DNA of 64,000 bases, from positions 9,041 through 73,040 of the forward strand of contig CAMDJM010000015.1 of the NCBI GenBank assembly GCA_945900785.1. Direction: 5' to 3'. The notes beneath the pieces are model-generated. The model had not been told where the DNA came from. It saw nothing but the letters and a program-made list of their open reading frames with translations, and made no database searches. This document shows positions 1 to 64,000 of this stretch, in pieces; position 1 is the first letter of the stretch; each line of letters starts with the position of its first letter. Both the position numbers and the translations under genes were made by a program. Source of the stretch: Akkermansia muciniphila (GTDB taxonomy: Bacteria > Verrucomicrobiota > Verrucomicrobiia > Verrucomicrobiales > V1-33).

Positions 1-734
1 CTGAAGGCCTGCTGCAGCAGCGCCCGGAAGACCACCACCTGTTCCGGGGACGAAGCCGCCTGGCCGCTTTGATCAAACTTGATGCTGCCACTCACCAGCA
101 CGCGGCCAGGGCGGGCGCCGATGGCTTCCCACCGGGCCACATCCTCCGGTTCCTGCACAAGCACGCGGTCCAGCATGCCAAAGACAGGAGCGGCAAACCA
201 GCGGAACTGACGGTAGCGGCGCTCCGAACGCGGGGACAGCCGCGCATTCACCAGTATGACAGGCACGCCCGCCCGCTGCATGCAGCGCACCAGATTGGGC
301 CAGACTTCTGCTTCCACGAGGATGAATTGCCGGGGCCGGATCCTGGCAAAAACCGGCCCCACCACCAGCGCCAGATCAACTGGCGAGTAAATCACGGTGA
401 GCCCGGGAGGCGCTTTTTCGCAGGCCACGGCGTAGCCTGTGGAAGTGGTGACAGAGAGCACCACAGGGATGTCAGGCTCAGCTTCCAGCAGCTCCCGGAT
501 CAGCTTGCGGGCGACATTCACCTCCCCCACGCTAACGGCATGCATCCAGCGGCAGCGGCCATGGATGGATTCCAGGCGGGCGGCCACCGCTTTGTCGAAA
601 AACCCAAAGCGCTGCCAAAACTTCGCACCATAGCCCCCGCGCCGCCGCATCTTCAGCGCGCTCACGGGCAGCAGCACCAACAGGGCAAAGGGCAGCAGGA
701 AGTTATAAATCAGCAGGACCAGGAGCAGGGGCAT
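1..734 (-). CDS. waaA: 3-deoxy-D-manno-octulosonic acid (Kdo) transferase, N-terminal part (runs off window)
   Basis: Own translation from ATG at 734: MPLLLVLLIYNFLLPFALLVLLPVSALKMRRRGGYGAKFWQRFG...WMHAVSVGEVNVA...SVTTSTG. The N-terminal TM, HAVSVGE and TTxTG motifs are typical of WaaA. Not in the ORF track because it has no stop in the window. Confidence 0.9.
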   Translation of the reverse strand, partial: MPLLLVLLIYNFLLPFALLVLLPVSALKMRRRGGYGAKFWQRFGFFDKAVAARLESIHGRCRWMHAVSVGEVNVARKLIRELLEAEPDIPVVLSVTTSTGYAVACEKAPPGLTVIYSPVDLALVVGPVFARIRPRQFILVEAEVWPNLVRCMQRAGVPVILVNARLSPRSERRYRQFRWFAAPVFGMLDRVLVQEPEDVARWEAIGARPGRVLVSGSIKFDQSGQAASSPEQVVVFRALLQQAF

Positions 735-1299
735 CAGTGTCAGGGGCAGAGAGGGAAAAAAGACGGATCACGACATCGCCATAGCGGCGTTCCACCGCAC
801 AGGACCACGAGGAACCGGGGGGCGGAGGGTGCGCGGACTTCGCGAAGGATTCCAGCACAAAAAGCCCCTCCGGCGCGAGCAGCGGGGCCAGCTCTGCGGA
901 GCCCAATAGCAAGGCATCCCAGTCTCTGTCACTCTTTTGCTTGGCGAAGGGAGGGTCCGCGAAGATCAGATCAAAGCGCCCGCTTTTTGCCTTCAGCCAG
1001 GATTCCACCGGCGCATGGGCCACGCTGCCGCCCGTTAGGCTGGCTTTTTTCAGATTCGCCGCAATCACCGGACCAGCCGCCCGGTCGGACTCCACAAAGA
1101 CACAGGAGGCCGCGCCACGGCTCAGACATTCCAGCCCGTAGGAACCGCTGCCGGCGAACAGATCCAGGACTGCGGCCCCTTCCGTCCGGTCCCCCAGCAT
1201 GGAAAACACCGCCTCCCGCACCCGGTCTGCGGTAGGGCGCAGCAAGGTTTTCGGCACTTGAATCGGGATTCCGCCCGCTGTTCCACTAATGATACGCAT
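703..1299 (-). CDS. rsmD: 16S rRNA (guanine(966)-N2)-methyltransferase
   Basis: MRIISG...LRPTADRVREAVFS, VLDLFAGSGSYGLE, FADPPF motifs; start reassigned to ATG at 1299. Confidence 0.92.
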   Translation of the reverse strand: MRIISGTAGGIPIQVPKTLLRPTADRVREAVFSMLGDRTEGAAVLDLFAGSGSYGLECLSRGAASCVFVESDRAAGPVIAANLKKASLTGGSVAHAPVESWLKAKSGRFDLIFADPPFAKQKSDRDWDALLLGSAELAPLLAPEGLFVLESFAKSAHPPPPGSSWSCAVERRYGDVVIRLFSLSAPDTDAPAPGPADL

Positions 1300-1372
1300 C
1301 TCCCCACCAAACCCGCGCCGCCGCGCTTGGAAAGCAAGGATTTCCCCTTCAACTCTCAACTTCCCCTTTAGG

Positions 1373-1717
1373 ATGACTATTCCCGAACTCACCGCCCAAA
1401 TCCGCGCCTTCCGCGATGCCCGCGACTGGCAGCAATTCCACAGTCCAAAGGACCTCGCCGTAGCTATCGTGGCGGAAGCCGGGGAGCTGCTCCAGCCCTT
1501 TGTGTGGAAATCCCCGGAGGAATCCCGCGAAATCGCCCAGCGCAAAAAGGCAGAGGTGGCCAACGAGATCGCGGATGTGGCGATTTTGCTATTCGAGCTG
1601 GCCGATCAGTTGGACCTCGACCTCGCCCACGAGATGCAGGCCAAGCTGGCCCGCAATGAAATCCGCTACCCTGCCGACAAAGCCCGGGGCTCCAATCTGA
1701 AATACAACGAGCTGTAG
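1373..1717 (+). CDS. MazG-like nucleotide pyrophosphohydrolase (dCTP pyrophosphatase-like)
   Basis: FRDARDWQQFHSPKDLA...EAGELL...EIADV...KLARNEIRYP pattern. Confidence 0.88.
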   Translation: MTIPELTAQIRAFRDARDWQQFHSPKDLAVAIVAEAGELLQPFVWKSPEESREIAQRKKAEVANEIADVAILLFELADQLDLDLAHEMQAKLARNEIRYPADKARGSNLKYNEL

Positions 1718-1900
1718 CCGGGGGCCGGGTTGGGGGCCAGGGAATGCGCCTTGTTGGAAGAGCGGTGCCAAGGGCGGCACGGCACGGAACAGGCGGACAG
1801 AATGTCCGCCCTCCTTAAACTTCGCCTTGCGGCTCACCGCATTCAGCCTTTCGGAATATCCAATCCCGGACGCCCGTCCCCGTCTTCCGCGCCCCTTTTC

Positions 1901-2923
1901 ATGAGCCATTCCTCGCCTGACCGTTCGCCCTGCGTCACCACCATCACCGGCACCGGAAGTTACGTGCCGGAGCGCATCCTCAGCAACGATGACCTGGCCA
2001 AAATCGTCGACACCTCCGACGAGTGGATCGTCTCCCGCACTGGCATCCGGGAGCGCCGCATCGCTGCCGCAGGCGAGACCACCAGCGCCATGTGCACCAA
2101 GGCCGCCCTCCTCGCCATGGAAAGCGCCGGTATCACGGCGGCGGACATCGATCTCATCATCGTCGGCACCGTCACGCCGGATAGTCTTTTTCCCTCCACG
2201 GCCTGTTACGTTCAGCAAAACCTCGGGGCCAGCAATGCCGTCGCCTTCGACGTTAGCGCCGCCTGTGCCGGATTCCTCTACGCCATGCAGATCGCCCGGC
2301 ATTTCATCAATGGCGGCAACCGCTCCACGGCCCTCATCATCGGCGCGGACAAGCTCTCCGTCCTGATCGACTGGACGGACCGCAACACCTGCGTCCTCTT
2401 TGGCGACGGGGCCGGAGCCGCCATCCTCCGCCGCATCAATCCGGAGGATCAGGGCAACGCTTCCGGCCTGCTCTCCTCCGTGCTGGCCAGCGATGGCACC
2501 CTGACCGGTATTCTGCACGCTCCTGGCATCGGCAGCGCCCAGACCCTGCCGCCGCATCCGGCGGTTATTCCGGAGCCGATCATCCACATGATGGGCAAAG
2601 AGGTCTTCAAAGCCGCCGTGAAAAATACCTGTGAGGCCTGCGAAACCGCCATCGCCCGCGCCGGACTGACGGCCGCCGACATCGATCTCATCATCCCCCA
2701 CCAGGCGAACGTCCGCATCGTGGATGCCATCCGGGAGCGCCTCGGCCTGCCACCCGAAAAGGCTTTCCTCAATCTGCACAAATACGGCAACACCAGCGGA
2801 GCCGCGATCGCCATTGCCCTGGACGAAGCCGCACGCAGCGGCGTCCTCAAAAAAGGCCACAATGTGCTCCTCGTCGCTTTCGGGGCCGGATTTGCCTGGG
2901 CCGCCAGCGTGATCCGCTGGTAG
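1901..2923 (+). CDS. fabH: beta-ketoacyl-ACP synthase III
   Basis: GTGSYVP, DTSDEWI, AACAGF (catalytic Cys), LFGDGAGA, PHQAN, YGNTS, FGAGFAW. Confidence 0.95.
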   Translation: MSHSSPDRSPCVTTITGTGSYVPERILSNDDLAKIVDTSDEWIVSRTGIRERRIAAAGETTSAMCTKAALLAMESAGITAADIDLIIVGTVTPDSLFPSTACYVQQNLGASNAVAFDVSAACAGFLYAMQIARHFINGGNRSTALIIGADKLSVLIDWTDRNTCVLFGDGAGAAILRRINPEDQGNASGLLSSVLASDGTLTGILHAPGIGSAQTLPPHPAVIPEPIIHMMGKEVFKAAVKNTCEACETAIARAGLTAADIDLIIPHQANVRIVDAIRERLGLPPEKAFLNLHKYGNTSGAAIAIALDEAARSGVLKKGHNVLLVAFGAGFAWAASVIRW

Positions 2924-2959
2924 GGTGCCGCCGCAGCATTCCTTTCTCCCTGGCAAAGC

Positions 2960-4186
2960 CTAGCGCCTTTGGACCGCCATGGCTTTGAGATATTCCCCCT
3001 CGCGGAAAGAGACCGGATGATCCGGCGCATGGCCCGCCGTCCAGAGCGTCTGCCAATCCCGCCCCAGAATCTGAAAGGCAGCCCGCTCCACCGCCTGACG
3101 GAATTCATCCGCGCTGACATGGGCGCTGCAGGAAGCCGCCAGCAGCGTGCCGCCCGGCCGGAGCAACTGCAGGGCATTCCGCGCCAGATGATGATAGGCC
3201 TCCACCCCGCCGGCGCGCTCCGCCTCCCGCTTGGCCAGGGATGGCGGGTCCGTGATCACCAGGCCAAACCGCGGCCCGCCGGCAGCCGCTGCATCGTGCA
3301 GCCAGGCAAAGGCATCCGCCTGCTGGCTCTCATGGCGCACCGCCGCGATCCCGGCATCCGCTGCATTCAGGGCAAAATTCCGCTTCGCACTATCCAACGC
3401 ATGTGGGGAAATATCCAGATCCGTCACCGAGCGCGCCCCCCCTCTGGCCGCATAGAGCGAGAAGCCGCCGCTGAAGCTGAACGCGTTCAGCACCTCATGT
3501 CCAGCCGCGAGGGCTTCCACCCGTTGCCGGTTCTCCCGTTGGTCGAGGAAAAATCCGGTTTTCTGGCCAAACCGGACTTCCGCCTCAAAGGTCAGGCCAT
3601 TTTCCTGAAAATGCACCGTATCCTCGCCGGGTTCGCCGAGGAATCCCTCCTCAAGTTGCCAGGCTTTCATGGCATGGTTGATCAGATTCCGGCTCAGCCG
3701 CAGCACTATGGCCCGGGGCTGCAAGTGAGTGCGGATCAGGCCTTCCAACGTCTTCAAGTGAGGCAGCCACAGCGCCGCGTAAATTTTCAGCACCAGGGTA
3801 TCGCCATATTGATCCAGGATCAGCGCCGGCCAGCCATCGTTCTCCCCATTGATCAGGCGGAAGCCGGTAGTGTCAGGACTGAAAACGCCCGTCCGCCCCG
3901 CCAGGGTGGCCTGTAACTTCGCGTGCCACCAGGCCTCATCCACCGTAACCGGTCGTCCGGTGTGCAGGACGCGCAGCCGGATCGCGGATTCCTTGTCATA
4001 AAGCCCCAGCGCCAGGAAGCGGTCAGAGCGGTCATAGATCACCGCCAGCTCCCCGGTGTCCCCCGGGCGGTTTTGCTCCCTCACCTTGTCCCCATACACC
4101 CAGGGATGTCCCTGACGCACCGCCTGTTCCGCCGCCGGTGTAACGCGTATTCTCAACCGTGACCCGGTTTTATCTGTTGCCCACAT
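2960..4186 (-). CDS. rlmI: 23S rRNA m5C methyltransferase, RlmI/RlmK family
   Basis: PUA-like GHPWVY N-terminus, [41 protein letters not shown]. Confidence 0.8.
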
Positions 4187-4284
4187 GCTGCTACCCTAAG
4201 GACGGACCCAGCCATGCGCAATGCTGCTGCTCAAGGAAATGCGCCAGAACTTCCACGGCACAGCCCACCGCCTCCTGGGAAGGA

Positions 4285-4395
4285 ATCTCTCAGCTCTCAA
4301 CCTTCAACTCTCAACTTCCTCTTTAGTTCTACTTTGTTAGTTTCCCCGTGGCGCAGGCTTCCAGCCTGTGCGGCCAGCGGGCTTCCAGCCCGCTG
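4285..4395. repeat. heptamer tract plus two tandem REP-like hairpins
   Basis: CTCTCAG-CTCTCAA-CCTTCAA-CTCTCAA tract; GTGG-preceded hairpin CAGGCT-TCC-AGCCTG (4354-4368) and CAGCGGGCT-TCC-AGCCCGCTG (4375-4395). Confidence 0.65.
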
Positions 4396-4593
4396 ATTCC
4401 CCAACTTAACAAAGTAGAATCAGGTTGAATAGCCGGGGGCGGAGGGCACCGGAACCTCCCGGAAAACCTCCCGCCTCCCTGCCAGGCCGCTTCGCGGCGA
4501 CCCACCCGGCCAAGCCTCCTGAAAAACGCAAGGAATGCTTCCGCGTCAGCGTTGAAATGCCCGGCGATCCATTCCATGATACCAGCCTATCTT

Positions 4594-5436
4594 ATGAAAT
4601 CCAAACCAATCTTCCCCCTTCTCGCCCTGGCCCTCACTGCCAGCCTGTTCGCCACCCCCATCCCTGACTCCCTGCGTCAGAACGGCTGGTTCGTTGGAGC
4701 CCAGGCCTACACCTTCAAGGAATTCTCCGCCTTCGAAGCCATCGCCAAAACCAAGGAAGCCGGCGGCAACATGATCGAATTTTACCCTGGCCAGACCCTC
4801 AAACCCGGATCTGCGGACAAAGTCGGCCACACCATGTCCGAATCCGCCATGAGCGAACTCAAGGCCGAGTGCACCCGCCTGGGGGTGCGTCCGGTGAACT
4901 ACGGCGTCGTGGGCGCCAACTCCCCGGAAGAAGTGAATGCCATCATGGCCTGGGCCAAAAAAATGGAACTCTATTCCGTCTGCACGGAATCCACCGAACA
5001 GGTCGCCGCGTGGGAAGCCGCTGCCAAAGAATTTGATATGAAGGTCGCCTTCCATGAACACGGCGGGTCGATGAGCAAGCCCGGCTACAAAGTGTGGCAT
5101 CCGCTTTACATTCTCGGTGTCGTGGAAAGCCGCGACCACCGCCTCGGGGCCTGTGCCGATCTCGGCCACTGGTGCACTTCCAACCTGAAACCCGTCGAGT
5201 GCCTCCGCATTCTCAAGGGCCGCGTCATCAGCGTGCACCTCAAGGATAAAGCCACCACGGGCGAAGCCCCCGTCGTCGTCGCTGGCCAGGGCGTAGTCGA
5301 TGTCGCCGCCTGCCTCGAAGAACTCAAAAATCAAAAATTCGACGGCCACATTTCCATTGAGCACGAAGCTGACTGGAAGGACAGCGTGCCCCAGGTGCGC
5401 GCCAACATCGATTTTGTCAAAGCCCGTCCGAAGTAA
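4594..5436 (+). CDS. secreted sugar-phosphate isomerase/epimerase (xylose isomerase-like TIM barrel)
   Basis: Signal peptide; AFHEH, CADLGHW, VHLKD, GQGVVD, ISIEHE metal-binding pattern. Confidence 0.85.
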   Translation: MKSKPIFPLLALALTASLFATPIPDSLRQNGWFVGAQAYTFKEFSAFEAIAKTKEAGGNMIEFYPGQTLKPGSADKVGHTMSESAMSELKAECTRLGVRPVNYGVVGANSPEEVNAIMAWAKKMELYSVCTESTEQVAAWEAAAKEFDMKVAFHEHGGSMSKPGYKVWHPLYILGVVESRDHRLGACADLGHWCTSNLKPVECLRILKGRVISVHLKDKATTGEAPVVVAGQGVVDVAACLEELKNQKFDGHISIEHEADWKDSVPQVRANIDFVKARPK

Positions 5437-5552
5437 TCTTCCTGACACGCCTCCCGGCTGCGCCGCCCCCACAGCGGCGTAGCCGGCAGGGCGGCTCTCC
5501 CCTCCGCCGGCAGGAACCACGGCACCCTTTGCAGACCGTTGCGTTCCAAAGC

Positions 5553-8057
5553 ATGAAACTATCCATCCCCTTGGCTCCTACGCGTCCTGACATTTGCTGC
5601 GCCAGCATGCAATGTCTGGCCGTCCTGGGCTGGCTGTTTACCTCCCCCGCAGGACAGGCCGCTCCCGCATTGATTGGCTACACGGAGCTGGCAACGGATC
5701 TGCCGGGCGGGCGGCATGCGAATGTGAGGACCATGCGCGCCATGGTGATCAACGCGGATGGCACGGAACGGCGGACCGTGGCAGAGGAACTGGCAGACAG
5801 CCCCGATGAGTGGACCCAGTTTGCCGGATGGTCCCCTGACGGAAAACGGGCAATCCTCACCAAAGGCTGGCAGAGCGCGGGAAATGCCCTCTGGGAGGAG
5901 GAACACAAAACCTTCCGCATGGACGCCGGCCAGTGGCAGCTGGATGCCTGCCTCTACGATCTGGCAGAACAGAAGGCCTTCAACCCAACCGCAGTGGAGC
6001 GCGTGAGCCACTGCAATACCGGCCTCTTCTTTATGCCGGACGGCAACCGGCTGGGCTTCACCGCCTTGATCGATGGGGTGTCGAAGCCCTTCGCCATGGA
6101 CCCGGATGGACGGAATAAACGCGATCTTTCCAACGCGGAGCCAAGGTTCACCTACGGCTTCAGTGCCTCCCCTGACGGAAAGCTGATCAGCTACCACAAG
6201 GACTATCAGATCTTCACCGCCAAGGCGGATGGCACGGACCAGCACCAGATCGAAACCGGTCATGCCTTCAATTTTGGGCCCACATGGTCGCCGGATGGGG
6301 CATGGCTGCTCTTTGTGGCAGGTTCCCATGATCACAGCCATCCCTTCGTGGTGAGGCGCGACGGCACCGGCCTGCGCCAGTTGGCGGACCGCCATGGCTA
6401 TCAGGGCTCCGTGCAGATTCTCGACGTGCCGGATTTCCATGAAGGCAGCAGCGATACACCCGTCTGGGCCGCGAAGGAAAATACCGTATTTTACACCGCC
6501 CGGGCGGACGATGCCGTGGAACTGTTCCGCACCCGGCTGAAGGGTCCTGCCGAACGCCTGACCTTTTCCAAGCCCGGCACCCTCCATTATCATCCACAAC
6601 CCTCTCCGGACGGCACCTCCCTGGCCTATGGCTCCCTGAGAGAGGGCGTGAGGCAACTCTTCACCATGGACCTGGCAAACCGGAAGGAAACCGGCATCAC
6701 CCATCTGGAAAAAGGCCACGGAGCCCTCTGGCCCCACTGGCAGCCAGCCCCGCCGGTGCCCGTCCCCGCGGCAGAGCCAGTGCGCCGCCCATGGCTTGAT
6801 CCCGGATCGAAAAAACCATTTTATCCCCTGGGATGGTTCGAGTGGGGCCAGCCCACCCTGGAACAGGGCATGGCTACCTTGGACGAAATGGCTGCCCAGG
6901 GCTCCAACATGATTCTAACGGTCGGCGGATGGACCGATCTGAATACTGAGGCCATGGCCCGGAAAAATACCGCAGACTTTCTCCTGTATCTCGATCATGC
7001 CCAACACTGCGGTATAAAGGTCATGGTCCAAATCAACTGGTTCGGGGATTTCGAACGCAAGGATGAAGCCGTGATCGCCCGCGCCAAAACCTGGGTGGAG
7101 ACCGTGTGCAGCCACCCCGCCCTGCTGGGATATCAGGCCTACGATGAACCGGAATCCAGCCACAACGGCAAAAGCAGGGAAGAAACGGCGGCCCGTCTGG
7201 CCTGGGTGCAGGCCTTTGTCAGGATGAAAGAGGCCATCCACACCTGGGATCCGAATCCCGATCACATGGTGCAGATGGTATTCAACCTCATCCCGCACGA
7301 AGGATTCTCCGACACCGACTGGCAGCTCTTTCTGCCTGCGGTGGATTCCTTCCAGACCGACCGTTACGGCATCAATTATAACTTCCCTTATTTTGCCAGC
7401 GGCCAGAACGCGCCCGGCATTTGGGGACCGCTCCGCGTGGCATGGCAGATCAGCCACGGCGTCGCAGCCATCGCATCAACCCAGCACCGCAATCCAGCGC
7501 CAGTGCTGCAGGGTGTGGGACTCAGCTACTATGAAGGAGGCCATTTCTGGCGGGATCCCCTGTATGAAGAAACCCGCTATATGGCCTACGCCTCCCTCAC
7601 CTCAGGAGGCTGGGGGGTCCTGCACTGGATCCACAATGCCAGTTCCCCGCAAATCCGGGCCAATGTCGGGCGGCTTTATGCCGAGTTGCGCCTCCTCCAG
7701 CCGGCCCTGGAACAAAGCTGGTCCTCCCCGCCCTTCACGATCAGCCAGGCACACAGCGGTATCACACGGGACTGGCTGAAGGAAAACCCTGCCGACATCG
7801 CCACCACCGCCCTTGAGGATGCAGGAAATTACTATTTGATCGCAGCCGACCACACCGGTCTTTTCAATGACGTTCTCTTCCGCCTGAAACTCCCCGCCAT
7901 GGCCAGCAACACCCCACGGGAAGCCCAGGTCCTCAATGAAGGCTGGTCCCGCACCATCCAGTTCGACGAAGAGACCGCCGAGTGGATCATCCCCCAACAC
8001 AGCATGTGTTTCGGTGACGTAAACGTCTGGGTCATTCCGAAAACATGCATACCCTGA
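5553..8057 (+). CDS. secreted PD40/TolB-like beta-propeller fused to a glycoside-hydrolase-like barrel
   Basis: Repeated WSPDG/SPDG units in the N-half, PAPPVPVP linker, then FYPLGWF...HPALLGYQAYDEP; start may be 5607. Confidence 0.7.
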   Translation: MKLSIPLAPTRPDICCASMQCLAVLGWLFTSPAGQAAPALIGYTELATDLPGGRHANVRTMRAMVINADGTERRTVAEELADSPDEWTQFAGWSPDGKRAILTKGWQSAGNALWEEEHKTFRMDAGQWQLDACLYDLAEQKAFNPTAVERVSHCNTGLFFMPDGNRLGFTALIDGVSKPFAMDPDGRNKRDLSNAEPRFTYGFSASPDGKLISYHKDYQIFTAKADGTDQHQIETGHAFNFGPTWSPDGAWLLFVAGSHDHSHPFVVRRDGTGLRQLADRHGYQGSVQILDVPDFHEGSSDTPVWAAKENTVFYTARADDAVELFRTRLKGPAERLTFSKPGTLHYHPQPSPDGTSLAYGSLREGVRQLFTMDLANRKETGITHLEKGHGALWPHWQPAPPVPVPAAEPVRRPWLDPGSKKPFYPLGWFEWGQPTLEQGMATLDEMAAQGSNMILTVGGWTDLNTEAMARKNTADFLLYLDHAQHCGIKVMVQINWFGDFERKDEAVIARAKTWVETVCSHPALLGYQAYDEPESSHNGKSREETAARLAWVQAFVRMKEAIHTWDPNPDHMVQMVFNLIPHEGFSDTDWQLFLPAVDSFQTDRYGINYNFPYFASGQNAPGIWGPLRVAWQISHGVAAIASTQHRNPAPVLQGVGLSYYEGGHFWRDPLYEETRYMAYASLTSGGWGVLHWIHNASSPQIRANVGRLYAELRLLQPALEQSWSSPPFTISQAHSGITRDWLKENPADIATTALEDAGNYYLIAADHTGLFNDVLFRLKLPAMASNTPREAQVLNEGWSRTIQFDEETAEWIIPQHSMCFGDVNVWVIPKTCIP

Positions 8058-8643
8058 TGGGGCCATGGGATGTTCCGGTTGAATACCACACCCTTGCCTC
8101 CTGCGGGCTGGCGATGTAGAGCTGCATCTGCCTGACAAAGTGGCGGTCCTCGGTCCCTGCTGCCTGCTGCGGCCATGCCATGACCTTCCTGCACGCCCTG
8201 CGCACCCGCGCCCGGCCCCGCCGCTGCCACCGACAAGCTCCTGCGCCATCCCCATCCCCGCATGAAGCTGTCACCCACCTATCGAATTTCTGGCCAGCCG
8301 GTCATAACGTGATCAAAATCCGTCGGACCCCGGCCCTGGTGGATCGTGCCCTGAGGCCACGGTTTTTGTCTTTTTGTCCTTGAAAACCAGACCCCGCCCC
8401 AGCTTCCACGCATCAGCAGAACCCGGTCTCTTAGTCACGTGGGCGGTCATAGCCCCCTTCCGCCCGTCCAGCCTGATCCGATGGAATCAATAACCGGATT
8501 TAACTGAGGAAAAGCGACCGGAAACTTTACCCACTCACGCCCCGGCCACAAACCGGTCCTGAACCGGACCCTGCACCAAGGCCAACCGCGAATCGTTCAA
8601 TAACCGTTATCATCGGGGCTGCGCCCGATGATCACCATGGTCA

Positions 8644-9102
8644 TCAGGTGTTGCGGTCATTTCGGATGGAGACGTTCAGCGTGAGTCCGCGGGAGCAGTC
8701 TGGTGCAAAGTGCTCCAGAAAAGAGAATTGAGGACGAAAGCGAAACTCGCGACCCTGAATATAGATCGCGAGAACCTCTGGCTCGCCGGGCCAAATCGTG
8801 GCGATGCCGGATGCGTCGGTGACAAACTCCTGCGTCGTGCCCGAAAGGCTCCCGGACATGACCGTAACACCCGGCAACGGCTGGTCGATGGAGTCACGAA
8901 CGACGAAAGTGACTGCGCCGGGGCTGCCGCTGTGATAGACGGTGAAACGGATGCCGCCAGCGGAGTAACTGGAAGGCGTGGCGAATGACCAGACGACGCA
9001 TGCGATTACCGCAGCAATAACCCAAGTACGTGGACGCTGAAACCACCGCCGGGAAGTCCGCGCGGCTGTCCCGTCTGTTGGTGGGGGTTGGCTGGACGGC
9101 AT
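8644..9102 (-). CDS. hypothetical membrane-anchored protein with carboxypeptidase-regulatory-like beta domain
   Basis: One TM (WVIAAVIACVVWSF); VRDSIDQPLPGVTV...FVTDASG resembles the CarboxypepD_reg/transthyretin-like fold. Confidence 0.55.
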   Translation of the reverse strand: MPSSQPPPTDGTAARTSRRWFQRPRTWVIAAVIACVVWSFATPSSYSAGGIRFTVYHSGSPGAVTFVVRDSIDQPLPGVTVMSGSLSGTTQEFVTDASGIATIWPGEPEVLAIYIQGREFRFRPQFSFLEHFAPDCSRGLTLNVSIRNDRNT

Positions 9103-9112
9103 GGTTCGGATT

Positions 9113-9511
9113 TTATTCCTGATGTTTAAGCTTCGATTGGACGAAAAGGACGAAAAGGAGAGCGCCATTGGCCATATACGCCAAGCCGGAAAATACTTGT
9201 TCGGCCGGCAGGACAGCTGTCGGAGAACTCATCAGAACAAACGGGACGCCAAGCAGTATGGTTCCGAGGTAAATATATCTCGCAAAAATCCAATCAACCC
9301 ATAAACCGAACCAGGCTACCAAAATAAGCAAAACAAAGGGGAGGAGTATCCAAGGAGAAAAGGAGTCTGTGAAATAACCCTGCAAGTCCGGGGACTCGAA
9401 AAAGACATGCATTGAATGCGGCCAAGGCAAATAGTAATAAAACAGTAAAGATGTGACGATTGATGTGACTTCCATCGCCACAAGAGACCGAATTACAGTG
9501 AGACGTTTCAT
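9113..9511 (-). CDS. hypothetical integral membrane protein (about 4 TM), AT-rich
   Basis: 132-aa hydrophobic ORF; composition visibly AT-richer than the flanks. Confidence 0.6.
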   Translation of the reverse strand: MKRLTVIRSLVAMEVTSIVTSLLFYYYLPWPHSMHVFFESPDLQGYFTDSFSPWILLPFVLLILVAWFGLWVDWIFARYIYLGTILLGVPFVLMSSPTAVLPAEQVFSGLAYMANGALLFVLFVQSKLKHQE

Positions 9512-9863
9512 TCTTTTTCCGGACAGTCTAATTTGCCAGCAGATCTGCCGGGATTTCCATTGGGGAATTTGGCTTCACGGGTTGGCGTGGCGTGGTTTAT
9601 GTGCTTGATTTCCAATGAGTATGGGTTCCAGCTAGATAGCGTATCCATCCCCACAGGATTTGCAAGAAATTTCAACAGGACCCGTCCTCATCCGGGAGGT
9701 CAGGCCGCGCCGCTTGGAGCATGCAGATGATCCATCCCGGCGCGGGAAGGAAAAGGACCGCAGTGACAAGGTTACGGGCGGGGGGCTGGTCCCGGGGCTG
9801 AAAGATTGGCTTGTAGTGGAGCGTCCCTTTGCCGAGCGTTTCCCCACCGCCCCTTCCCTGCCC

Positions 9864-10430
9864 ATGTTGACTGTTTCTGGTCCTCCCGCCCTTTCCCCTG
9901 CCCGGCAATTGGATTTGCTGATGCCTTTGGTGTTTTTTTATGAGAAGGCGGGGGTGCCGCTGCCAGGAGTGGATTTTCTGACAGGGGATGCGGTGCCGGA
10001 GCCCTGGAGGTATCTGCTGGTGCACCAGAGTGACATGACGCCACGGCTCCGGGACTATCACGGCAGGGCACCGGTGCTGCAGGTGATCACGGTGGAGCGC
10101 ACGCCGGATTATGTCCTGCGCGAGGTCGTGCTGTCCTGCTCCGGACGCCCGGTGGAATATGGGGCGATTGGGATTCACCTCGAAGGCTTTCCGCGGCATG
10201 TGCAGGAGATGATCCGGGAGGGGGTCTGTCCTCTGGGAGCGATCCTGGAAACGGAAGGGGTGCCGCATTCCAGTGCACCTACAGGATATTTCGGACTGGC
10301 GGCGGATCCGCATATGGCGGAACTGCTGGCCACGACGCCGGGGGTGCGCCTGTTTGGCCGGTGCAATGTGCTGAGCCATCCGGATGGAACGGCCTTTGCT
10401 GATATTGTGGAAGTGCTGCCGCCAGGATGA
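9864..10430 (+). CDS. chorismate-lyase/UTRA-fold-like hypothetical protein
   Basis: LLVHQSDMTPRL...VLREVVL...PVEYGAI...PLGAIL...FGRCNVL...IVEVLPP resembles the UbiC/DUF98 fold; stop overlaps the next ATG. Confidence 0.6.
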   Translation: MLTVSGPPALSPARQLDLLMPLVFFYEKAGVPLPGVDFLTGDAVPEPWRYLLVHQSDMTPRLRDYHGRAPVLQVITVERTPDYVLREVVLSCSGRPVEYGAIGIHLEGFPRHVQEMIREGVCPLGAILETEGVPHSSAPTGYFGLAADPHMAELLATTPGVRLFGRCNVLSHPDGTAFADIVEVLPPG

Positions 10431-11224
10431 ATTCCCCTGCCCCATCCTTTGCGGTATGCCGCCTGGCGGTGGTCCCAGTGCGGCGTTTTGCAGATATGGT
10501 GAGCGAGATGACGACCCAGGTGCGGTTTGGGGAAGGCGTGGAGGTGTTGGAGGAAAACCGGGGGATGTGGCGGATCCGGATCTGTCATGATGGCTACGAT
10601 GGCTGGGTGGACCACCGTCAGTTCACCACCAGCCAGCCGGTCCTGCCTGCCGCCGCCCGGGTGCTGACAGATGAGCTGGGGGGATGGGCCAGCCACAACG
10701 GGGAGCGCCGTCTGCTGCCTTCCGGCACGCCGCTGCCGGACTGGGAGGAAGGGCATTTCAGAATCGGCAGGGAGATCTGGGAATGGCAAGGCGCGGTGCA
10801 TGTGATCCCAGCCCGGCCGGATTGGGAGCGGCTGGTGCAGGAGTCGGCCCTCTATCTGCATGCGCCCTATTTCTGGGGCGGGCGCACCCTGTGGGGGATT
10901 GATTGTTCCGGGCTGGTGCAGAGCCTGCTGGCGCACCAGGGGATCGCGCTGAAGCGGGACTGCATCGAGCAGGTGGAGCAGGGGCAGGCCATCCGGCTGC
11001 TGCGGGACGCGTTCCCGGGGGATCTGGCTTTTTTTGATGGCACGCGGGACGGGGGGCGGCATGTGGGACTGGTGCTGGAGGGGGGCGCGGTTCTGCATGC
11101 CAGCGGATTTGTCAGGATCGATGAATTGACCGACCGCGGCATCCTGGTGCATGGGACCGGGCACCTCTCGCACCGTCTGACGGCCCTGCGCCGGGTGGCG
11201 GAATGGAGTGGGAATGGGTCTTGA
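10427..11224 (+). CDS. SH3 + NlpC/P60 (C40) peptidase
   Basis: N-terminal SH3-like region; PYFWGG...GIDCSGLVQ; GDLAFF; HVGL; HASG. Confidence 0.9.
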   Translation: MNSPAPSFAVCRLAVVPVRRFADMVSEMTTQVRFGEGVEVLEENRGMWRIRICHDGYDGWVDHRQFTTSQPVLPAAARVLTDELGGWASHNGERRLLPSGTPLPDWEEGHFRIGREIWEWQGAVHVIPARPDWERLVQESALYLHAPYFWGGRTLWGIDCSGLVQSLLAHQGIALKRDCIEQVEQGQAIRLLRDAFPGDLAFFDGTRDGGRHVGLVLEGGAVLHASGFVRIDELTDRGILVHGTGHLSHRLTALRRVAEWSGNGS

Positions 11225-11261
11225 CCTTCAGGGGTGAACACGGAATGCTGGAGCTTCTGTT

Positions 11262-12239
11262 ATGCCTGCGGTGTCTTCCATCGAACTTGCGATAGACCTG
11301 AAGTCGCTGACAAAGGTCTATGCGAATGGCGTTCAGGCCCTGGACCAGCTATCCATGCGGGTGAAGCGCGGGGAGATTTACGGCCTGCTGGGGCCGAATG
11401 GGGCGGGCAAAAGCACCCTGATCAAATGCCTCACCGGCCTGGTGCACCCGAGCGCCTGCCGGGGCACGGTGCTGGGCTATCCGGTAGGGGATCCTGCGGT
11501 GAATCATCAACTGGGCTACCTGCCGGAAAATGCCACCTGGCCGGAACACCTCACTGCCGGACAGGTGCTGGAATTTGCCGGACGGCTCCATGGCCTGACG
11601 GGCCGGGAGCGGGGCCGCAGGGTCACGGACCTGCTGAAAATCGCCGGACTGGAAGCCTGGCAGGATGACAAACCGCAGCATTTCAGCAAAGGGATGCGCC
11701 AGCGCCTGGGGGTGGCTTACGCCCTGATGGGGAATCCCGAGCTGGTGTTTCTGGACGAGCCCACCGATGGGGTGGATCCGGTAGGGCGCAAGGAAATGCG
11801 CGATCTGATCCGCCAACTGAAACGCGAGGGGAAAACGGTCTTCGTGAACAGCCATCTGCTGGATGAGCTGGAGATGATCTGCGACCGGATGGCGATCCTG
11901 ATGAGGGGCCGGGTGGTGCGCCAGGGCTCGCTGGAGGAGCTGACCCTGGAAAGCTGCCGCTATGAAATCTGCGTGTCAGGAAATCTTTTGCTGGCCCCTG
12001 GTATCGTGGACCTGGTGCAACGGCTGGGTGGCACGATCAGCCTCAGCGCGGATGGAGTGGAAAGCTGCATCGCGCTGCCCACCCGCCGCCCGCAACTGGT
12101 GCAGCCGGTGGTGGACGCCCTGCGCCATGAGAGCTATCTGCTGCTTTCGGTCACTCCGGCACGGCAATCCCTTGAGGAACTTTTTATGGACGCCATCCGC
12201 ACGGGCGGCCAGTTCAGCCCCCGCGAAACCGGGGATTGA
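11262..12239 (+). CDS. ABC transporter ATP-binding protein (ABC-2 type)
   Basis: GPNGAGKS, FSKGMRQR, FLDEPT, SH motifs. Confidence 0.93.
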   Translation: MPAVSSIELAIDLKSLTKVYANGVQALDQLSMRVKRGEIYGLLGPNGAGKSTLIKCLTGLVHPSACRGTVLGYPVGDPAVNHQLGYLPENATWPEHLTAGQVLEFAGRLHGLTGRERGRRVTDLLKIAGLEAWQDDKPQHFSKGMRQRLGVAYALMGNPELVFLDEPTDGVDPVGRKEMRDLIRQLKREGKTVFVNSHLLDELEMICDRMAILMRGRVVRQGSLEELTLESCRYEICVSGNLLLAPGIVDLVQRLGGTISLSADGVESCIALPTRRPQLVQPVVDALRHESYLLLSVTPARQSLEELFMDAIRTGGQFSPRETGD

Positions 12240-12303
12240 TCCCGCTGGCGCAGCAGAACCACAGGGCTATCATTCACCTTTTAACAATCCCTCCGTCCCG
12301 CTT

Positions 12304-13284
12304 TTGAGAGCCGTTTTTGCCATCGCCAGTGATACCCTCACGCTGCTCTGCCGGCGGCGGCTGTTCTGGCTGAATATCTGGTTATCGCTGGGGGTGATCC
12401 TGCTGGTGGCCTCGATCAGTTGCAGCCCCGAAGGCTGGTCCGTGGGCTTCGGCCTGCAGAGCTGGTCCAGCGGCTATCTGCGCCGCGGATCGCCCTGGGA
12501 AACCACCTTGTTTTTTGGGGTGATCCGCCGGGCCGTGCAATGGTGGGTGTCCGGTGCGGTGCCGCTGCTGGCCCTCTTCAGCATGGCCTCGGTGGTGCCC
12601 AAGACGCTGAAGTCCGGGCAGGCGGCTCTATTGTTCACCAAGTCCCGCAGCCGCTCCGAGGTGCTGATGGGGCGCTTTGCCGGCGGACTGCTCTTCGCGG
12701 CCATCCCCACGCTCGTCTGCCTCATCGGGCTGTTTCTCACCCTGGGCTGGCGCCTGGGGGTTTGGGAATGGCACTTGTTTTTGGCCCTGCCCTTCACCCT
12801 GCTGGTTTTTGCCGCTCTCGCCGCGACCACCGTGATGCTGGGTGTCCTGACAAAATCTGCCAGTGCCTCCCTCGTCGTCACCCTCATCTTTGCCGCCAGC
12901 GTGATCGCCCTCCAGGATGCAGCCTCCCGCCCGGGGGAAATCGAGGACGAAGGCGAATTCAAAGGCATGGTGCGGGCCTCGGCTGGCTCCGTGGCCCTGC
13001 AAGCCCTGGCCTGGCCCCTGCCCCGCACCCATGATCTGATGGAGGGCCTGGACCGCTCGCTGAACCTGCATTCGCCCCGTCTTTTCCGGGACCTGATCCG
13101 CCGCTGGCGCGTGGGCAAATATCAGGTAGGTGCTGCCGCGGCGGATGCCATTGATGCCAACGAGGAGACCTCCTCCGAACCTGTCACCCCGCTCCAACTG
13201 GGGGAAGCCGTGATGGTGACCTCCGGCTTTTGCGGCATCACTTTGGTCATGGCTGCAATGATGTTGAACCGGCGCGATCTCTAG
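12304..13284 (+). CDS. ABC-2 type transporter permease
   Basis: About 6 TM segments, SRSEVLMGRFAG, C-terminal RRDL; follows the ATPase; start (TTG 12304) uncertain. Confidence 0.75.
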   Translation: MRAVFAIASDTLTLLCRRRLFWLNIWLSLGVILLVASISCSPEGWSVGFGLQSWSSGYLRRGSPWETTLFFGVIRRAVQWWVSGAVPLLALFSMASVVPKTLKSGQAALLFTKSRSRSEVLMGRFAGGLLFAAIPTLVCLIGLFLTLGWRLGVWEWHLFLALPFTLLVFAALAATTVMLGVLTKSASASLVVTLIFAASVIALQDAASRPGEIEDEGEFKGMVRASAGSVALQALAWPLPRTHDLMEGLDRSLNLHSPRLFRDLIRRWRVGKYQVGAAAADAIDANEETSSEPVTPLQLGEAVMVTSGFCGITLVMAAMMLNRRDL

Positions 13285-13300
13285 CGTATCATCCCATGCC

Positions 13301-13906
13301 ATGTCCCAGCCTCCCCCCCCTTCCTCCCACGATGCCATCATCGCTCCGGACCTGCTGCTGGAAGCCTATGCGGGCGGCATGTTCCCCATGGCGATGGAAA
13401 ATGGCGAGATGGGCTGGTTCTCCCCGGACCCCCGGGGCATCATTCCCATCCAGGAATTCCACATCCCCCACGGGCTGAAAAAAGTCCTGCGCAAAAATCC
13501 CTTCGCCGTCAGAATCAACACTGCCTTCAGCGACATCATGCGCGGCTGTGCCGACCGGGAATCCACCTGGATCAGCGATATGATCCACCGCAGCTATTAC
13601 AAGCTGCACGAGCTGGGCTTCGCGCACTCAGTGGAAATCTGGCAGAACGAACACCTCGTCGGCGGGCTCTACGGCGTTTCCATGGGGGGCGTCTTTTTTG
13701 GCGAAAGCATGTTCAGCCGGGTGCCGAATGCCTCCAAAGTCGCCCTGACCCACCTCGTGCAGCGCTTGGAGGAACGCGGCTACATCCTCCTGGATACCCA
13801 ATGGGTCACCGAACACCTGACGCAATTCGGGGCCCACGAAATCCCCCGCCAAACCTACCTGCTGCGCCTGCGCAAAGCCCTGAAATTGAAATGCCACTTT
13901 GCGTGA
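13301..13906 (+). CDS. aat: leucyl/phenylalanyl-tRNA--protein transferase
   Basis: AYAGGMFPM, WFSPDPRG, AHSVEIW, LVGGLYGV, FFGESMFS, ASKVAL, LLDTQ. Confidence 0.95.
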   Translation: MSQPPPPSSHDAIIAPDLLLEAYAGGMFPMAMENGEMGWFSPDPRGIIPIQEFHIPHGLKKVLRKNPFAVRINTAFSDIMRGCADRESTWISDMIHRSYYKLHELGFAHSVEIWQNEHLVGGLYGVSMGGVFFGESMFSRVPNASKVALTHLVQRLEERGYILLDTQWVTEHLTQFGAHEIPRQTYLLRLRKALKLKCHFA

Positions 13907-14063
13907 CCCACAGCTTCCTGGTTTTTCCTTGGGTTGGGATTATTGCCCTGGTTTCCCGTAATAGCATTAACTTGGCACACTACGGCATCCCAAACCGCCC
14001 GCAGCGCGTTGCACCTGCGCAATGCAACTGTTCTTTGCCCTGAAAAATTCATTCCCGCGCCTG

Positions 14064-14660
14064 ATGGCTTCGCTCCTGATGCTGTTCTCCGTGGCCTGTG
14101 CCTCCGCTCCCGCCCCGGTCCAAGGCCCTTCCTCCTCCCTTTCCCTGCCCTCCATGTCCAAAAAATCCCCGCTGCGCACCGTGCCTTCCGTCGATCTGCC
14201 CCGGTTCATGGGCGATTGGCGGGTGATCGCCAACATCCCGTATTTTGCCGAACGCGGCAATGTGGACTCCGTCGAAACGTATGCGCTCCGTCCGGACGGG
14301 AGCATCGCCAATGGATTTGCCTTCCGCAAAGAATCCTTCGATGCCCCGCAAAAAACAATGTCCTTCACCGCCGAGGTGAAAAATAAAACGACCAATGCCG
14401 AATGGCGCGTCCGGTTCCTGCCCTTCGTGAAGGTCGCCTACCTCGTGATCGATCTTGATCCTGACTACCAATGGACCGTCATTGGGCATCCCTCCCGGAA
14501 ATACGGCTGGATCATGGCCCGGGAAAAGACCCTGCCGGACGCCGTCTACGCCGGCATCCTCGCACGCCTCGCGGCGCAGGGCTACGAAGCCGGGAAATTT
14601 GCTAAAGTGCCCCAAACCCGGGAGCAACTCTCCAGTGGCACGGTGCCCATCACGCGTTGA
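14064..14660 (+). CDS. blc: bacterial lipocalin lipoprotein (Blc-like)
   Basis: Lipobox-like SVAC; VDLPRFMGDWRVIA; LDPDYQWTVIG...WIMAR; start 14022 or 14064. Confidence 0.82.
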   Translation: MASLLMLFSVACASAPAPVQGPSSSLSLPSMSKKSPLRTVPSVDLPRFMGDWRVIANIPYFAERGNVDSVETYALRPDGSIANGFAFRKESFDAPQKTMSFTAEVKNKTTNAEWRVRFLPFVKVAYLVIDLDPDYQWTVIGHPSRKYGWIMAREKTLPDAVYAGILARLAAQGYEAGKFAKVPQTREQLSSGTVPITR

Positions 14661-14769
14661 ATTTCACGAAATTGCCTTATTTTAGGCGATTGGCAAATCA
14701 ATCCGCGCATCTATGATGACGCCGCCTTTCCATTCGCCCCCTTTCCGCGCCTATTCCGAAAAAGCTCTC

Positions 14770-15738
14770 ATGTCCCAAGACCGCACGTTCCGCCGCCCTT
14801 CACGCCTCTCCCGCATTGGACTCACTGTCCGCCAATGGTTTGACTCCGACCACTTCCCGGGTGGCGCAGAAGCCGTGCGCGCCAAGCCAGACAAATTCGA
14901 ATGGCGCCGCTCCCTCCCCTTTGTTTTCCTGCACGTTGGCTGCCTTGGCGTGATCTGGACCGGCTGGAGCTGGACGGCGGTCGGGGTGGCGGTTTTTCTT
15001 TACGTCTTCCGCATGTTCGCCATCACCGGCTTCTACCACCGGTATTTTTCCCACCGCACCTTCCAGACCTCCCGCTTCATGCAGTTCATCCTGGCCTGTT
15101 GGGGGAATCTTTCCATCCAACGCGGAGCCCTGTGGTGGGCCAGCACCCACCGGCATCACCATAAACACAGCGACACCCCGGAAGACCCCCATTCGGCCTT
15201 GGTCTATGGCTTCATCTGGAGTCACATCGGCTGGATGACGAGCAGCAAAAATTTCCCTACCGACTACAAGGTCGTCAAGGATCTCGCCAAGTATCCCGAA
15301 CTGGTCTTCCTGAACCGTTTTGACCTCATCATCCCGGCGCTGATGGGCATCTCCCTTTACGTCACCGGAGCTTTGCTGGAAAAATTTGCCCCAGGCCTTG
15401 GCACCTCGGGGGGCCAGTTGTTCGTTTGGGGCTTCTTTGTCAGCACCATTTTCCTGCTTCACGGCACTCTCTTTATCAACAGCCTCGCCCACGTCTGGGG
15501 CAATCAGCGCTTCAAAACCACCGATCAAAGCCGCAACAACTTCTGGCTCGCCCTCATCACCCTTGGCGAAGGCTGGCACAACAACCACCACCGCTACATG
15601 GGCAGCACCCGTCAGGGCTTTTATTGGTGGGAAATCGATCTTACCTACTACGGCCTGAAGCTCATGTCCAAGCTGGGCCTGATCTGGGACCTCAAACCGG
15701 TGCCACGCTCCGTCTACCACGAAGCCCAGCCACAGTAG
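14770..15738 (+). CDS. delta-9 type acyl-CoA/acyl-lipid desaturase
   Basis: His boxes HRYFSH, HRHHH, GEGWHNNHH; INSLAH; start may be 14713. Confidence 0.92.
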   Translation: MSQDRTFRRPSRLSRIGLTVRQWFDSDHFPGGAEAVRAKPDKFEWRRSLPFVFLHVGCLGVIWTGWSWTAVGVAVFLYVFRMFAITGFYHRYFSHRTFQTSRFMQFILACWGNLSIQRGALWWASTHRHHHKHSDTPEDPHSALVYGFIWSHIGWMTSSKNFPTDYKVVKDLAKYPELVFLNRFDLIIPALMGISLYVTGALLEKFAPGLGTSGGQLFVWGFFVSTIFLLHGTLFINSLAHVWGNQRFKTTDQSRNNFWLALITLGEGWHNNHHRYMGSTRQGFYWWEIDLTYYGLKLMSKLGLIWDLKPVPRSVYHEAQPQ

Positions 15739-15790
15739 GCTGGCGTTTGCAAAGCCCGGGCGCGCCCCTCCAAGTTTTCAAAATGGAACG

Positions 15791-16936
15791 CTACCCGGCT
15801 GTTCCCAGGGAGCGGAATTTGCTGACAGATTGTGCGAGGGCATGGATGACGCGCTCCAGGTCCTCCTGACTGGTGGACAGGCCGAAGCTGAAGCGGAGGC
15901 TGCTGCGGGCGGCGGCGGGGTCGAGACCCATGGCAGTGAGGACGTGGGAAGGATGGAGGCTCCCGGTGGTGCAGGCGCTGCCGGCGCTGGCGCAAATGCC
16001 GCGTTGGTCAAGGAGCAAAAGCAGGCCCTCGGCATGGCAACCGTCAAAGCGTAGACTGGTCGTGTTGGGCACCCGCTGGGTGGCATGGCCATTGCGGTGG
16101 GTGCCGGGGATGCATTGGAGAATTTGCTGCTCGAAGCAGTCCCGCAGCGTGGCCAGGGAAGCATGGGTCAGGTGTTCTCCCGCAAGGCGCGCCGCAGCAC
16201 CGATGCCGACGATGCCAGCAATATTCTCCGTGCCAGCGCGGCGGCGGTTTTCCTGGGCACCGCCGAGGAACCAAGGCTGGAACGCGGTGTTCCGGGCCAT
16301 GTAAAGCAGACCGATGCCTTTGGGGGCGTTGAACTTGTGGCCGGAAAAGGCGGCGTAGCTGACTCCGCTTTCCCTCAGGTTCAGGGGAATTTTGCCAGCG
16401 GCCTGGACCGCATCGGTGATTAAGGGAATGCCATGGGCGGCGGCGATGGCGGCAGCTTCCGGGATGGGATGCAGGACGCCGGTTTCGTTATTTGCCCACA
16501 TCAGGCAAATGGCAGCGGTCTCCCCAGGCCGGATCGCCGCCGCCAGATCCGCCAGGGACCACAGGCCATCGGCATCCACGGGAAGCCGGGTGATTTGATA
16601 GCCCTGCGCCTGTTCCAGCCACGAGGCAGGCTGGAGAACGGCTTCATGCTCGGTGCTGCCCATGATGAGATGCCGCCGCCCGGGCTGTTGGCTGGTGACG
16701 GAATGCAGGGCGGTATTCAGGGACTCCGTGCCGCCGCTGGTGAAGATCAGCTCCTCCGGCGCGCAGCCGAGGAAGGCCGCGCATTCCTCCCGGGCCTGCC
16801 CCAGAGCCCGCCTGATGGGCCGGGCCAGCATCGAGCTGCTGGAGGGGTTGGCAAAATGCCCCCGCCAAAACGGCTCCATGGCCTCCAGCACAGCCGGGGC
16901 CACCGGAGTGGTGGCGTTGTGGTCGAGGTAAATCAT
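15791..16936 (-). CDS. cysteine desulfurase (IscS/NifS class)
   Basis: YLDHNATT, FTSGGTE, NNETG, SGHK (PLP Lys), SAGSAC catalytic Cys. Confidence 0.93.
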   Translation of the reverse strand: MIYLDHNATTPVAPAVLEAMEPFWRGHFANPSSSSMLARPIRRALGQAREECAAFLGCAPEELIFTSGGTESLNTALHSVTSQQPGRRHLIMGSTEHEAVLQPASWLEQAQGYQITRLPVDADGLWSLADLAAAIRPGETAAICLMWANNETGVLHPIPEAAAIAAAHGIPLITDAVQAAGKIPLNLRESGVSYAAFSGHKFNAPKGIGLLYMARNTAFQPWFLGGAQENRRRAGTENIAGIVGIGAAARLAGEHLTHASLATLRDCFEQQILQCIPGTHRNGHATQRVPNTTSLRFDGCHAEGLLLLLDQRGICASAGSACTTGSLHPSHVLTAMGLDPAAARSSLRFSFGLSTSQEDLERVIHALAQSVSKFRSLGTAG

Positions 16937-16951
16937 GGGCGGGGGGGGGGA

Positions 16952-17062
16952 GTTATTAGTTATTGGTTATTGGTTGCTAGTTTCCGGGCGGCGGCTGGCA
17001 CCTGGATTCAAAGTCGACAGGTCCTCCACAGGACTGAAAACCAATAACCAATAACTAGTAAC
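16952..17062. repeat. MITE-like element with 24-bp terminal inverted repeats made of heptamer units
   Basis: GTTATTAGTTATTGGTTATTGGTT (16952-16975) vs AACCAATAACCAATAACTAGTAAC (17039-17062), one mismatch. Confidence 0.8.
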
Positions 17063-17072
17063 CATCACCCCC

Positions 17073-20000
17073 CTACTTCTTCGCAAGGCTCTGGAGGTAA
17101 TCCAGGAGCGAAGCGAAGTCTTTGGCGGTGAAGTTGAGCATGAGGCCGGGGGGCATCAGGGAGGTAGGCAGTTTATCGCGCTTTTTGATGTCGGCGGTGG
17201 CGAGGGTGATTTCCTGGGCGGCGACGTTGCGGATGACGACTTTGTCGGCGGCTTCGGTGGTGACGAAGCCCAGCTGGGTGGAGCCGTCGGCCATTTCAAA
17301 AAGGTTGGTCACGAAGCCCTGAGCCATGGTTTTATTGGGATCAAGGATGTTTTCGGCCAACTCCGGGCGCTTGTAGGTATCGGCGATAGTGCCCAGATAA
17401 GGGCCGCGCTGGGCTTCATCCTTGTTGACCGTATGGCAGGCGGCACAACCGGCCTGAAGGAAGATCTGCTGGCCAATGGCGGCGTCGCCTTTGGCGGCGA
17501 GGACGGCTTCGAGGATTTTAGCAGGCTCGAGAGCCGCAAGCTTGGGCCCGGCGGCAGTGGAAGAATCGAGTTTGAGGATTTCAGCGGCTTTTTGAGCGGC
17601 TTCGAGCACCCCGGGATCAGGATCGCTGAGGGCGGCAAGGACTTTGTCAGACCAGGAGCGCTGTTGGGTGAGACCGATGGCCCGGAGGATCTGGGCGCGG
17701 CGGGCGGGTTGAGCCCAGCCTTTGTCGAGCGCAGCCTGGGAGAGTTGTTTAGCCTCCGGAGAGCCGCTGGTGCGGTTGGCCAGAGCGAGCAGGGCAGCAT
17801 CGGCCCAGGGACCTTCAGGGGTGCCGGTTTTTTCCGCAGCCTGCTCAAACAAGATATGGTAATTTTCCAGTTTGGGCGCGGCGAGGAAGGCGGCGGCGGC
17901 TTTCCCTGACCCTTCCTTCCGGCTCAGCATTGCCAGCGCAGTGAGGCTGGCAGTGGCTCCTTCTGCACTATCCGTTTTGGCCAGCACGGTGACCGCCGTA
18001 ACCCGATCCTCCGGCGAAGTGCCAGGCTGGCTGGCTGCCGCGACGAGCAGGGGCAGGGCCCCGGCAGGGATGGTGCCGCTGCGGGCCAGTTGAGTCAAGG
18101 CCACGGGGACCAGTTTTTGGTCCTTGCCAGCCATGGCGATCACCAGGTTCATGGCGCTGTCGTCCTGCATTTTATGACGGCTCATCTCGCTGACGATGAA
18201 GGCGGCTTCGTCCTGCGGGGCCTGGGCCAGGGCTTCGCTGATGGCCTTGGCTATTTGCGCGGTGGCTTCCCAGGGGACGGCTTGATAGTAAGGACCGGAG
18301 GTATCCGGCCGGGTGCCCCAGCTATCGCCTTTCCAGACGCCATCCGTAGCGGATAGCCGGGAAAGGGCGGTGATCAGTCCGCGACGGCGGGCACTGTCCT
18401 TTTCCTGACTCAAACGGGTCAGCAAGCCCTCCACCACCGGCATTGTGTGCAGGGACTGAAGCACGCGCAGGGCTCCGGCGCGGCGGGCCTCCGTGGTGCC
18501 GGGAACGTCCACCACGGCGAGGCAGGCCTCACTGGCTTCCAGGCGGATCAGGCCCTGCACGGCGGTGTGGCTGACGGTGGGATCGGCATCCGCCAGCAGC
18601 CCGGCTATGGCAGGCGACCCGCTGGTGGCCTGGGCGCGGGTGAGGGCGACGATGGCTTCGATGCGGGTGCGGGGGGAGCCGTCCTTCAGGGCGGCCGTGA
18701 TGGCGGCGATGGTTTCGGCTGGCAGGATCCGGCCCCGGTCCGCGAGGCCCCGGACAACGTAAGGGCGCAGGGCCGCATCCGGGATTTGCTGAGTCAGCCA
18801 GGCGGTGGCTGCTTCTCCTTGCCCTTGGGCGAGAGCGAAGAGGGCGGCGACGCGGCCGGACAATGGAGCATTGGCATTCGTGGCAAAGGCCTGCAGCGCC
18901 GTGACGGAGGCCCCGTTCAGGCCCCGGCGCAGGAGGGTGCGCTGGGCTTCCAGACGGCGGCGCTGGCTGGGGGAGGCAAGCAGCCTCACGAGTCCGGCAT
19001 CGTCGCTTTTCGCAAAATCCGGCAGGGGATCCGGCTGATACCCCTTGGGTTTAACCTGGAGCACGCAGCCAACATTCTCCCCGTTATAAGTGAAAGTGGC
19101 ACCCTGCATGCCGGTGACGTAAAGGCGGCTGGAGGCATCCACATCCACATCGGTGACGCGGGGGAGGCGGATGAATTCGTGGGCTTTGTCCGTGAAAGTG
19201 CCGCCATCAGGGGCTATTTCGTGGTTGAAGATCCACTCCTTCCCCCAGTCAGCCGTAAGAGGAACATTTTGATAACCCGCAGGGAAACCTGGCTCGTCCA
19301 GCCAGGCCGCGCCGCAGCCGGAGCCTCCGCCGTAATTGCCGATCGGCTGGATGATTTCCCCGCCAAAGTTCAAGTAAAGCGAAGGGTAGCCGTGATCCTC
19401 CAGCCCGCTGAAGTGGTGGAAGCGCATGTCCCAGCCGCCGCCATCGTTGGTGTTATCCCGGGCGAAACCATCCAGCAGCGGGGACATCGCGACCTCAAGG
19501 ATATTCCGGGTCCCAGGGGCGTAGACCTGGAGGTCTGTGCCATCGGGGCGGACGCGCACGACCCCGCCTCGCCGGAATTGCAGCTTTTTCCCATCGCTGC
19601 CTTCCGCTTCCATGAAGCCGAAGTCGCCGATCGCAAGGTAGAGCCACCCGTCGATGCCCATGGTGACGCCGTTGGAGGTGTGATCGGCGGGACGGTCCCT
19701 GAAGCCGAAAGCGATATTTTTGACGAGGACCTTTTCCTCATCGGCCAGGCCGTCGCCATTGTGATCGACGAAGGCGCTGAGGTGGGGCGGATGCATCAGG
19801 TAGAGCCGGTCGTGATCCCAGACCAGACCGCGGGGAGAGTCCACATCCGCGACAAAGGACTTGGCCTCGTCCGCGCGGCCATCGCCATCAAGATCGCGCA
19901 AACGGATTACGGAGCCACGCTTCGCCTCCCGGTCGATGGAGCCGTTTTTATCAGAACTGATATAGACTGTGCCGTCCGGGGCGGCCGCCGCGTAGACCTG

Positions 20001-20174
20001 ATAGTTGGATTGGGGCGGGCTGGAAAAAACGGAGACTTCGAAACCATCCGGGACCTTCACGTCTGCGAGAATTTGCTTTTCCCGGGCCGGGACGTCCGGG
20101 GACTGGGCCAGACTGGCGGCCACGGGGAGCAGAAAAAGGGTGAGCGCAGGAACGAAAGGTCGGAAGCGGGGCAT
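17073..20174 (-). CDS. PVC-type heme-binding protein: beta-propeller dehydrogenase-like + HEAT repeats + cytochrome c
   Basis: Signal peptide; VPDGFEV, DLDGDGRAD, DGWLY, GTRN propeller motifs; HEAT-like helices; C-terminal CAACH...GPYL...SLMPPGL. Confidence 0.88.
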   Translation of the reverse strand: MPRFRPFVPALTLFLLPVAASLAQSPDVPAREKQILADVKVPDGFEVSVFSSPPQSNYQVYAAAAPDGTVYISSDKNGSIDREAKRGSVIRLRDLDGDGRADEAKSFVADVDSPRGLVWDHDRLYLMHPPHLSAFVDHNGDGLADEEKVLVKNIAFGFRDRPADHTSNGVTMGIDGWLYLAIGDFGFMEAEGSDGKKLQFRRGGVVRVRPDGTDLQVYAPGTRNILEVAMSPLLDGFARDNTNDGGGWDMRFHHFSGLEDHGYPSLYLNFGGEIIQPIGNYGGGSGCGAAWLDEPGFPAGYQNVPLTADWGKEWIFNHEIAPDGGTFTDKAHEFIRLPRVTDVDVDASSRLYVTGMQGATFTYNGENVGCVLQVKPKGYQPDPLPDFAKSDDAGLVRLLASPSQRRRLEAQRTLLRRGLNGASVTALQAFATNANAPLSGRVAALFALAQGQGEAATAWLTQQIPDAALRPYVVRGLADRGRILPAETIAAITAALKDGSPRTRIEAIVALTRAQATSGSPAIAGLLADADPTVSHTAVQGLIRLEASEACLAVVDVPGTTEARRAGALRVLQSLHTMPVVEGLLTRLSQEKDSARRRGLITALSRLSATDGVWKGDSWGTRPDTSGPYYQAVPWEATAQIAKAISEALAQAPQDEAAFIVSEMSRHKMQDDSAMNLVIAMAGKDQKLVPVALTQLARSGTIPAGALPLLVAAASQPGTSPEDRVTAVTVLAKTDSAEGATASLTALAMLSRKEGSGKAAAAFLAAPKLENYHILFEQAAEKTGTPEGPWADAALLALANRTSGSPEAKQLSQAALDKGWAQPARRAQILRAIGLTQQRSWSDKVLAALSDPDPGVLEAAQKAAEILKLDSSTAAGPKLAALEPAKILEAVLAAKGDAAIGQQIFLQAGCAACHTVNKDEAQRGPYLGTIADTYKRPELAENILDPNKTMAQGFVTNLFEMADGSTQLGFVTTEAADKVVIRNVAAQEITLATADIKKRDKLPTSLMPPGLMLNFTAKDFASLLDYLQSLAKK

Positions 20175-20271
20175 TTAAGGTAGGGATTGGAGAGGGGTTA
20201 AAACAGGGATCCAACTCGGCATGCTACGCCAGGCAAGGGCGGCAATTGTCGTAATTGCCTGATAAAGACAC

Positions 20272-20303
20272 AAAAAAGAGCCTCCCGGCGGACGGGAGGC
20301 TCT
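20272..20303 (-). terminator. rho-independent terminator of the porin-like gene
   Basis: AGAGCCTCCCG/CGGGAGGCTCT stem with an A6 tract on + (U tract on -). Confidence 0.8.
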
Positions 20304-20343
20304 CCTGATTTTTTCAGCAGTCACGGGAACTGCCAAGGACTTC

Positions 20344-21129
20344 CTAGAAGGAAACGCTGAGTTTCACGCCGCCGTAGAGGGTGTCATCAGTGAATTCTTC
20401 AGTGGTACTGAGGGCGATATTGCCAGCCACGTAGGGGGTTAGGGTGGCGGTGGCGGTCAGCTTGATCGGGAAGGCCAGGGAGAGCTTCAGGTGTTGGAAG
20501 TCGCTGTCGCTGGAGTAGTATTCATCGCCGTAGGAAACGAGGGCACCGGGGACGATGCTGAAGTTGTCGGTGACGGCGATAGGAGCGTCGATGCCGAGTT
20601 CGATGTAGGAACCTTCGGTTTCGAAGTCATAATAATAGCCGAGAGCCACATTCACAGGGCCGAGAGCCTTGGAGATGGTGGCACCGATTTCTTCAGCGCT
20701 GCTCACGCCGTTTCCATCACGGGCGCTGCCGTTGAAGAATTCGTAGTGGGTGTAGCCGAGCCCGAGCTTGGCGAAGCCAGCGTCGTAGCTGAGGCCGGCA
20801 TTCAGGTCCAACTCATCATAGCTGATGTCGCTGGAGGAAGTATACCAGGCACCGAGTCCGAGGGACAGGTTGGTGGCGAGAGGCACGGAAACAGCGACCT
20901 GTCCCCAGACGTTCTGCTCGCTGATGAGGAATCCGCGGAAGAAGTAGTGGGTGTCATATCCGACGTCGACGGTGGCGCCAACGCTGTCAAACAAGCCGAC
21001 CGCAGGAGCTGGAGGAGGGCTCACAGGACCTTTGCCGGTGGAAACGGTCGTGCCCGCAAATGCGGAGGCCGCGAGGCTCAGGCTGCCGAGGATGGCGGCA
21101 CCCTGAAGGGTGTTGATGGTTTTTTTCAT
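20344..21129 (-). CDS. outer-membrane beta-barrel protein (TorF/TIGR02001-like porin)
   Basis: Signal peptide, YDTHYFFRG, ELDL, alternating beta strands, C-terminal Phe (LSVSF). Confidence 0.8.
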   Translation of the reverse strand: MKKTINTLQGAAILGSLSLAASAFAGTTVSTGKGPVSPPPAPAVGLFDSVGATVDVGYDTHYFFRGFLISEQNVWGQVAVSVPLATNLSLGLGAWYTSSSDISYDELDLNAGLSYDAGFAKLGLGYTHYEFFNGSARDGNGVSSAEEIGATISKALGPVNVALGYYYDFETEGSYIELGIDAPIAVTDNFSIVPGALVSYGDEYYSSDSDFQHLKLSLAFPIKLTATATLTPYVAGNIALSTTEEFTDDTLYGGVKLSVSF

Positions 21130-21344
21130 GGGTATTATAGTTCCCTTGGTTATTAGGATGGTGCCAAATTCATCTAAAGTATGATTGGCGTCAAGCTGAT
21201 AAGTGACAGAAAAAGTGAGACAAGCGAAAATTCAGGTCTGTCCTGAAGAAAAACCTGAAACCAAGTGTCATTTTCGTAAGGAAAACATTCTTTCCGCAGT
21301 GCCGGTGCCCTTGACGGCTGGGGCCAGCAGGAGAGGGATGGGGG

Positions 21345-21830
21345 ATGAAATTGACTGTTTCTGTTGCCCGGCAGGTGATGCACCTGCTTTCAGATGAAGG
21401 AGAAATAATGAAAACCTGGCCGGTTTCCACCTCGCGTTTCGGGCTGGGATCCATCCCCAATAGCAATTTCACCCCGCTTGGCCGGTTCCGCATCGCCCAA
21501 AAAATCGGCCATGGTGCCCCGGAGCGGACGATTTTCCGCAGCCGGCTGGCCGTGGGGCAATGGGACGGCACTCCAGCAGAGGAAGATTATGTGCTGACGC
21601 GGATTCTTTGGCTGGAAGGCATGGAGGAGGAAAATGCCAATACCTTTGACCGCTATATATATATCCATGGCACCAATCAGGAGGAAGCTATCGGCCAGCC
21701 GGCCAGCCACGGCTGTATCCGCATGAGCAATGCGGCGGTGGCGGCCTTGTTCGACCTCGTGGAGACCGGCACCCAGGTGGAAATCGGCGATGTGCCCCCA
21801 AGCGGGCCGGATTTGAAGGATTTTGTTTGA
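21345..21830 (+). CDS. L,D-transpeptidase (YkuD family)
   Basis: TPLGRF, IYIHGT, SHGCIRM. Confidence 0.9.
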   Translation: MKLTVSVARQVMHLLSDEGEIMKTWPVSTSRFGLGSIPNSNFTPLGRFRIAQKIGHGAPERTIFRSRLAVGQWDGTPAEEDYVLTRILWLEGMEEENANTFDRYIYIHGTNQEEAIGQPASHGCIRMSNAAVAALFDLVETGTQVEIGDVPPSGPDLKDFV

Positions 21831-21903
21831 ACCATTGAACTTTTCCTGGCCATGAACTGTCTTTGATGTCAGATTCCACCCTTCTGCCCCCTTTTTCTGC
21901 CCG

Positions 21904-22839
21904 ATGAAGCCTACTATCCCCTTTGCCCTGCCCGCCACAGCCTGTCTGCTTGGCGCGATCCAACTGACCTTTGCCAATTCCCCTATCCTGAAGGTGAACA
22001 CCCCGGCGCTGAACACCACCAAGGAACTCATCATCATCGGTTCCGCTGAAGATACGGCCGAAACCGATGTAAAGGCTGCCGGAGTGGCTGAAGTGCGTTA
22101 CCAGATCGAGGGATCCAGCAAGTGGGGCCATGCCAAGCTGCTGTCCAAAGGCAAACACTTCACTGGCTGGACCATTGACTTTAAAAACGACAAAACTTCC
22201 GGCAAACGCGTCCTGTTCTACGCCGTGGATATCGCTGGCCTGAAAAGTGGCATCACCAGCATCCGCTTCAAGCGGTCCACCGGATCCCCGTCCGCCACCA
22301 CGCCCACGACGGGCACCGGCACCGGCACGGGCACCGGGACCACCACCACGCCAACGACGAATGGAACCATTACCGGCGATGTGCCCACCGGTTCGCCCAC
22401 CCCGCCTGCTGGCAGCACCCCCCCCACCACCACCACAGCAAAATCAACGGTAAGCATTGCCGCAGAAATCTCCCAAGCCACAGAAGGAGCCAGCGCGACC
22501 ACTTCCAGACCCACTGCCATCGCGGCCATTGCAGGGCGTTACCGCATCTCCCGCACTTCCCCCATCACCGCAGCCCTCACCGTGCAGGTTTCCCTCAGCA
22601 GCACCAGCACGGCGGATACCACGGACTACTCCCTTTCCACTGCCGTGGATCCCACGGTGACGATTCCCGCAGGCTCGGATTCCGTGCTCATCACCCTAAC
22701 TCCTACGACGGATACTGTCACCCCCGAAACGGATGAGACCGTGACCCTGACGCTCCGGGAGTCCACCGACAGCTACACCCTTGGCAGCAGCACCAGCGCC
22801 ACGGTGACCATTAAAAACACCCCGCCGCAAACTCCCTGA
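21904..22839 (+). CDS. secreted protein: Ig-like domain, Thr/Gly/Pro linker, Calx-beta-like domain
   Basis: Signal peptide; (TG)n tract; ATEG...DY...VTIPAG...DTVTPETDETVTLTL...SATVTI. Confidence 0.72.
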   Translation: MKPTIPFALPATACLLGAIQLTFANSPILKVNTPALNTTKELIIIGSAEDTAETDVKAAGVAEVRYQIEGSSKWGHAKLLSKGKHFTGWTIDFKNDKTSGKRVLFYAVDIAGLKSGITSIRFKRSTGSPSATTPTTGTGTGTGTGTTTTPTTNGTITGDVPTGSPTPPAGSTPPTTTTAKSTVSIAAEISQATEGASATTSRPTAIAAIAGRYRISRTSPITAALTVQVSLSSTSTADTTDYSLSTAVDPTVTIPAGSDSVLITLTPTTDTVTPETDETVTLTLRESTDSYTLGSSTSATVTIKNTPPQTP

Positions 22840-22946
22840 AGTCAGTGGCAAGCCCCCGGTGCAGCCGGACCTGAATCCCTATTCCGCAAAAGACGCCCCC
22901 GCACGGCCTTTTCCGCAATCATGCAGGGTGTGAGACCCGATACACC

Positions 22947-24227
22947 ATGATCCTTCCCCCCAAAGGCCGCCGTCCTCTCCTCGTGCTCGCCGGCAGTCTG
23001 CTGATCCTGCTGCTGGGCTATTTGCTCACCAGGACCAGCCAATCCCCTGACTTGCTCAAATCCCGTCCTGGCAGTGCGCCCGGCACCGCCGCCAGCAGTT
23101 CCACGCCGGGCAGCGCCGCTCCATTGGAGAGCAAAACCAAACCGGCGAATCCCGGAACTTCCGCCCCCGCCGGGAACCTGCCCTTCACCGCCTCGGAAAA
23201 CTATCCCGCCGCGCTCGCCATCGCTGGCATGCAGGATGAAGCCACCCGCAGCGAAGCCTTGGAAGCCCTCATGGAAACCTGGGTCACCACCCAGCCGGAA
23301 CAAGCCGCCAACTGGGCCGGCAGCCTGCCCGCCGGGACCTTCCGCGACGATGCCCTCTCGGCCCTCATGTTTCACTGGGGCGCACAAAATCCCGCCGCCG
23401 CCGCCCAGTGGATGACCCGCACCGGAGTCGATGACCCCGAGGCCGCCTCTGTTCTCGCTGGCCGTTGGGGGCAGACGGATCCCTCCGCCGCCGCCGGTTG
23501 GGCCGCCGCCATGCCGGAATCCGACACCCGGCAGACCGCTATCGCCGCCATCGCCGCCTCATGGGCTGCCACCTCACCCCTGGCTGCCGCTGCCTACGCT
23601 GACAAACTGCCTCCCGCCGACCGCACCCAGGCCATCACCGCCGTCCTCACGCAATGGGCTGACATCGCCCCCGCTGCTGCCGCCGCCTGGCTGTCCAACA
23701 TCGACTTCCCCTCCCCTGACGATCAAAGCCTCGCCCTCGCCGCCCTCATTACCCCATGGGCTTCCCAAAGCCCCTCCGCCGTCGCCAAATACATCAACGC
23801 CCTGCCCGAAGGCCCTGCCCGTGAAGCCGCCTCCAGCCAATTCGCCATCTCCGCCGCGGCCACCGCCCCGGCGGAATCGCTCATGTGGGCCATGAATCTC
23901 AAAGATCCCGTCCAGCGGAATCAGGTCGTCACCGACGCCTGTGAAGCCTGGTATGATCAATCCCCCGACACCTTCCGCAGCGGCATCGGCGAGGCCATCG
24001 CCCTCATGGAAGACCCCACCATGCGCCGGGGGGTCTATCAAATGCTTTACGAGCGGGACCCCGCCTTCCAGACCAGTCTGCTGCAGATGGCCGACCAGGC
24101 TCCCGCCGCCCCTGGCCCAACCTCTGCTGTCCCGGAGCCTGTCACCGTCAGCCCCGTTCCGGCAGAGAATGATCCCTTCGCCCCCGCGCCAGCAGAGTCC
24201 GCTCCGCCGGATCCCGCTTCCCGCTAG
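22947..24227 (+). CDS. membrane-anchored alpha-helical repeat protein
   Basis: N-terminal TM then about 8 repeats of W-x4-P-x2-A-x2-[WY]. Confidence 0.75.
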   Translation: MILPPKGRRPLLVLAGSLLILLLGYLLTRTSQSPDLLKSRPGSAPGTAASSSTPGSAAPLESKTKPANPGTSAPAGNLPFTASENYPAALAIAGMQDEATRSEALEALMETWVTTQPEQAANWAGSLPAGTFRDDALSALMFHWGAQNPAAAAQWMTRTGVDDPEAASVLAGRWGQTDPSAAAGWAAAMPESDTRQTAIAAIAASWAATSPLAAAAYADKLPPADRTQAITAVLTQWADIAPAAAAAWLSNIDFPSPDDQSLALAALITPWASQSPSAVAKYINALPEGPAREAASSQFAISAAATAPAESLMWAMNLKDPVQRNQVVTDACEAWYDQSPDTFRSGIGEAIALMEDPTMRRGVYQMLYERDPAFQTSLLQMADQAPAAPGPTSAVPEPVTVSPVPAENDPFAPAPAESAPPDPASR

Positions 24228-24283
24228 GCCCGGCGCGCCCGTGGCCCTCCCTGCCCAGCCCCCACTTAACTCCTCCCGGCCCC

Positions 24284-25021
24284 ATGCGACTCCATCTGCT
24301 TCTCCTCCTGGCCATCGCCTGTCCCGCCTGCCAGCAGGCCCGCCAGATCGGCAGCGGTCTCTCCTCCGGCTCCAGTTATGTCAGCCGCCCCATCGTCAGT
24401 GGTTCCAAAAAACTGGCCAGCGCGACCGCCAGCGGCTCCCGTGCCGTAGCCAATGCCACCGTCAGCGGATCCCGCAAAGTCGCCGCCGCCACCGTCAGCG
24501 GAGCCAAAGCCCTCGCCGCTGGAGCCACCCGGCTCATCACCTTTGGCAGCGCCACCCGTCCGGCCCCTCCAGCCCCCCTGGCTCCCCGGAAGGACAACAG
24601 CCCCGCCCTGCCCGCCGCCCACGCCTTCCCCACCAGCGGCCTCCTCGTCACCGAAGACGAACTCGGCCCCGACGCCACCCGCCTCCAGTCCACCGCTGTC
24701 AACCTCGCCGGCGGCTGGGTTCTCAACGGCAGCGATCTCGCCTATCGCCTCCCCCCGGGAGCCGATGACCCCAGCGCCCTCCGCGTCAAAGGCTCCCCTG
24801 CCACCGCCACCCTGACTTCGGAAGACACCACCACCACCGCCAGCGCCCGGGAAATCCACTATCACTCCGCCAATCAGGTCCTCACCCTCCGCGGCAATGC
24901 CGCCCTCGCCTCCGCCGGCACCACCATCACCGGCACCGCCTCCAGCACTTCCATCAAAATCCACCTCCCCACCGGAGCCATCGCCATCGACGGCCCCGCC
25001 CGCTGGGGCAGTGGCCTTTAA
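24284..25021 (+). CDS. lipoprotein with 11-aa repeats and C-terminal LptA/OstA-like domain
   Basis: Lipobox-like CPAC; ASAREIHYHSANQVLTLRGNAAL...TITG resembles the OstA beta-jellyroll. Confidence 0.6.
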   Translation: MRLHLLLLLAIACPACQQARQIGSGLSSGSSYVSRPIVSGSKKLASATASGSRAVANATVSGSRKVAAATVSGAKALAAGATRLITFGSATRPAPPAPLAPRKDNSPALPAAHAFPTSGLLVTEDELGPDATRLQSTAVNLAGGWVLNGSDLAYRLPPGADDPSALRVKGSPATATLTSEDTTTTASAREIHYHSANQVLTLRGNAALASAGTTITGTASSTSIKIHLPTGAIAIDGPARWGSGL

Positions 25022-25151
25022 ACTCCAGCCAGCCGCCCACAGCCAACCACTGCGGAAAATGAAGTTCCATCTTCCCTCCGCCTTCAATCCATGCTTGCGT
25101 GAAGGGTAATCCGCCCTGTGCCCGGCTATCCCTTCACAGCCCTCTTCACCC

Positions 25152-25385
25152 ATGCTTCCTCCCCTCCGCCTGATTTTCCTTCTGGCCATCTGCTCCACTC
25201 TCACTTCCTGCGGCACCGTCTCCCACCTGCTGGGCCAGGCAGGTGGCTTGGTCAATTCCATCACCAGCCCTGTCCTCGGTGCGGTGCGCCTTTCGGACTC
25301 GCCCGATCTTTCCCCGGCCTCCAAAACCGAGCCCGCCTCCCGGTCCCATGACATCCGCCCAGCTCCTGCAAAGCGCGCAAACTGA
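25152..25385 (+). CDS. small lipoprotein
   Basis: Hydrophobic N-terminus with LTSC lipobox. Confidence 0.55.
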   Translation: MLPPLRLIFLLAICSTLTSCGTVSHLLGQAGGLVNSITSPVLGAVRLSDSPDLSPASKTEPASRSHDIRPAPAKRAN

Positions 25386-25647
25386 CGCCGCGCCCCCTGC
25401 GTCCCTCAGCCCGGAAGCCACCACCCTCTGGCTGATCAAAGCCATGCGCTGGGAAGAGGCCCACAACATCGCCCAGGACATCCCCAGCCGCACCGGCTCG
25501 TGGCTCCACGCCCTGCTCCATCTCATCGAGGGCGACTCTGGCAATGCCGGCTACTGGTTCGCCCGGGCGGGACGCCCAGCCGTGCCGGTTTCAGAAATCG
25601 ACGCAGAATGGGACCGGCTCGCTGCCGCAATCCTGTCAGGACAGTGA
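25348..25647 (+). CDS. conserved hypothetical protein (TPR-like, HxxEGDxxNAxYW)
   Basis: WEEAHNIAQD...WLHALLHLIEGDSGNAGYWF pattern. Confidence 0.75.
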   Translation: MTSAQLLQSAQTDAAPPASLSPEATTLWLIKAMRWEEAHNIAQDIPSRTGSWLHALLHLIEGDSGNAGYWFARAGRPAVPVSEIDAEWDRLAAAILSGQ

Positions 25648-25679
25648 GTGAAACGCGACGCTTCGCCGCGCCAGGATGC

Positions 25680-25814
25680 TGACGGGCCGCGGACGGCACG
25701 GATACAACTGATAATCAAGGATATACGCAGAATGGAAGCTTCACCCGGAAGGTGAATCATTCAATTCCCATCCATCAGTGATTATCAGTATCATCTGCCA
25801 TCCGTGGACCGTCA
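25680..25814. repeat. imperfect long inverted repeat (MITE/REP-like)
   Basis: TGACGGGCCGCGGACGGCACGGATACAACTGATAATCA pairs imperfectly with TGATTATCAGTATCATCTGCCATCCGTGGACCGTCA; internal TTCACC/GGTGAA hairpin. Confidence 0.6.
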
Positions 25815-26003
25815 TTTCCCACGTAAGGAGTGGTAAAGGCTGCCAATTTACGTGATAGCCGCCTCCGGTTGGTGCACCCCTGCGTTGATAAGCCAGCGGT
25901 GCAAAATCCAAACAAAGCCTGAAATTGGAACGCTCCCTCCCTCAGGAGCCATTGACACCCCCGGCATCCCCATCATTTTCGTCCTTCCCAGACCACCCTA
26001 AAA

Positions 26004-27203
26004 ATGGATAGCCTCTCTTTCCCTGCTGCTTCCGCTGACCGCGAATTCACCTCCGCTGCCCCAGGCTACTGGGACGGTGAAAACATCTCTCCTGCCGATT
26101 GGAACAGTTGGGCGTGGCAAATGAGAAATCGGGTCACCACCCTGGCAGGGTTGGAATCCCGCCTCGTCCTCACCGAAGAAGAAAGAGCCGGCGTCATCCT
26201 TTCCGGCAACAAACTCGCCCTCGCCATCACCCCCCACTTTTTCAATTTGATCCACCCTACCGACCCGGATTGCCCCATCCGCCGTCAGGTCGTCCCCCGC
26301 ATTGAGGAGTCCTGGGACAACCCCGAGGAAATGTCCGACCCCTGCGGCGAGGACAGCCACATGCCCGTCCCTGGCCTCGTCCACCGCTATCCGGACCGCG
26401 TCCTCTTTCTCGTCACCGACCGCTGCGCCGCCTACTGCCGCTATTGCACCCGCAGCCGCGTCGTGAGCGGCGTCGGCGAGCAGGAACTCCACACCGAGTG
26501 GGAGGCCGCCTTCCGCTATCTGGAATCACACCCGGAAATCCGCGACGTTCTGCTGTCCGGGGGCGATGCCCTGCTTCTTTCCGATAACAAACTCGAAGCC
26601 CTCCTCAAGCGCCTCCGCAGCATCGAACACATCGAATTCATCCGCATCGGCTCCCGCGTCCCCATTTTCCTGCCCCAGCGTATCACGCCAGAGCTGTGCC
26701 GCATGCTGGCGAAGTATCATCCCCTCTGGATGAGCGTCCACGCCAATCACCCCCGGGAACTCACCACCGAGGTCAAAGCCGCCCTTGAGCGCCTTGCCGA
26801 CCACGGCATTCCCCTCGGCAATCAGAGCGTGCTCCTCCGCGGCGTCAATGACGACCCCGCCGTCTACAAGATCCTCGTCCAGAAGCTCCTGCGCTGCCGC
26901 GTGCGTCCCTACTATCTCTATCAGTGCGATCTCATAAAAGGCTCCACCCACCTGCGCACCAGCGTCGCCAAGGGCATTGAAATCATCGAACAACTGCGCG
27001 GCCACACCACTGGCTATGCGGTGCCGCAATTCGTCATCGACGCCCCCGGCGGCGGTGGCAAGGTGCCCATCAATCCTGACTACCTCATCAACCGCGACGA
27101 CGGCATGACCCTCATCCGGAACTACGAAAACAAGGTCTTTGCCTACCCTGACCCCGAAGCCCAGCCCCTGCCCTACCAGGTCACCGGCTTCCGCCGGGAC
27201 TGA
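26004..27203 (+). CDS. KamA-family radical SAM protein (lysine 2,3-aminomutase-like)
   Basis: LVHRYPDR, CAAYCRYC, LSGGD, NQSVLL, PYYLYQCD, GGGGKVP (PLP Lys). Confidence 0.92.
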   Translation: MDSLSFPAASADREFTSAAPGYWDGENISPADWNSWAWQMRNRVTTLAGLESRLVLTEEERAGVILSGNKLALAITPHFFNLIHPTDPDCPIRRQVVPRIEESWDNPEEMSDPCGEDSHMPVPGLVHRYPDRVLFLVTDRCAAYCRYCTRSRVVSGVGEQELHTEWEAAFRYLESHPEIRDVLLSGGDALLLSDNKLEALLKRLRSIEHIEFIRIGSRVPIFLPQRITPELCRMLAKYHPLWMSVHANHPRELTTEVKAALERLADHGIPLGNQSVLLRGVNDDPAVYKILVQKLLRCRVRPYYLYQCDLIKGSTHLRTSVAKGIEIIEQLRGHTTGYAVPQFVIDAPGGGGKVPINPDYLINRDDGMTLIRNYENKVFAYPDPEAQPLPYQVTGFRRD

Positions 27204-27223
27204 CCTCCGGCATTGCCCTCCCC

Positions 27224-27982
27224 TCACACCCGCATCGGCAGGCCCTGGCTGGCCAGGTAGGCTTTGGCCTCGGGGATGGTGTATTGGCCGAAGTGAAAAA
27301 TGCTCGCCGCCAGCACCGCATCCGCTTTGCCTTCCTGCAGCACCGTCACCATGTGATCCAGATTCCCCGCGCCGCCACTGGCAATCACCGGGATGGTGAC
27401 GGCTTCGCTCACGGCCCGTGTCAGAGCGATGTCGTAACCGTTTTTCGTGCCATCCGCATCCATGCTGGTGAGAAGGATTTCCCCCGCCCCCCGGCGGCAG
27501 ACTTCCGCTGCCCAGGCCACGGCATCCAAGTCCGTCCGGTTGCGCCCGCCATGCGTGTAGACCTGCCACGTGCCATCCCCATTCGAGCGCGCATCAATAG
27601 CCACCACGATGGCCTGATTGCCAAAAGCCGCCGCTCCCTCATTGATGGCCTGCGGGTTTTGGATGGCGGCGGTGTTCAGGCTCACCTTGTCAGCGCCAGC
27701 CAGGAGCAGCCGCCGCATATCCGCCACGGTGCGGATGCCGCCGCCTACAGTGAGCGGCATAAAACAACGCGCCGCGGTGCGCTCGACCACATCCAGGATC
27801 GTCCCCCGCCCATCGGAGGAGGCCGTAATATCCAGAAAGACCAATTCGTCCGCGCCCTGATTGTTATAAGCGACCGCACATTCCACCGGGTCGCCGGCAT
27901 CGCGGAGTTCAAGGAATTTCGTGCCTTTCACGACACGGCCTTGGTCGACATCGAGACAGGGAATGATGCGGCGGGTAAGCAT
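27224..27982 (-). CDS. hisF: imidazole glycerol phosphate synthase cyclase subunit
   Basis: [48 protein letters not shown]. Confidence 0.97.
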
Positions 27983-28041
27983 GGGGGAAATCTTGAATTC
28001 TAAAATGGGAAACGGCTGAAGCCGTGCTTTGGTGGGTCACG

Positions 28042-28410
28042 ATGAATGAACTCGAGACAGTGAGCAAGGCCTTGGGGCTGGAGGTTTTCCAGCGGCATCT
28101 TTTACTCTGCGCCGACGCCGCAGAGGCCAAATGCTGCGGGCGGGAAGAAGGGCTGCGGTCCTGGGAGTTTTTAAAAGCGCGTCTGAAGGAACTCGGGCTG
28201 GCAGGGCCAAAGCCCCAAGTCTTCCGCACCAAAGCAGGCTGCCTGCGCGTCTGCGTGCAGGGCCCCATCGCCGTCGTCTACCCGGAGGGCACCTGGTATC
28301 GGCATTGCACCCCCGCAGTGCTGGAGCGGATCATCCAGGAACACCTCATCGGCGGCGTGCCCGTGGCGGAGTATATCTTCGCCGTCAATGTCCTGGGGAA
28401 TGATAAGTGA
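28042..28410 (+). CDS. thioredoxin-like [2Fe-2S] ferredoxin
   Basis: HLLLC...[26 protein letters not shown]. Confidence 0.88.
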
Positions 28411-28589
28411 TAGCGATCCACCAGGGAGGGCGGACCTGTTGTCCAGGCGTTTCCAGAACTCCCCATCATCAGGAGCGCTCCCCGTCTGCCCTCCGGGAAT
28501 GCAGGCCGCCATTCTCCCGCTGAGCCGGGCCAAGGATCCGGCAGCCGGTTGATCACGATGGCATCCGTGAATACTACAGTAAAAATTTC

Positions 28590-29501
28590 ATGTCCGATAT
28601 TTTCACCGTCACTCCTGAACAGGCCGGCCAGCGCCTTGACCGCTTTCTCTGCACCTGCCTGCCGGAACTTTCCCGGGCCCGGCTCCAGGCCCTCATCAAA
28701 GAGGGGGCCGCCACCTTGAATGGCAGGGCTTTCAAGCCAAGTCAGGAAACAAATGCCGGGGACGTCATCGCGCTGGAAATCCCCCCGGACAAACCAGCGG
28801 AAGCCCAGGCGCAGGATCTGCCGCTGACGATTCTTTATGAGGACGATCACCTGGCCATTCTCAATAAGGCCAGCGGGATGGTGGTGCACCCGGCCCATGG
28901 GAATGAGGACGGCACGGTGGTGAATGCGCTGCTGCACCGTTATGGGGCCTTGAGCAGCATCGGGGGCGTCGCCCGGCCCGGCATTGTGCACCGGCTTGAC
29001 AAGGAAACCAGCGGCTGCCTGGTGGTGGCCCGGAATGACCACGCGCACCAGCACCTGAGCGCCCAATTTGCCGGACGTGAGGTGGATAAAATCTACTTGG
29101 CCGTGACCTACGGCACGCCCCAGACGGCCTGCGGCACGATCCAAACCCATCTGGGGCGGGATCCCCATGACCGGTTGAAAATGGCGGTGCTGCCGGCCCC
29201 GGCCGGGAAATGGGCCCATACGGATTATGAGGTGCTCCACGTCCTGACGGGCGATGCGCTGGTCAAATGCACCCTGCACACCGGCCGCACGCATCAGATC
29301 CGCGTGCACCTGAAGCACTTGGGGCACCCCTTGCTGGGGGACGCCACCTATGCGCGGAAAACGAAGCAAACCCACGCGCCACGCCTCATGCTGCACGCCT
29401 GGAAGCTCACCCTGACCCATCCCGTCTCCGGGCAGCGTCTGGCGATGGAAGCTCCCTTGCCCCCCGAGTTCCGGCCCTGGTTGCCGCCCCATATGGAATG
29501 A
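28590..29501 (+). CDS. rluD: RluA/RluD-family pseudouridine synthase with S4 domain
   Basis: RLDRFL S4 domain, NKASGMVVHP, RPGIVHRLDKETSG, TGRTHQIRVH, LHA. Confidence 0.88.
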   Translation: MSDIFTVTPEQAGQRLDRFLCTCLPELSRARLQALIKEGAATLNGRAFKPSQETNAGDVIALEIPPDKPAEAQAQDLPLTILYEDDHLAILNKASGMVVHPAHGNEDGTVVNALLHRYGALSSIGGVARPGIVHRLDKETSGCLVVARNDHAHQHLSAQFAGREVDKIYLAVTYGTPQTACGTIQTHLGRDPHDRLKMAVLPAPAGKWAHTDYEVLHVLTGDALVKCTLHTGRTHQIRVHLKHLGHPLLGDATYARKTKQTHAPRLMLHAWKLTLTHPVSGQRLAMEAPLPPEFRPWLPPHME

Positions 29502-29524
29502 AGCCCGCGCATGCGGTGCGCGGG

Positions 29525-30586
29525 TCAATCCTCCTTGTTATAATAGACTTTGACGAATTTCATCTGTTTATCATCATCAAAGCCCCGCTCCAGCACTCCG
29601 GCGTGCCGATCGCTGAAGCTGGGCTTCAGGTGCAGCTCGACGCCGGTGTCGAACTTGAGGACGATGCCGATTTTTTTCTTCGCCTTGCTGACATCCTTTT
29701 TGGAAATGCCAAAGGATTTTTCCAGAGGCACGCCCTGCTCTTCCTCCACCCTCACCCGGTGCTCGGTGAACTGGGCCACGGCCTCCGGGGTCTTCAGCAC
29801 TTCGGTTTCAAACTCCTGCAGATCAAACATTTCCTTCTCTTCAAAATAGGCGATGGCATCGCGGGCCGCCGCCTGACGCGTTTCCGGGGCGGCCGCGGTT
29901 TCATCCGGCTTCACCTGTTCCAGAAAGGAGACGGCGAGACTGGTATAGGTATTAGTAAGGAAAGCCTCATCCGGCACGGCGTGCACCCCCAGAAAATCCC
30001 GCACCCAGAAGCGCGATTCCGCTCCGCTGCGGTCGAAGGTCAGGACGTAATAACCCATGTCGGAGAAGCGGTTCAGGATCAGGCAGCCCTTGTCGATTTT
30101 TTCCGGGTTGATGCCCTCCTCGGTGGAAAGCTGCAAATCCCCATTCCGGGCCGAGATGCTGAGAAAAGGCACCACACTTTCGGCTTTCAGGATGCACAGC
30201 GCATCCGTCGCGGTGCCGTCCACTTCAATGTCCTTCACATAGGCGATGCAGAGATCGCCGGACTTGATATTGGGGTGGTTGGATTTGGAATAGAGGCGCT
30301 TGGCGATGCGGCAGCCCTGTTCGAGGAGGCTGTCCGGTGCCGCGAAAAGCGCCGTCGCCAGGGTATTCATCTCATGCTGCTCAAGGGAGGAGTGGTGGCT
30401 GAAGCGGTGGGCGATCAGGTTCCGGAAAGGCTTTAGAAAAAGCGCGGTGAGGGCCTCACAGTCCTTTTCGGCTACTTTAAACACCTCCTTCGAGGTCTGG
30501 AGGGGCTCATCCCGCTGCGGGTTCCCGACTTTCGCGAGAACGGTTCCAGTGATATAGGCGGAGTTGAAGCGGATTTTCAGGGACAT
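29525..30586 (-). CDS. nucleoid-associated protein (YejK/NdpA-like, 37-kDa family)
   Basis: KVGN, LYSKSNHPNIKSGDL, ILKAES, GINPEKIDKGCLI, FWVRDFL. Confidence 0.8.
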   Translation of the reverse strand: MSLKIRFNSAYITGTVLAKVGNPQRDEPLQTSKEVFKVAEKDCEALTALFLKPFRNLIAHRFSHHSSLEQHEMNTLATALFAAPDSLLEQGCRIAKRLYSKSNHPNIKSGDLCIAYVKDIEVDGTATDALCILKAESVVPFLSISARNGDLQLSTEEGINPEKIDKGCLILNRFSDMGYYVLTFDRSGAESRFWVRDFLGVHAVPDEAFLTNTYTSLAVSFLEQVKPDETAAAPETRQAAARDAIAYFEEKEMFDLQEFETEVLKTPEAVAQFTEHRVRVEEEQGVPLEKSFGISKKDVSKAKKKIGIVLKFDTGVELHLKPSFSDRHAGVLERGFDDDKQMKFVKVYYNKED

Positions 30587-30785
30587 GGGGCCGTCAACCT
30601 GGCGGGAATCCGGCAGGAGGAAACCCGGAAGTTTATTTCGTTTTTTGCGCGTGCGCCTTGAGACGGAAGACGACCGTGTGCCGGATTATGGAGGATCCCG
30701 GAAAAAACACCCGGGCCAGAGCCCCGGGCTCCCTTGGGTGGGTTGGGTTCTCCTGTGGGCTCTTCCGGGACCTCCCGGGCTTAGG

Positions 30786-32198
30786 TTACGTTAGAATCGC
30801 CTGAATGGGTTCCCCGGACACATCCGTCAGCCGGAAATCGCGGCCGGCGTGCCGGTAGGTTAATTTGGTGTGATCAAAACCAAGGCAATGCAGCATGGTC
30901 GCGTGCAGATCGTGCACGGTGGTGGGGTTTTCGACGGCGCGGAAACCGAAGTCGTCCGTGGCTCCGTAGGCCGTGCCGCCCTTGATGCCGCCACCTGCCA
31001 GGCACACGGAAAACCCATAGTGGTTGTGGTCACGGCCCATTTTCGATTTGCCATTTTCATTGAGTTCCACGGAGGGAGTGCGCCCGAATTCCCCACCCCA
31101 AATGATCAGGGTATCCTCGAACATCCCCCGCTGTTTCAAATCGGCGATGAGGGCGGCGATGGGCTGGTCCACTTCGGCAGCGAGGCGGCGGTGGTTGGCT
31201 TCGATTGAGTCGTGGTTATCCCACGGCTGGCTCCCGCCGTGCCAGAGTTGGACAAAACGAACGCCCCGCTCCAGGAGGCGCCGGGCGATCAGGGTCTGCC
31301 GGCCTTGGACATGGGATCCATACATTTCACGGATCGGCTCCGGTTCCCGCATGATATCAAAAGCATCCGTGGCCTCCGTCTGCATGCGGAAAGCGAGATC
31401 AAAGGACTCCAGGCGCGCCTCGAAGCGCGGGTCGGCACCCGCCCGCTGCTGATATTCCCCATCCAGCCGGCGCAGGAGATTCAGTTGACGTTGTTGCACC
31501 CCGGCAGTGGCGTGCGGACTGCGGATGTTTTCGATAAGCTGCTCCAGCCGGGTGTGCTTGCTGTCGACATACGTTCCCTGGTAGGCTCCGGGAAGGAAGG
31601 CGGATTGCCAGTTCTCGGTGTCCTTGATAGGATACCCTCCCGGGCACATGGAGATGAAGCCTGGCAAATTGTTATTTTCCGATCCCAAACCATACAGCAC
31701 CCACGAGCCGACGCTCGGCCGCGCCTGAAGGGAATCACCGCAGTTCATCAGCATGAGGCTGGGCTCATGATTGGGGGCCTGGGCGACCATGGAGCGGATC
31801 ACGGCGATGTCGTCGGCGTGGGCAGCGGTTTTGGCGAAGAGTTCGCTGATTTCCAGCCCGCTTTGGCCGTAGCGGGAAAATTTGAAAGGGGAGCCAAAGG
31901 CGGCTCCGGTCTTGCGCTCGGTGCGCAGATTTTCGGCGGGCAGGGGCTTTCCATCGTATTTTGTCAGGATAGGCTTGGGGTCGAAGGTATCCACCTGCGA
32001 GGGCCCGCCATTCATGAAAAAATGGACCACGCGTTTCGCCCTCGGGGCAAAGTGGGAACCGATGGCCGGGGCCCCGCTGCCCAGCGCCCCGGCCTGGCCC
32101 AGCACACTGGCCAAGCCGATGCTGCCAAAACCCATGCCGGTGCGGCGGAGAAAATCACGGCGCGAAGTGCGGGGAGGCGGTGTCAGGTAGGAGATCAT
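30786..32198 (-). CDS. DUF1501 family protein (Tat-exported, sulfatase-associated)
   Basis: SRRDFL Tat motif, FMNGGPSQVDTFDPKP, LLERGVRFVQ, WDNH, GEFGRTP, GRDH. Confidence 0.93.
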   Translation of the reverse strand: MISYLTPPPRTSRRDFLRRTGMGFGSIGLASVLGQAGALGSGAPAIGSHFAPRAKRVVHFFMNGGPSQVDTFDPKPILTKYDGKPLPAENLRTERKTGAAFGSPFKFSRYGQSGLEISELFAKTAAHADDIAVIRSMVAQAPNHEPSLMLMNCGDSLQARPSVGSWVLYGLGSENNNLPGFISMCPGGYPIKDTENWQSAFLPGAYQGTYVDSKHTRLEQLIENIRSPHATAGVQQRQLNLLRRLDGEYQQRAGADPRFEARLESFDLAFRMQTEATDAFDIMREPEPIREMYGSHVQGRQTLIARRLLERGVRFVQLWHGGSQPWDNHDSIEANHRRLAAEVDQPIAALIADLKQRGMFEDTLIIWGGEFGRTPSVELNENGKSKMGRDHNHYGFSVCLAGGGIKGGTAYGATDDFGFRAVENPTTVHDLHATMLHCLGFDHTKLTYRHAGRDFRLTDVSGEPIQAILT

Positions 32199-35101
32199 CA
32201 GTCGGCAAAAGTAAACTCATTTGAAAGCAAAAGCACCTGGGCCAGTTGAGCCAGGGGAGAAAGAACGGTGGCTGCGGCAGAGGGGGCGGGGGTGAATTCC
32301 CTGGCGGACTCCCAGGTGTGGTCCCCGGATGTCAGGGTCTGGCTGAAGACGAAGTCGTCGTTATTCAGGCTGCCTCCAAGATGGACAATGAAGTCGAGGG
32401 TGTCTCCCTGCTTTACTTCGAGGCGGCGGTAGCCTAACTCTGCCTCACCATGGTGCAGCGACGCTCTGGCCAGTTCCCCCTCCCGGCTGGAAACGATGAA
32501 AGCGCTCACGCCATCACCTTCAGGATGCCCATGTTTGAAGGAACTGGTGATGGAAATGGTGCCATCCTGCGGCGCACTCCACCGGCGGATCACGGCATGG
32601 TCCAGGTCATTGCCGGCGTGACCGCCTTCGGCAGTGAGCTGCGCCCAGCCCAGAGTATCGTCCGGCAGCTTGGGGCCACCCTGCCATGCGGTCCCGGTGA
32701 AGTGGGGCAGCGGGGTGAATTTGGTGACTTTTTTGGAGTCTTCATCGTAATGGCCAAATCCATAACTCCATGGCGTGGGTGGCGGCGCAGGCGGGCTGCC
32801 GGCAGCGGTGGCGGCCGCCTCCGTCAGGTATTGGGAGGCCAGCTCCCGTTCGCGCTCCGTGGGCGGGCGCTGGAAGATGGCGCGGAATAACACCCCAGGC
32901 GCTTCCGATGGCGGCGTTTCCTCACAGAATTTGGCGAGGGAACGGGCCCGGTCGGCCGCGAAGGGATTGTTGAGAAGATACAAGGATTGCTGCGGCACGG
33001 TGGTCTCATGCCGCTGCCCCACGAGAAAGTCAGGACAGGCGAAATCGAAGGTGCGGAACGTGCCCGGCAGATACTGACGGTCGACCATGCCATACAGGGA
33101 GCGGCGCTTGTTGGCGGGCTGGAACAACTCTGCCGCTTTCCCTCCCATGGTTGTCTCAAGGTCACCGGAAACGGCCAGCATGGCGTCCCGGAGTTGTTCC
33201 AGATCAAGGCGGCGGCGGTTTTGTGAGGAAAGCAGGCGGTTCTCCGGATCGGTGGCCGGGGCGGGGCGGGACGCCTGCTGCCAGGCCGCACTGAGCAGGA
33301 TACGGCGGTGCAGGGCTTTCACATCCCAGCTGCTGGCGGTGAATTCCGCCGCCAGCCAATCCAACAATTCCGCATGGCTGGGCGGATCCGCCCGCAGGCC
33401 GAAGTCGCTCACCGTGCGCACCAGTCCTCTGCCGAAGTGTTGCTGCCAGATCCGGTTCACCGCCACGCGGGCGGTTAGGGGATTGTCAGGAGTGGTGAGG
33501 GCATCCGCCAGTTCCCGGCGTCCGCTGCCTTGGGTGAAAGGCTTCCGCTGCGGTCCGGCAATGACTTTGAGAAACTGCCGCGGCACTTCTTCCATGGCCT
33601 GCCCGGAATTCCCCCGGCGGAAGACGCGGGGGAGCGGCTCGGGCGGCAGATCCTTCATGATCAAGGCGTAGGGTGGTGCCTCGGGACGTTGGATAAGCCA
33701 GCGGTGAATCTCCGATTGAAGCTTCCATAACTCTTCAACGTGATTTGTGGGAAAAAAGAGTTCGATGGAAGCAAGCGGAGCCTCGGGCACCGCACAGGGG
33801 CCTGCGTCATCCTGAAGAAAATTTCCAACTTCGGCATCCCCGCCTTCTTTTAGCGCCGCCCCGAAGAGCGTTCCGTAGCGGGCGGCCACCTCCTTCATGG
33901 AGGCTGGCGGCATGGCGAAGGCAGCGGCCACGGCGGGATTCAGGCCGGTGGCATGTTCCCGACGCAACGTGGCCAGGGCTTTTTCGGCGGCAGCGGAAAA
34001 ATCCTTGGATTCCAGACGGGAAAGGACGTGCCATGGGGCGAGGATCGGATGGAAGGCCCCCCCGGACTGGCGCAGAAAATCCCGCCAGCGGCGCACCGAG
34101 GCGGGAATGATATCACTTTCCTGCAGAAGCTGATCGAAGCCTTCCTCCGGATAGCGCTGGAGTTCCAACTGGGCGGCCAGGTAGTCGCCGGCACGCGCGC
34201 GCAGCCGGGCTGCGGCCCCGGTGCGGCGGCCCGCTAGCTTTTCATCAAAACTTTTCTGCCGTATGGCGAGGCCTTTTTCAAAGTCGTCATTCCGCGGCGT
34301 GGCATCCACGCGCACCAGCTGATCAGCCCCGTTGTGGAAAATGCCGTAGAGCGAGTAATAGTCGCTGGTGGGGATGGGGTCGAATTTGTGGTCGTGGCAG
34401 CGGGCGCATTGGACGGTTAGGGCCATGGTGCCCCGCGTCACCACATCGATCCGGTCGTCGATGATATCATGGGTCACCCCGATAAAGCGGCGCCCGCCCG
34501 TTAGAAATCCCATCGCCGCCAGATCCGGGGATCCCTCCGGCACGATTTGGTCGGCGGCGATCTGGAGCTTCAGGAAGCGGTCCCAAGGCAGGTTTTCATT
34601 GAACGCGCGGACCACCCAGTCCCGGTAGGCCCAGGAGTGGACAAAAAACCGCTCCTCCCGCGCATAGACGTAACCTTTACTATCGGCATACCGCGCCACA
34701 TCCAGCCAGAGCCTCGCCTGGCGCTCGCCGTATTGCGGACTGGCTAGTAGCTGATCGATGGTTTTTGCAAAAGCATCCGGCGAGGGATCAGCCAGGAACG
34801 CCTCCATGGCGGCCGGCGTTGGCGGCAGGCCCGTGAGATCCAGCGAGGCCCTCCGCAGCAGGGTGCGCCGGTCCGCTGGAGGAGCGGGCTGCAGCCCAAC
34901 CGCTTCCAGGCGGGCCAGAATGAACGCATCGGGAGGCTGACGGGACCACCCGGAATTTTTTACCGCTGGCAAGTCAGGACGGCGCACGGGCTGGAAGGCC
35001 CAATGCGGAGGCTCCACGGCGGAGGCGGGCATGCTCATAACGCCCGCCAGCCATGGCAAAACACAGGCCAGATGAAGCAGGCCCGGTAAGTTGAAAGTCA
35101 T
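32198..35101 (-). CDS. DUF1549/DUF1553 (PSD1) planctomycete cytochrome-c-like protein
   Basis: HWAFQP, LLRRASLDLTGLPP, WLDVARYADS, CARCHDHKFDP, NPLTARVAVNRIW, PQQSLYLLN; start set at MTFNL (35101; 35107 and 35116 possible). Confidence 0.9.
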   Translation of the reverse strand: MTFNLPGLLHLACVLPWLAGVMSMPASAVEPPHWAFQPVRRPDLPAVKNSGWSRQPPDAFILARLEAVGLQPAPPADRRTLLRRASLDLTGLPPTPAAMEAFLADPSPDAFAKTIDQLLASPQYGERQARLWLDVARYADSKGYVYAREERFFVHSWAYRDWVVRAFNENLPWDRFLKLQIAADQIVPEGSPDLAAMGFLTGGRRFIGVTHDIIDDRIDVVTRGTMALTVQCARCHDHKFDPIPTSDYYSLYGIFHNGADQLVRVDATPRNDDFEKGLAIRQKSFDEKLAGRRTGAAARLRARAGDYLAAQLELQRYPEEGFDQLLQESDIIPASVRRWRDFLRQSGGAFHPILAPWHVLSRLESKDFSAAAEKALATLRREHATGLNPAVAAAFAMPPASMKEVAARYGTLFGAALKEGGDAEVGNFLQDDAGPCAVPEAPLASIELFFPTNHVEELWKLQSEIHRWLIQRPEAPPYALIMKDLPPEPLPRVFRRGNSGQAMEEVPRQFLKVIAGPQRKPFTQGSGRRELADALTTPDNPLTARVAVNRIWQQHFGRGLVRTVSDFGLRADPPSHAELLDWLAAEFTASSWDVKALHRRILLSAAWQQASRPAPATDPENRLLSSQNRRRLDLEQLRDAMLAVSGDLETTMGGKAAELFQPANKRRSLYGMVDRQYLPGTFRTFDFACPDFLVGQRHETTVPQQSLYLLNNPFAADRARSLAKFCEETPPSEAPGVLFRAIFQRPPTERERELASQYLTEAAATAAGSPPAPPPTPWSYGFGHYDEDSKKVTKFTPLPHFTGTAWQGGPKLPDDTLGWAQLTAEGGHAGNDLDHAVIRRWSAPQDGTISITSSFKHGHPEGDGVSAFIVSSREGELARASLHHGEAELGYRRLEVKQGDTLDFIVHLGGSLNNDDFVFSQTLTSGDHTWESAREFTPAPSAAATVLSPLAQLAQVLLLSNEFTFAD

Positions 35102-35850
35102 CCCCATGCACCCCATACGCCATGGTTGGGAGCGAATTGCACTTCCGGTCCCGAATTTTACCGCAGGACGGCAATCGGCCCGCAGGCAGCTGCGGGGAGC
35201 GGCGGTGACAGGAGCAGGCAGGCGGCGCTGAAGGCGGCGCAGCGAAGGAGTGAACGGATCAGGCTCATGGCGATGGTGAAGGAGGCGGTGGGGTTTGCGG
35301 CGGACGGCCCGCGAAGTCTGTTTTCGTTGCAACGGCGGTTTTGGCGGGCTCGGGGGCACCGGGTTGGAATCCGGTGCCGGAAGCGGTGGCGTAGAGGGTG
35401 TTGCCCTTGCGGCTCCAGAGAAATACAAGATTCGCTGCGGTGCCGCCGGTGTGGACGATGCAGCTGGAGTTATTATCGGCCGGGTCGCCGTGGCCCTGGG
35501 GATACCTGCGCTGGGCATCGGCGGCATCAATGACGCCGTCGGCGGTGCTGCTGCCGGCCTTTTCCTTGATGTTGTAGTTCGTGGCATGCCGCCATCGCCG
35601 CCGGTCATGATCTTCCTGCCGTCGGGGGGCATGAAAGGGACCGGACGGTGGCAATGGTTTTATGGAAATCGTCAGGACATGGCAATCATAATTCCCGGCG
35701 GAGAACCCTGCAAGCTTGAAGGACAAGCCTTTGATTGAAGCTTAAAGGACCAATCCGTGCCAATCTCCGCCATGGCCAAGGCAGGTCAACCGTTACCGCC
35801 TGTCACGCGGCCCGGAGCATTTCCGGCTTAACTCGTTGGTTTTAAAGGGT

Positions 35851-36205
35851 TGGTGGAGGCGACGGGAATTGAACCCGTGTCCTAGCGCCTTTTAACGCAG
35901 GTTTCTACATGCTTATCCGGCGATTTAAGTTAAGAACCTGACCTTCCACCGGCGGAATGCCCTGCTCCGATTCTCCTGTGAATCTCGCCTGAGCCCCGGA
36001 GACCCGGGCCTTTAGCCAGCCTGATAAGTTGCACCCTCCACCGTATCAGACATTCGGCAGAGGATGTCACCGTCAATTAAGCGGCGAGTGCGAGCTCGTT
36101 AGAGTTAGCGTTTGTTTGTTTTGATCCGATTGTTAACGGGGCCAACGAATCATCCCCGGCATGCTGCCAACGCCTCCAGTCACTAGTCGAAACCGGTGCG
36201 CCCCC
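35851..36205 (-). ncRNA. ssrA: tmRNA
   Basis: 5' GGGGGCG pairs with 3' CGCCTCC-ACCA (G3.U alanyl identity pair); T-arm ACGGGTTCAATTCCCGT; internal tag ORF ANSNELALAA-stop at 36077-36109. Confidence 0.97.
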
Positions 36206-36297
36206 AACACTTCCACGTTGCCACGGACTTCCTGGGATGCAAGGCCTCATATGGAGCCAAATTCCGGGATGCCGGGACAGCGGGCCGGAGCAGCCGT

Positions 36298-36332
36298 AAA
36301 AAAACCGGTTTCCGCCAAGGGCAGAAACCGGT
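36298..36332 (-). terminator. rho-independent terminator after the small lipoprotein gene
   Basis: ACCGGTTTC/GAAACCGGT stem with A7 on + strand. Confidence 0.8.
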
Positions 36333-36363
36333 CGAAATGGAATGTTGAAATCCTTGGTGCTGC

Positions 36364-36474
36364 TTATTTGGCAGGGGTCACGTAACCGCCGGAAGGAGCG
36401 GCTGGAGCTGGATTTGGCTTGGAAGCGCAGGAAGAGAGGGCAACTGCGGCAAGGGCGAGAATAATGAACTTCAT
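36364..36474 (-). CDS. 36-aa lipoprotein (not in ORF track)
   Basis: MKFIILALAAVALSSCASKPNPAPAAPSGGYVTPAK; clear signal peptide with LSSC lipobox and its own terminator. Confidence 0.8.
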   Translation of the reverse strand: MKFIILALAAVALSSCASKPNPAPAAPSGGYVTPAK

Positions 36475-36899
36475 GGTATTTCTTTTGATTGTGGTTAAAC
36501 GAGCTTTTGCCCCGGCACACAAGGGTAAGGGGCATCCACCATGGGTTCTTTTAACCCATGCTTTTCCTGATGCAAACGAAAATACTTAATGCAGCCTAAT
36601 CAAAAATCGGACAAAACGTCAATTTTTTCCGCATCGGGCCCGGATTTAGTTGCTTCTCCGGTTGGGATTCAGCGTTTGAGCCAGTTTTCCAGAAGCCGGG
36701 GCCAGCCCTGCGGGGAGGCGGTGGATCTCATGCCGTAGCCATGCCCCCCATCCGGCCAGAGGTGGAGTTCGGCGGGGATTTTATGTTGCTGCAGCGCGTA
36801 AAAGTAATCGCTAAAGGTTTGCCCATCCGGTGATGCCGTGGTGTGGCCCGCAGGGAGGAAGCAATCGGGCGGCTGCCGCTGCCACGCTGAAACGGAGGT

Positions 36900-37043
36900 T
36901 TACCGGGATTGCTGCAAAGCATCGATCCGCCCCGTGCCAAACGGGGCTTGCCCAGCTTTCCAGAAGAGAATGCCCAGAAGGGCGAACAAGGTAAAGCCGA
37001 GCAGGCAGCGTTCGAGGGGATGGGTCAGCGGCAGATGGCTCAT
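36900..37043 (-). CDS. 47-aa single-TM small protein (not in ORF track)
   Basis: MSHLPLTHPLERCLLGFTLFALLGILFWKAGQAPFGTGRIDALQQSR; preceded by AT-rich upstream region. Confidence 0.45.
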   Translation of the reverse strand: MSHLPLTHPLERCLLGFTLFALLGILFWKAGQAPFGTGRIDALQQSR

Positions 37044-37178
37044 AGCACTGGGAGAAATTTATTTAACTCTTCCAGATTATTTATTTAGCCGCTCGAGCGG
37101 GGGAAGTCAATTATTGCTTTGAGAAAGGCCCCGGTATTATGAAAAAACAGCCTGTGGCTATGCGGCACCAGCCCGCAG

Positions 37179-37637
37179 TCAGGTCCGCCGGGTCGCCGCC
37201 CGCAGCAGGCGGTCGGCCGCCAGATGGCCGGCCCCGCAGAAGCAAATGGCCGCACAGGCCCCGGCCAGGAGCAGGGCTGACTGCACCACCTGCGGATGGT
37301 GGCGGTAAAGCAGAGCCGTGATGACGCAGATAGAGCCCATCAGCACCGCACTAAAACGGGTGAGAAGACCGATCGCGATGGCGAGGGCGGAAAGGAGGAC
37401 GAGTAAAACGAGGCTGACCGCCAAGGGAAAAGGCAAAGGAAACCCAAGTGCAGCCAACTGTCCGGGAAGTTCCCATCCGGTTTTTTGCCAGATGTTGGAC
37501 CAGGCGGCCGGCAACTCCCTTGCCAACTGCCAGTAAAGCAGGCTCCCGCCCACGGTGATTCTCAGGATCAGCAGGCCGATCTGACGGCTGACCGGGGAGG
37601 TGACGGCGGTGGGGGCGCGGGAGTATTGGAAGGGCAT
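37179..37637 (-). CDS. DoxX family membrane protein
   Basis: GLLILRITVG...LGFPLP...IGLLTRFSA...GAGHLAAD. Confidence 0.78.
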   Translation of the reverse strand: MPFQYSRAPTAVTSPVSRQIGLLILRITVGGSLLYWQLARELPAAWSNIWQKTGWELPGQLAALGFPLPFPLAVSLVLLVLLSALAIAIGLLTRFSAVLMGSICVITALLYRHHPQVVQSALLLAGACAAICFCGAGHLAADRLLRAATRRT

Positions 37638-37701
37638 GAGCGGTGCTTCAGGCGGGAGGAAAGCAGGTTCCCTGGGCTTTACAAATGAGGCCCGTCCATT
37701 T

Positions 37702-38145
37702 CTAACCACCCCCACGGGCCTTGGCGTCATTTCGGGCAGCGCGCGACCGGATTTCGATCCAAGCCGGTCCTCCTGCGGCATCAAAAAGAGGGGTGAGATG
37801 CAGTTGGTGGTCCTGAGCGAGGGACCAGAGGAGTTGCCGGCGGGTCATGGCGATCTTGTCGATGAAAATGCTGGGGTTTTCCACCGGAGGCTGAATGACC
37901 CGGTAATTAATGCCCCGGAGGGCGGGCTCGTTGTAAACCTGTTTCAGCGGCACATCGAAAATCTGAACCCGCACCGAGCTGTCCAGCCATTGATTCAGCG
38001 GATCATAGCGGGTGAACAGAAACTCAGCCGGGACGACCGCCCATTTATCCGCCGCCTGATATTTGGGTTTGGGATCGAGCAGGCCGCAGGAGGCGACTGA
38101 AAAAAGCAGCAGAGGAGCCAGCAGGCGGGCGGGATGGAGCATCAT
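37702..38145 (-). CDS. hypothetical lipoprotein
   Basis: Lipobox VASC after hydrophobic N-terminus. Confidence 0.7.
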   Translation of the reverse strand: MMLHPARLLAPLLLFSVASCGLLDPKPKYQAADKWAVVPAEFLFTRYDPLNQWLDSSVRVQIFDVPLKQVYNEPALRGINYRVIQPPVENPSIFIDKIAMTRRQLLWSLAQDHQLHLTPLFDAAGGPAWIEIRSRAARNDAKARGGG

Positions 38146-38445
38146 AGAGGAAATAGGAATAGGGAGTATTCACCGCTCCGGCAGGGACGGGGCAAGGGAG
38201 GAAATTGGAAAGTCTTCCCCTTTGACTGCCGTAAACGGGGAATGTTGAATAAAATCGCAGGAACCGCAAATTGACCCACATAAAAGAGGCAGAATGATGG
38301 GAAAAGTAGAATTTCAGATGAATAAGAAATCTTATTGAAGTTGACAAGTTAAAGATGAGACGCAAATCTGGATGCCAATAAAAACCGGGGATGCGCAGGG
38401 GAAATGAATTCATCATGACTCCGGCAGCTTTTCCTCCAGACCGCC

Positions 38446-41400
38446 ATGGCATCATTTTTCAAAAACCTGTTCCGCAAAGAAGGGGAAAGCCAACCAGTTC
38501 CGGCAACTCCCTTGGCGAATGATTTTCCGGGCCGGGGGCAGACTGGACCCTTTGTCCCAGCGGCCCAGGCAGGTCCGCTGACGGCGGGAGTCCCCAGGGG
38601 GACCGGGCCTTTTGCAGTGGTGACAGGACGGCAGATGACGGTGCGGGAAATGGCGGCCCTGCTGCCGCCAGGTTTGTTGCGGTTTGATGCCGTCAGTCCG
38701 GAGCAGCCCGTGGCTTTGCCCTTGGAGGAACTGCGGCAAACTCTGGCTTCCGGCCGGCCTTCGCTGCGTTTGTCCCGGATTTACGAGGCCTGTCCGGCTC
38801 TTTTCCAACGTCCCCCGGCACCTGGGGAAGATTTAGAGGTAACCTTTCCCTTGGCCAGAGTCCGGGGGCTTTTAGAAAACTCCAGTCCCATCGCCCCGGT
38901 GCCTGCGGTCAATCCTTTCGCCTCCATTCCCAGGGCGGGCTTGCCTCCGGCAGGAGCAACCGCCTCCCCCTTTGGGTTGGCTGGGTCGCTTCTGCCAAGT
39001 GCTGCCTCTCCTGGAAATCCCTTTGCTCCAATGATGAATGCCGCTGCCTCCGGTTTGCCCATCGCTCGTCCCGGCATGCCGGTGGCGCAGGAACAGCCCC
39101 AGCCCTTTCCAGCGGCACCTGTGACTGGCTTTCCCTCCGCGCCTCCCGCGTCCTCACCCGCCCCAGCGGCTGTGGCACCCTTTGCGGTGGCGGCAGCGGC
39201 CCCCGGTCTTCCCGCCGCCCCCTCTGCTTTTAGCCCGGCGTCCCCAGCGCAAGCCAGCCCGGCTCCCGCCCTGCCACCCGGGCCGCGTTCGACCCCCGTG
39301 CCTTTTGCCCAAAGTGCCGGAAAGCAGCCCGCCTCCCACAGCGGGGCTCCCCATTCGCCCTTTTCGGTCATCAATCCTCCGGCAGCGACGGCTCCTCCTG
39401 CCGCCTTTGTTCCTGCGGGCAATCCCCTGCCCTCGCCCTTTACGGTGCGGGCCAGCGCACCTGTGCCTGCGCCAGCCGCCTTCCAGCCCGCAGCCCAACC
39501 CCGCACCTTTCCCGTGCCGGTAGCCCCTCCTGCCATGAATGGGCGGCCCGAATCCATCAAAACCTCGCCCCGGCCGGACCGGGGCTCCCGCTTTTCCACC
39601 CAGCCAGTGCCTTTGCCGGTGCAGGCGCAGACCGCCCCTCCGGTCACCCAACCCGTGCCCCCGCCGGCAGCCCTCCCCGTTTTATCTTTTCCTTCTTCCT
39701 TCCAAAGCATCACCGCGCCTGTGCCGCCAACCGATCCAGTCCTGCCACCTGCCGCAGCTCCGGCAATGCCTTCGCCGTCAGCGCCCGCCCCGGCCCAGCC
39801 GGCCGGTCCCGCTCCAGCGATGGCTTCCACTCCCGCAGTTTCCCTGCCGGATGCCACCCCTCCTGCCACTGACGCTCCAGCCGGCTTCCTGGAGGAATCC
39901 ATGGAGGCAACAGCCGAATCCATGGAAATGAGCCTGCGGGCCGTCCTGCGGAATGCAGATCCCGCCCTGTTGGGATTTGCCCCGGAAAATGTGCCGGAAG
40001 CCGTCAGGATCAGATTCCCCGTCGCCCAGATCGCTCCCCAACTGTCCAAAGGCCGCGTGGTGGTGTCTATTCCTCAAATTTGTCAGGGGATTCCGGAAAA
40101 ATTCCGTCCCGCCTTTGCCCGCGCCTCAACCGGTATGACCATCGTGGTGCCGATGAGTGAAGTCTTCCACAATTTGCCGGAGTCCGCCCGTCCGTCCATG
40201 GAACCGGCCGCGCCAGCGGATGCCCATCAGCCGATTACGACCAGCCCATTCCAAACTCCATTTGTCATCCGTGCCGAAGACGAGCCCGGCAAACAACTGC
40301 TGGACCTGAGTGTCACTGGATTCGACAAATCAAACGTGCGGCAAGCCCGCCCAGCCACTCAACCCGTTGGGCCTGTGGAACTGCCGCATGCCCCGCTTCC
40401 TCCCGTGACCGTGGATGGTGGTGCCCCCACCGTCCAGGTCGATTTGCCGCCGCTCCGCCCTGCTGGCATGATGGCCCCCGCCGAAACGCCGTTGGCTGCC
40501 CCACTCACCCGATCCGGTATGCTTTCGCGCCCCCCCGGCAGTGGCACTGGCCCCAGCCCAGGCGCAGCAATGCGGACCGCCCCGGCGGTGAAGCCGGTGC
40601 CCCCCTCTGCCAGTGCCGTGCGCGCCTTTCCGAAACCCGCTATGCCTCCCGACAGGAGGATCGTCCCTGTGGTTCCGCAACTCCCCCCTGCTTTCCCCGT
40701 CTCCCCTGCTGGGGGCGCTCCCCCCCTGACGCTGCCCCGGCCCGTTCAGGCGGCTCCGCCACCTGCATTCACCCCGCATGGGTTGGACCTGGGCCCGGCA
40801 TCTGCGGCTGTCCTGGCCAACGCCTCCCCTGCCAGGCCGGGAGCGGATCCCACGGATGACCTGGGGGAATCCTTCTCCGCCGCACGCCTCGGCACGGAGC
40901 CCCCTCCCCGCGCGGGTTCAGCCCCCGTCAGCCGGCCAGCTTTTCCCCTACCCGGCAACCCGCCGCCCCTGGCCGCAGGTCCCGCTGCGCCGCTACCGAC
41001 GCCGGTGGCTCCGTTCGCCGCCAGCCCAGCGCCATTGGCTCCACCCGTCTGGCCTCCAGTCCCGCCTCGGGCTGCGGCATCCGGTTTGAATGGCAAGGCA
41101 TCGGCCACCATTCCTAAACTGGCAGCGCCCTCTCGGCCAGCTGCGGCAGGATCTGCCCTGCCTTCCCCCGCGCCACGCGCCCCCCAGGACCTGCCTACGG
41201 GCCAATTCGAGGATCTCAGCTTCGGCTGCCAACCCGACCAACAGCAAATCGTCCTGCGCGCCCTCTTTGGCACTGACCGAACCTTCACTCCCCAGGATGT
41301 CGCCGACGCCTGCGCAACACTTCCCGGCCTGAAAGCCTGTGCGATTCTAAGTGAAGGTCTTCCCCTGGTGAGCGGCGGACTGCCTCAAGCCGAAGCCTCT

Positions 41401-41625
41401 ACCTTCCGCGACAGCGTCGCCAGGACCCGCGAATCCCTCTCCTCCCTGGCAGAATCCATGGGCTTGGGCTCCGGAGGCAATTTCACGCTGCGCACCGATC
41501 AGGGTGTGCGCTCCTTCTTCCTCGACTCCGGCCTCTGTCTTGCCGTCTGGCATGACCAGCCGCTCTTCTCCGGCGGGACCCGGGAAAAACTGATCCTCAT
41601 CACCCAGGAACTGGCAAAACTCTGA
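38446..41625 (+). CDS. large Pro/Ala-rich protein with duplicated unknown domain and C-terminal roadblock/LC7-like domain
   Basis: 1059-aa ORF in operon with mglA/mglB-like genes; C-terminus CATLPGLKACAILSEGLPLVSG...FTLRTDQGVRSFF...CLAVWH...KLILITQELAKL fits roadblock topology. Confidence 0.8.
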   Translation: MASFFKNLFRKEGESQPVPATPLANDFPGRGQTGPFVPAAQAGPLTAGVPRGTGPFAVVTGRQMTVREMAALLPPGLLRFDAVSPEQPVALPLEELRQTLASGRPSLRLSRIYEACPALFQRPPAPGEDLEVTFPLARVRGLLENSSPIAPVPAVNPFASIPRAGLPPAGATASPFGLAGSLLPSAASPGNPFAPMMNAAASGLPIARPGMPVAQEQPQPFPAAPVTGFPSAPPASSPAPAAVAPFAVAAAAPGLPAAPSAFSPASPAQASPAPALPPGPRSTPVPFAQSAGKQPASHSGAPHSPFSVINPPAATAPPAAFVPAGNPLPSPFTVRASAPVPAPAAFQPAAQPRTFPVPVAPPAMNGRPESIKTSPRPDRGSRFSTQPVPLPVQAQTAPPVTQPVPPPAALPVLSFPSSFQSITAPVPPTDPVLPPAAAPAMPSPSAPAPAQPAGPAPAMASTPAVSLPDATPPATDAPAGFLEESMEATAESMEMSLRAVLRNADPALLGFAPENVPEAVRIRFPVAQIAPQLSKGRVVVSIPQICQGIPEKFRPAFARASTGMTIVVPMSEVFHNLPESARPSMEPAAPADAHQPITTSPFQTPFVIRAEDEPGKQLLDLSVTGFDKSNVRQARPATQPVGPVELPHAPLPPVTVDGGAPTVQVDLPPLRPAGMMAPAETPLAAPLTRSGMLSRPPGSGTGPSPGAAMRTAPAVKPVPPSASAVRAFPKPAMPPDRRIVPVVPQLPPAFPVSPAGGAPPLTLPRPVQAAPPPAFTPHGLDLGPASAAVLANASPARPGADPTDDLGESFSAARLGTEPPPRAGSAPVSRPAFPLPGNPPPLAAGPAAPLPTPVAPFAASPAPLAPPVWPPVPPRAAASGLNGKASATIPKLAAPSRPAAAGSALPSPAPRAPQDLPTGQFEDLSFGCQPDQQQIVLRALFGTDRTFTPQDVADACATLPGLKACAILSEGLPLVSGGLPQAEASTFRDSVARTRESLSSLAESMGLGSGGNFTLRTDQGVRSFFLDSGLCLAVWHDQPLFSGGTREKLILITQELAKL

Positions 41626-41675
41626 CTCACCCGCTCTTCAGCCTTCCGCCCGCCGCCCGCCGCCCGCTCCCACCT

Positions 41676-42305
41676 ATGGCCGTGATCAACCACGATACCC
41701 GCGAGGTTTCCTTCAAACTCGTGTATTGCGGGACCCCCATGGGGGGGAAGACCACCAACCTCAGCTTCATTCATAGCCGCCTGGGGGCAGATCACCGGGG
41801 CGACCTGGTGGCCCTGGCGGCGGCCAATGACCGCACCCTCTTCTTTGATTTCCTGCCGGTGCACACCATGGTCATCAACGGCTACCATACCAAATTCATG
41901 CTTTATACCGTGCCTGGTCAGGTTTGTTATAACGCCACCCGGCAGATGGTCCTGCGCGGGGCGGATGGCATCGTCTTTGTCGCCGATTCCCAGCTCGACC
42001 GCATGGAGGAAAACCTCACCGCCTGGCAGGGCATGCAACAGAACCTGGCCGACAACGGCAGCTCCTTCGCCGATCTGCCCGCCATCCTCCAATTCAACAA
42101 ACGGGATCTTCCCGGCCCGGCCCCCTTCGCTTATATGGAGTATTTGCTCAATTCCGGCCCCCGCCGCCTGCGCGTCTTTGAAGCCGCCGCCAGCACCGGA
42201 GTCAACGTCTTCGAGACCCTCAATGCCCTCGCTCAGGAAGTGCTCCAGCGCTTCCATCAGGGCACCCAGCCCGCCCCTGCCACCACCCAGCCCGTTCCTG
42301 CCTGA
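41676..42305 (+). CDS. mglA: MglA-family small GTPase
   Basis: INHDTREVSFKLVYCGTPMGGKTTNL (G1), DRTLFFDFLP (G2 with Arg), LYTVPGQV (G3), DGIVFVADS, NKRD (G4). Confidence 0.92.
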   Translation: MAVINHDTREVSFKLVYCGTPMGGKTTNLSFIHSRLGADHRGDLVALAAANDRTLFFDFLPVHTMVINGYHTKFMLYTVPGQVCYNATRQMVLRGADGIVFVADSQLDRMEENLTAWQGMQQNLADNGSSFADLPAILQFNKRDLPGPAPFAYMEYLLNSGPRRLRVFEAAASTGVNVFETLNALAQEVLQRFHQGTQPAPATTQPVPA

Positions 42306-42317
42306 CACTCTTCCACC

Positions 42318-42821
42318 ATGGATTCCCTCACCACCTATTCCGGCCGGGTTCTGCAACTTGGGGGAGGGCTGTCGCAGCAGTTCCGGCAGATCCTGGCGGG
42401 TTATGTGCAGGAGTCCGAAGTCCGCTACGCCGCCCTGCTTGAGGAGAGTGGCACCATCTGCGCGGATGCGGGCGACCCTGCCCTGAGGGATTCCGGCGAA
42501 ACCGGTGCCTTGGCCGCCGGAGCCTACGCGGCCCTCCAAGCCGTCGCCCAGCGCCTCGGGGACGGCACCTTTGAAGGCCTGTTCCACGAAGGAAAAGCCC
42601 GCCAATTCTGCCTCACGCCCGTTTCCCCACAATTCATGCTGCTGAGCGTCTTTGAAGCCCCCGTCCGGTTTGCCATCGTCAAAGCCTGCGCTTCCAAAGC
42701 CATCCTGCGCCTCCAGGGCCAGATCGAGACCATGCCCATCGCCACCCGCAGCACTGCGCCCCCCGTCCGCCCTGCCGGCGATTTCTCCTTCGAAGCCACC
42801 GCCCTCTTCAATCAGGCATGA
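42318..42821 (+). CDS. mglB: MglB-family roadblock/LC7 protein (GAP-like)
   Basis: AALLEESGTIC...ALAAGAYAALQAVAQRLGDGTFEGLFHEG...LLSVFE; adjacent to mglA. Confidence 0.85.
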   Translation: MDSLTTYSGRVLQLGGGLSQQFRQILAGYVQESEVRYAALLEESGTICADAGDPALRDSGETGALAAGAYAALQAVAQRLGDGTFEGLFHEGKARQFCLTPVSPQFMLLSVFEAPVRFAIVKACASKAILRLQGQIETMPIATRSTAPPVRPAGDFSFEATALFNQA

Positions 42822-42894
42822 GGATGCCGCAGGAGCCGGCGGGAAGCCCACTGGCGGCACGCAGAGGCTGGGAACGCTGGAAGCCTCAGCCCCT

Positions 42895-43497
42895 TCACTG
42901 CCCGGCCAGCAGGTAACCGGTGAAAAACACCACCTCCCGGAATAAAAACGCCGTTTTGGCCGGCCAGGATTGATAGGCGCTGGTGCTGGTCGGAGAGGTA
43001 TAGCAGGAAATCCCCAGGTCCTTCATCATCCGCATGGCGCGCCTCATGTGCAGCGGATCACTGACGATGAGGCAGGTGCCCAGCTGGCCATCCCGCATGA
43101 TCTGCGAGGCCTGGATCATGTTTTCCTGGGTGGACCGGGAGAGGGTCTCGATGAGGATATCCTGAAGCGGAACCCCCTGGGCCGTGGCATAGTCGCGCGC
43201 CGCCTCACTTTCAGCCAGGCTATCCCCTTTGCCGTAACCGCCGGTAAAGATCAGCTTCCTGACGTATCCCCTTTTATACAGCTCCACCCCATGCCGAAGC
43301 CGCGCTTCCAGCACGGGCGAAGGTTTCTGATTCCAGACTGCAGCCCCCAGCACGATGGCGGCATCCGCCTGGCGGGTCTCATTCCGCTGGGCGTAGCGGC
43401 TGACCGAAGCCGCGACCAGAGCCACCCATAACAGCAATAGAAAAAGGCCCCGGAGCAGCCATTTAAAGACTGGCCGCAGATTGGGAAGTTTTTTCAT
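42895..43497 (-). CDS. YdcF/DUF218 (ElyC/SanA-like) protein
   Basis: N-terminal TM, ADAAIVLGA, IFTGG, SEA, SRSTQEN, VSDPLHMRRA, RE. Confidence 0.9.
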   Translation of the reverse strand: MKKLPNLRPVFKWLLRGLFLLLLWVALVAASVSRYAQRNETRQADAAIVLGAAVWNQKPSPVLEARLRHGVELYKRGYVRKLIFTGGYGKGDSLAESEAARDYATAQGVPLQDILIETLSRSTQENMIQASQIMRDGQLGTCLIVSDPLHMRRAMRMMKDLGISCYTSPTSTSAYQSWPAKTAFLFREVVFFTGYLLAGQ

Positions 43498-43710
43498 AGC
43501 ACCCTAATAACGGCTGGGGAACCGGATCTTTCACTCACGGGATCCGTCATGGCCGGCTCACCGGTCCCCCAGGGCAAGCCCACCAGCCAAGTTTGCCACC
43601 CTCAAAGCGTTCCCCTCCCGCCTGAACCCGAACAGTTGACCACCGTCCGGCGTATCTTACGGTGGAGCCTGAAGGTTTGCCCTTCGGCCCGCAGCCGCCC
43701 CCTCCCCCTC

Positions 43711-44886
43711 ATGAAACGAATCCTCACCTGTGTGCTGGCCGGCTGGACCCTGGCAGCAACGCCTGCACCGGCCGCCCGCACCCCGCTGCAAACCACCTCC
43801 CGGGCCGTCGTTCTGCACTATGCAAAAACCGTCCACGCGGTTTACAGCGACTGCCTTACCGCCTCCCTCGCTCTCCAAAAATCCATCCGCGCCTTTCTCT
43901 CCGCTCCCTCCTCTGACACCTTGGCTGCCTCCCGCGCCTGCTGGAAGAGCGCCCGCCTCATTTACGTTCAAAGCGAAGTCTTCCGCTACTACGCCGGCCC
44001 CGTAGACGATGCCGATGGCCCCGAGCCCCTCCTGAATTCCTGGCCTCTCGACGAACTCTACATCGACGCCGGGGAAGGCGGCGATGGCGGCATCATCGCC
44101 AACGAAAAAGCCTACCCTGACATTACGCCAGGGCTGATCGGATCCCTCAATCTCAAGGAAGGAGAAAAGAACATCTCCTGCGGCTGGCACGCCATCGAAT
44201 TCCTCCTCTGGGGCCAGGACAAATCCAGCACCGGGCCCGGAGAGCGCCCCTGCACCGACTACACCACCGCTCCCCACGCCGCCCGCCGCGGCCAATACCT
44301 CCAGGCCTGCGCGGATCTCATCGTCTCCCAATTCGAGGACCTAACGCAACAATGGGCTCCTGGAAAATTGGGAAACTACCGCGCCATCTTTGAGGAAGGC
44401 TACGACCAGTCCGTCGAGCGCATCCTCACCGGCATGATCTTCCTCAGCGGCAATGAACTGGCCGGCGAGCGCCTGCAGGTCGCCTGGGACACCAAAGAAC
44501 AGGAGGAGGAGCCTTCCTGCTTCAGCGATCACACCTGTGAGGAAACCATCGGCGATGCCCTGGGCCTCCAAAACATCTATCGCGGCACCTACCTCAGGCC
44601 CGATGGCACCAGCCTCACCGGCCCCGGGCTGCGGGATCTCGCCCTGCTCATCAAACCGGACCTTGTGCCCGAGCTGGACCGTAAAACCGAGGGCACCCTC
44701 GCCGCCGCCCGCAGCATCCCTGCCCCTTTTGACCAAGCCATCCTCGGGGATGACGACACCCCCGGCCGCCGCGCCATCCTGAAAACCCTCACCGCTGCCG
44801 AAGACCAGTCCGCCCTGCTCCGCACCCTCGCCCGCGCCCTCCAGATCCAAATCCCCGAGCAGGCCGCCAGCGACATCGCTGGTTAG
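43711..44886 (+). CDS. imelysin-family iron-regulated protein (IrpA-like)
   Basis: Signal peptide; NSWPLDE; GWHAIEFLLWGQD (GxHxxE); ELAGER; SCFSD. Confidence 0.88.
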   Translation: MKRILTCVLAGWTLAATPAPAARTPLQTTSRAVVLHYAKTVHAVYSDCLTASLALQKSIRAFLSAPSSDTLAASRACWKSARLIYVQSEVFRYYAGPVDDADGPEPLLNSWPLDELYIDAGEGGDGGIIANEKAYPDITPGLIGSLNLKEGEKNISCGWHAIEFLLWGQDKSSTGPGERPCTDYTTAPHAARRGQYLQACADLIVSQFEDLTQQWAPGKLGNYRAIFEEGYDQSVERILTGMIFLSGNELAGERLQVAWDTKEQEEEPSCFSDHTCEETIGDALGLQNIYRGTYLRPDGTSLTGPGLRDLALLIKPDLVPELDRKTEGTLAAARSIPAPFDQAILGDDDTPGRRAILKTLTAAEDQSALLRTLARALQIQIPEQAASDIAG

Positions 44887-44928
44887 CCTGTCCCCTTGCC
44901 CGCTCCCGGCCCCGTGAATCTCCGTCCC

Positions 44929-46305
44929 ATGAAAACTGCGGCCTTCCTCTTCCTCAGCGCCGCCCTGCCTCTCCACGCCGCTGCGCCCACGGACCACCCG
45001 CCGGAAGCCTTCTCCGGTGGCACCACCACCGTCTTCAATGACGGCAAGGACGCCTTTTCCCTCGCCCTCGCCAATCTCTCCCGGGACAACCGCCGCCTCT
45101 TCGCTGTTGGCAATTCCTTCTTCAACGAAAACTGGATCATCGCCCCCGCCAGCGCTCAGGCCCGCGATGGTCTCGGCCCGCTCTTCCACGCCCGCTCCTG
45201 CTCCGCCTGCCACACCAAAGACGGCCGCGGCTCCCCACCTGACGAAGGCGGGACCATGACCGGCCTGCTCCTCCGCCTCAGCCTCCCCGGTCAGGATCCC
45301 CACGGGGCTCCCCTGCCCGATCCCACCTACGGCACCCAGCTCGCCATCCGCGCCCTCCCCGGAGCCCAGCCGGAAGCCGGGGTCCCGATCCGCTGGGTAA
45401 CCTCCATCCGCACCCTCCCCGACGGCGAAGCCATCGCCCTGCGCCGCCCGGAATTTGGCCCTATCAGCTGGCACTATGGCCCCCCTGCCCCGGGATTGCT
45501 CACCAGCCCACGCCTCGCCCAGCCCATCTACGGCAGCGGCCTGCTCGAAGCCATTCCAGAAGCCACCCTCCTCGCCCTCACTGATCCTGACGACCAAAAT
45601 CAGGACGGGATTTCCGGCCGCCTCAATCAGGTCTGGTCCTTCGAACAACAAAAAACCCTCCCCGGCCGCTTCGGGTGGAAGGCCAACCAACCCAGCCTCC
45701 GCCAGCAAACGGCCGACGCCTTCCTCGGCGACATCGGCATCACCACCTCACTGCATCCTGACGAATCCCTCACCCCCGCCCAGCAGCCCACCCTCGGCCT
45801 GCTCCCGGACGGCGGCACCCCGGAACTCAGCGACCACATCTTCGAGCGCGTCGTCCTCTATACCCAGGCCCTGGCCGTGCCCGCCCGGCGTGACCTGGAA
45901 AACCCCATCGTCCGCCAGGGTGAAAAGCTCTTCGCTCAAATCAATTGCAGCGCCTGCCACAAGCCCACCCTGCAAACCGGCACCACCCACCCGCTCAAGG
46001 AACTCCACGTCCAAACCATCCACCCTTACACCGATCTCCTCCTTCACGACATGGGCGAAGACCTCGCCGACCACCGGCCCGACTTCCTCGCCACCGGCAC
46101 CGAATGGCGCACCCAGCCCCTTTGGGGACTCGGACTCAACGCGGAGGTCAACGGCAACACCTTTTTTCTCCACGACGGCCGGGCACGCACCCTCGCCGAA
46201 GCCATCCTCTGGCACAGCGGCGAAGCCCTGGCCTCACGCAGTGCCTTCGAAAAATTGAGCAAACCCGAACGCGGTGCCCTGCTCGCTTTCCTCGCCTCCC
46301 TTTGA
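44929..46305 (+). CDS. di-heme oxidoreductase (DHOR/DUF1111)
   Basis: DGLGPLF, two CSACH motifs, GRFGWKA, YTDLLLHDMG, EWRTQPLWG, LHDGRART. Confidence 0.9.
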   Translation: MKTAAFLFLSAALPLHAAAPTDHPPEAFSGGTTTVFNDGKDAFSLALANLSRDNRRLFAVGNSFFNENWIIAPASAQARDGLGPLFHARSCSACHTKDGRGSPPDEGGTMTGLLLRLSLPGQDPHGAPLPDPTYGTQLAIRALPGAQPEAGVPIRWVTSIRTLPDGEAIALRRPEFGPISWHYGPPAPGLLTSPRLAQPIYGSGLLEAIPEATLLALTDPDDQNQDGISGRLNQVWSFEQQKTLPGRFGWKANQPSLRQQTADAFLGDIGITTSLHPDESLTPAQQPTLGLLPDGGTPELSDHIFERVVLYTQALAVPARRDLENPIVRQGEKLFAQINCSACHKPTLQTGTTHPLKELHVQTIHPYTDLLLHDMGEDLADHRPDFLATGTEWRTQPLWGLGLNAEVNGNTFFLHDGRARTLAEAILWHSGEALASRSAFEKLSKPERGALLAFLASL

Positions 46306-46369
46306 CAAAAAATGCCACGACCCCGGCTTGAAGCTGCAGGAAATCCCCGCAATATCATGCGCTTCAACC

Positions 46370-46567
46370 TGTCACGGCAAGGACGAGCACGGCAAAGTCG
46401 CCATCAACATCAAACTCATCGCCGACGAAGCCAAATCCAAAGTCTGCATCCTGACCCGTATCGCCTCTCCGGATGCCGCCAGGAAACACGCTCCGGAATG
46501 GGGCAAGATCGTGGGTTCCATCGGTGCTCCCAAAGCGAAAAAGGCCACTCCCAAAAAGGAGGAATAG
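46370..46567 (+). pseudogene. probable 3' fragment of a lost gene
   Basis: Protein-like stretch GKDEHGKVAINIKLIADEAKSKVCILTRIASPDAARKHAPEWGKIVGSIG...KKEE with no convincing start. Confidence 0.35.
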
Positions 46568-46990
46568 CTGCCCCTTCTTCCTAACTGGATAGTCCGCGCC
46601 CCGGCGTTCCGGCATCCGTAAAGTGAGGCTGAGCAGGAAACCGGAATAATCATCAGGATGGTGTCCCTGGAGAGTGAAAGGTTGGAGTTTAAAAATTCCG
46701 CAGCGTCGGTTTTGGAGAATCTGACGTTATCATCTATGATGACGGCACCTCACCGACGGGAAGTGGGCTCATCATGGCCACCAAAATATCCTCAGGAAAA
46801 ATTCAAAAATATCCTCCAATCTGAGAATTCACTTCCTTTATCGAATCATTTTTATCATATGACTTTCCAAAATTAGTTTGATGGATTCCAGCCACCACCC
46901 CAACTCCACCTGTAATAAAAATTGTAATTATAAGATGCTGTAATTCTGATTAAAGCAATTTTTGTTGAAGTCCTATCAACACCCCACCTC

Positions 46991-47098
46991 ATGAATACCA
47001 CTAAACTTTACGCCCTGCTGGATTGCCTCACCGTGGCTTTTTCATTGGGACTGGTGCTGGCGGCCATCTATTACACCGTGACCAGCATGAACGTTTAG
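46991..47098 (+). CDS. 35-aa single-TM small protein (not in ORF track)
   Basis: MNTTKLYALLDCLTVAFSLGLVLAAIYYTVTSMNV; AT-rich upstream region; stop overlaps the convergent epimerase stop. Confidence 0.5.
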   Translation: MNTTKLYALLDCLTVAFSLGLVLAAIYYTVTSMNV

Positions 47099-48015
47099 GA
47101 TTTCTCCCCCCGGAAAAAAGCCAGAGTCGCTGCCAGTCCCTCTTCCAGATTGCTCGCCGGCTGGAATCCCGTTGCCATCAGCGCATCCACTGCGGCCCGG
47201 GAATGCTTCACATCCCCTGCCCGCTCCGGCAAATAACGGATTTCCGACTTCGATCCGGCCAAAGCGACAATCTTCTCCGCCAGATCCTTCACGGTCATTG
47301 TCCCGCCGTAGCCGGCATTCCGCACCCCTGTCAATTCCGGAGTCAGGGTCACATGGCGGATCGCCGCCACGATGTCCTTCACATAGATAAAATCACGGGT
47401 CTGCAGGCCATCCCCGTAGATCGTAATCGGCTCGCCCTTGAGCGCTTTTTCAATAAAAATCGGCACCGCTGCCGCATACGCCCCACGCGGATCCTGCCGC
47501 GGCCCAAACACATTGAAAAACCGCAGCGCCGCCGTCGGCACCTTGCCCCCGTCATGGAAAAACCGGCACCAAAACTCTCCCTGCAGCTTCGTGATGGCGT
47601 AGGGACTCTTCGGTTCCGGCAGCATCGCCTCCGTCTTGGGCACCACGGGATTGTCCCCATATACCGCTGCCGAACTGGCAAAAAACACCTTCTTCACCCC
47701 CGCCCGCGCCGCTGCCTCCAGCACCTTCACCACACCGATTCCATTCAGTTCCTCACACCTCAGCGGATCATGCACCGACAACGGCACGCTGACCATCGCT
47801 GCCAGATGGAACACATAATGCACTCCCACCATCGCCCCTTCCAGCGCCACCTCATCCAGGATACAACCCCGGCGCAAATCCACCTCCAGCCCCGCCAGAT
47901 TCCGCGCGTGCCCGGTCGCCATATTATCCAACACCCGCACCTCCGCTCCGCCCTGGAAAGACTCCGCAAGGTGACTCCCAATAAATCCCGCTCCACCAGT
48001 AATTAAAATACGCAT
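47095..48015 (-). CDS. NAD-dependent nucleotide-sugar epimerase/dehydratase (GalE/WbpP-like)
   Basis: ILITGGAGFIGSH, ASSAAVYG, YAITK (YxxxK), RFFNVFGPRQ, TRDFIYV. Confidence 0.92.
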   Translation of the reverse strand: MRILITGGAGFIGSHLAESFQGGAEVRVLDNMATGHARNLAGLEVDLRRGCILDEVALEGAMVGVHYVFHLAAMVSVPLSVHDPLRCEELNGIGVVKVLEAAARAGVKKVFFASSAAVYGDNPVVPKTEAMLPEPKSPYAITKLQGEFWCRFFHDGGKVPTAALRFFNVFGPRQDPRGAYAAAVPIFIEKALKGEPITIYGDGLQTRDFIYVKDIVAAIRHVTLTPELTGVRNAGYGGTMTVKDLAEKIVALAGSKSEIRYLPERAGDVKHSRAAVDALMATGFQPASNLEEGLAATLAFFRGEKS

Positions 48016-48121
48016 AACACCCAACTCTTCCCTCAATCCCCCATCCCCGCCAAGCGCCTATTTTTCCATCCCAGCGTCCAAACCCAACGGTCCCCCACAG
48101 GCGCTCCCCGCCGCAAAAAAC

Positions 48122-48652
48122 CTATAACAACCCGCGCCGCTTGAAGTCAAACAGATTGATCTTTTGGGACTTCTGGATCATTTCGAGGGTGAACTTGAGG
48201 AGGCAGATTTCCCAAGTGTCATCCACGCCGACCACCACGGCGGTGAGTGGGTTATTGGAAGCGTGCACTTCCGCGAGGACGCGTTCGGTGACGATAGGCA
48301 GGGAGTCGTGCACGAGGGACTCGGTGACATCGCTCTTTTTGAAGGAAAAGCCGTATTGCAGAAAAGCGGCATTGGCTTGGCCCATGCGCTCCTTCATCCA
48401 CTGGGCAAAGGCGGAAGCGCCCTCGCCAAAACCTTCAAATTCCAGCTCGGAGTAGGGCTCCGGCTTGAGAATGGTGGGGCGCTGGGCGTGGATCTGCCCG
48501 CTGCGGACGCGGACCTGCTGGACATCGTCCATCAACTCGCTGATCAGGTGGAACTGGAAGCTGGTGGTGCCAAACGTGTCAATGCGCCGGTCTGGCTCAT
48601 GAAGCACCTGGGTGGTTTCCAGCGCGTATTGGATGCTGTCCTCGGAATACAT
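48122..48652 (-). CDS. conserved hypothetical protein
   Basis: MYSEDSIQYALETTQVLHEPDRRIDTFGTT...GVDDTWEICLLKF; globular composition; start reassigned to 48652. Confidence 0.75.
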   Translation of the reverse strand: MYSEDSIQYALETTQVLHEPDRRIDTFGTTSFQFHLISELMDDVQQVRVRSGQIHAQRPTILKPEPYSELEFEGFGEGASAFAQWMKERMGQANAAFLQYGFSFKKSDVTESLVHDSLPIVTERVLAEVHASNNPLTAVVVGVDDTWEICLLKFTLEMIQKSQKINLFDFKRRGLL

Positions 48653-48787
48653 TTCTTGGCTGACGCTATGGCGGAAATGCCCCTGGGTCCAATGGAATCC
48701 TGAAAATATGGAAAACTTGCCTGCGACCGCGTGTTGTATGATCATGCCTCCCGCACGGAGCGGGGGTGTCCTGCCGGAAATTCCTCC

Positions 48788-50188
48788 ATGAGCTGCCATC
48801 ACATTCATTTCACCCGCACCCGCCGAGAGTTTTTGCGGCAGGCCGGCGCGGGCTTTGGCGCGTTGGCCCTGACGCAATTGCTCGCCATGGAAACGGCAGC
48901 GGCGGCTCCCCTGCCCCACCGCCAGCCCCGGGCCCGCAGCGTCATTTTTCTCTTCATGGAAGGAGGGCCCAGCCACATCGATCTCTTCGATCCGAAGCCG
49001 GAACTGAACCGTCTTGCGGGCCAAAAGATCCCGGATAGTTTCCGCCGCGTCATTACCGCCATGGGGGAGTTCAGCAGCCCGCTGCTGGGCAGCCGCCGCA
49101 CTTTCAAACAACACGGTCAAAGTGGCCTGTGGGTGAGCGATTGGCTGCCCCGCCTGGCGGAATGTGTGGACGATCTGGCGGTGATCCGCTCCTGCTGGGC
49201 GGATGGCATCAACCACTCCTCCGGGGTCTGCCAGATGAATACCGGCAGCACCCTCGCGGGACGCCCCTCCCTGGGTTCATGGGTCAGTTATGGCCTGGGC
49301 ACGGAGAATGCGGAATTGCCCGCCTTCGTGGTCCTGCAGGACAATCCCTCGCCGGTGATCAATGGCCCGCGGAACTGGGGCGCGGGCTTCATGCCCGCAG
49401 TGCACCAGGGGGTGCGCCTGACGTCCGGTCCCGAGCCCATCCTCAACTTGAATCCCGTGGCCGGCCTGAGTGAGGCCCGCCAGGAAAACCGCCTCGCTTT
49501 TCTCAACCGCCTGAACCGCAGCTACGCGGACGCCCATCCGGAGCAATCAGAGCTGGAAGCCCGCATCGCCTCCTACGAACTCGCCTTCCGCATGCAGGCC
49601 ACCGCCCCCGGCGCGGTGGATCTCAGTCAGGAAAGCGGGGCCACCAAAAAGCTCTACGGCATGGATGAAAAGAGCACCGAAACTTTTGGCAGGATGTGCC
49701 TGCACGCCCGCCGCCTCGTGGAGCGCGGCACCCGCTTTGTCCAGCTCTACAGCGGAGCTGGCAGCAAGTGGGATGCGCATGCCAAAATCGAGGAAAACCA
49801 TGGCGGATTGTGCCGCAGCATCGACCAGCCCATCGCCGGGCTGCTGAAGGATCTGAAATCGCGCGGGCTGCTCGATTCCACCCTCGTGGTCTGGGGCGGG
49901 GAATTCGGCCGCACCCCCCAGAGCGAAAAAGGCGATGGCCGCGACCACAATCCCACCGGCTTCACCATGTGGATGGCGGGCGGCGGGGTGAAAGGCGGAC
50001 AAACCATCGGCAGCACTGACGAACTGGGCCTGCACGCCGTGGACCAGCGGCTGCACATCCACGATCTCCATGCCACCATCCTCGAAGCTCTGGGCCTGGA
50101 CAACATGGATCTCATCTACAAACACAAAGGCCGCCCCGAACGGCCGACCCTGAATGAGGGCTCCGCCTATCAGGCTTTATTTGCCTAG
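48788..50188 (+). CDS. DUF1501 family protein
   Basis: TRREFL Tat motif, FMEGGPSHIDLFDPKP, RRLVERGTRFVQ, WDAH, GEFGRTP, GRDH. Confidence 0.93.
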   Translation: MSCHHIHFTRTRREFLRQAGAGFGALALTQLLAMETAAAAPLPHRQPRARSVIFLFMEGGPSHIDLFDPKPELNRLAGQKIPDSFRRVITAMGEFSSPLLGSRRTFKQHGQSGLWVSDWLPRLAECVDDLAVIRSCWADGINHSSGVCQMNTGSTLAGRPSLGSWVSYGLGTENAELPAFVVLQDNPSPVINGPRNWGAGFMPAVHQGVRLTSGPEPILNLNPVAGLSEARQENRLAFLNRLNRSYADAHPEQSELEARIASYELAFRMQATAPGAVDLSQESGATKKLYGMDEKSTETFGRMCLHARRLVERGTRFVQLYSGAGSKWDAHAKIEENHGGLCRSIDQPIAGLLKDLKSRGLLDSTLVVWGGEFGRTPQSEKGDGRDHNPTGFTMWMAGGGVKGGQTIGSTDELGLHAVDQRLHIHDLHATILEALGLDNMDLIYKHKGRPERPTLNEGSAYQALFA

Positions 50189-50270
50189 CGGACTTTAGCA
50201 CGCCCTGAGGGGCGCAGCCCCAGGTTCAGCCAACGGATCAAAGCCGTCGCGGCTGCGCCAGGGTTTGCGG

Positions 50271-53200
50271 TCAGCGGGTGAAGCGGATGCGGAGGAAATG
50301 GCGGCCCTCGGTGAGGGTGGAGGCGGGGTCGATGATGGTGAGCGGCACGCGGCCAGCGGTGGCGGGGCCGGTGCTGACGGTGGCAGGGCCGCTCCAGGAG
50401 CCATTGCCGCTGCGGCTGGCAAGGAGACTCCAGTCAGGAGTGGGGCCCGGATCGCGGCTGATTTCCGCAATATAAGTCACGTCAGGGGGGCAGAACGAAG
50501 GGAGGGTGAGGCTGCCTTCGAGGTGGTTGTCATTGATGACAGCGGTGATGGTGCCGATGAGCCCATCCGGCGTAACCGGCACCATGCCGAGGGCATACTC
50601 GGCCAGATTGGTGAAACCATCAGCATCAGAATCCTCCGCAGGCACCGCGCTCAGTCCATAGGCAGTCAGCCAGGTCGGGAAGTCATTCACGGCATTGAGC
50701 CCGGCGGGGGTGCCGCCACTGGCGGTGGAGGCCTGCCAGAGGGATTTTTCATCCCAGAGCTTCCGGCTGGCGGCTCCGGCAGGGGCGTTCAGTGTTTCCA
50801 GTGAGGAGCCGGGGCCATTCGCCTGATTGAACCAGATGGGTTGATAGCTGAAACGCTGGATCGCAGCGGTCCAGGGGGCCGGGAGGCTGAGGGTGAGAGG
50901 CTCGCCGCTGTTATCCAGCTTGCCCGTGAATACCCCGGCAACCACCGGCGCAGCTCCATAAACGGAACGGAAGGCACTGAGGCTTTTCACCACCAAAACA
51001 TAAGCTCCGGGAGCCAGGGTGAGGGCGGGGAAGGTGAAGTCGATTCCCTCCGTGAAACGGATGCCGGTGAGGTCGAGTGTTTTGCCGGGGCTGAGGTTGC
51101 GCAGCTCCACAAACTCGTAGTTGGCCCCGTTGGCAGGATCATACATGACCTCGGTGATACGGAGGAAATCCGTCAGGTCAATCATACGCTGGCGGACAGG
51201 ATCGGGATTGCCCGGGATGGTGGTGGTCACGGTGCTGTCCAGCTTGAGGGCAAAGGTGATATCGGAACTGGTAGCGTTGATTTGGTGGACTTCGGCAGCA
51301 AGCTGGTTGGTTCCGGCAACGAGCGCCCCGGCAGGAATGCTCAGCAGGATATCATTTTCTGCGGAAGCGTCCCCGATAGTCGCATCAGCCCGGACATTCC
51401 ATGCCAGAGGTGGAGCACCGGTGATATTTTTCCGGTCGAGAAGTTGCCCATTCAGATAGAGCAAATACCCATCGTCGATCCAACGGGAAACGCGCAGGGT
51501 GACCGCAGAGGGGGTGCCGGTGAAGGTGAAGGTTTTCCGGAAATAATAGGTGAGGCGCGCTGCCGCATAGTTTGCCAGATCAGTGCCGAAGAAGGGGGGC
51601 ACGCCGGTCGCGGGATTGGTGACTGCGGCCAGACCGGTATCCCGTCCCAGCGGACCGGCCCCGTTGAACCAGCCGGTTTCGTCGTAGTTCAATGCCGTCC
51701 AACTGCGGCCGTTGCTGTCGTTGGCGGGAAGGGCATTGAGATTGTCCCGGAAAGCCCAGCTGTCCCCGAAGGCGACGCGGTTGGTATTGATGGTGGTGGT
51801 AACCGGAGGCAGACCGTTGACATTCGTCAGGCCGGGGCTGGGAAAATCGAGCGTCTGGACCAATGCCGAACCGTCAGGGAGGCGGCCTTCGCTGACATCT
51901 CCGGAGGCGGAGGTGACAGGAACGCGGTCAAGCACGGTGCCATCGGCAGCAGTGAGGGTGATCCAGTCGTAGAAGGAGCTGAGCTTGAAGGGAAGGTGAT
52001 TGGACTGGGACGAAGGCGCTTTGCCATCAGCGATGAGAACGGCAAATCCGGTGGCGGCGATGAAACTGAGCGGACGCAGGGTGGCAGCGGCAGGGACGTC
52101 CGGGGAATCCGTCAGGGAGAAACCTCCAATGGCAGCGGGGAGCGGGTCAGGATTGAAAAGTTCCACCTGGTCCTCCTGGTAACTGACCTGGCTGCTGGCG
52201 AGCCATTCGTTGATGACGATGTGGTCCGGGCAGGCGGTGGGTTGGTGGAGGTTGGCTGAGCCCAGGGTAGGCTGGTTGAGATCCCAGGTGTTGCCGGAGC
52301 CGGTGCGGCCGATGGAAAGATTGGCGAGCTGGAGGCCGAAGCTGATCTGATCGACCACGGCATTGTTTGCGTTGGTGAGAATGACGTTGTCGCCATCGCC
52401 ATCGAGAGAGAAGCCCAGATGCAGGCCGGGATTGCCGTCGGGGTTGTCGGCATTCAAGACGAGATAGCCGCCGGCCGCGATATTGGTGCCGGAGGGGAAT
52501 AAAAATTTGGCAGGATTCATCGGATCATCGGAAATCATCCAGCCGCTGATATCGACGGGCGCAGGGCCTGGATTGGCAAGCTCAATGGCGTCAGGATAGT
52601 CGATGCCGTTGACGTAGGCGGTGGTGTTGATGGCGAGCACCTCGCTGATCCTGACGGAGGGAATGAAGGCAGGATCGACCGTCCAGACGGCGACCGTGGG
52701 TGCGGCCTGATAGTATCCGGCGTCGGTTTTGCCCCGGACCTGGAGGGTGTGGGTGCCGGGGGTGAGACCGGTAAGGGTGATCGGAATGGTGCTGGCGGTA
52801 TCGGCGCTGAAGGCTCCGGCATCAAGCTTCCATTGGTAGGTGGTGTAACCATACGGGAAAGCAGGATAGGCGGTGGTGCCGGGCGGATTGAAGCTGCCGG
52901 ACGGGCCGACGGTGATAACCGCGGAGGAGAGAGCGGTGGTGCCGGTGGGAACGCCGCTGAGCTGGGCCCCCTGGAAGATCAGACCGCCTTTATCGCTGCC
53001 ACCTGGGCCGGTGCCAATGCCGGGGGAGCCCGGACAGAGGGCAAAGGCGGCGCGGGCCTGCTGCATGAGTAGTTGATAATCCGAAGCGCGCTCGACCTTG
53101 TCATAGGCGAGATCCGCAAAGCGTTCAAGGTGCAGGCCAGGCAGGCTGGTGACGAGGTTGCCGGTGCCGGGACCGGTCCAGGCGGCGGGAAGAATGTTGT

Positions 53201-56200
53201 TATTAAACGTCACCGAAAGCCGGGTGCCGTCGTAGTTGGCGGTCAGGGCGGCGCAATCGGAGATAATGTTATTTTCAATGAGGGCTCCGGCTCCCGCGCT
53301 GGCCGGAGGGAGGCCGGCGGCATCGTCCGAGAAGTTGAAAGCGGCGATGTCCACGCCGACGCTGCCGTAGGGGCTGGTGCCGGTGACACCGTGGATGGTG
53401 TTGTTGAGGAAGGTGAAGCGGTCGGCTTTGGTATTGGCCCCCCCATTGACGCCTTTGGCGAGGACGGCGTGATCGACATCGTAAAAAAGATTGCCATAGA
53501 TGGTCCACTCCGAGATATCGGCATTGTCAGTGCCGCCGGAGATGGCAGATCCAGTGTCCACAATATCGGCCCGGGCGGGGTCCTGATGGACGTGCATGAA
53601 GAGATTGCCACTGATGAAGGAATCGGTGCTGTCCAGATCGAGGCAGTCGTCGGTGGCAGCAGTGAAGATGTTATCGATGTATTGGGTGATCGGCCCTGGA
53701 CGGTTGCCGCCGGTGAAGTCGATGACGTCATTAAAGCCGAAAGTATGGCCGAAGAGGTTGCCTTTGTAGATGCCGTAACCACCGGCGGGGAGGCCATTGA
53801 CGCCGTGCAGCATTTCCGGCCGGCCGAAGCCGCCGGTGCCGTTGGCAGGCGGGTAGCCGGCGGGTTTGCTGTAGGTTTGAAAGAAGGAATTGGAAACAAT
53901 GAAGGAGCCGGCATCGGAGGAGAAGTATTGCGCATCGCTGTTGGTGAAGGTGCAGTGATCAATCAGAACTTTGGATCCGTTGTCGTGGAAGGTGGCGTGG
54001 TGGGAGCCGATGGTTTTTCCGCCGCCGTATTCGAGATCACACCAGACAAGGCGGGTTTCGTTGCTGGCCGCCAGCACGCTGATCGCCCCGTAGGCATCGG
54101 TAGTGCCGGGCCTCCGGGTGAAGCGGATGTGGGAAAATTCCGTGCCCTCCGCGACAAGCCGGCCGGTGCCGCTCACCGTGAAGCCGGCGGCTGGGCCCAT
54201 GTAGACGGTGGCTCCGGCCTGGATGGTCAGGGTGACTCCATTGCCGATGGGCATGTCGCCGTTGAGTTGATAGGGACCACCGGCAGCGGACCAGGTGGTG
54301 CTGGCAGCGGGGGTGCCACTTTTCGCCACTGGGGCGACGTCCCGCCAGATGTCGAGGGAGGCAAAACGCAGGTGGACTCCGTTGGCGTCTTTTTCCTCAA
54401 TGGTGATGCGGTTGATGCCTGGAAAAAGATTCACGGAAGGCAGCGAGTAGGTGGCGGCGCGGCGGTCCAGGGTGGCGGCGATGCCATTGACGAGGACCGT
54501 GGCGGCCTGGGCAGCATCAAAAGTGCCGGTGATCGGACCGGCCGCAGCGGCAGTGGTGCTCTCATAGCCGCTGGTCACGGCAAGGCCGGCGCTGGCAGTG
54601 AGGACAGGGGAGATTTTTCCGAGAATGTCGGCGCGGCGGGCATCGGCAAAGGCGATGATCTGACTGCGGATGGGGGCTATTTCGGATTCCAGCCAGCCGC
54701 TGCGGGACAGCTCCCGGATAACCAAATCATCGAAGGGGGCTTTGGCGAAGGGGCCGTCCACGAGCAGACTGCGGAAGTTTTGATAGTATTCCTGGAGCAC
54801 GGCAGGCTGCGCAAAGAGTGGAGCCATTTTGTCGAAGCTGTCGCCACCGCGCCCAGCGGCGATGATGTCGAAAAGCGTATAGGGAAGTGCCGTAACAGGA
54901 ATGGCGGAGGTATCGCCGAGGCCGAGGATGGTATCGAGGTCATGGGTGAGAACCTTCATTTTCCCGGCGGGGGTGCGATACATGGAGTAGTCGTCGTCGC
55001 GGCCGTTGAAGATTTTGGTTTCGCCGTCCGTGAGGAAGGTTTCGACGGCGAGGGCACGGAGGAATTGGGGGAGATCCAGAACCGCACTGACGTTGGCCAG
55101 GTAATCCGGGCCGGGCGCGGCGGCGTTGTCCGTCATCACGCTGGTGAAGCGGTGGAGGTCGCTGTAGTCCAGCAGGGAGGTGTTATTCTGCTTTTCCCAG
55201 CCCTGACTGATGTAGTGCGCGGGATAACCGGACGCGGCTCCGGGGGCGGGGACCCATTCCAGGAGATTGCTGTTGCCGCGCTTGGCGTAAAGGTTGCCGC
55301 CGGGCTCGTGGGGGAAGTGGTGTTTCAGATAGTCGCGGTTGATTGGCTCCACGCTGGCATAGAGGCCAAGGTGGGCGGAGTAGCCGGAGCCGGCATTGGT
55401 GACGGGATCGATGTAGCCGGCGGCGGCGCGGTTTTGGCTATTGAAGCGGACGGCCACGGGCTGGGCGTCGGAGGAATTGATGCCGGCGGCCTGGGCGAGG
55501 CGGGCTCCGATGAACTGCAGGAAGGTGTAGCGGCCATTGATATTGACGCCGCTGTTGTTTTGCCAGAGTTCACCAATGAGGAAGTCCACGCGGACACTGC
55601 GGGGATGGCTGCCACGGCTGCCGTTGCCGCGGATGCGGGTGGTGCATTGCTGGCGCACTTCGGTAGCACCCTGGATGCTGGTGACGAAGGTGCAGAGGTA
55701 TCGCTGGGCGGTGCGGTTATTGAAGGAATAGGATTCGTGGTCCAGGGCATCCAGTTCCGGGGCCGTCATGATCAGACGGTAAAGCGGAGCGGTGCCGGTG
55801 TAGGCTTCGTCATCAACCTGGTAGAGAGCATTGTCCAAATGTTCTGTGCCCGCGTCATCGCTGGGCGCGGGCCAAGTGCGGGTGTGGGAGGTGGCGTCGG
55901 TGGCTTGGATGTAGTATTCCACCACGGACCGGTTGGCCTGCGCAGGAAGGTTGGCCGTGAATAGGCTGTCACCGGCGGTTTCGTCGCCGTTCAGCCCATC
56001 ATCGTGCATGGTGAGGGTGGAAAAGGCGGGTGGCGTCATGAAAGAGACCCGCCATTTCAAAAGAACCGTGAGGCCAGCGAGGTTTTCGTCCGTGACCTCC
56101 GCGCTGACAGTGACCAATTGGGCGGGCGTGGGAACGGCGGGGCGGTGCTGGATTTTACGGATAAAAGGCGCGGTATCGTTGGTGAAGGTGCTGTTCGCCG

Positions 56201-56819
56201 CGCCGGGGGTGCCGCCGTCCGGGAGACTGACGGGCCAGTTTTGACCGGTCCTGTGGGAACGGTCAGGGTTGCTCAGTTCAAGGGATTTCCCACCGCCATC
56301 AGCCTCACTTTGCCAGATCCAGCCGTAGGGGTAGCCATTGGGATCCAGGGTGGCCACGTTGCGGTGTTTGGCCCAGTCGCCTTCGGTTTCGTAGTGGACG
56401 GAATCGATGGCTTGGAGCGTTGGGTCGAGAAGTTCGAGGGTGTCATCGATATTGCTGAGATCGCCCATCCAGGGGCCGAGCGCGGTGCGGCCAGGATGCG
56501 CTGCGGCAAACGCGGCCGGGGAGGCGCTGACAACGAGGTATCCTCCAGCAGGAATGGTGGCTCCGTCAGGAAATGTATAGCTGATGCCATTGGCCAGGGT
56601 CCAGCCGGTGAGGACGGCGGGGGCGGGGTCCGGGTTGTGGAGTTCGATCCACTCCTGGGAGGTGTCCTCGGGGCCGGTCGGATTCAGGGTGCCCCCTTCC
56701 TGGGGAGGGTGATAGTAGATTTCGTTGAGATAAGGCGCGGAGGAGGCAGTTCCGGTGAGCAGGGCGGCAAAACCAAGACAAAGGGCCAGATGCGGCAAGG
56801 AGCGGGGAGTGGGGGACAT
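50271..56819 (-). CDS. giant secreted lamin-tail-domain / CotH kinase / beta-helix protein
   Basis: Signal peptide; LTD-like LNEIYYHP, ISEVLA, INEWLA, ITEVMYDP each with E[WF]IEL.N-like motif; CotH-like RIRGNGSR...DLD; parallel beta-helix (DVIDF, DDCLDLD); DSDADGFTNLAEYALG C-terminal module. Confidence 0.85.
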   Translation of the reverse strand: MSPTPRSLPHLALCLGFAALLTGTASSAPYLNEIYYHPPQEGGTLNPTGPEDTSQEWIELHNPDPAPAVLTGWTLANGISYTFPDGATIPAGGYLVVSASPAAFAAAHPGRTALGPWMGDLSNIDDTLELLDPTLQAIDSVHYETEGDWAKHRNVATLDPNGYPYGWIWQSEADGGGKSLELSNPDRSHRTGQNWPVSLPDGGTPGAANSTFTNDTAPFIRKIQHRPAVPTPAQLVTVSAEVTDENLAGLTVLLKWRVSFMTPPAFSTLTMHDDGLNGDETAGDSLFTANLPAQANRSVVEYYIQATDATSHTRTWPAPSDDAGTEHLDNALYQVDDEAYTGTAPLYRLIMTAPELDALDHESYSFNNRTAQRYLCTFVTSIQGATEVRQQCTTRIRGNGSRGSHPRSVRVDFLIGELWQNNSGVNINGRYTFLQFIGARLAQAAGINSSDAQPVAVRFNSQNRAAAGYIDPVTNAGSGYSAHLGLYASVEPINRDYLKHHFPHEPGGNLYAKRGNSNLLEWVPAPGAASGYPAHYISQGWEKQNNTSLLDYSDLHRFTSVMTDNAAAPGPDYLANVSAVLDLPQFLRALAVETFLTDGETKIFNGRDDDYSMYRTPAGKMKVLTHDLDTILGLGDTSAIPVTALPYTLFDIIAAGRGGDSFDKMAPLFAQPAVLQEYYQNFRSLLVDGPFAKAPFDDLVIRELSRSGWLESEIAPIRSQIIAFADARRADILGKISPVLTASAGLAVTSGYESTTAAAAGPITGTFDAAQAATVLVNGIAATLDRRAATYSLPSVNLFPGINRITIEEKDANGVHLRFASLDIWRDVAPVAKSGTPAASTTWSAAGGPYQLNGDMPIGNGVTLTIQAGATVYMGPAAGFTVSGTGRLVAEGTEFSHIRFTRRPGTTDAYGAISVLAASNETRLVWCDLEYGGGKTIGSHHATFHDNGSKVLIDHCTFTNSDAQYFSSDAGSFIVSNSFFQTYSKPAGYPPANGTGGFGRPEMLHGVNGLPAGGYGIYKGNLFGHTFGFNDVIDFTGGNRPGPITQYIDNIFTAATDDCLDLDSTDSFISGNLFMHVHQDPARADIVDTGSAISGGTDNADISEWTIYGNLFYDVDHAVLAKGVNGGANTKADRFTFLNNTIHGVTGTSPYGSVGVDIAAFNFSDDAAGLPPASAGAGALIENNIISDCAALTANYDGTRLSVTFNNNILPAAWTGPGTGNLVTSLPGLHLERFADLAYDKVERASDYQLLMQQARAAFALCPGSPGIGTGPGGSDKGGLIFQGAQLSGVPTGTTALSSAVITVGPSGSFNPPGTTAYPAFPYGYTTYQWKLDAGAFSADTASTIPITLTGLTPGTHTLQVRGKTDAGYYQAAPTVAVWTVDPAFIPSVRISEVLAINTTAYVNGIDYPDAIELANPGPAPVDISGWMISDDPMNPAKFLFPSGTNIAAGGYLVLNADNPDGNPGLHLGFSLDGDGDNVILTNANNAVVDQISFGLQLANLSIGRTGSGNTWDLNQPTLGSANLHQPTACPDHIVINEWLASSQVSYQEDQVELFNPDPLPAAIGGFSLTDSPDVPAAATLRPLSFIAATGFAVLIADGKAPSSQSNHLPFKLSSFYDWITLTAADGTVLDRVPVTSASGDVSEGRLPDGSALVQTLDFPSPGLTNVNGLPPVTTTINTNRVAFGDSWAFRDNLNALPANDSNGRSWTALNYDETGWFNGAGPLGRDTGLAAVTNPATGVPPFFGTDLANYAAARLTYYFRKTFTFTGTPSAVTLRVSRWIDDGYLLYLNGQLLDRKNITGAPPLAWNVRADATIGDASAENDILLSIPAGALVAGTNQLAAEVHQINATSSDITFALKLDSTVTTTIPGNPDPVRQRMIDLTDFLRITEVMYDPANGANYEFVELRNLSPGKTLDLTGIRFTEGIDFTFPALTLAPGAYVLVVKSLSAFRSVYGAAPVVAGVFTGKLDNSGEPLTLSLPAPWTAAIQRFSYQPIWFNQANGPGSSLETLNAPAGAASRKLWDEKSLWQASTASGGTPAGLNAVNDFPTWLTAYGLSAVPAEDSDADGFTNLAEYALGMVPVTPDGLIGTITAVINDNHLEGSLTLPSFCPPDVTYIAEISRDPGPTPDWSLLASRSGNGSWSGPATVSTGPATAGRVPLTIIDPASTLTEGRHFLRIRFTR

Positions 56820-57146
56820 GGCAGGAGACAAAGGGAACGGGATTCTGGCTAAGTTTCGGAAATCAATGGGGAAAGGTCAATGCCACTGGGGCTAGGGGAT
56901 CATCTGGTCTGCCCCGGAGAGATTCAGGTGGGAAGGCTGAAGCTGCGGAACCGCAGGAAACCGCCGCTACCTTATCAAAATGCGCTGCCATGGCCAGAAC
57001 CAAGCGATGACAAAGCCGTCATTCCGCTCCGGGCAAAAGCGTGGGCCCGGACGATCTCCGGCGCTTTTTATGCTGGGCTGACCCTCCCTTTCCGGTTTCA
57101 CAAAACGCTGGTTTTTCCGGTGCTGGCGTGCGTTGTTTTTCATTCC

Positions 57147-58946
57147 ATGCCTGCTGTTACCAATATCGCTGCTTATCAATTTGCCACTCTGTCCGGTTTG
57201 AAGGAGTGGCGCGCTGAATTGCTGGACCTTTGCCGGAGGACTGGCTTGAAAGGGACGATCCTGCTCAGCACGGAAGGCGTGAATTTATTTGTGGCAGGAG
57301 AAACGGCTGGGGTGGAGCGGCTGCTGGAAGCGCTGCGGAGCCGCCCGGGCCTGGAAGGACTGACGGCCAAATACAGCGAAAGCAGCCACCAGCCGTTTAC
57401 GCGGCTTTTAGTCAGGATCAAAAGGGAAATCATCGCCTTCGGGGTGCCGGGGATTGATCCCGCCCGGCGGACCTCACCCAAGTTGTCGCCCCATGAGCTG
57501 AAACAATGGCTGGATGAAGGGCGGCCGGTGACCTTGCTGGATACGCGGAATGATTATGAGGTGAAGCTGGGGACCTTCCGGGGAGCGCGCACCATGGGGC
57601 TGGATCATTTCCGGAATTTTCCGGCGGCAGTGCAGGCGCTGCCCCCGGAATTGAAGGAGCAACCTATTGTGATGTTCTGCACGGGCGGGATCCGCTGTGA
57701 AAAGGCTGGACCCTATATGGAGCGGGAAGGTTACCCATCGGTCTACCAACTGGAAGGCGGCATTCTGAAGTATTTCGAGGATTGTGGGAGCGCCCATTAC
57801 GATGGGGAGTGTTTTGTGTTCGATCACCGGGTAGGGGTGGATCCGGCGTTGAGTGAAACCTCCAGCGCGGTGTGCTATATTTGCCAGGAGCCGCTTACGG
57901 CGCAAGACCAGGCGTCGCCGGAATATGTGCAGGGCAAGTCCTGTCCGTCGTGCTGGCGGGCTCCGGAGGAGAAGCGGGCTGCGGCCTTCGCCGCGCGTCA
58001 GAAGCGGCTGCGGGAGGTGACCCTGCCGCTGCCGGGCAGTGTGCCCTGGGACAATAACCGCCCGCTCAAAGTGCCGGCCGCCTGCGATGGATTGACAGTA
58101 TTGGAAACCCTGGCGGTGGTGCTGCCGCAGATCACGCCGGAGAGCTGGGCACCGGTCTTCGCCGCCGGTCGGATGCGGGATTGGCATCATCAGCCGGTGG
58201 GGCCGGAGGACCCGGTGCGGGGCGGGCAGCGTCTGGTGCAGCTGGTGCCGGGGAGCCTGGAGCCGGAGGTGAATCCAGACATCCGCCTGCTCCATGAGGA
58301 TGAGGCGCTGATCGTGCTGCACAAGCCGGCGCCGCTGCCGATGCATGCCGGAGGGCGCTTTAACCGGAATACCCTGGCGTGGTTTCTCGCGGCGGCGTGG
58401 CATCCGCAAAAGCCCCGTCCGGCACACCGTCTGGATGCGAATACCACCGGAGTGGTGGTGGCTTGCCGCACGCGGCATTTTGCCTCGCTGGTGCAGCCGC
58501 AATTTGAACGGGGGGAAGTGGAGAAACTTTATCTGGTGCGGGTGCAGGGGCATCCGGCGGATGACGGATTTATTTGTGAGGCGGCCATCAGCGCGGAGGC
58601 GGGCACGCTGGGCACCCGCAGCGTGGATGAAACGGCTGGCCTGCCGGCGGTAACGGCTTTTTCAGTGAAGCATCGTTTTCCTGACGGGACCGCCCTGCTG
58701 GAGGCCCGCCCCCAAACCGGCCGCACCAATCAGATCCGCATCCATCTCCAGCATCTGGGCTGGCCGGTGTGCGGGGATCCGCTTTACCTGGCGGATGGAC
58801 AGACCGGAGTGACGCCAACCGTTAGTTTGGATGATCCGCCGCTTTGCCTGCATGCCTGGAAAATCGCCTTCCGGCATCCGATCAGCGGGGAGCGGGTGAG
58901 CTTTACGGCGGATCCTCCAGAGTGGAGCAGGGTGCCGGATAGGTGA
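57147..58946 (+). CDS. TrhO/YceA-like rhodanese fused to an RluA-family pseudouridine synthase
   Basis: N-half: LKGTILLSTEGVN, LDTRNDYEV..GTF, FCTGGIRCEKA, QLEGGILKY, CFVFDHR, Cys cluster. C-half: HKPAPLPMH, HRLDANTTG, TGRTNQIRIH, LHA. Confidence 0.9.
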   Translation: MPAVTNIAAYQFATLSGLKEWRAELLDLCRRTGLKGTILLSTEGVNLFVAGETAGVERLLEALRSRPGLEGLTAKYSESSHQPFTRLLVRIKREIIAFGVPGIDPARRTSPKLSPHELKQWLDEGRPVTLLDTRNDYEVKLGTFRGARTMGLDHFRNFPAAVQALPPELKEQPIVMFCTGGIRCEKAGPYMEREGYPSVYQLEGGILKYFEDCGSAHYDGECFVFDHRVGVDPALSETSSAVCYICQEPLTAQDQASPEYVQGKSCPSCWRAPEEKRAAAFAARQKRLREVTLPLPGSVPWDNNRPLKVPAACDGLTVLETLAVVLPQITPESWAPVFAAGRMRDWHHQPVGPEDPVRGGQRLVQLVPGSLEPEVNPDIRLLHEDEALIVLHKPAPLPMHAGGRFNRNTLAWFLAAAWHPQKPRPAHRLDANTTGVVVACRTRHFASLVQPQFERGEVEKLYLVRVQGHPADDGFICEAAISAEAGTLGTRSVDETAGLPAVTAFSVKHRFPDGTALLEARPQTGRTNQIRIHLQHLGWPVCGDPLYLADGQTGVTPTVSLDDPPLCLHAWKIAFRHPISGERVSFTADPPEWSRVPDR

Positions 58947-59721
58947 TGAGGCGGACGGCTTCGGCAGCAGCGGCGAAGCCGAAAGCGCCCGTGACAAAGC
59001 CAGCCGCCCCAAAACCCGCCGCACAATCCAAGCGCAGGCTGGTGCCTTCCTCGGCTTCCATCCGGCAGGTGCCGTCTGACCAGGGAAAAATCTGGGGCTC
59101 GGCGGAAAAGATGGAGGAAACGCCAAAGTGTTCAAATTCACCCTTGGGGAAACCGTGGTCGCGGCGCAGCCTTTTCCTGACTCCTTTCAGCAGCAGGTCG
59201 CCGATGGAGCGGGCCAGATCGCCGGTGCGCACAGCGGTCGGATCACGCCGGCCGCCGGCCCCACCGACGGTGACTACGGGTTGACCGCTTTGAAAACAGT
59301 GAGCGATGGTCGCTGTCTTGATGCCGGTGCGGTCCACGCCGTCGATCACACAATCGAAAGGACCAGCGAGCAGAGTGCTGACATTGGTGGCGGTGACGAA
59401 TTCCGGCACTTCATGAATCGTGCAACCAGGGTGAATCAGCTTCATCCGCTCCGCCAGGACAGAAATTTTGGGCCGTCCAACGGTGCCATCCAGCGCAGGA
59501 AGCTGCCGGTTGATGTTGGTAATACAGACATCATCCAGATCGATCAGGGTGAGGGTGCCCACACCGGAGCGCACCAGCGCTTCCACACTCCACGAGCCCA
59601 CCCCACCGACGCCAACGACGCAAACATGGGCGGCGCGCAGCTTATGCAAACCTGTGGTGCCATACAGCCGGGCAATGCCACCAAAACGGTCCGCGAAGTC
59701 CTGCGGAAAATCACCGGCCAT
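58903..59721 (-). CDS. tcdA: tRNA threonylcarbamoyladenosine dehydratase (ThiF family)
   Basis: VGVGGVGSW, DLDDVCITNINRQ, GGAGGRRDP, FSAEP, LDCAAGFG, VTGAFG. Confidence 0.9.
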   Translation of the reverse strand: MAGDFPQDFADRFGGIARLYGTTGLHKLRAAHVCVVGVGGVGSWSVEALVRSGVGTLTLIDLDDVCITNINRQLPALDGTVGRPKISVLAERMKLIHPGCTIHEVPEFVTATNVSTLLAGPFDCVIDGVDRTGIKTATIAHCFQSGQPVVTVGGAGGRRDPTAVRTGDLARSIGDLLLKGVRKRLRRDHGFPKGEFEHFGVSSIFSAEPQIFPWSDGTCRMEAEEGTSLRLDCAAGFGAAGFVTGAFGFAAAAEAVRLITYPAPCSTLEDPP

Positions 59722-59742
59722 TTTCGTCAGGGAAATTTTTCT

Positions 59743-59991
59743 TCAGTCCTGAATCTCCACCCCTACCTTGAGTCCATGCTGATCAGCGGATGCCTGGACG
59801 AGGGAGCGGAGGGCATTGACGGTGCCGCCCGCCGTGCCGATGAGGCGGGGGATGTCCTCCCCATCTGCCGTCAGGTCAAAGATGGTGGTGCCATTTTGGT
59901 CACGGCGGGTGACGCGGGCGTCATCGGGACGATTGGTGATGCCGAGGACGACAAATTCCAAAAACTGCTGTATGCCGGAGACTGCTTCCAT
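59743..59991 (-). CDS. khpA: KH-domain RNA-binding protein (KhpA/YlqC)
   Basis: About 82 aa; DIPRLIGTAGGTVNALRSL; immediately downstream of rpsP. Confidence 0.8.
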   Translation of the reverse strand: MEAVSGIQQFLEFVVLGITNRPDDARVTRRDQNGTTIFDLTADGEDIPRLIGTAGGTVNALRSLVQASADQHGLKVGVEIQD

Positions 59992-60086
59992 GAAAAACGT
60001 GATGAAAAAACGATACAACCCGGTTCCTACTGCTGGCAGGAGGGAACCGGGTTGGAAAATCAGGGTAAAACGAACCCCAGGCGGGT

Positions 60087-60338
60087 TTATGCCTTTGGAA
60101 GAGCTTTCCGGGTTTTACGGATGATGCTGGCGACGGTTTCGCTGGGCTGGGCTCCTTTGCCCATCCAGTCATCAACCTTCGGGAGGTCGAGGAGGTAGTT
60201 CACCCCATCCTTGAGAGGATCATAGGTGCCTACTTGATCAATGAAGGGTCCGTCCCGGCGGCTGCGGGAGTCTGTGACCACGATACGATAATAAGGACGG
60301 TTCTTGGAACCTTCGCGCCTGAGTCTGATTGCGACCAT
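60087..60338 (-). CDS. rpsP: 30S ribosomal protein S16
   Basis: [30 protein letters not shown]...GTYDP...GAQPSETV. Confidence 0.97.
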
Positions 60339-60538
60339 GATGACCTGAAATAAGGGAGTTGAGGGAAAACGCGCTGGGAGCCGGATGCAGGTGGGGCGCG
60401 GGGCGGGCAACATACACTTCCACAGGGGAACGCAAGCCCTTTTCCAGATTTTGACCAGGACATTGCACCCCGGCATGATTTCCCCGAATTCCCCCCTTGG
60501 ATCCTGCTGTTCCATTGCAAATGCCACTTTTTGGCAGT

Positions 60539-61156
60539 ATGGCCAAAGCTGTGATAGATGGCGATCCGGATATCAGAACAGGGAATGCATGGGCTCTGCT
60601 CCGCTGGTCTGCGCTGGTGGCGCTGGCATGGTTCCCCGTAGGATGCCGAAGCTATTCGCCGGTGGAGCGCCATTTTTTACGGGTTCCGGCCCTGCACGCG
60701 GCATCGCTTTCCGCGATCGAACGCGAAAAATGGCTGAAGCAGGCGGCTAAGGAACCGGGATGGAAGGAGCAGGCTGGGACAGGAAATTATCTGTCGTTGC
60801 CGGCTGCCAGCCGACCTCACCGGGTGCACAGCCCCGCAGGAGAGGTGCGGTTTTTCCCCACCAGGCCAGGAGGCCGCGAAGGTGCGGTGGCTCTGCATTG
60901 GCTGCCAGACCATGAACAGCGCCCTTCCAAGCTGACCCTGCTGAAAACAGAAGGCGGACGCTATCAGGAGCAATCCCTGAAGCCCCTCCTGAAATCAGAT
61001 GCCCCCTTCGATGCTTACAGCCTGCAGGCAGAATCAGGAGCGATTGTGTGCTACCGCCGGGTCATAGCGCAGCAGGGTCCTGTTCTGAAAAAAGCCGCCG
61101 TTTTCCGCTGGCGGAAAGGGCGTTGGAACCAGGAACAGCGGCCAAGAGCCCCCTGA
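60539..61156 (+). CDS. hypothetical lipoprotein-like protein
   Basis: Hydrophobic segment ending in PVGC; no recognisable domain. Confidence 0.55.
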
Positions 61157-61315
61157 TTTCCGCTCTACGCCGATTTTTAACTGGCGGAACGCTTCTGCGG
61201 CGCGTTATTCGACTGTAACCCTGACTGACGGACCCAGTCTGTTGTCTCCTTTCACACTTGCGCCGGCATGTTACCATGATCGAAGGATCCGTCCTCCCTA
61301 AACCTATAAATCCTA

Positions 61316-63352
61316 ATGTCGAACCAAGAAAACAAGCCCGCCCCGCCGGACAGTCCTGATCGCCGGAATGGCGGCCCGGGCTCCGGTGGAGATCAAAGCT
61401 TCAACTGGAAAGGCTTGCTGTGGCTGGTTGTCGCGCTCAGCCTCCTCGCCGCCGGGGTGATTTACCGCAATACTCCACAAGGGAAGCCGCTCGATTACAA
61501 GCAATTCCTTGCGGAACTGGACAAAGGCAGGATCGACAAGGAAAAAGGCATCAAAATCATCACTTCCGTCGGCTCTGCCCTGCAATCCATCGAAAGTTGG
61601 TCCGAGGCGGACCCCGCCGTGCCCGGCCTGATCAAACGCAAGACGCCCATCAACCTTGAGGTGGTTCGGGAAGAGTTGAACAGGAAACTGGAAGAGAAAG
61701 GCTTTGTCCCCGTTTTTGAGGAAGAGTCCAATGTTGGCACAGGCCTTCTGATGACCTTTCTCCCCCTGCTGCTGCTGCTCGGCCTGCTTTATTTTGTCTT
61801 CCGCCAGCAAATCAAGATGGCTGGCCGCGGGGCCATGAGCTTCGGCAAGAGCCGCGCCAAGCTGCTGACCATGGACAAAAACAAGATCACCTTCAAGCAG
61901 GTGGCCGGCGTGGACGAAGCCAAAGAGGAAGTCTCGGAACTCGTCGAATTTCTCAAAGACCCGAAAAAATTCCAAAAACTTGGTGGCCACATCCCCAAAG
62001 GTATTCTCATGGTAGGCCCTCCCGGCACTGGCAAAACACTGCTCGCCAAGGCCATCGCCGGGGAAGCCGATGTGCCGTTCTTCAGTATCAGTGGGTCCGA
62101 CTTCGTGGAAATGTTCGTGGGGGTGGGGGCCAGCCGGGTGCGCGACATGTTCGAGCAAGGCCGCAAGAGTGCCCCCTGTCTGATCTTTATCGATGAAATC
62201 GACGCTGTGGGCCGCCACCGCGGCCACGGAATGGGGGGAGGTCACGACGAACGCGAGCAGACCCTGAATGCCCTGCTCGTGGAGATGGATGGTTTTGACA
62301 CCGGAGAAGGCGTCATCATTATCGCCGCGACCAACCGCCCCGACGTGTTGGACCCTGCCCTGCTCCGTCCCGGCCGTTTCGACCGCCAAGTCAATGTCTC
62401 CCTGCCCGATGTCAAGGGCCGCGAGGGCATTCTCCAAGTGCACGCCAAAAAAGTGAAAATGGCTGCCGATGTGAACCTGAACGTCATCGCCCGTGGCACC
62501 CCCGGTTACTCCGGCGCGGAACTGGCCAATGTCATCAACGAAGCTGCCCTCATGGCCGCCCGCCGCAGTGCCAAGGCCATCACCACCAAGGACCTTGAAG
62601 AAGCCCGTGACAAAGTGCGCTGGGGCAAGGAACGCCGGAGCATGGCCATTTCTGAAAAGGAAAAGGAAAACACCGCCTTCCACGAAGCCGGCCACGCCAT
62701 CCTTCTCGAAGTCCTCGAACACACCGAGCCGCTTCACAAAGTCACCATCATCCCCCGTGGTCCCTCCCTGGGCTCCACCATGTGGCTGCCGGAAGAAGAC
62801 AAATACACCCAGCGCAAAAACGAACTTCTGGATGACCTCGTCGTCACGATGGGAGGGCGGGTCGCGGAAGAGATGGTCTTTGGCGACGTCACCAACGGAG
62901 CCATGGGCGACATCCGCCACGCTACCCGCATCGCCCGCAAAATGGTCTGTGAATGGGGCATGAGCGACAACCTGGGCATGATCGAATACGGTGATAATAA
63001 CGAGCACGTCTTCCTTGCCCGGGATATGACCAGCTCCCGCGGCTACAGCGAGGACACCGCCCGGAAGATTGATTCGGAAATCAAGCTTCTGATCGACAAC
63101 TCCTACCAACGGGCCAGGGAATTACTGATGAAATACCGTCCGCAAATGGACACCTTGGCCAAGGCCCTCCTGGAATACGAAACTCTGGATGGAGCCCAGG
63201 TCCGTGAGATCATGCAGCACGGTCAGATGCTGAATCCCCCCAACAACAAGCCCCCCATGCCACCTGCCGTCCCCGAAGGCAATGCCGCCGCGAACAACCG
63301 CGACAGTGGAACCGAAGACCTGCCCCCCGGCCTCGCCGGAGCACCAGCCTAG
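61316..63352 (+). CDS. ftsH: ATP-dependent zinc metalloprotease FtsH
   Basis: Two TMs, [41 protein letters not shown]. Confidence 0.97.
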
Positions 63353-63381
63353 CCAGCACCAGCGCTACCAACAATCTCCAG

Positions 63382-63418
63382 GCCGGCATCATGCCTAAAA
63401 CATGGTGCCGGCTTTTTT
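63382..63418 (+). terminator. rho-independent terminator of ftsH
   Basis: GCCGGCATCATG/CATGGTGCCGGC stem followed by T6. Confidence 0.85.
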
Positions 63419-63554
63419 GGGGGCCAGACTCTCAGAGTTTCCTTGACCTGACCAAGGATTTCACCCGTCGCCCGGGCGGTTTGCACGCAGGTGGCTGAGC
63501 CGGCAGCGGGGGATCGAATTCCTATGGCAGGAAAGCCGTGCCGGCGAAGTCGGG

Positions 63555-64000
63555 CTAGGGATAGGGCGCTGGGGCAGCCGGGGAGTCCCGGCGGATGGTG
63601 AGTTCCACCTTCATCCCGAGACTGCTGCCGGTAGTGTTATCAAACGACCCGCTGATCGGCATCACCCCACGCGGATGGGCGCAGACTCCAGTTGGAATGT
63701 GATCCGGGCCGGTGGCGCGCCCGCTCGTGGCATCGAATCCACGCCATCCGCCGTCTGGAAAATAAACTTCCAGCCACGCATGGGTGGAACCCAGTCCGGC
63801 GGCGGAGACGGCGCTGTTCAGATAGCCGCTGACAAAACGGGCGGGCATCCCCAGGGCCCGGAGGGCTTCCGTGCCCAGGGTGGCCATGTCCCGGCAGGAG
63901 CCGGTGCCCAGTTGCAGGGTAGTGGCGGGACTTTGAGTCCCGCGCTCACTGCGCCGGCGGTAGGTGATTTGCTGGTGAATGCTCCCGGTCAGCCAACGGG
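63555..64000 (-). CDS. transglutaminase-like protein, C-terminal part (starts outside window)
   Basis: GSCRDMA, ARFVSGYL, THAWLEVY, WRGFDAT. Confidence 0.88.
   Translation of the reverse strand, partial: RWLTGSIHQQITYRRRSERGTQSPATTLQLGTGSCRDMATLGTEALRALGMPARFVSGYLNSAVSAAGLGSTHAWLEVYFPDGGWRGFDATSGRATGPDHIPTGVCAHPRGVMPISGSFDNTTGSSLGMKVELTIRRDSPAAPAPYP

Follow-up and report, generated by a model that had tools for sequence, protein, structure and literature searches.

How might a bacterium of the Verrucomicrobiota position an MglA/MglB GTPase switch, and what is the very large protein encoded just ahead of it? The question is raised by three open reading frames on one strand of the window, the whole 64,000-nucleotide stretch of DNA analyzed here. 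The first-pass annotation described them as closely spaced genes behind an AT-rich divergent region, and this layout holds, with a gap of 50 bp between the large gene (the scaffold gene) and mglA and a still shorter one ahead of mglB. The features are, in window coordinates:

38146-38445, no strand: divergent intergenic, AT-richer, presumed promoter region (GC 45.7% versus 61.7% for the whole window)
38446-41625, + strand: scaffold gene, 1059 aa, with the order amphipathic tip, R1, Pro/Ala linker, R2, Pro/Ala linker, roadblock
38446-38478, + strand: basic amphipathic helix, aa 1-11, predicted to be membrane-targeting
38620-38901, + strand: R copy 1, aa 59-152, homologous to copy 2 (profile match)
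39910-40206, + strand: R copy 2, aa 489-587, four predicted beta-alpha units (AlphaFold pLDDT 88.2, pTM 0.74)
40231-40272, + strand: Phe-containing conserved tail motif behind R2, aa 596-609, a conserved island
40852-40932, + strand: acidic-aromatic conserved motif in the second linker, aa 803-829, a candidate binding motif (island of 66% mean identity, 20 homologs)
41245-41622, + strand: aa 934-1059, divergent Roadblock/LC7 domain that has an additional helix at its N-terminus (profile and predicted fold)
41676-42305, + strand: mglA, 209 aa, group-1 small GTPase with R53, T54, TVPGQ/Q82, NKRD, and Pro21
42318-42821, + strand: mglB, 167-aa roadblock protein, presumed GAP

A promoter and terminator scan of the locus gave chance-level results, with a single sigma-70-like site (38271-38298) versus 0.5 expected. 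A single RNA run, its share small, yielded four short contigs, none spanning a gene junction, and no inference was drawn from it. The co-transcription named in the annotation stays putative.

MglA matches its M. xanthus counterpart with a phmmer E of 5.8e-55 over residues 1-196, and its length falls within the 150-240 aa taken as the criterion for a small single-domain P-loop GTPase of this group. Its G1 motif, DRTLFFDF (R53), TVPGQ, and NKRD are in register with M. xanthus MglA, as the first reading of the sequence had it. Group-1 MglA is defined by an intrinsic Arg next to the G2 Thr and by a TVPGQ G3 motif (PMC4316618), and R53, T54, and V79-Q82 are invariant in 44 aligned MglA proteins. 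P-loop position 21, which is Gly in M. xanthus MglA and in the group-1 criterion, is Pro in this protein and in 19 of the 44 (Ala in 13, Gly in 12), a variant that gives no ground for exclusion from the group. The G21V substitution blocks MglB-stimulated hydrolysis in MglA (PMC2910265). The MglA tree places this protein in a clade of 18 sequences (100/99 support), all with Pro21, that sits on a long stem branch. A 2014 survey found group 1 in other phyla and listed Verrucomicrobia with group 5 only (PMC4316618).

MglB consists of a single Roadblock/LC7 domain encoded 12 bp behind mglA, where coupling is defined as lying within four genes. It matches Pfam Robl_LC7 above the cut-off (E 7e-10) and M. 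xanthus MglB (E 3e-7), and scores 41.9 bits with the Thermus-specific NCBIfam MglB model, below its cut-off of 200. MglB is presumed to be the GAP for MglA. The module shares the intrinsic Arg53, the TVPGQ motif, and the coupled roadblock MglB with the M. xanthus and T. thermophilus systems (6h5b, 6izw, 3t12), and pilus-motor genes likewise lie near the locus in relatives. It differs in that mglA and mglB, in that order, follow a third large gene and in that Pro21 replaces Gly21. In the known systems, a D/E-rich C-terminal helix of MglB contacts Lys residues on MglA alpha-5 in a GEF-like allostery (PMC6785124), whereas here the C-terminal extension has a conserved Phe and just two acidic residues, and the matching alpha-5 positions are N/Q.

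The scaffold protein is rich in Pro (19.6%) and Ala (17.1%), as annotated, and its C-terminal domain is roadblock-like, as had been proposed for aa ~930-1059. The AlphaFold model of this domain (pLDDT 93.4) has the roadblock order of helix, beta-hairpin, long alpha-2, three strands, and helix. The first ten Foldseek matches are roadblocks throughout, VIA-align gives Z 11.7 to the roadblock 3kye (rmsd 3.0, 114 aligned), and the domain profile matches the solved roadblock 7f8f (E 1.8e-11). Matches by fold also include MP1-p14 and Rag C-terminal domains. Pfam leaves the roadblock of this genome's protein unmatched when that protein is scanned alone, but Robl_LC7 matches 18 of 36 aligned homologous C-domains (best 1.2e-7), and the domain shares homology with MglB proteins (hhalign 95.9%).

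Is this second roadblock a regulator of MglA? MglA docks on the two-helix side of MglB, and MglC, another roadblock, binds MglB without GAP activity (PMC10329633; PMC4719450). The small residues of MglB alpha-2 are conserved: G68 in 38 of 43 sequences, A72 in 42 of 43, and A/G/S at position 71 in 37 of 43. Mutants of MglB at A64 and G68 reportedly provide specific data on the MglA-docking face. Among 36 scaffold C-domains, the G68 position is mostly Q/R/K and the A71 position mostly R/D/K/E, so the small-residue face for MglA docking, a feature of MglB-type GAPs, is absent. For this reason, the residues of the scaffold roadblock favor an adaptor of the MglC kind over a GAP as its more likely role. 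It could instead regulate the GTPase directly, as a Ragulator-like heterodimer with MglB or as a second GAP or GEF on MglA. This is quite unlikely given the charged or bulky residues and frequent Pro on a helix face where MglB conserves small residues; moreover, the second coupled roadblock falls in the MglC clade in most two-roadblock group-1 systems (PMC4719450).

The likeness to MglC is weak in sequence (profile E 0.29) and appears in structure at VIA-align Z 8.1, rank 49. MglC is a stand-alone roadblock of the MglB_orphan1 clade, while here the domain ends a chain with 930 aa ahead of it and is coupled to mglA. A separate MglC-like roadblock was not found in this genome, which is 86% complete. 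Other larger proteins also have a roadblock as their C-terminal module, including HGbRL of Methylacidiphilum (PMC4476040), receiver-roadblock proteins (PMC4316618), and Rag GTPases/Ragulator. Their partner domains are a globin, a receiver, or a GTPase rather than R repeats in a Pro-rich linker, and HGbRL lies outside the mglA operon.

The scaffold had been pictured as one long disordered chain ending in a roadblock. The Pro/Ala linkers and the roadblock stand, but two further folded domains interrupt the disorder. R is a ~95-aa folded repeat present in two copies (hhalign copy 1 versus copy 2: 96.7%, E 3.8e-10) that only profiles reveal, pairwise BLAST being marginal (E 0.016). The family comprises 2074 clusters at 50% identity, and 129 of the 143 best new representatives combine two to four R copies with a roadblock. 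One distant R protein (P0056) has a receiver domain and a long disordered region. Single-sequence Pfam and NCBIfam scans match neither the scaffold protein nor its parts. Across 59 R members, no Pfam family is matched by more than one; a PDB sequence search returns nothing below E 0.59, and Foldseek gives zero matches to the R model at E<=0.001. VIA-align reaches at best Z 2.5 (rmsd 3.1, 57 aligned), with Z>=2 in only 6 of 48,161 chains. Four of these six are small ribosomal-subunit chains (Z 2.1-2.5), a likeness taken as noise. An ESM Atlas search returned only unnamed Verrucomicrobiota clusters below 0.9. R is thus a candidate new domain with a confident predicted model and no structural neighbor found, although failure to match catalogued families does not rule out membership in one. 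It was not found in five MglA genomes outside Verrucomicrobiota or in a Myxococcota sample of 151 genomes.

The N-terminal helix (aa 1-11; hydrophobic moment 0.69, net +3) is the top-scoring of 1049 windows in the scaffold; among homologs, 64 of 192 N-termini also score as amphipathic helices in this test, versus 0 of 192 internal control windows. The N-terminus is therefore likely a membrane-binding tip, as predicted from helix properties. A motif related to the Phe-containing tail stands at near-fixed spacing behind 180 of 428 R domains versus 24 of 418 control windows, a pattern picked post hoc from sequences already viewed. The amphipathic helix, the two R copies, and the linker motifs are features absent from the first-pass annotation. 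GltJ with its ZnR-GYF architecture was considered as a possible analogue (PMC11135422); the domain scan found neither ZnR nor GYF in the scaffold.

Some relatives carry a further domain. A ComEA-like helix-hairpin-helix (HhH) precedes the roadblock in all six scaffolds scanned from other classes and occurs in six of ten selected representatives, which could mean that the scaffold links MglA/MglB to DNA, either in uptake through pili or at the nucleoid. We judge this very unlikely here: the HhH match is absent from this protein, close relatives carry R and roadblock domains only, and the N-terminus on inspection does not look like a signal peptide, unlike that of periplasmic ComEA.

Linkage to mglA extends well beyond this genome. 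As the annotation expected, related genomes keep the large gene and mglA together, the former directly upstream of the latter in all 17 Verrucomicrobia loci. In further loci of the phylum, the scaffold lies within ~6 kb of mglA in 22 of 29 and elsewhere in the same genome in six of the remaining seven, and linkage is kept across classes in differing orientations. Among 401 Verrucomicrobiota genomes, MglA is found in 30, R in 33, and both in 29, so that R occurs in 29 of 30 genomes with MglA versus 4 of 371 without it; these counts come from related, hence non-independent, genomes and are partly circular, the R profile having been built from mglA-linked loci (22 of 29 genomes). The four MglA-negative genomes belong to one family and encode a short stand-alone R protein, which indicates that R can occur without the switch. 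They and the one MglA genome without an R match could suggest that an ordinary MglA/MglB pair merely has an unrelated neighbor for historical reasons. That explanation is hardly credible, as linkage persists through changes of orientation across classes, MglA genomes also hold unlinked scaffold copies, and the scaffold itself bears an MglB-type domain. The label PVC is too broad, since all genome evidence comes from Verrucomicrobiota. The first-pass annotation had named three grounds for giving up its proposal; two were examined, and the C-terminal domain proved roadblock-like and the large gene linked to mglA.

What the module controls is suggested by its neighbors. Directly upstream of the scaffold, three loci (L057, L059, L060) carry a gene for a PilB-type ATPase; such a gene adjoins mglB in a fourth (L071), and PilT adjoins mglA in a fifth (L072). 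MshEN or PATAN (DUF4388) proteins flank eight more, for a total of 13 of 29 loci; the scanned neighbors of L058 and L061 include neither pilus nor PATAN genes. PATAN occurs in 25 of 30 MglA genomes versus 7 of 371 others, and its position beside group-1 mglA was noted previously (PMC4316618). PATAN response regulators of cyanobacteria are reported to bind PilB and PilC in Synechocystis. Their MglA-linked homologs border many mglA-scaffold loci and, outside this order, occur together with MglA; the scaffold itself has no PATAN domain. Budding, prosthecae, and pili had all been suggested as outputs; because PilB/PilT or PATAN genes often adjoin the locus in other orders, pili are favored and the other two are not. 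A TPR-MshEN neighbor might have been a dedicated effector like SgmX, but this was rejected because it is present in 90 of 401 genomes, was not found here, and is not MglA-specific.

Of all the steps, the output is the least certain for the order to which this genome belongs. The genome encodes two PilB-like ATPases with pilC, PilT-family ATPases, and an Amuc_1098-1101 pilus cluster. Pilus genes are presumably common across Verrucomicrobiota and so discriminate little. None of the order's five MglA-positive genomes, this one included, gave a PATAN match, and the TPR-MshEN neighbor was not found there either. In 11 loci of the close clade, the scanned neighbors include no pilus or PATAN gene, the lone PATAN match (L014) lying outside that clade. 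The Verrucomicrobiales module may have kept the scaffold and been rewired from pili to asymmetry of cell shape or division, such as a prostheca or budding site. Homologs in cultured strains of Prosthecobacter spp., Verrucomicrobium sp., and Brevifollis fit this idea, as do the missing PATAN and TPR-MshEN partners and the all-Pro21 MglA clade on its long stem. It is nevertheless unlikely: the family covers many orders, outside this one its neighbors are pilus motors, and no shape or division gene was found among the scanned neighbors. Many of the orders carrying the family are, to our knowledge, not prosthecate, which also counts against it.

The reading we prefer, to which we give an even chance, is a group-1 MglA and MglB with a dedicated membrane-bound scaffold that holds MglB and limits pilus motors to part of the cell. 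The N-terminal helix would bind the inner membrane and the C-terminal roadblock would hold MglB in the manner of Myxococcus MglC; MglA-GTP would then be removed at one cell site, with type IV pilus motors active elsewhere. The R domains would serve as repeated interaction modules, for self-association or for capture of MglA or pilus-motor partners via short Phe motifs, and the scaffold may sit at a cell pole. The scaffold thus likely anchors the polarity switch at the membrane and probably steers type IV pili. The earlier notion of a landmark and GTPase regulator in one protein survives in its first half, which the predicted membrane tip fits; the regulator role does not suit an alpha-2 without MglB's small residues.

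In M. xanthus, a second, non-GAP roadblock (MglC) and a long disordered polar protein (RomR) serve MglB (PMC10329633), and by analogy one chain may hold both elements here. Unlike RomR, the scaffold lacks both a receiver domain and a Glu-rich helix at its C-terminus; it has R domains, a predicted membrane helix, and a roadblock C-terminus instead. A bolder version, tentative and on balance unlikely, is that a membrane-tethered multivalent scaffold unites the functions of RomR and MglC as a one-chain landmark. Its new-fold R domains would capture short Phe motifs and self-assemble into a polar patch; in Verrucomicrobiales, it would be uncoupled from PATAN/pilus signaling, and its MglA partner, with Pro21, would switch mostly without stimulation by a GAP, as Ras G12P does.

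We take the dedicated scaffold partner to be a real new variant of the MglA/MglB system, one we have not seen described. The literature within reach, which did not include subscription papers, holds no description of the family, and the neighborhood supplements of PMC4316618 could list members. Pro21 is a natural substitution at the Ras-G12-equivalent site of MglA, and R offers a large uncatalogued domain family with a confident model. The cellular placement of MglA/MglB switches has been worked out for Myxococcus only, where what anchors RomR has yet to be identified (PMC10329633). The locus supplies a candidate positioning protein for another phylum, and through the cultured strains that carry homologs, polarity in Verrucomicrobiota becomes testable.

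The mglA-mglB locus consists of three same-strand ORFs whose coordinates in the first-pass annotation are confirmed, with gaps of 50 and 12 bp:

38446-41625, + strand: scaffold gene, ORF of 1059 aa
41676-42305, + strand: mglA, ORF of 209 aa
42318-42821, + strand: mglB, ORF of 167 aa

The intergenic stretch 5′ of the scaffold gene is indeed AT-richer than the window (GC 45.7% vs. 61.7%). Co-transcription of the three genes is plausible from their spacing; the one RNA run gave four short contigs only, none spanning two genes of the locus. The second and third genes are MglA and MglB, as originally assigned. MglA matches its M. xanthus counterpart at E 5.8e-55, with the first ~160 residues in register, and carries R53/T54 and TVPGQ, which PMC4316618 defines as group-1 MglA marks. 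MglB matches Pfam Robl_LC7 (E 7e-10) and M. xanthus MglB (E 3e-7). Divergent from the scaffold gene are a small lipoprotein-like gene (37702-38145, -), which has no Pfam match, and a DoxX-like gene (37179-37784, -); both also lie upstream in the closest relatives, and no connection with the MglA module was found.

At position 21, MglA has Pro throughout the 18-row clade that contains the window MglA, and in one other row. MglA G21V, the equivalent of Ras G12V, blocks MglB-stimulated hydrolysis (PMC2910265). PMC6662853 describes H-Ras G12P as a non-transforming, catalytically competent variant, so the window MglA may, by analogy, cycle with lower dependence on its GAP.

The scaffold is Pro/Ala-rich (Pro 19.6%, Ala 17.1%), as first described, but it is not a mere disordered linker plus roadblock: it contains two further domains with a predicted fold. 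Conservation across 20 homologs is concentrated in islands. The first 11 residues make up a basic amphipathic helix whose hydrophobic moment tops those of all 1049 windows in the protein. The same helix test is passed by 64 of 192 homologous N-termini, a set containing fragments and uncertain starts, versus none of 192 internal control windows. Basic amphipathic helices bind membranes, and the scaffold helix is predicted to do so. An acidic-aromatic motif at aa 803-829, within the second linker, is conserved in the 20 homologs. The scaffold C-terminus (aa 934-1059) is a roadblock, in agreement with the first-pass annotation: Robl_LC7 is matched by 18 of 36 homologous domains, and the profile of these domains matches 7f8f (E 1.8e-11) and the MglB alignment (hhalign 95.9%). 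Its model (pLDDT 93.4) has roadblocks as top structure matches (Z 11.7, rmsd 3.0, 114 aligned).

A single domain, R, occurs twice in the scaffold, at aa 59-152 and 489-587 (hhalign 96.7%, E 3.8e-10). The AlphaFold model of R, built from a 59-sequence alignment, contains four beta-alpha units (pLDDT 88.2, pTM 0.74). No Pfam family is matched by more than one of the 59 members, no PDB sequence match falls under E 0.59, and Foldseek gives no match to the model at E<=0.001. VIA-align against 48,161 chains gives a top Z of 2.5, where 7-8 is typical of unmatched models with this tool. As these sequence and structure comparisons gave no match, R is possibly a new fold. A Phe-containing motif, its pattern picked by eye, follows R at a near-fixed distance in 180 of 428 copies vs. 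24 of 418 control windows. No description of R or the scaffold was found in the openly accessible main-text literature, and R is a candidate new domain family.

Linkage of the large gene to mglA holds in relatives. An MglA scan returned 25 loci, and in all 17 from Verrucomicrobia the scaffold gene lies directly upstream and mglB downstream; the eight loci from other or unassigned groups have no match to R or the scaffold roadblock. Across 401 evenly sampled genomes of the phylum, MglA was found in 30, R in 33, and both in 29. With the window's locus excluded, the R gene lies within ~6 kb of mglA at 22 of 29 loci: at 10 it immediately precedes mglA in the same orientation, and at 12 it is divergent or lies one to two genes from mglA. 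In six more cases it sits at another site of the genome, where R is followed by a roadblock and one copy is broken by an assembly gap; the remaining locus has no R match. Because the R profile was built from linked loci, the 22 cannot serve as independent evidence, unlike the six unlinked copies and the 367 genomes having neither gene. Four genomes of one family (G020, G056, G146, G299; loci L086-L089) encode a short stand-alone R protein of about 140-200 aa among unrelated genes, with a GDSL lipase gene downstream, and have no MglA match.

R matches 2074 of 1.84 billion representatives at E<=0.001. Among the best 143 new representatives, 129 carry two to four R copies and a roadblock, two carry seven R copies, and 12 carry R only, many apparently truncated. 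Of the two seven-R proteins, P0053 has N-terminal hydrophobic segments and C-terminal segments that look roadblock-like by eye; P0056 combines a receiver domain with a disordered region that is very long and acidic, in a RomR-like layout. Named homologs come from Prosthecobacter fusiformis, P. debontii, P. dejongeii, P. algae, Brevifollis gellanilyticus, and Verrucomicrobium sp., and are annotated as hypothetical or as roadblock-family regulators (JGI). R was not found in a sample of 151 Myxococcota genomes or in five other MglA genomes.

In the MglA tree, whose outgroup is small and branches long, a 100/99 branch splits 44 Verrucomicrobiota rows from eight outside rows, consistent with inheritance within Verrucomicrobiota. 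The MglA proteins outside Verrucomicrobiota at L018-L025, several of them in long open frames (360-690 codons) that suggest C-terminal extensions, have no MglB match nearby. The mglB genes downstream of mglA at L061-L063 are short and divergent, and apparently lack the first helix or are mis-delimited. A truncated mglB 3′ copy, 82% identical (G000:C70:22238-22559; L026 ~8240-8560), has an internal deletion and frameshifted tail, and lies beside genes resembling a type I restriction-modification island. As DNA runs X2 and X3 share its junction, this copy is probably a genuine pseudogene fragment. Locus L007 is labeled Akkermansia muciniphila; its MglA falls inside the clade of the window MglA, whereas none of 31 genomes in the order's largest sampled family has MglA, so this species label may be wrong.

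A scan of 68 neighboring proteins from the 29 loci bears on possible outputs. A PilB-type ATPase gene lies directly upstream of the scaffold at three loci (27 bp gap in L060) and adjoins mglB at one, and PilT adjoins mglA at one; MshEN or PATAN (DUF4388) proteins at eight more bring the total to 13 of 29. PATAN occurs in 25 of 30 MglA genomes vs. 7 of 371 others. Synechocystis PATAN regulators bind PilB and PilC (10.1101/2021.06.11.447907), and M. xanthus MglA drives pili via SgmX (PMC11580455). However, all five MglA genomes of the host's order, and no others, lack a PATAN match, and no TPR-MshEN neighbor was found in that order either. Among 35 neighbors (of 169 candidate ORFs) from 12 MglA-scan loci, there are no pilus genes, and the sole PATAN match (L014) is outside the close clade. 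These absences speak against simple transfer of a pilus output to the host genome, which elsewhere encodes two PilB-like ATPases with pilC, PilT-family ATPases, and the Amuc_1098-1101 cluster. The TPR-MshEN family (L057:1420-2271, L069:6615-7385, L084:5782-6654) is present in 90 of the 401 genomes of the phylum, in many cases close to pilB or mglA, and was not found in the Verrucomicrobiales searched. A ComEA-like HhH domain precedes the roadblock in all six scanned scaffolds from other classes; the window scaffold has no match to it. In one clade only, a same-strand MotA/TolQ/ExbB gene follows mglB (L012:2760-3455, L013, L015, L016, L017). Gliding in M. xanthus uses a TolQR-like motor.

The scaffold roadblock had been proposed as a GTPase regulator, a role its surface does not favor. 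MglA docks on the MglB dimer at its two-helix (alpha-2) side, and MglC, a second roadblock without GAP activity, connects MglB with RomR, a polar protein that is disordered (PMC10329633, PMC4719450); the wider Mgl module is covered in PMC13408092 and PMC9481161. The small-residue alpha-2 face is kept in Verrucomicrobiota MglB proteins of these loci and absent from the scaffold roadblock, and no further intact roadblock was found in the 86%-complete host genome. For both reasons, the best reading of the scaffold is an adaptor resembling MglC that is fused to a membrane tether of its own, in which R copies would serve as repeated interaction modules and each interaction is one we infer. The M. 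xanthus pairing of the MglB C-terminal helix with an MglA lysine (PMC6785124) is not clearly conserved in the window proteins. Roadblock fusions, second roadblocks, and MglA/MglB are already known (PMC4316618; PMC4476040), and the 2014 survey (PMC4316618) lists Verrucomicrobia with group 5 only. The locus is a real, new form of the known MglA/MglB system.
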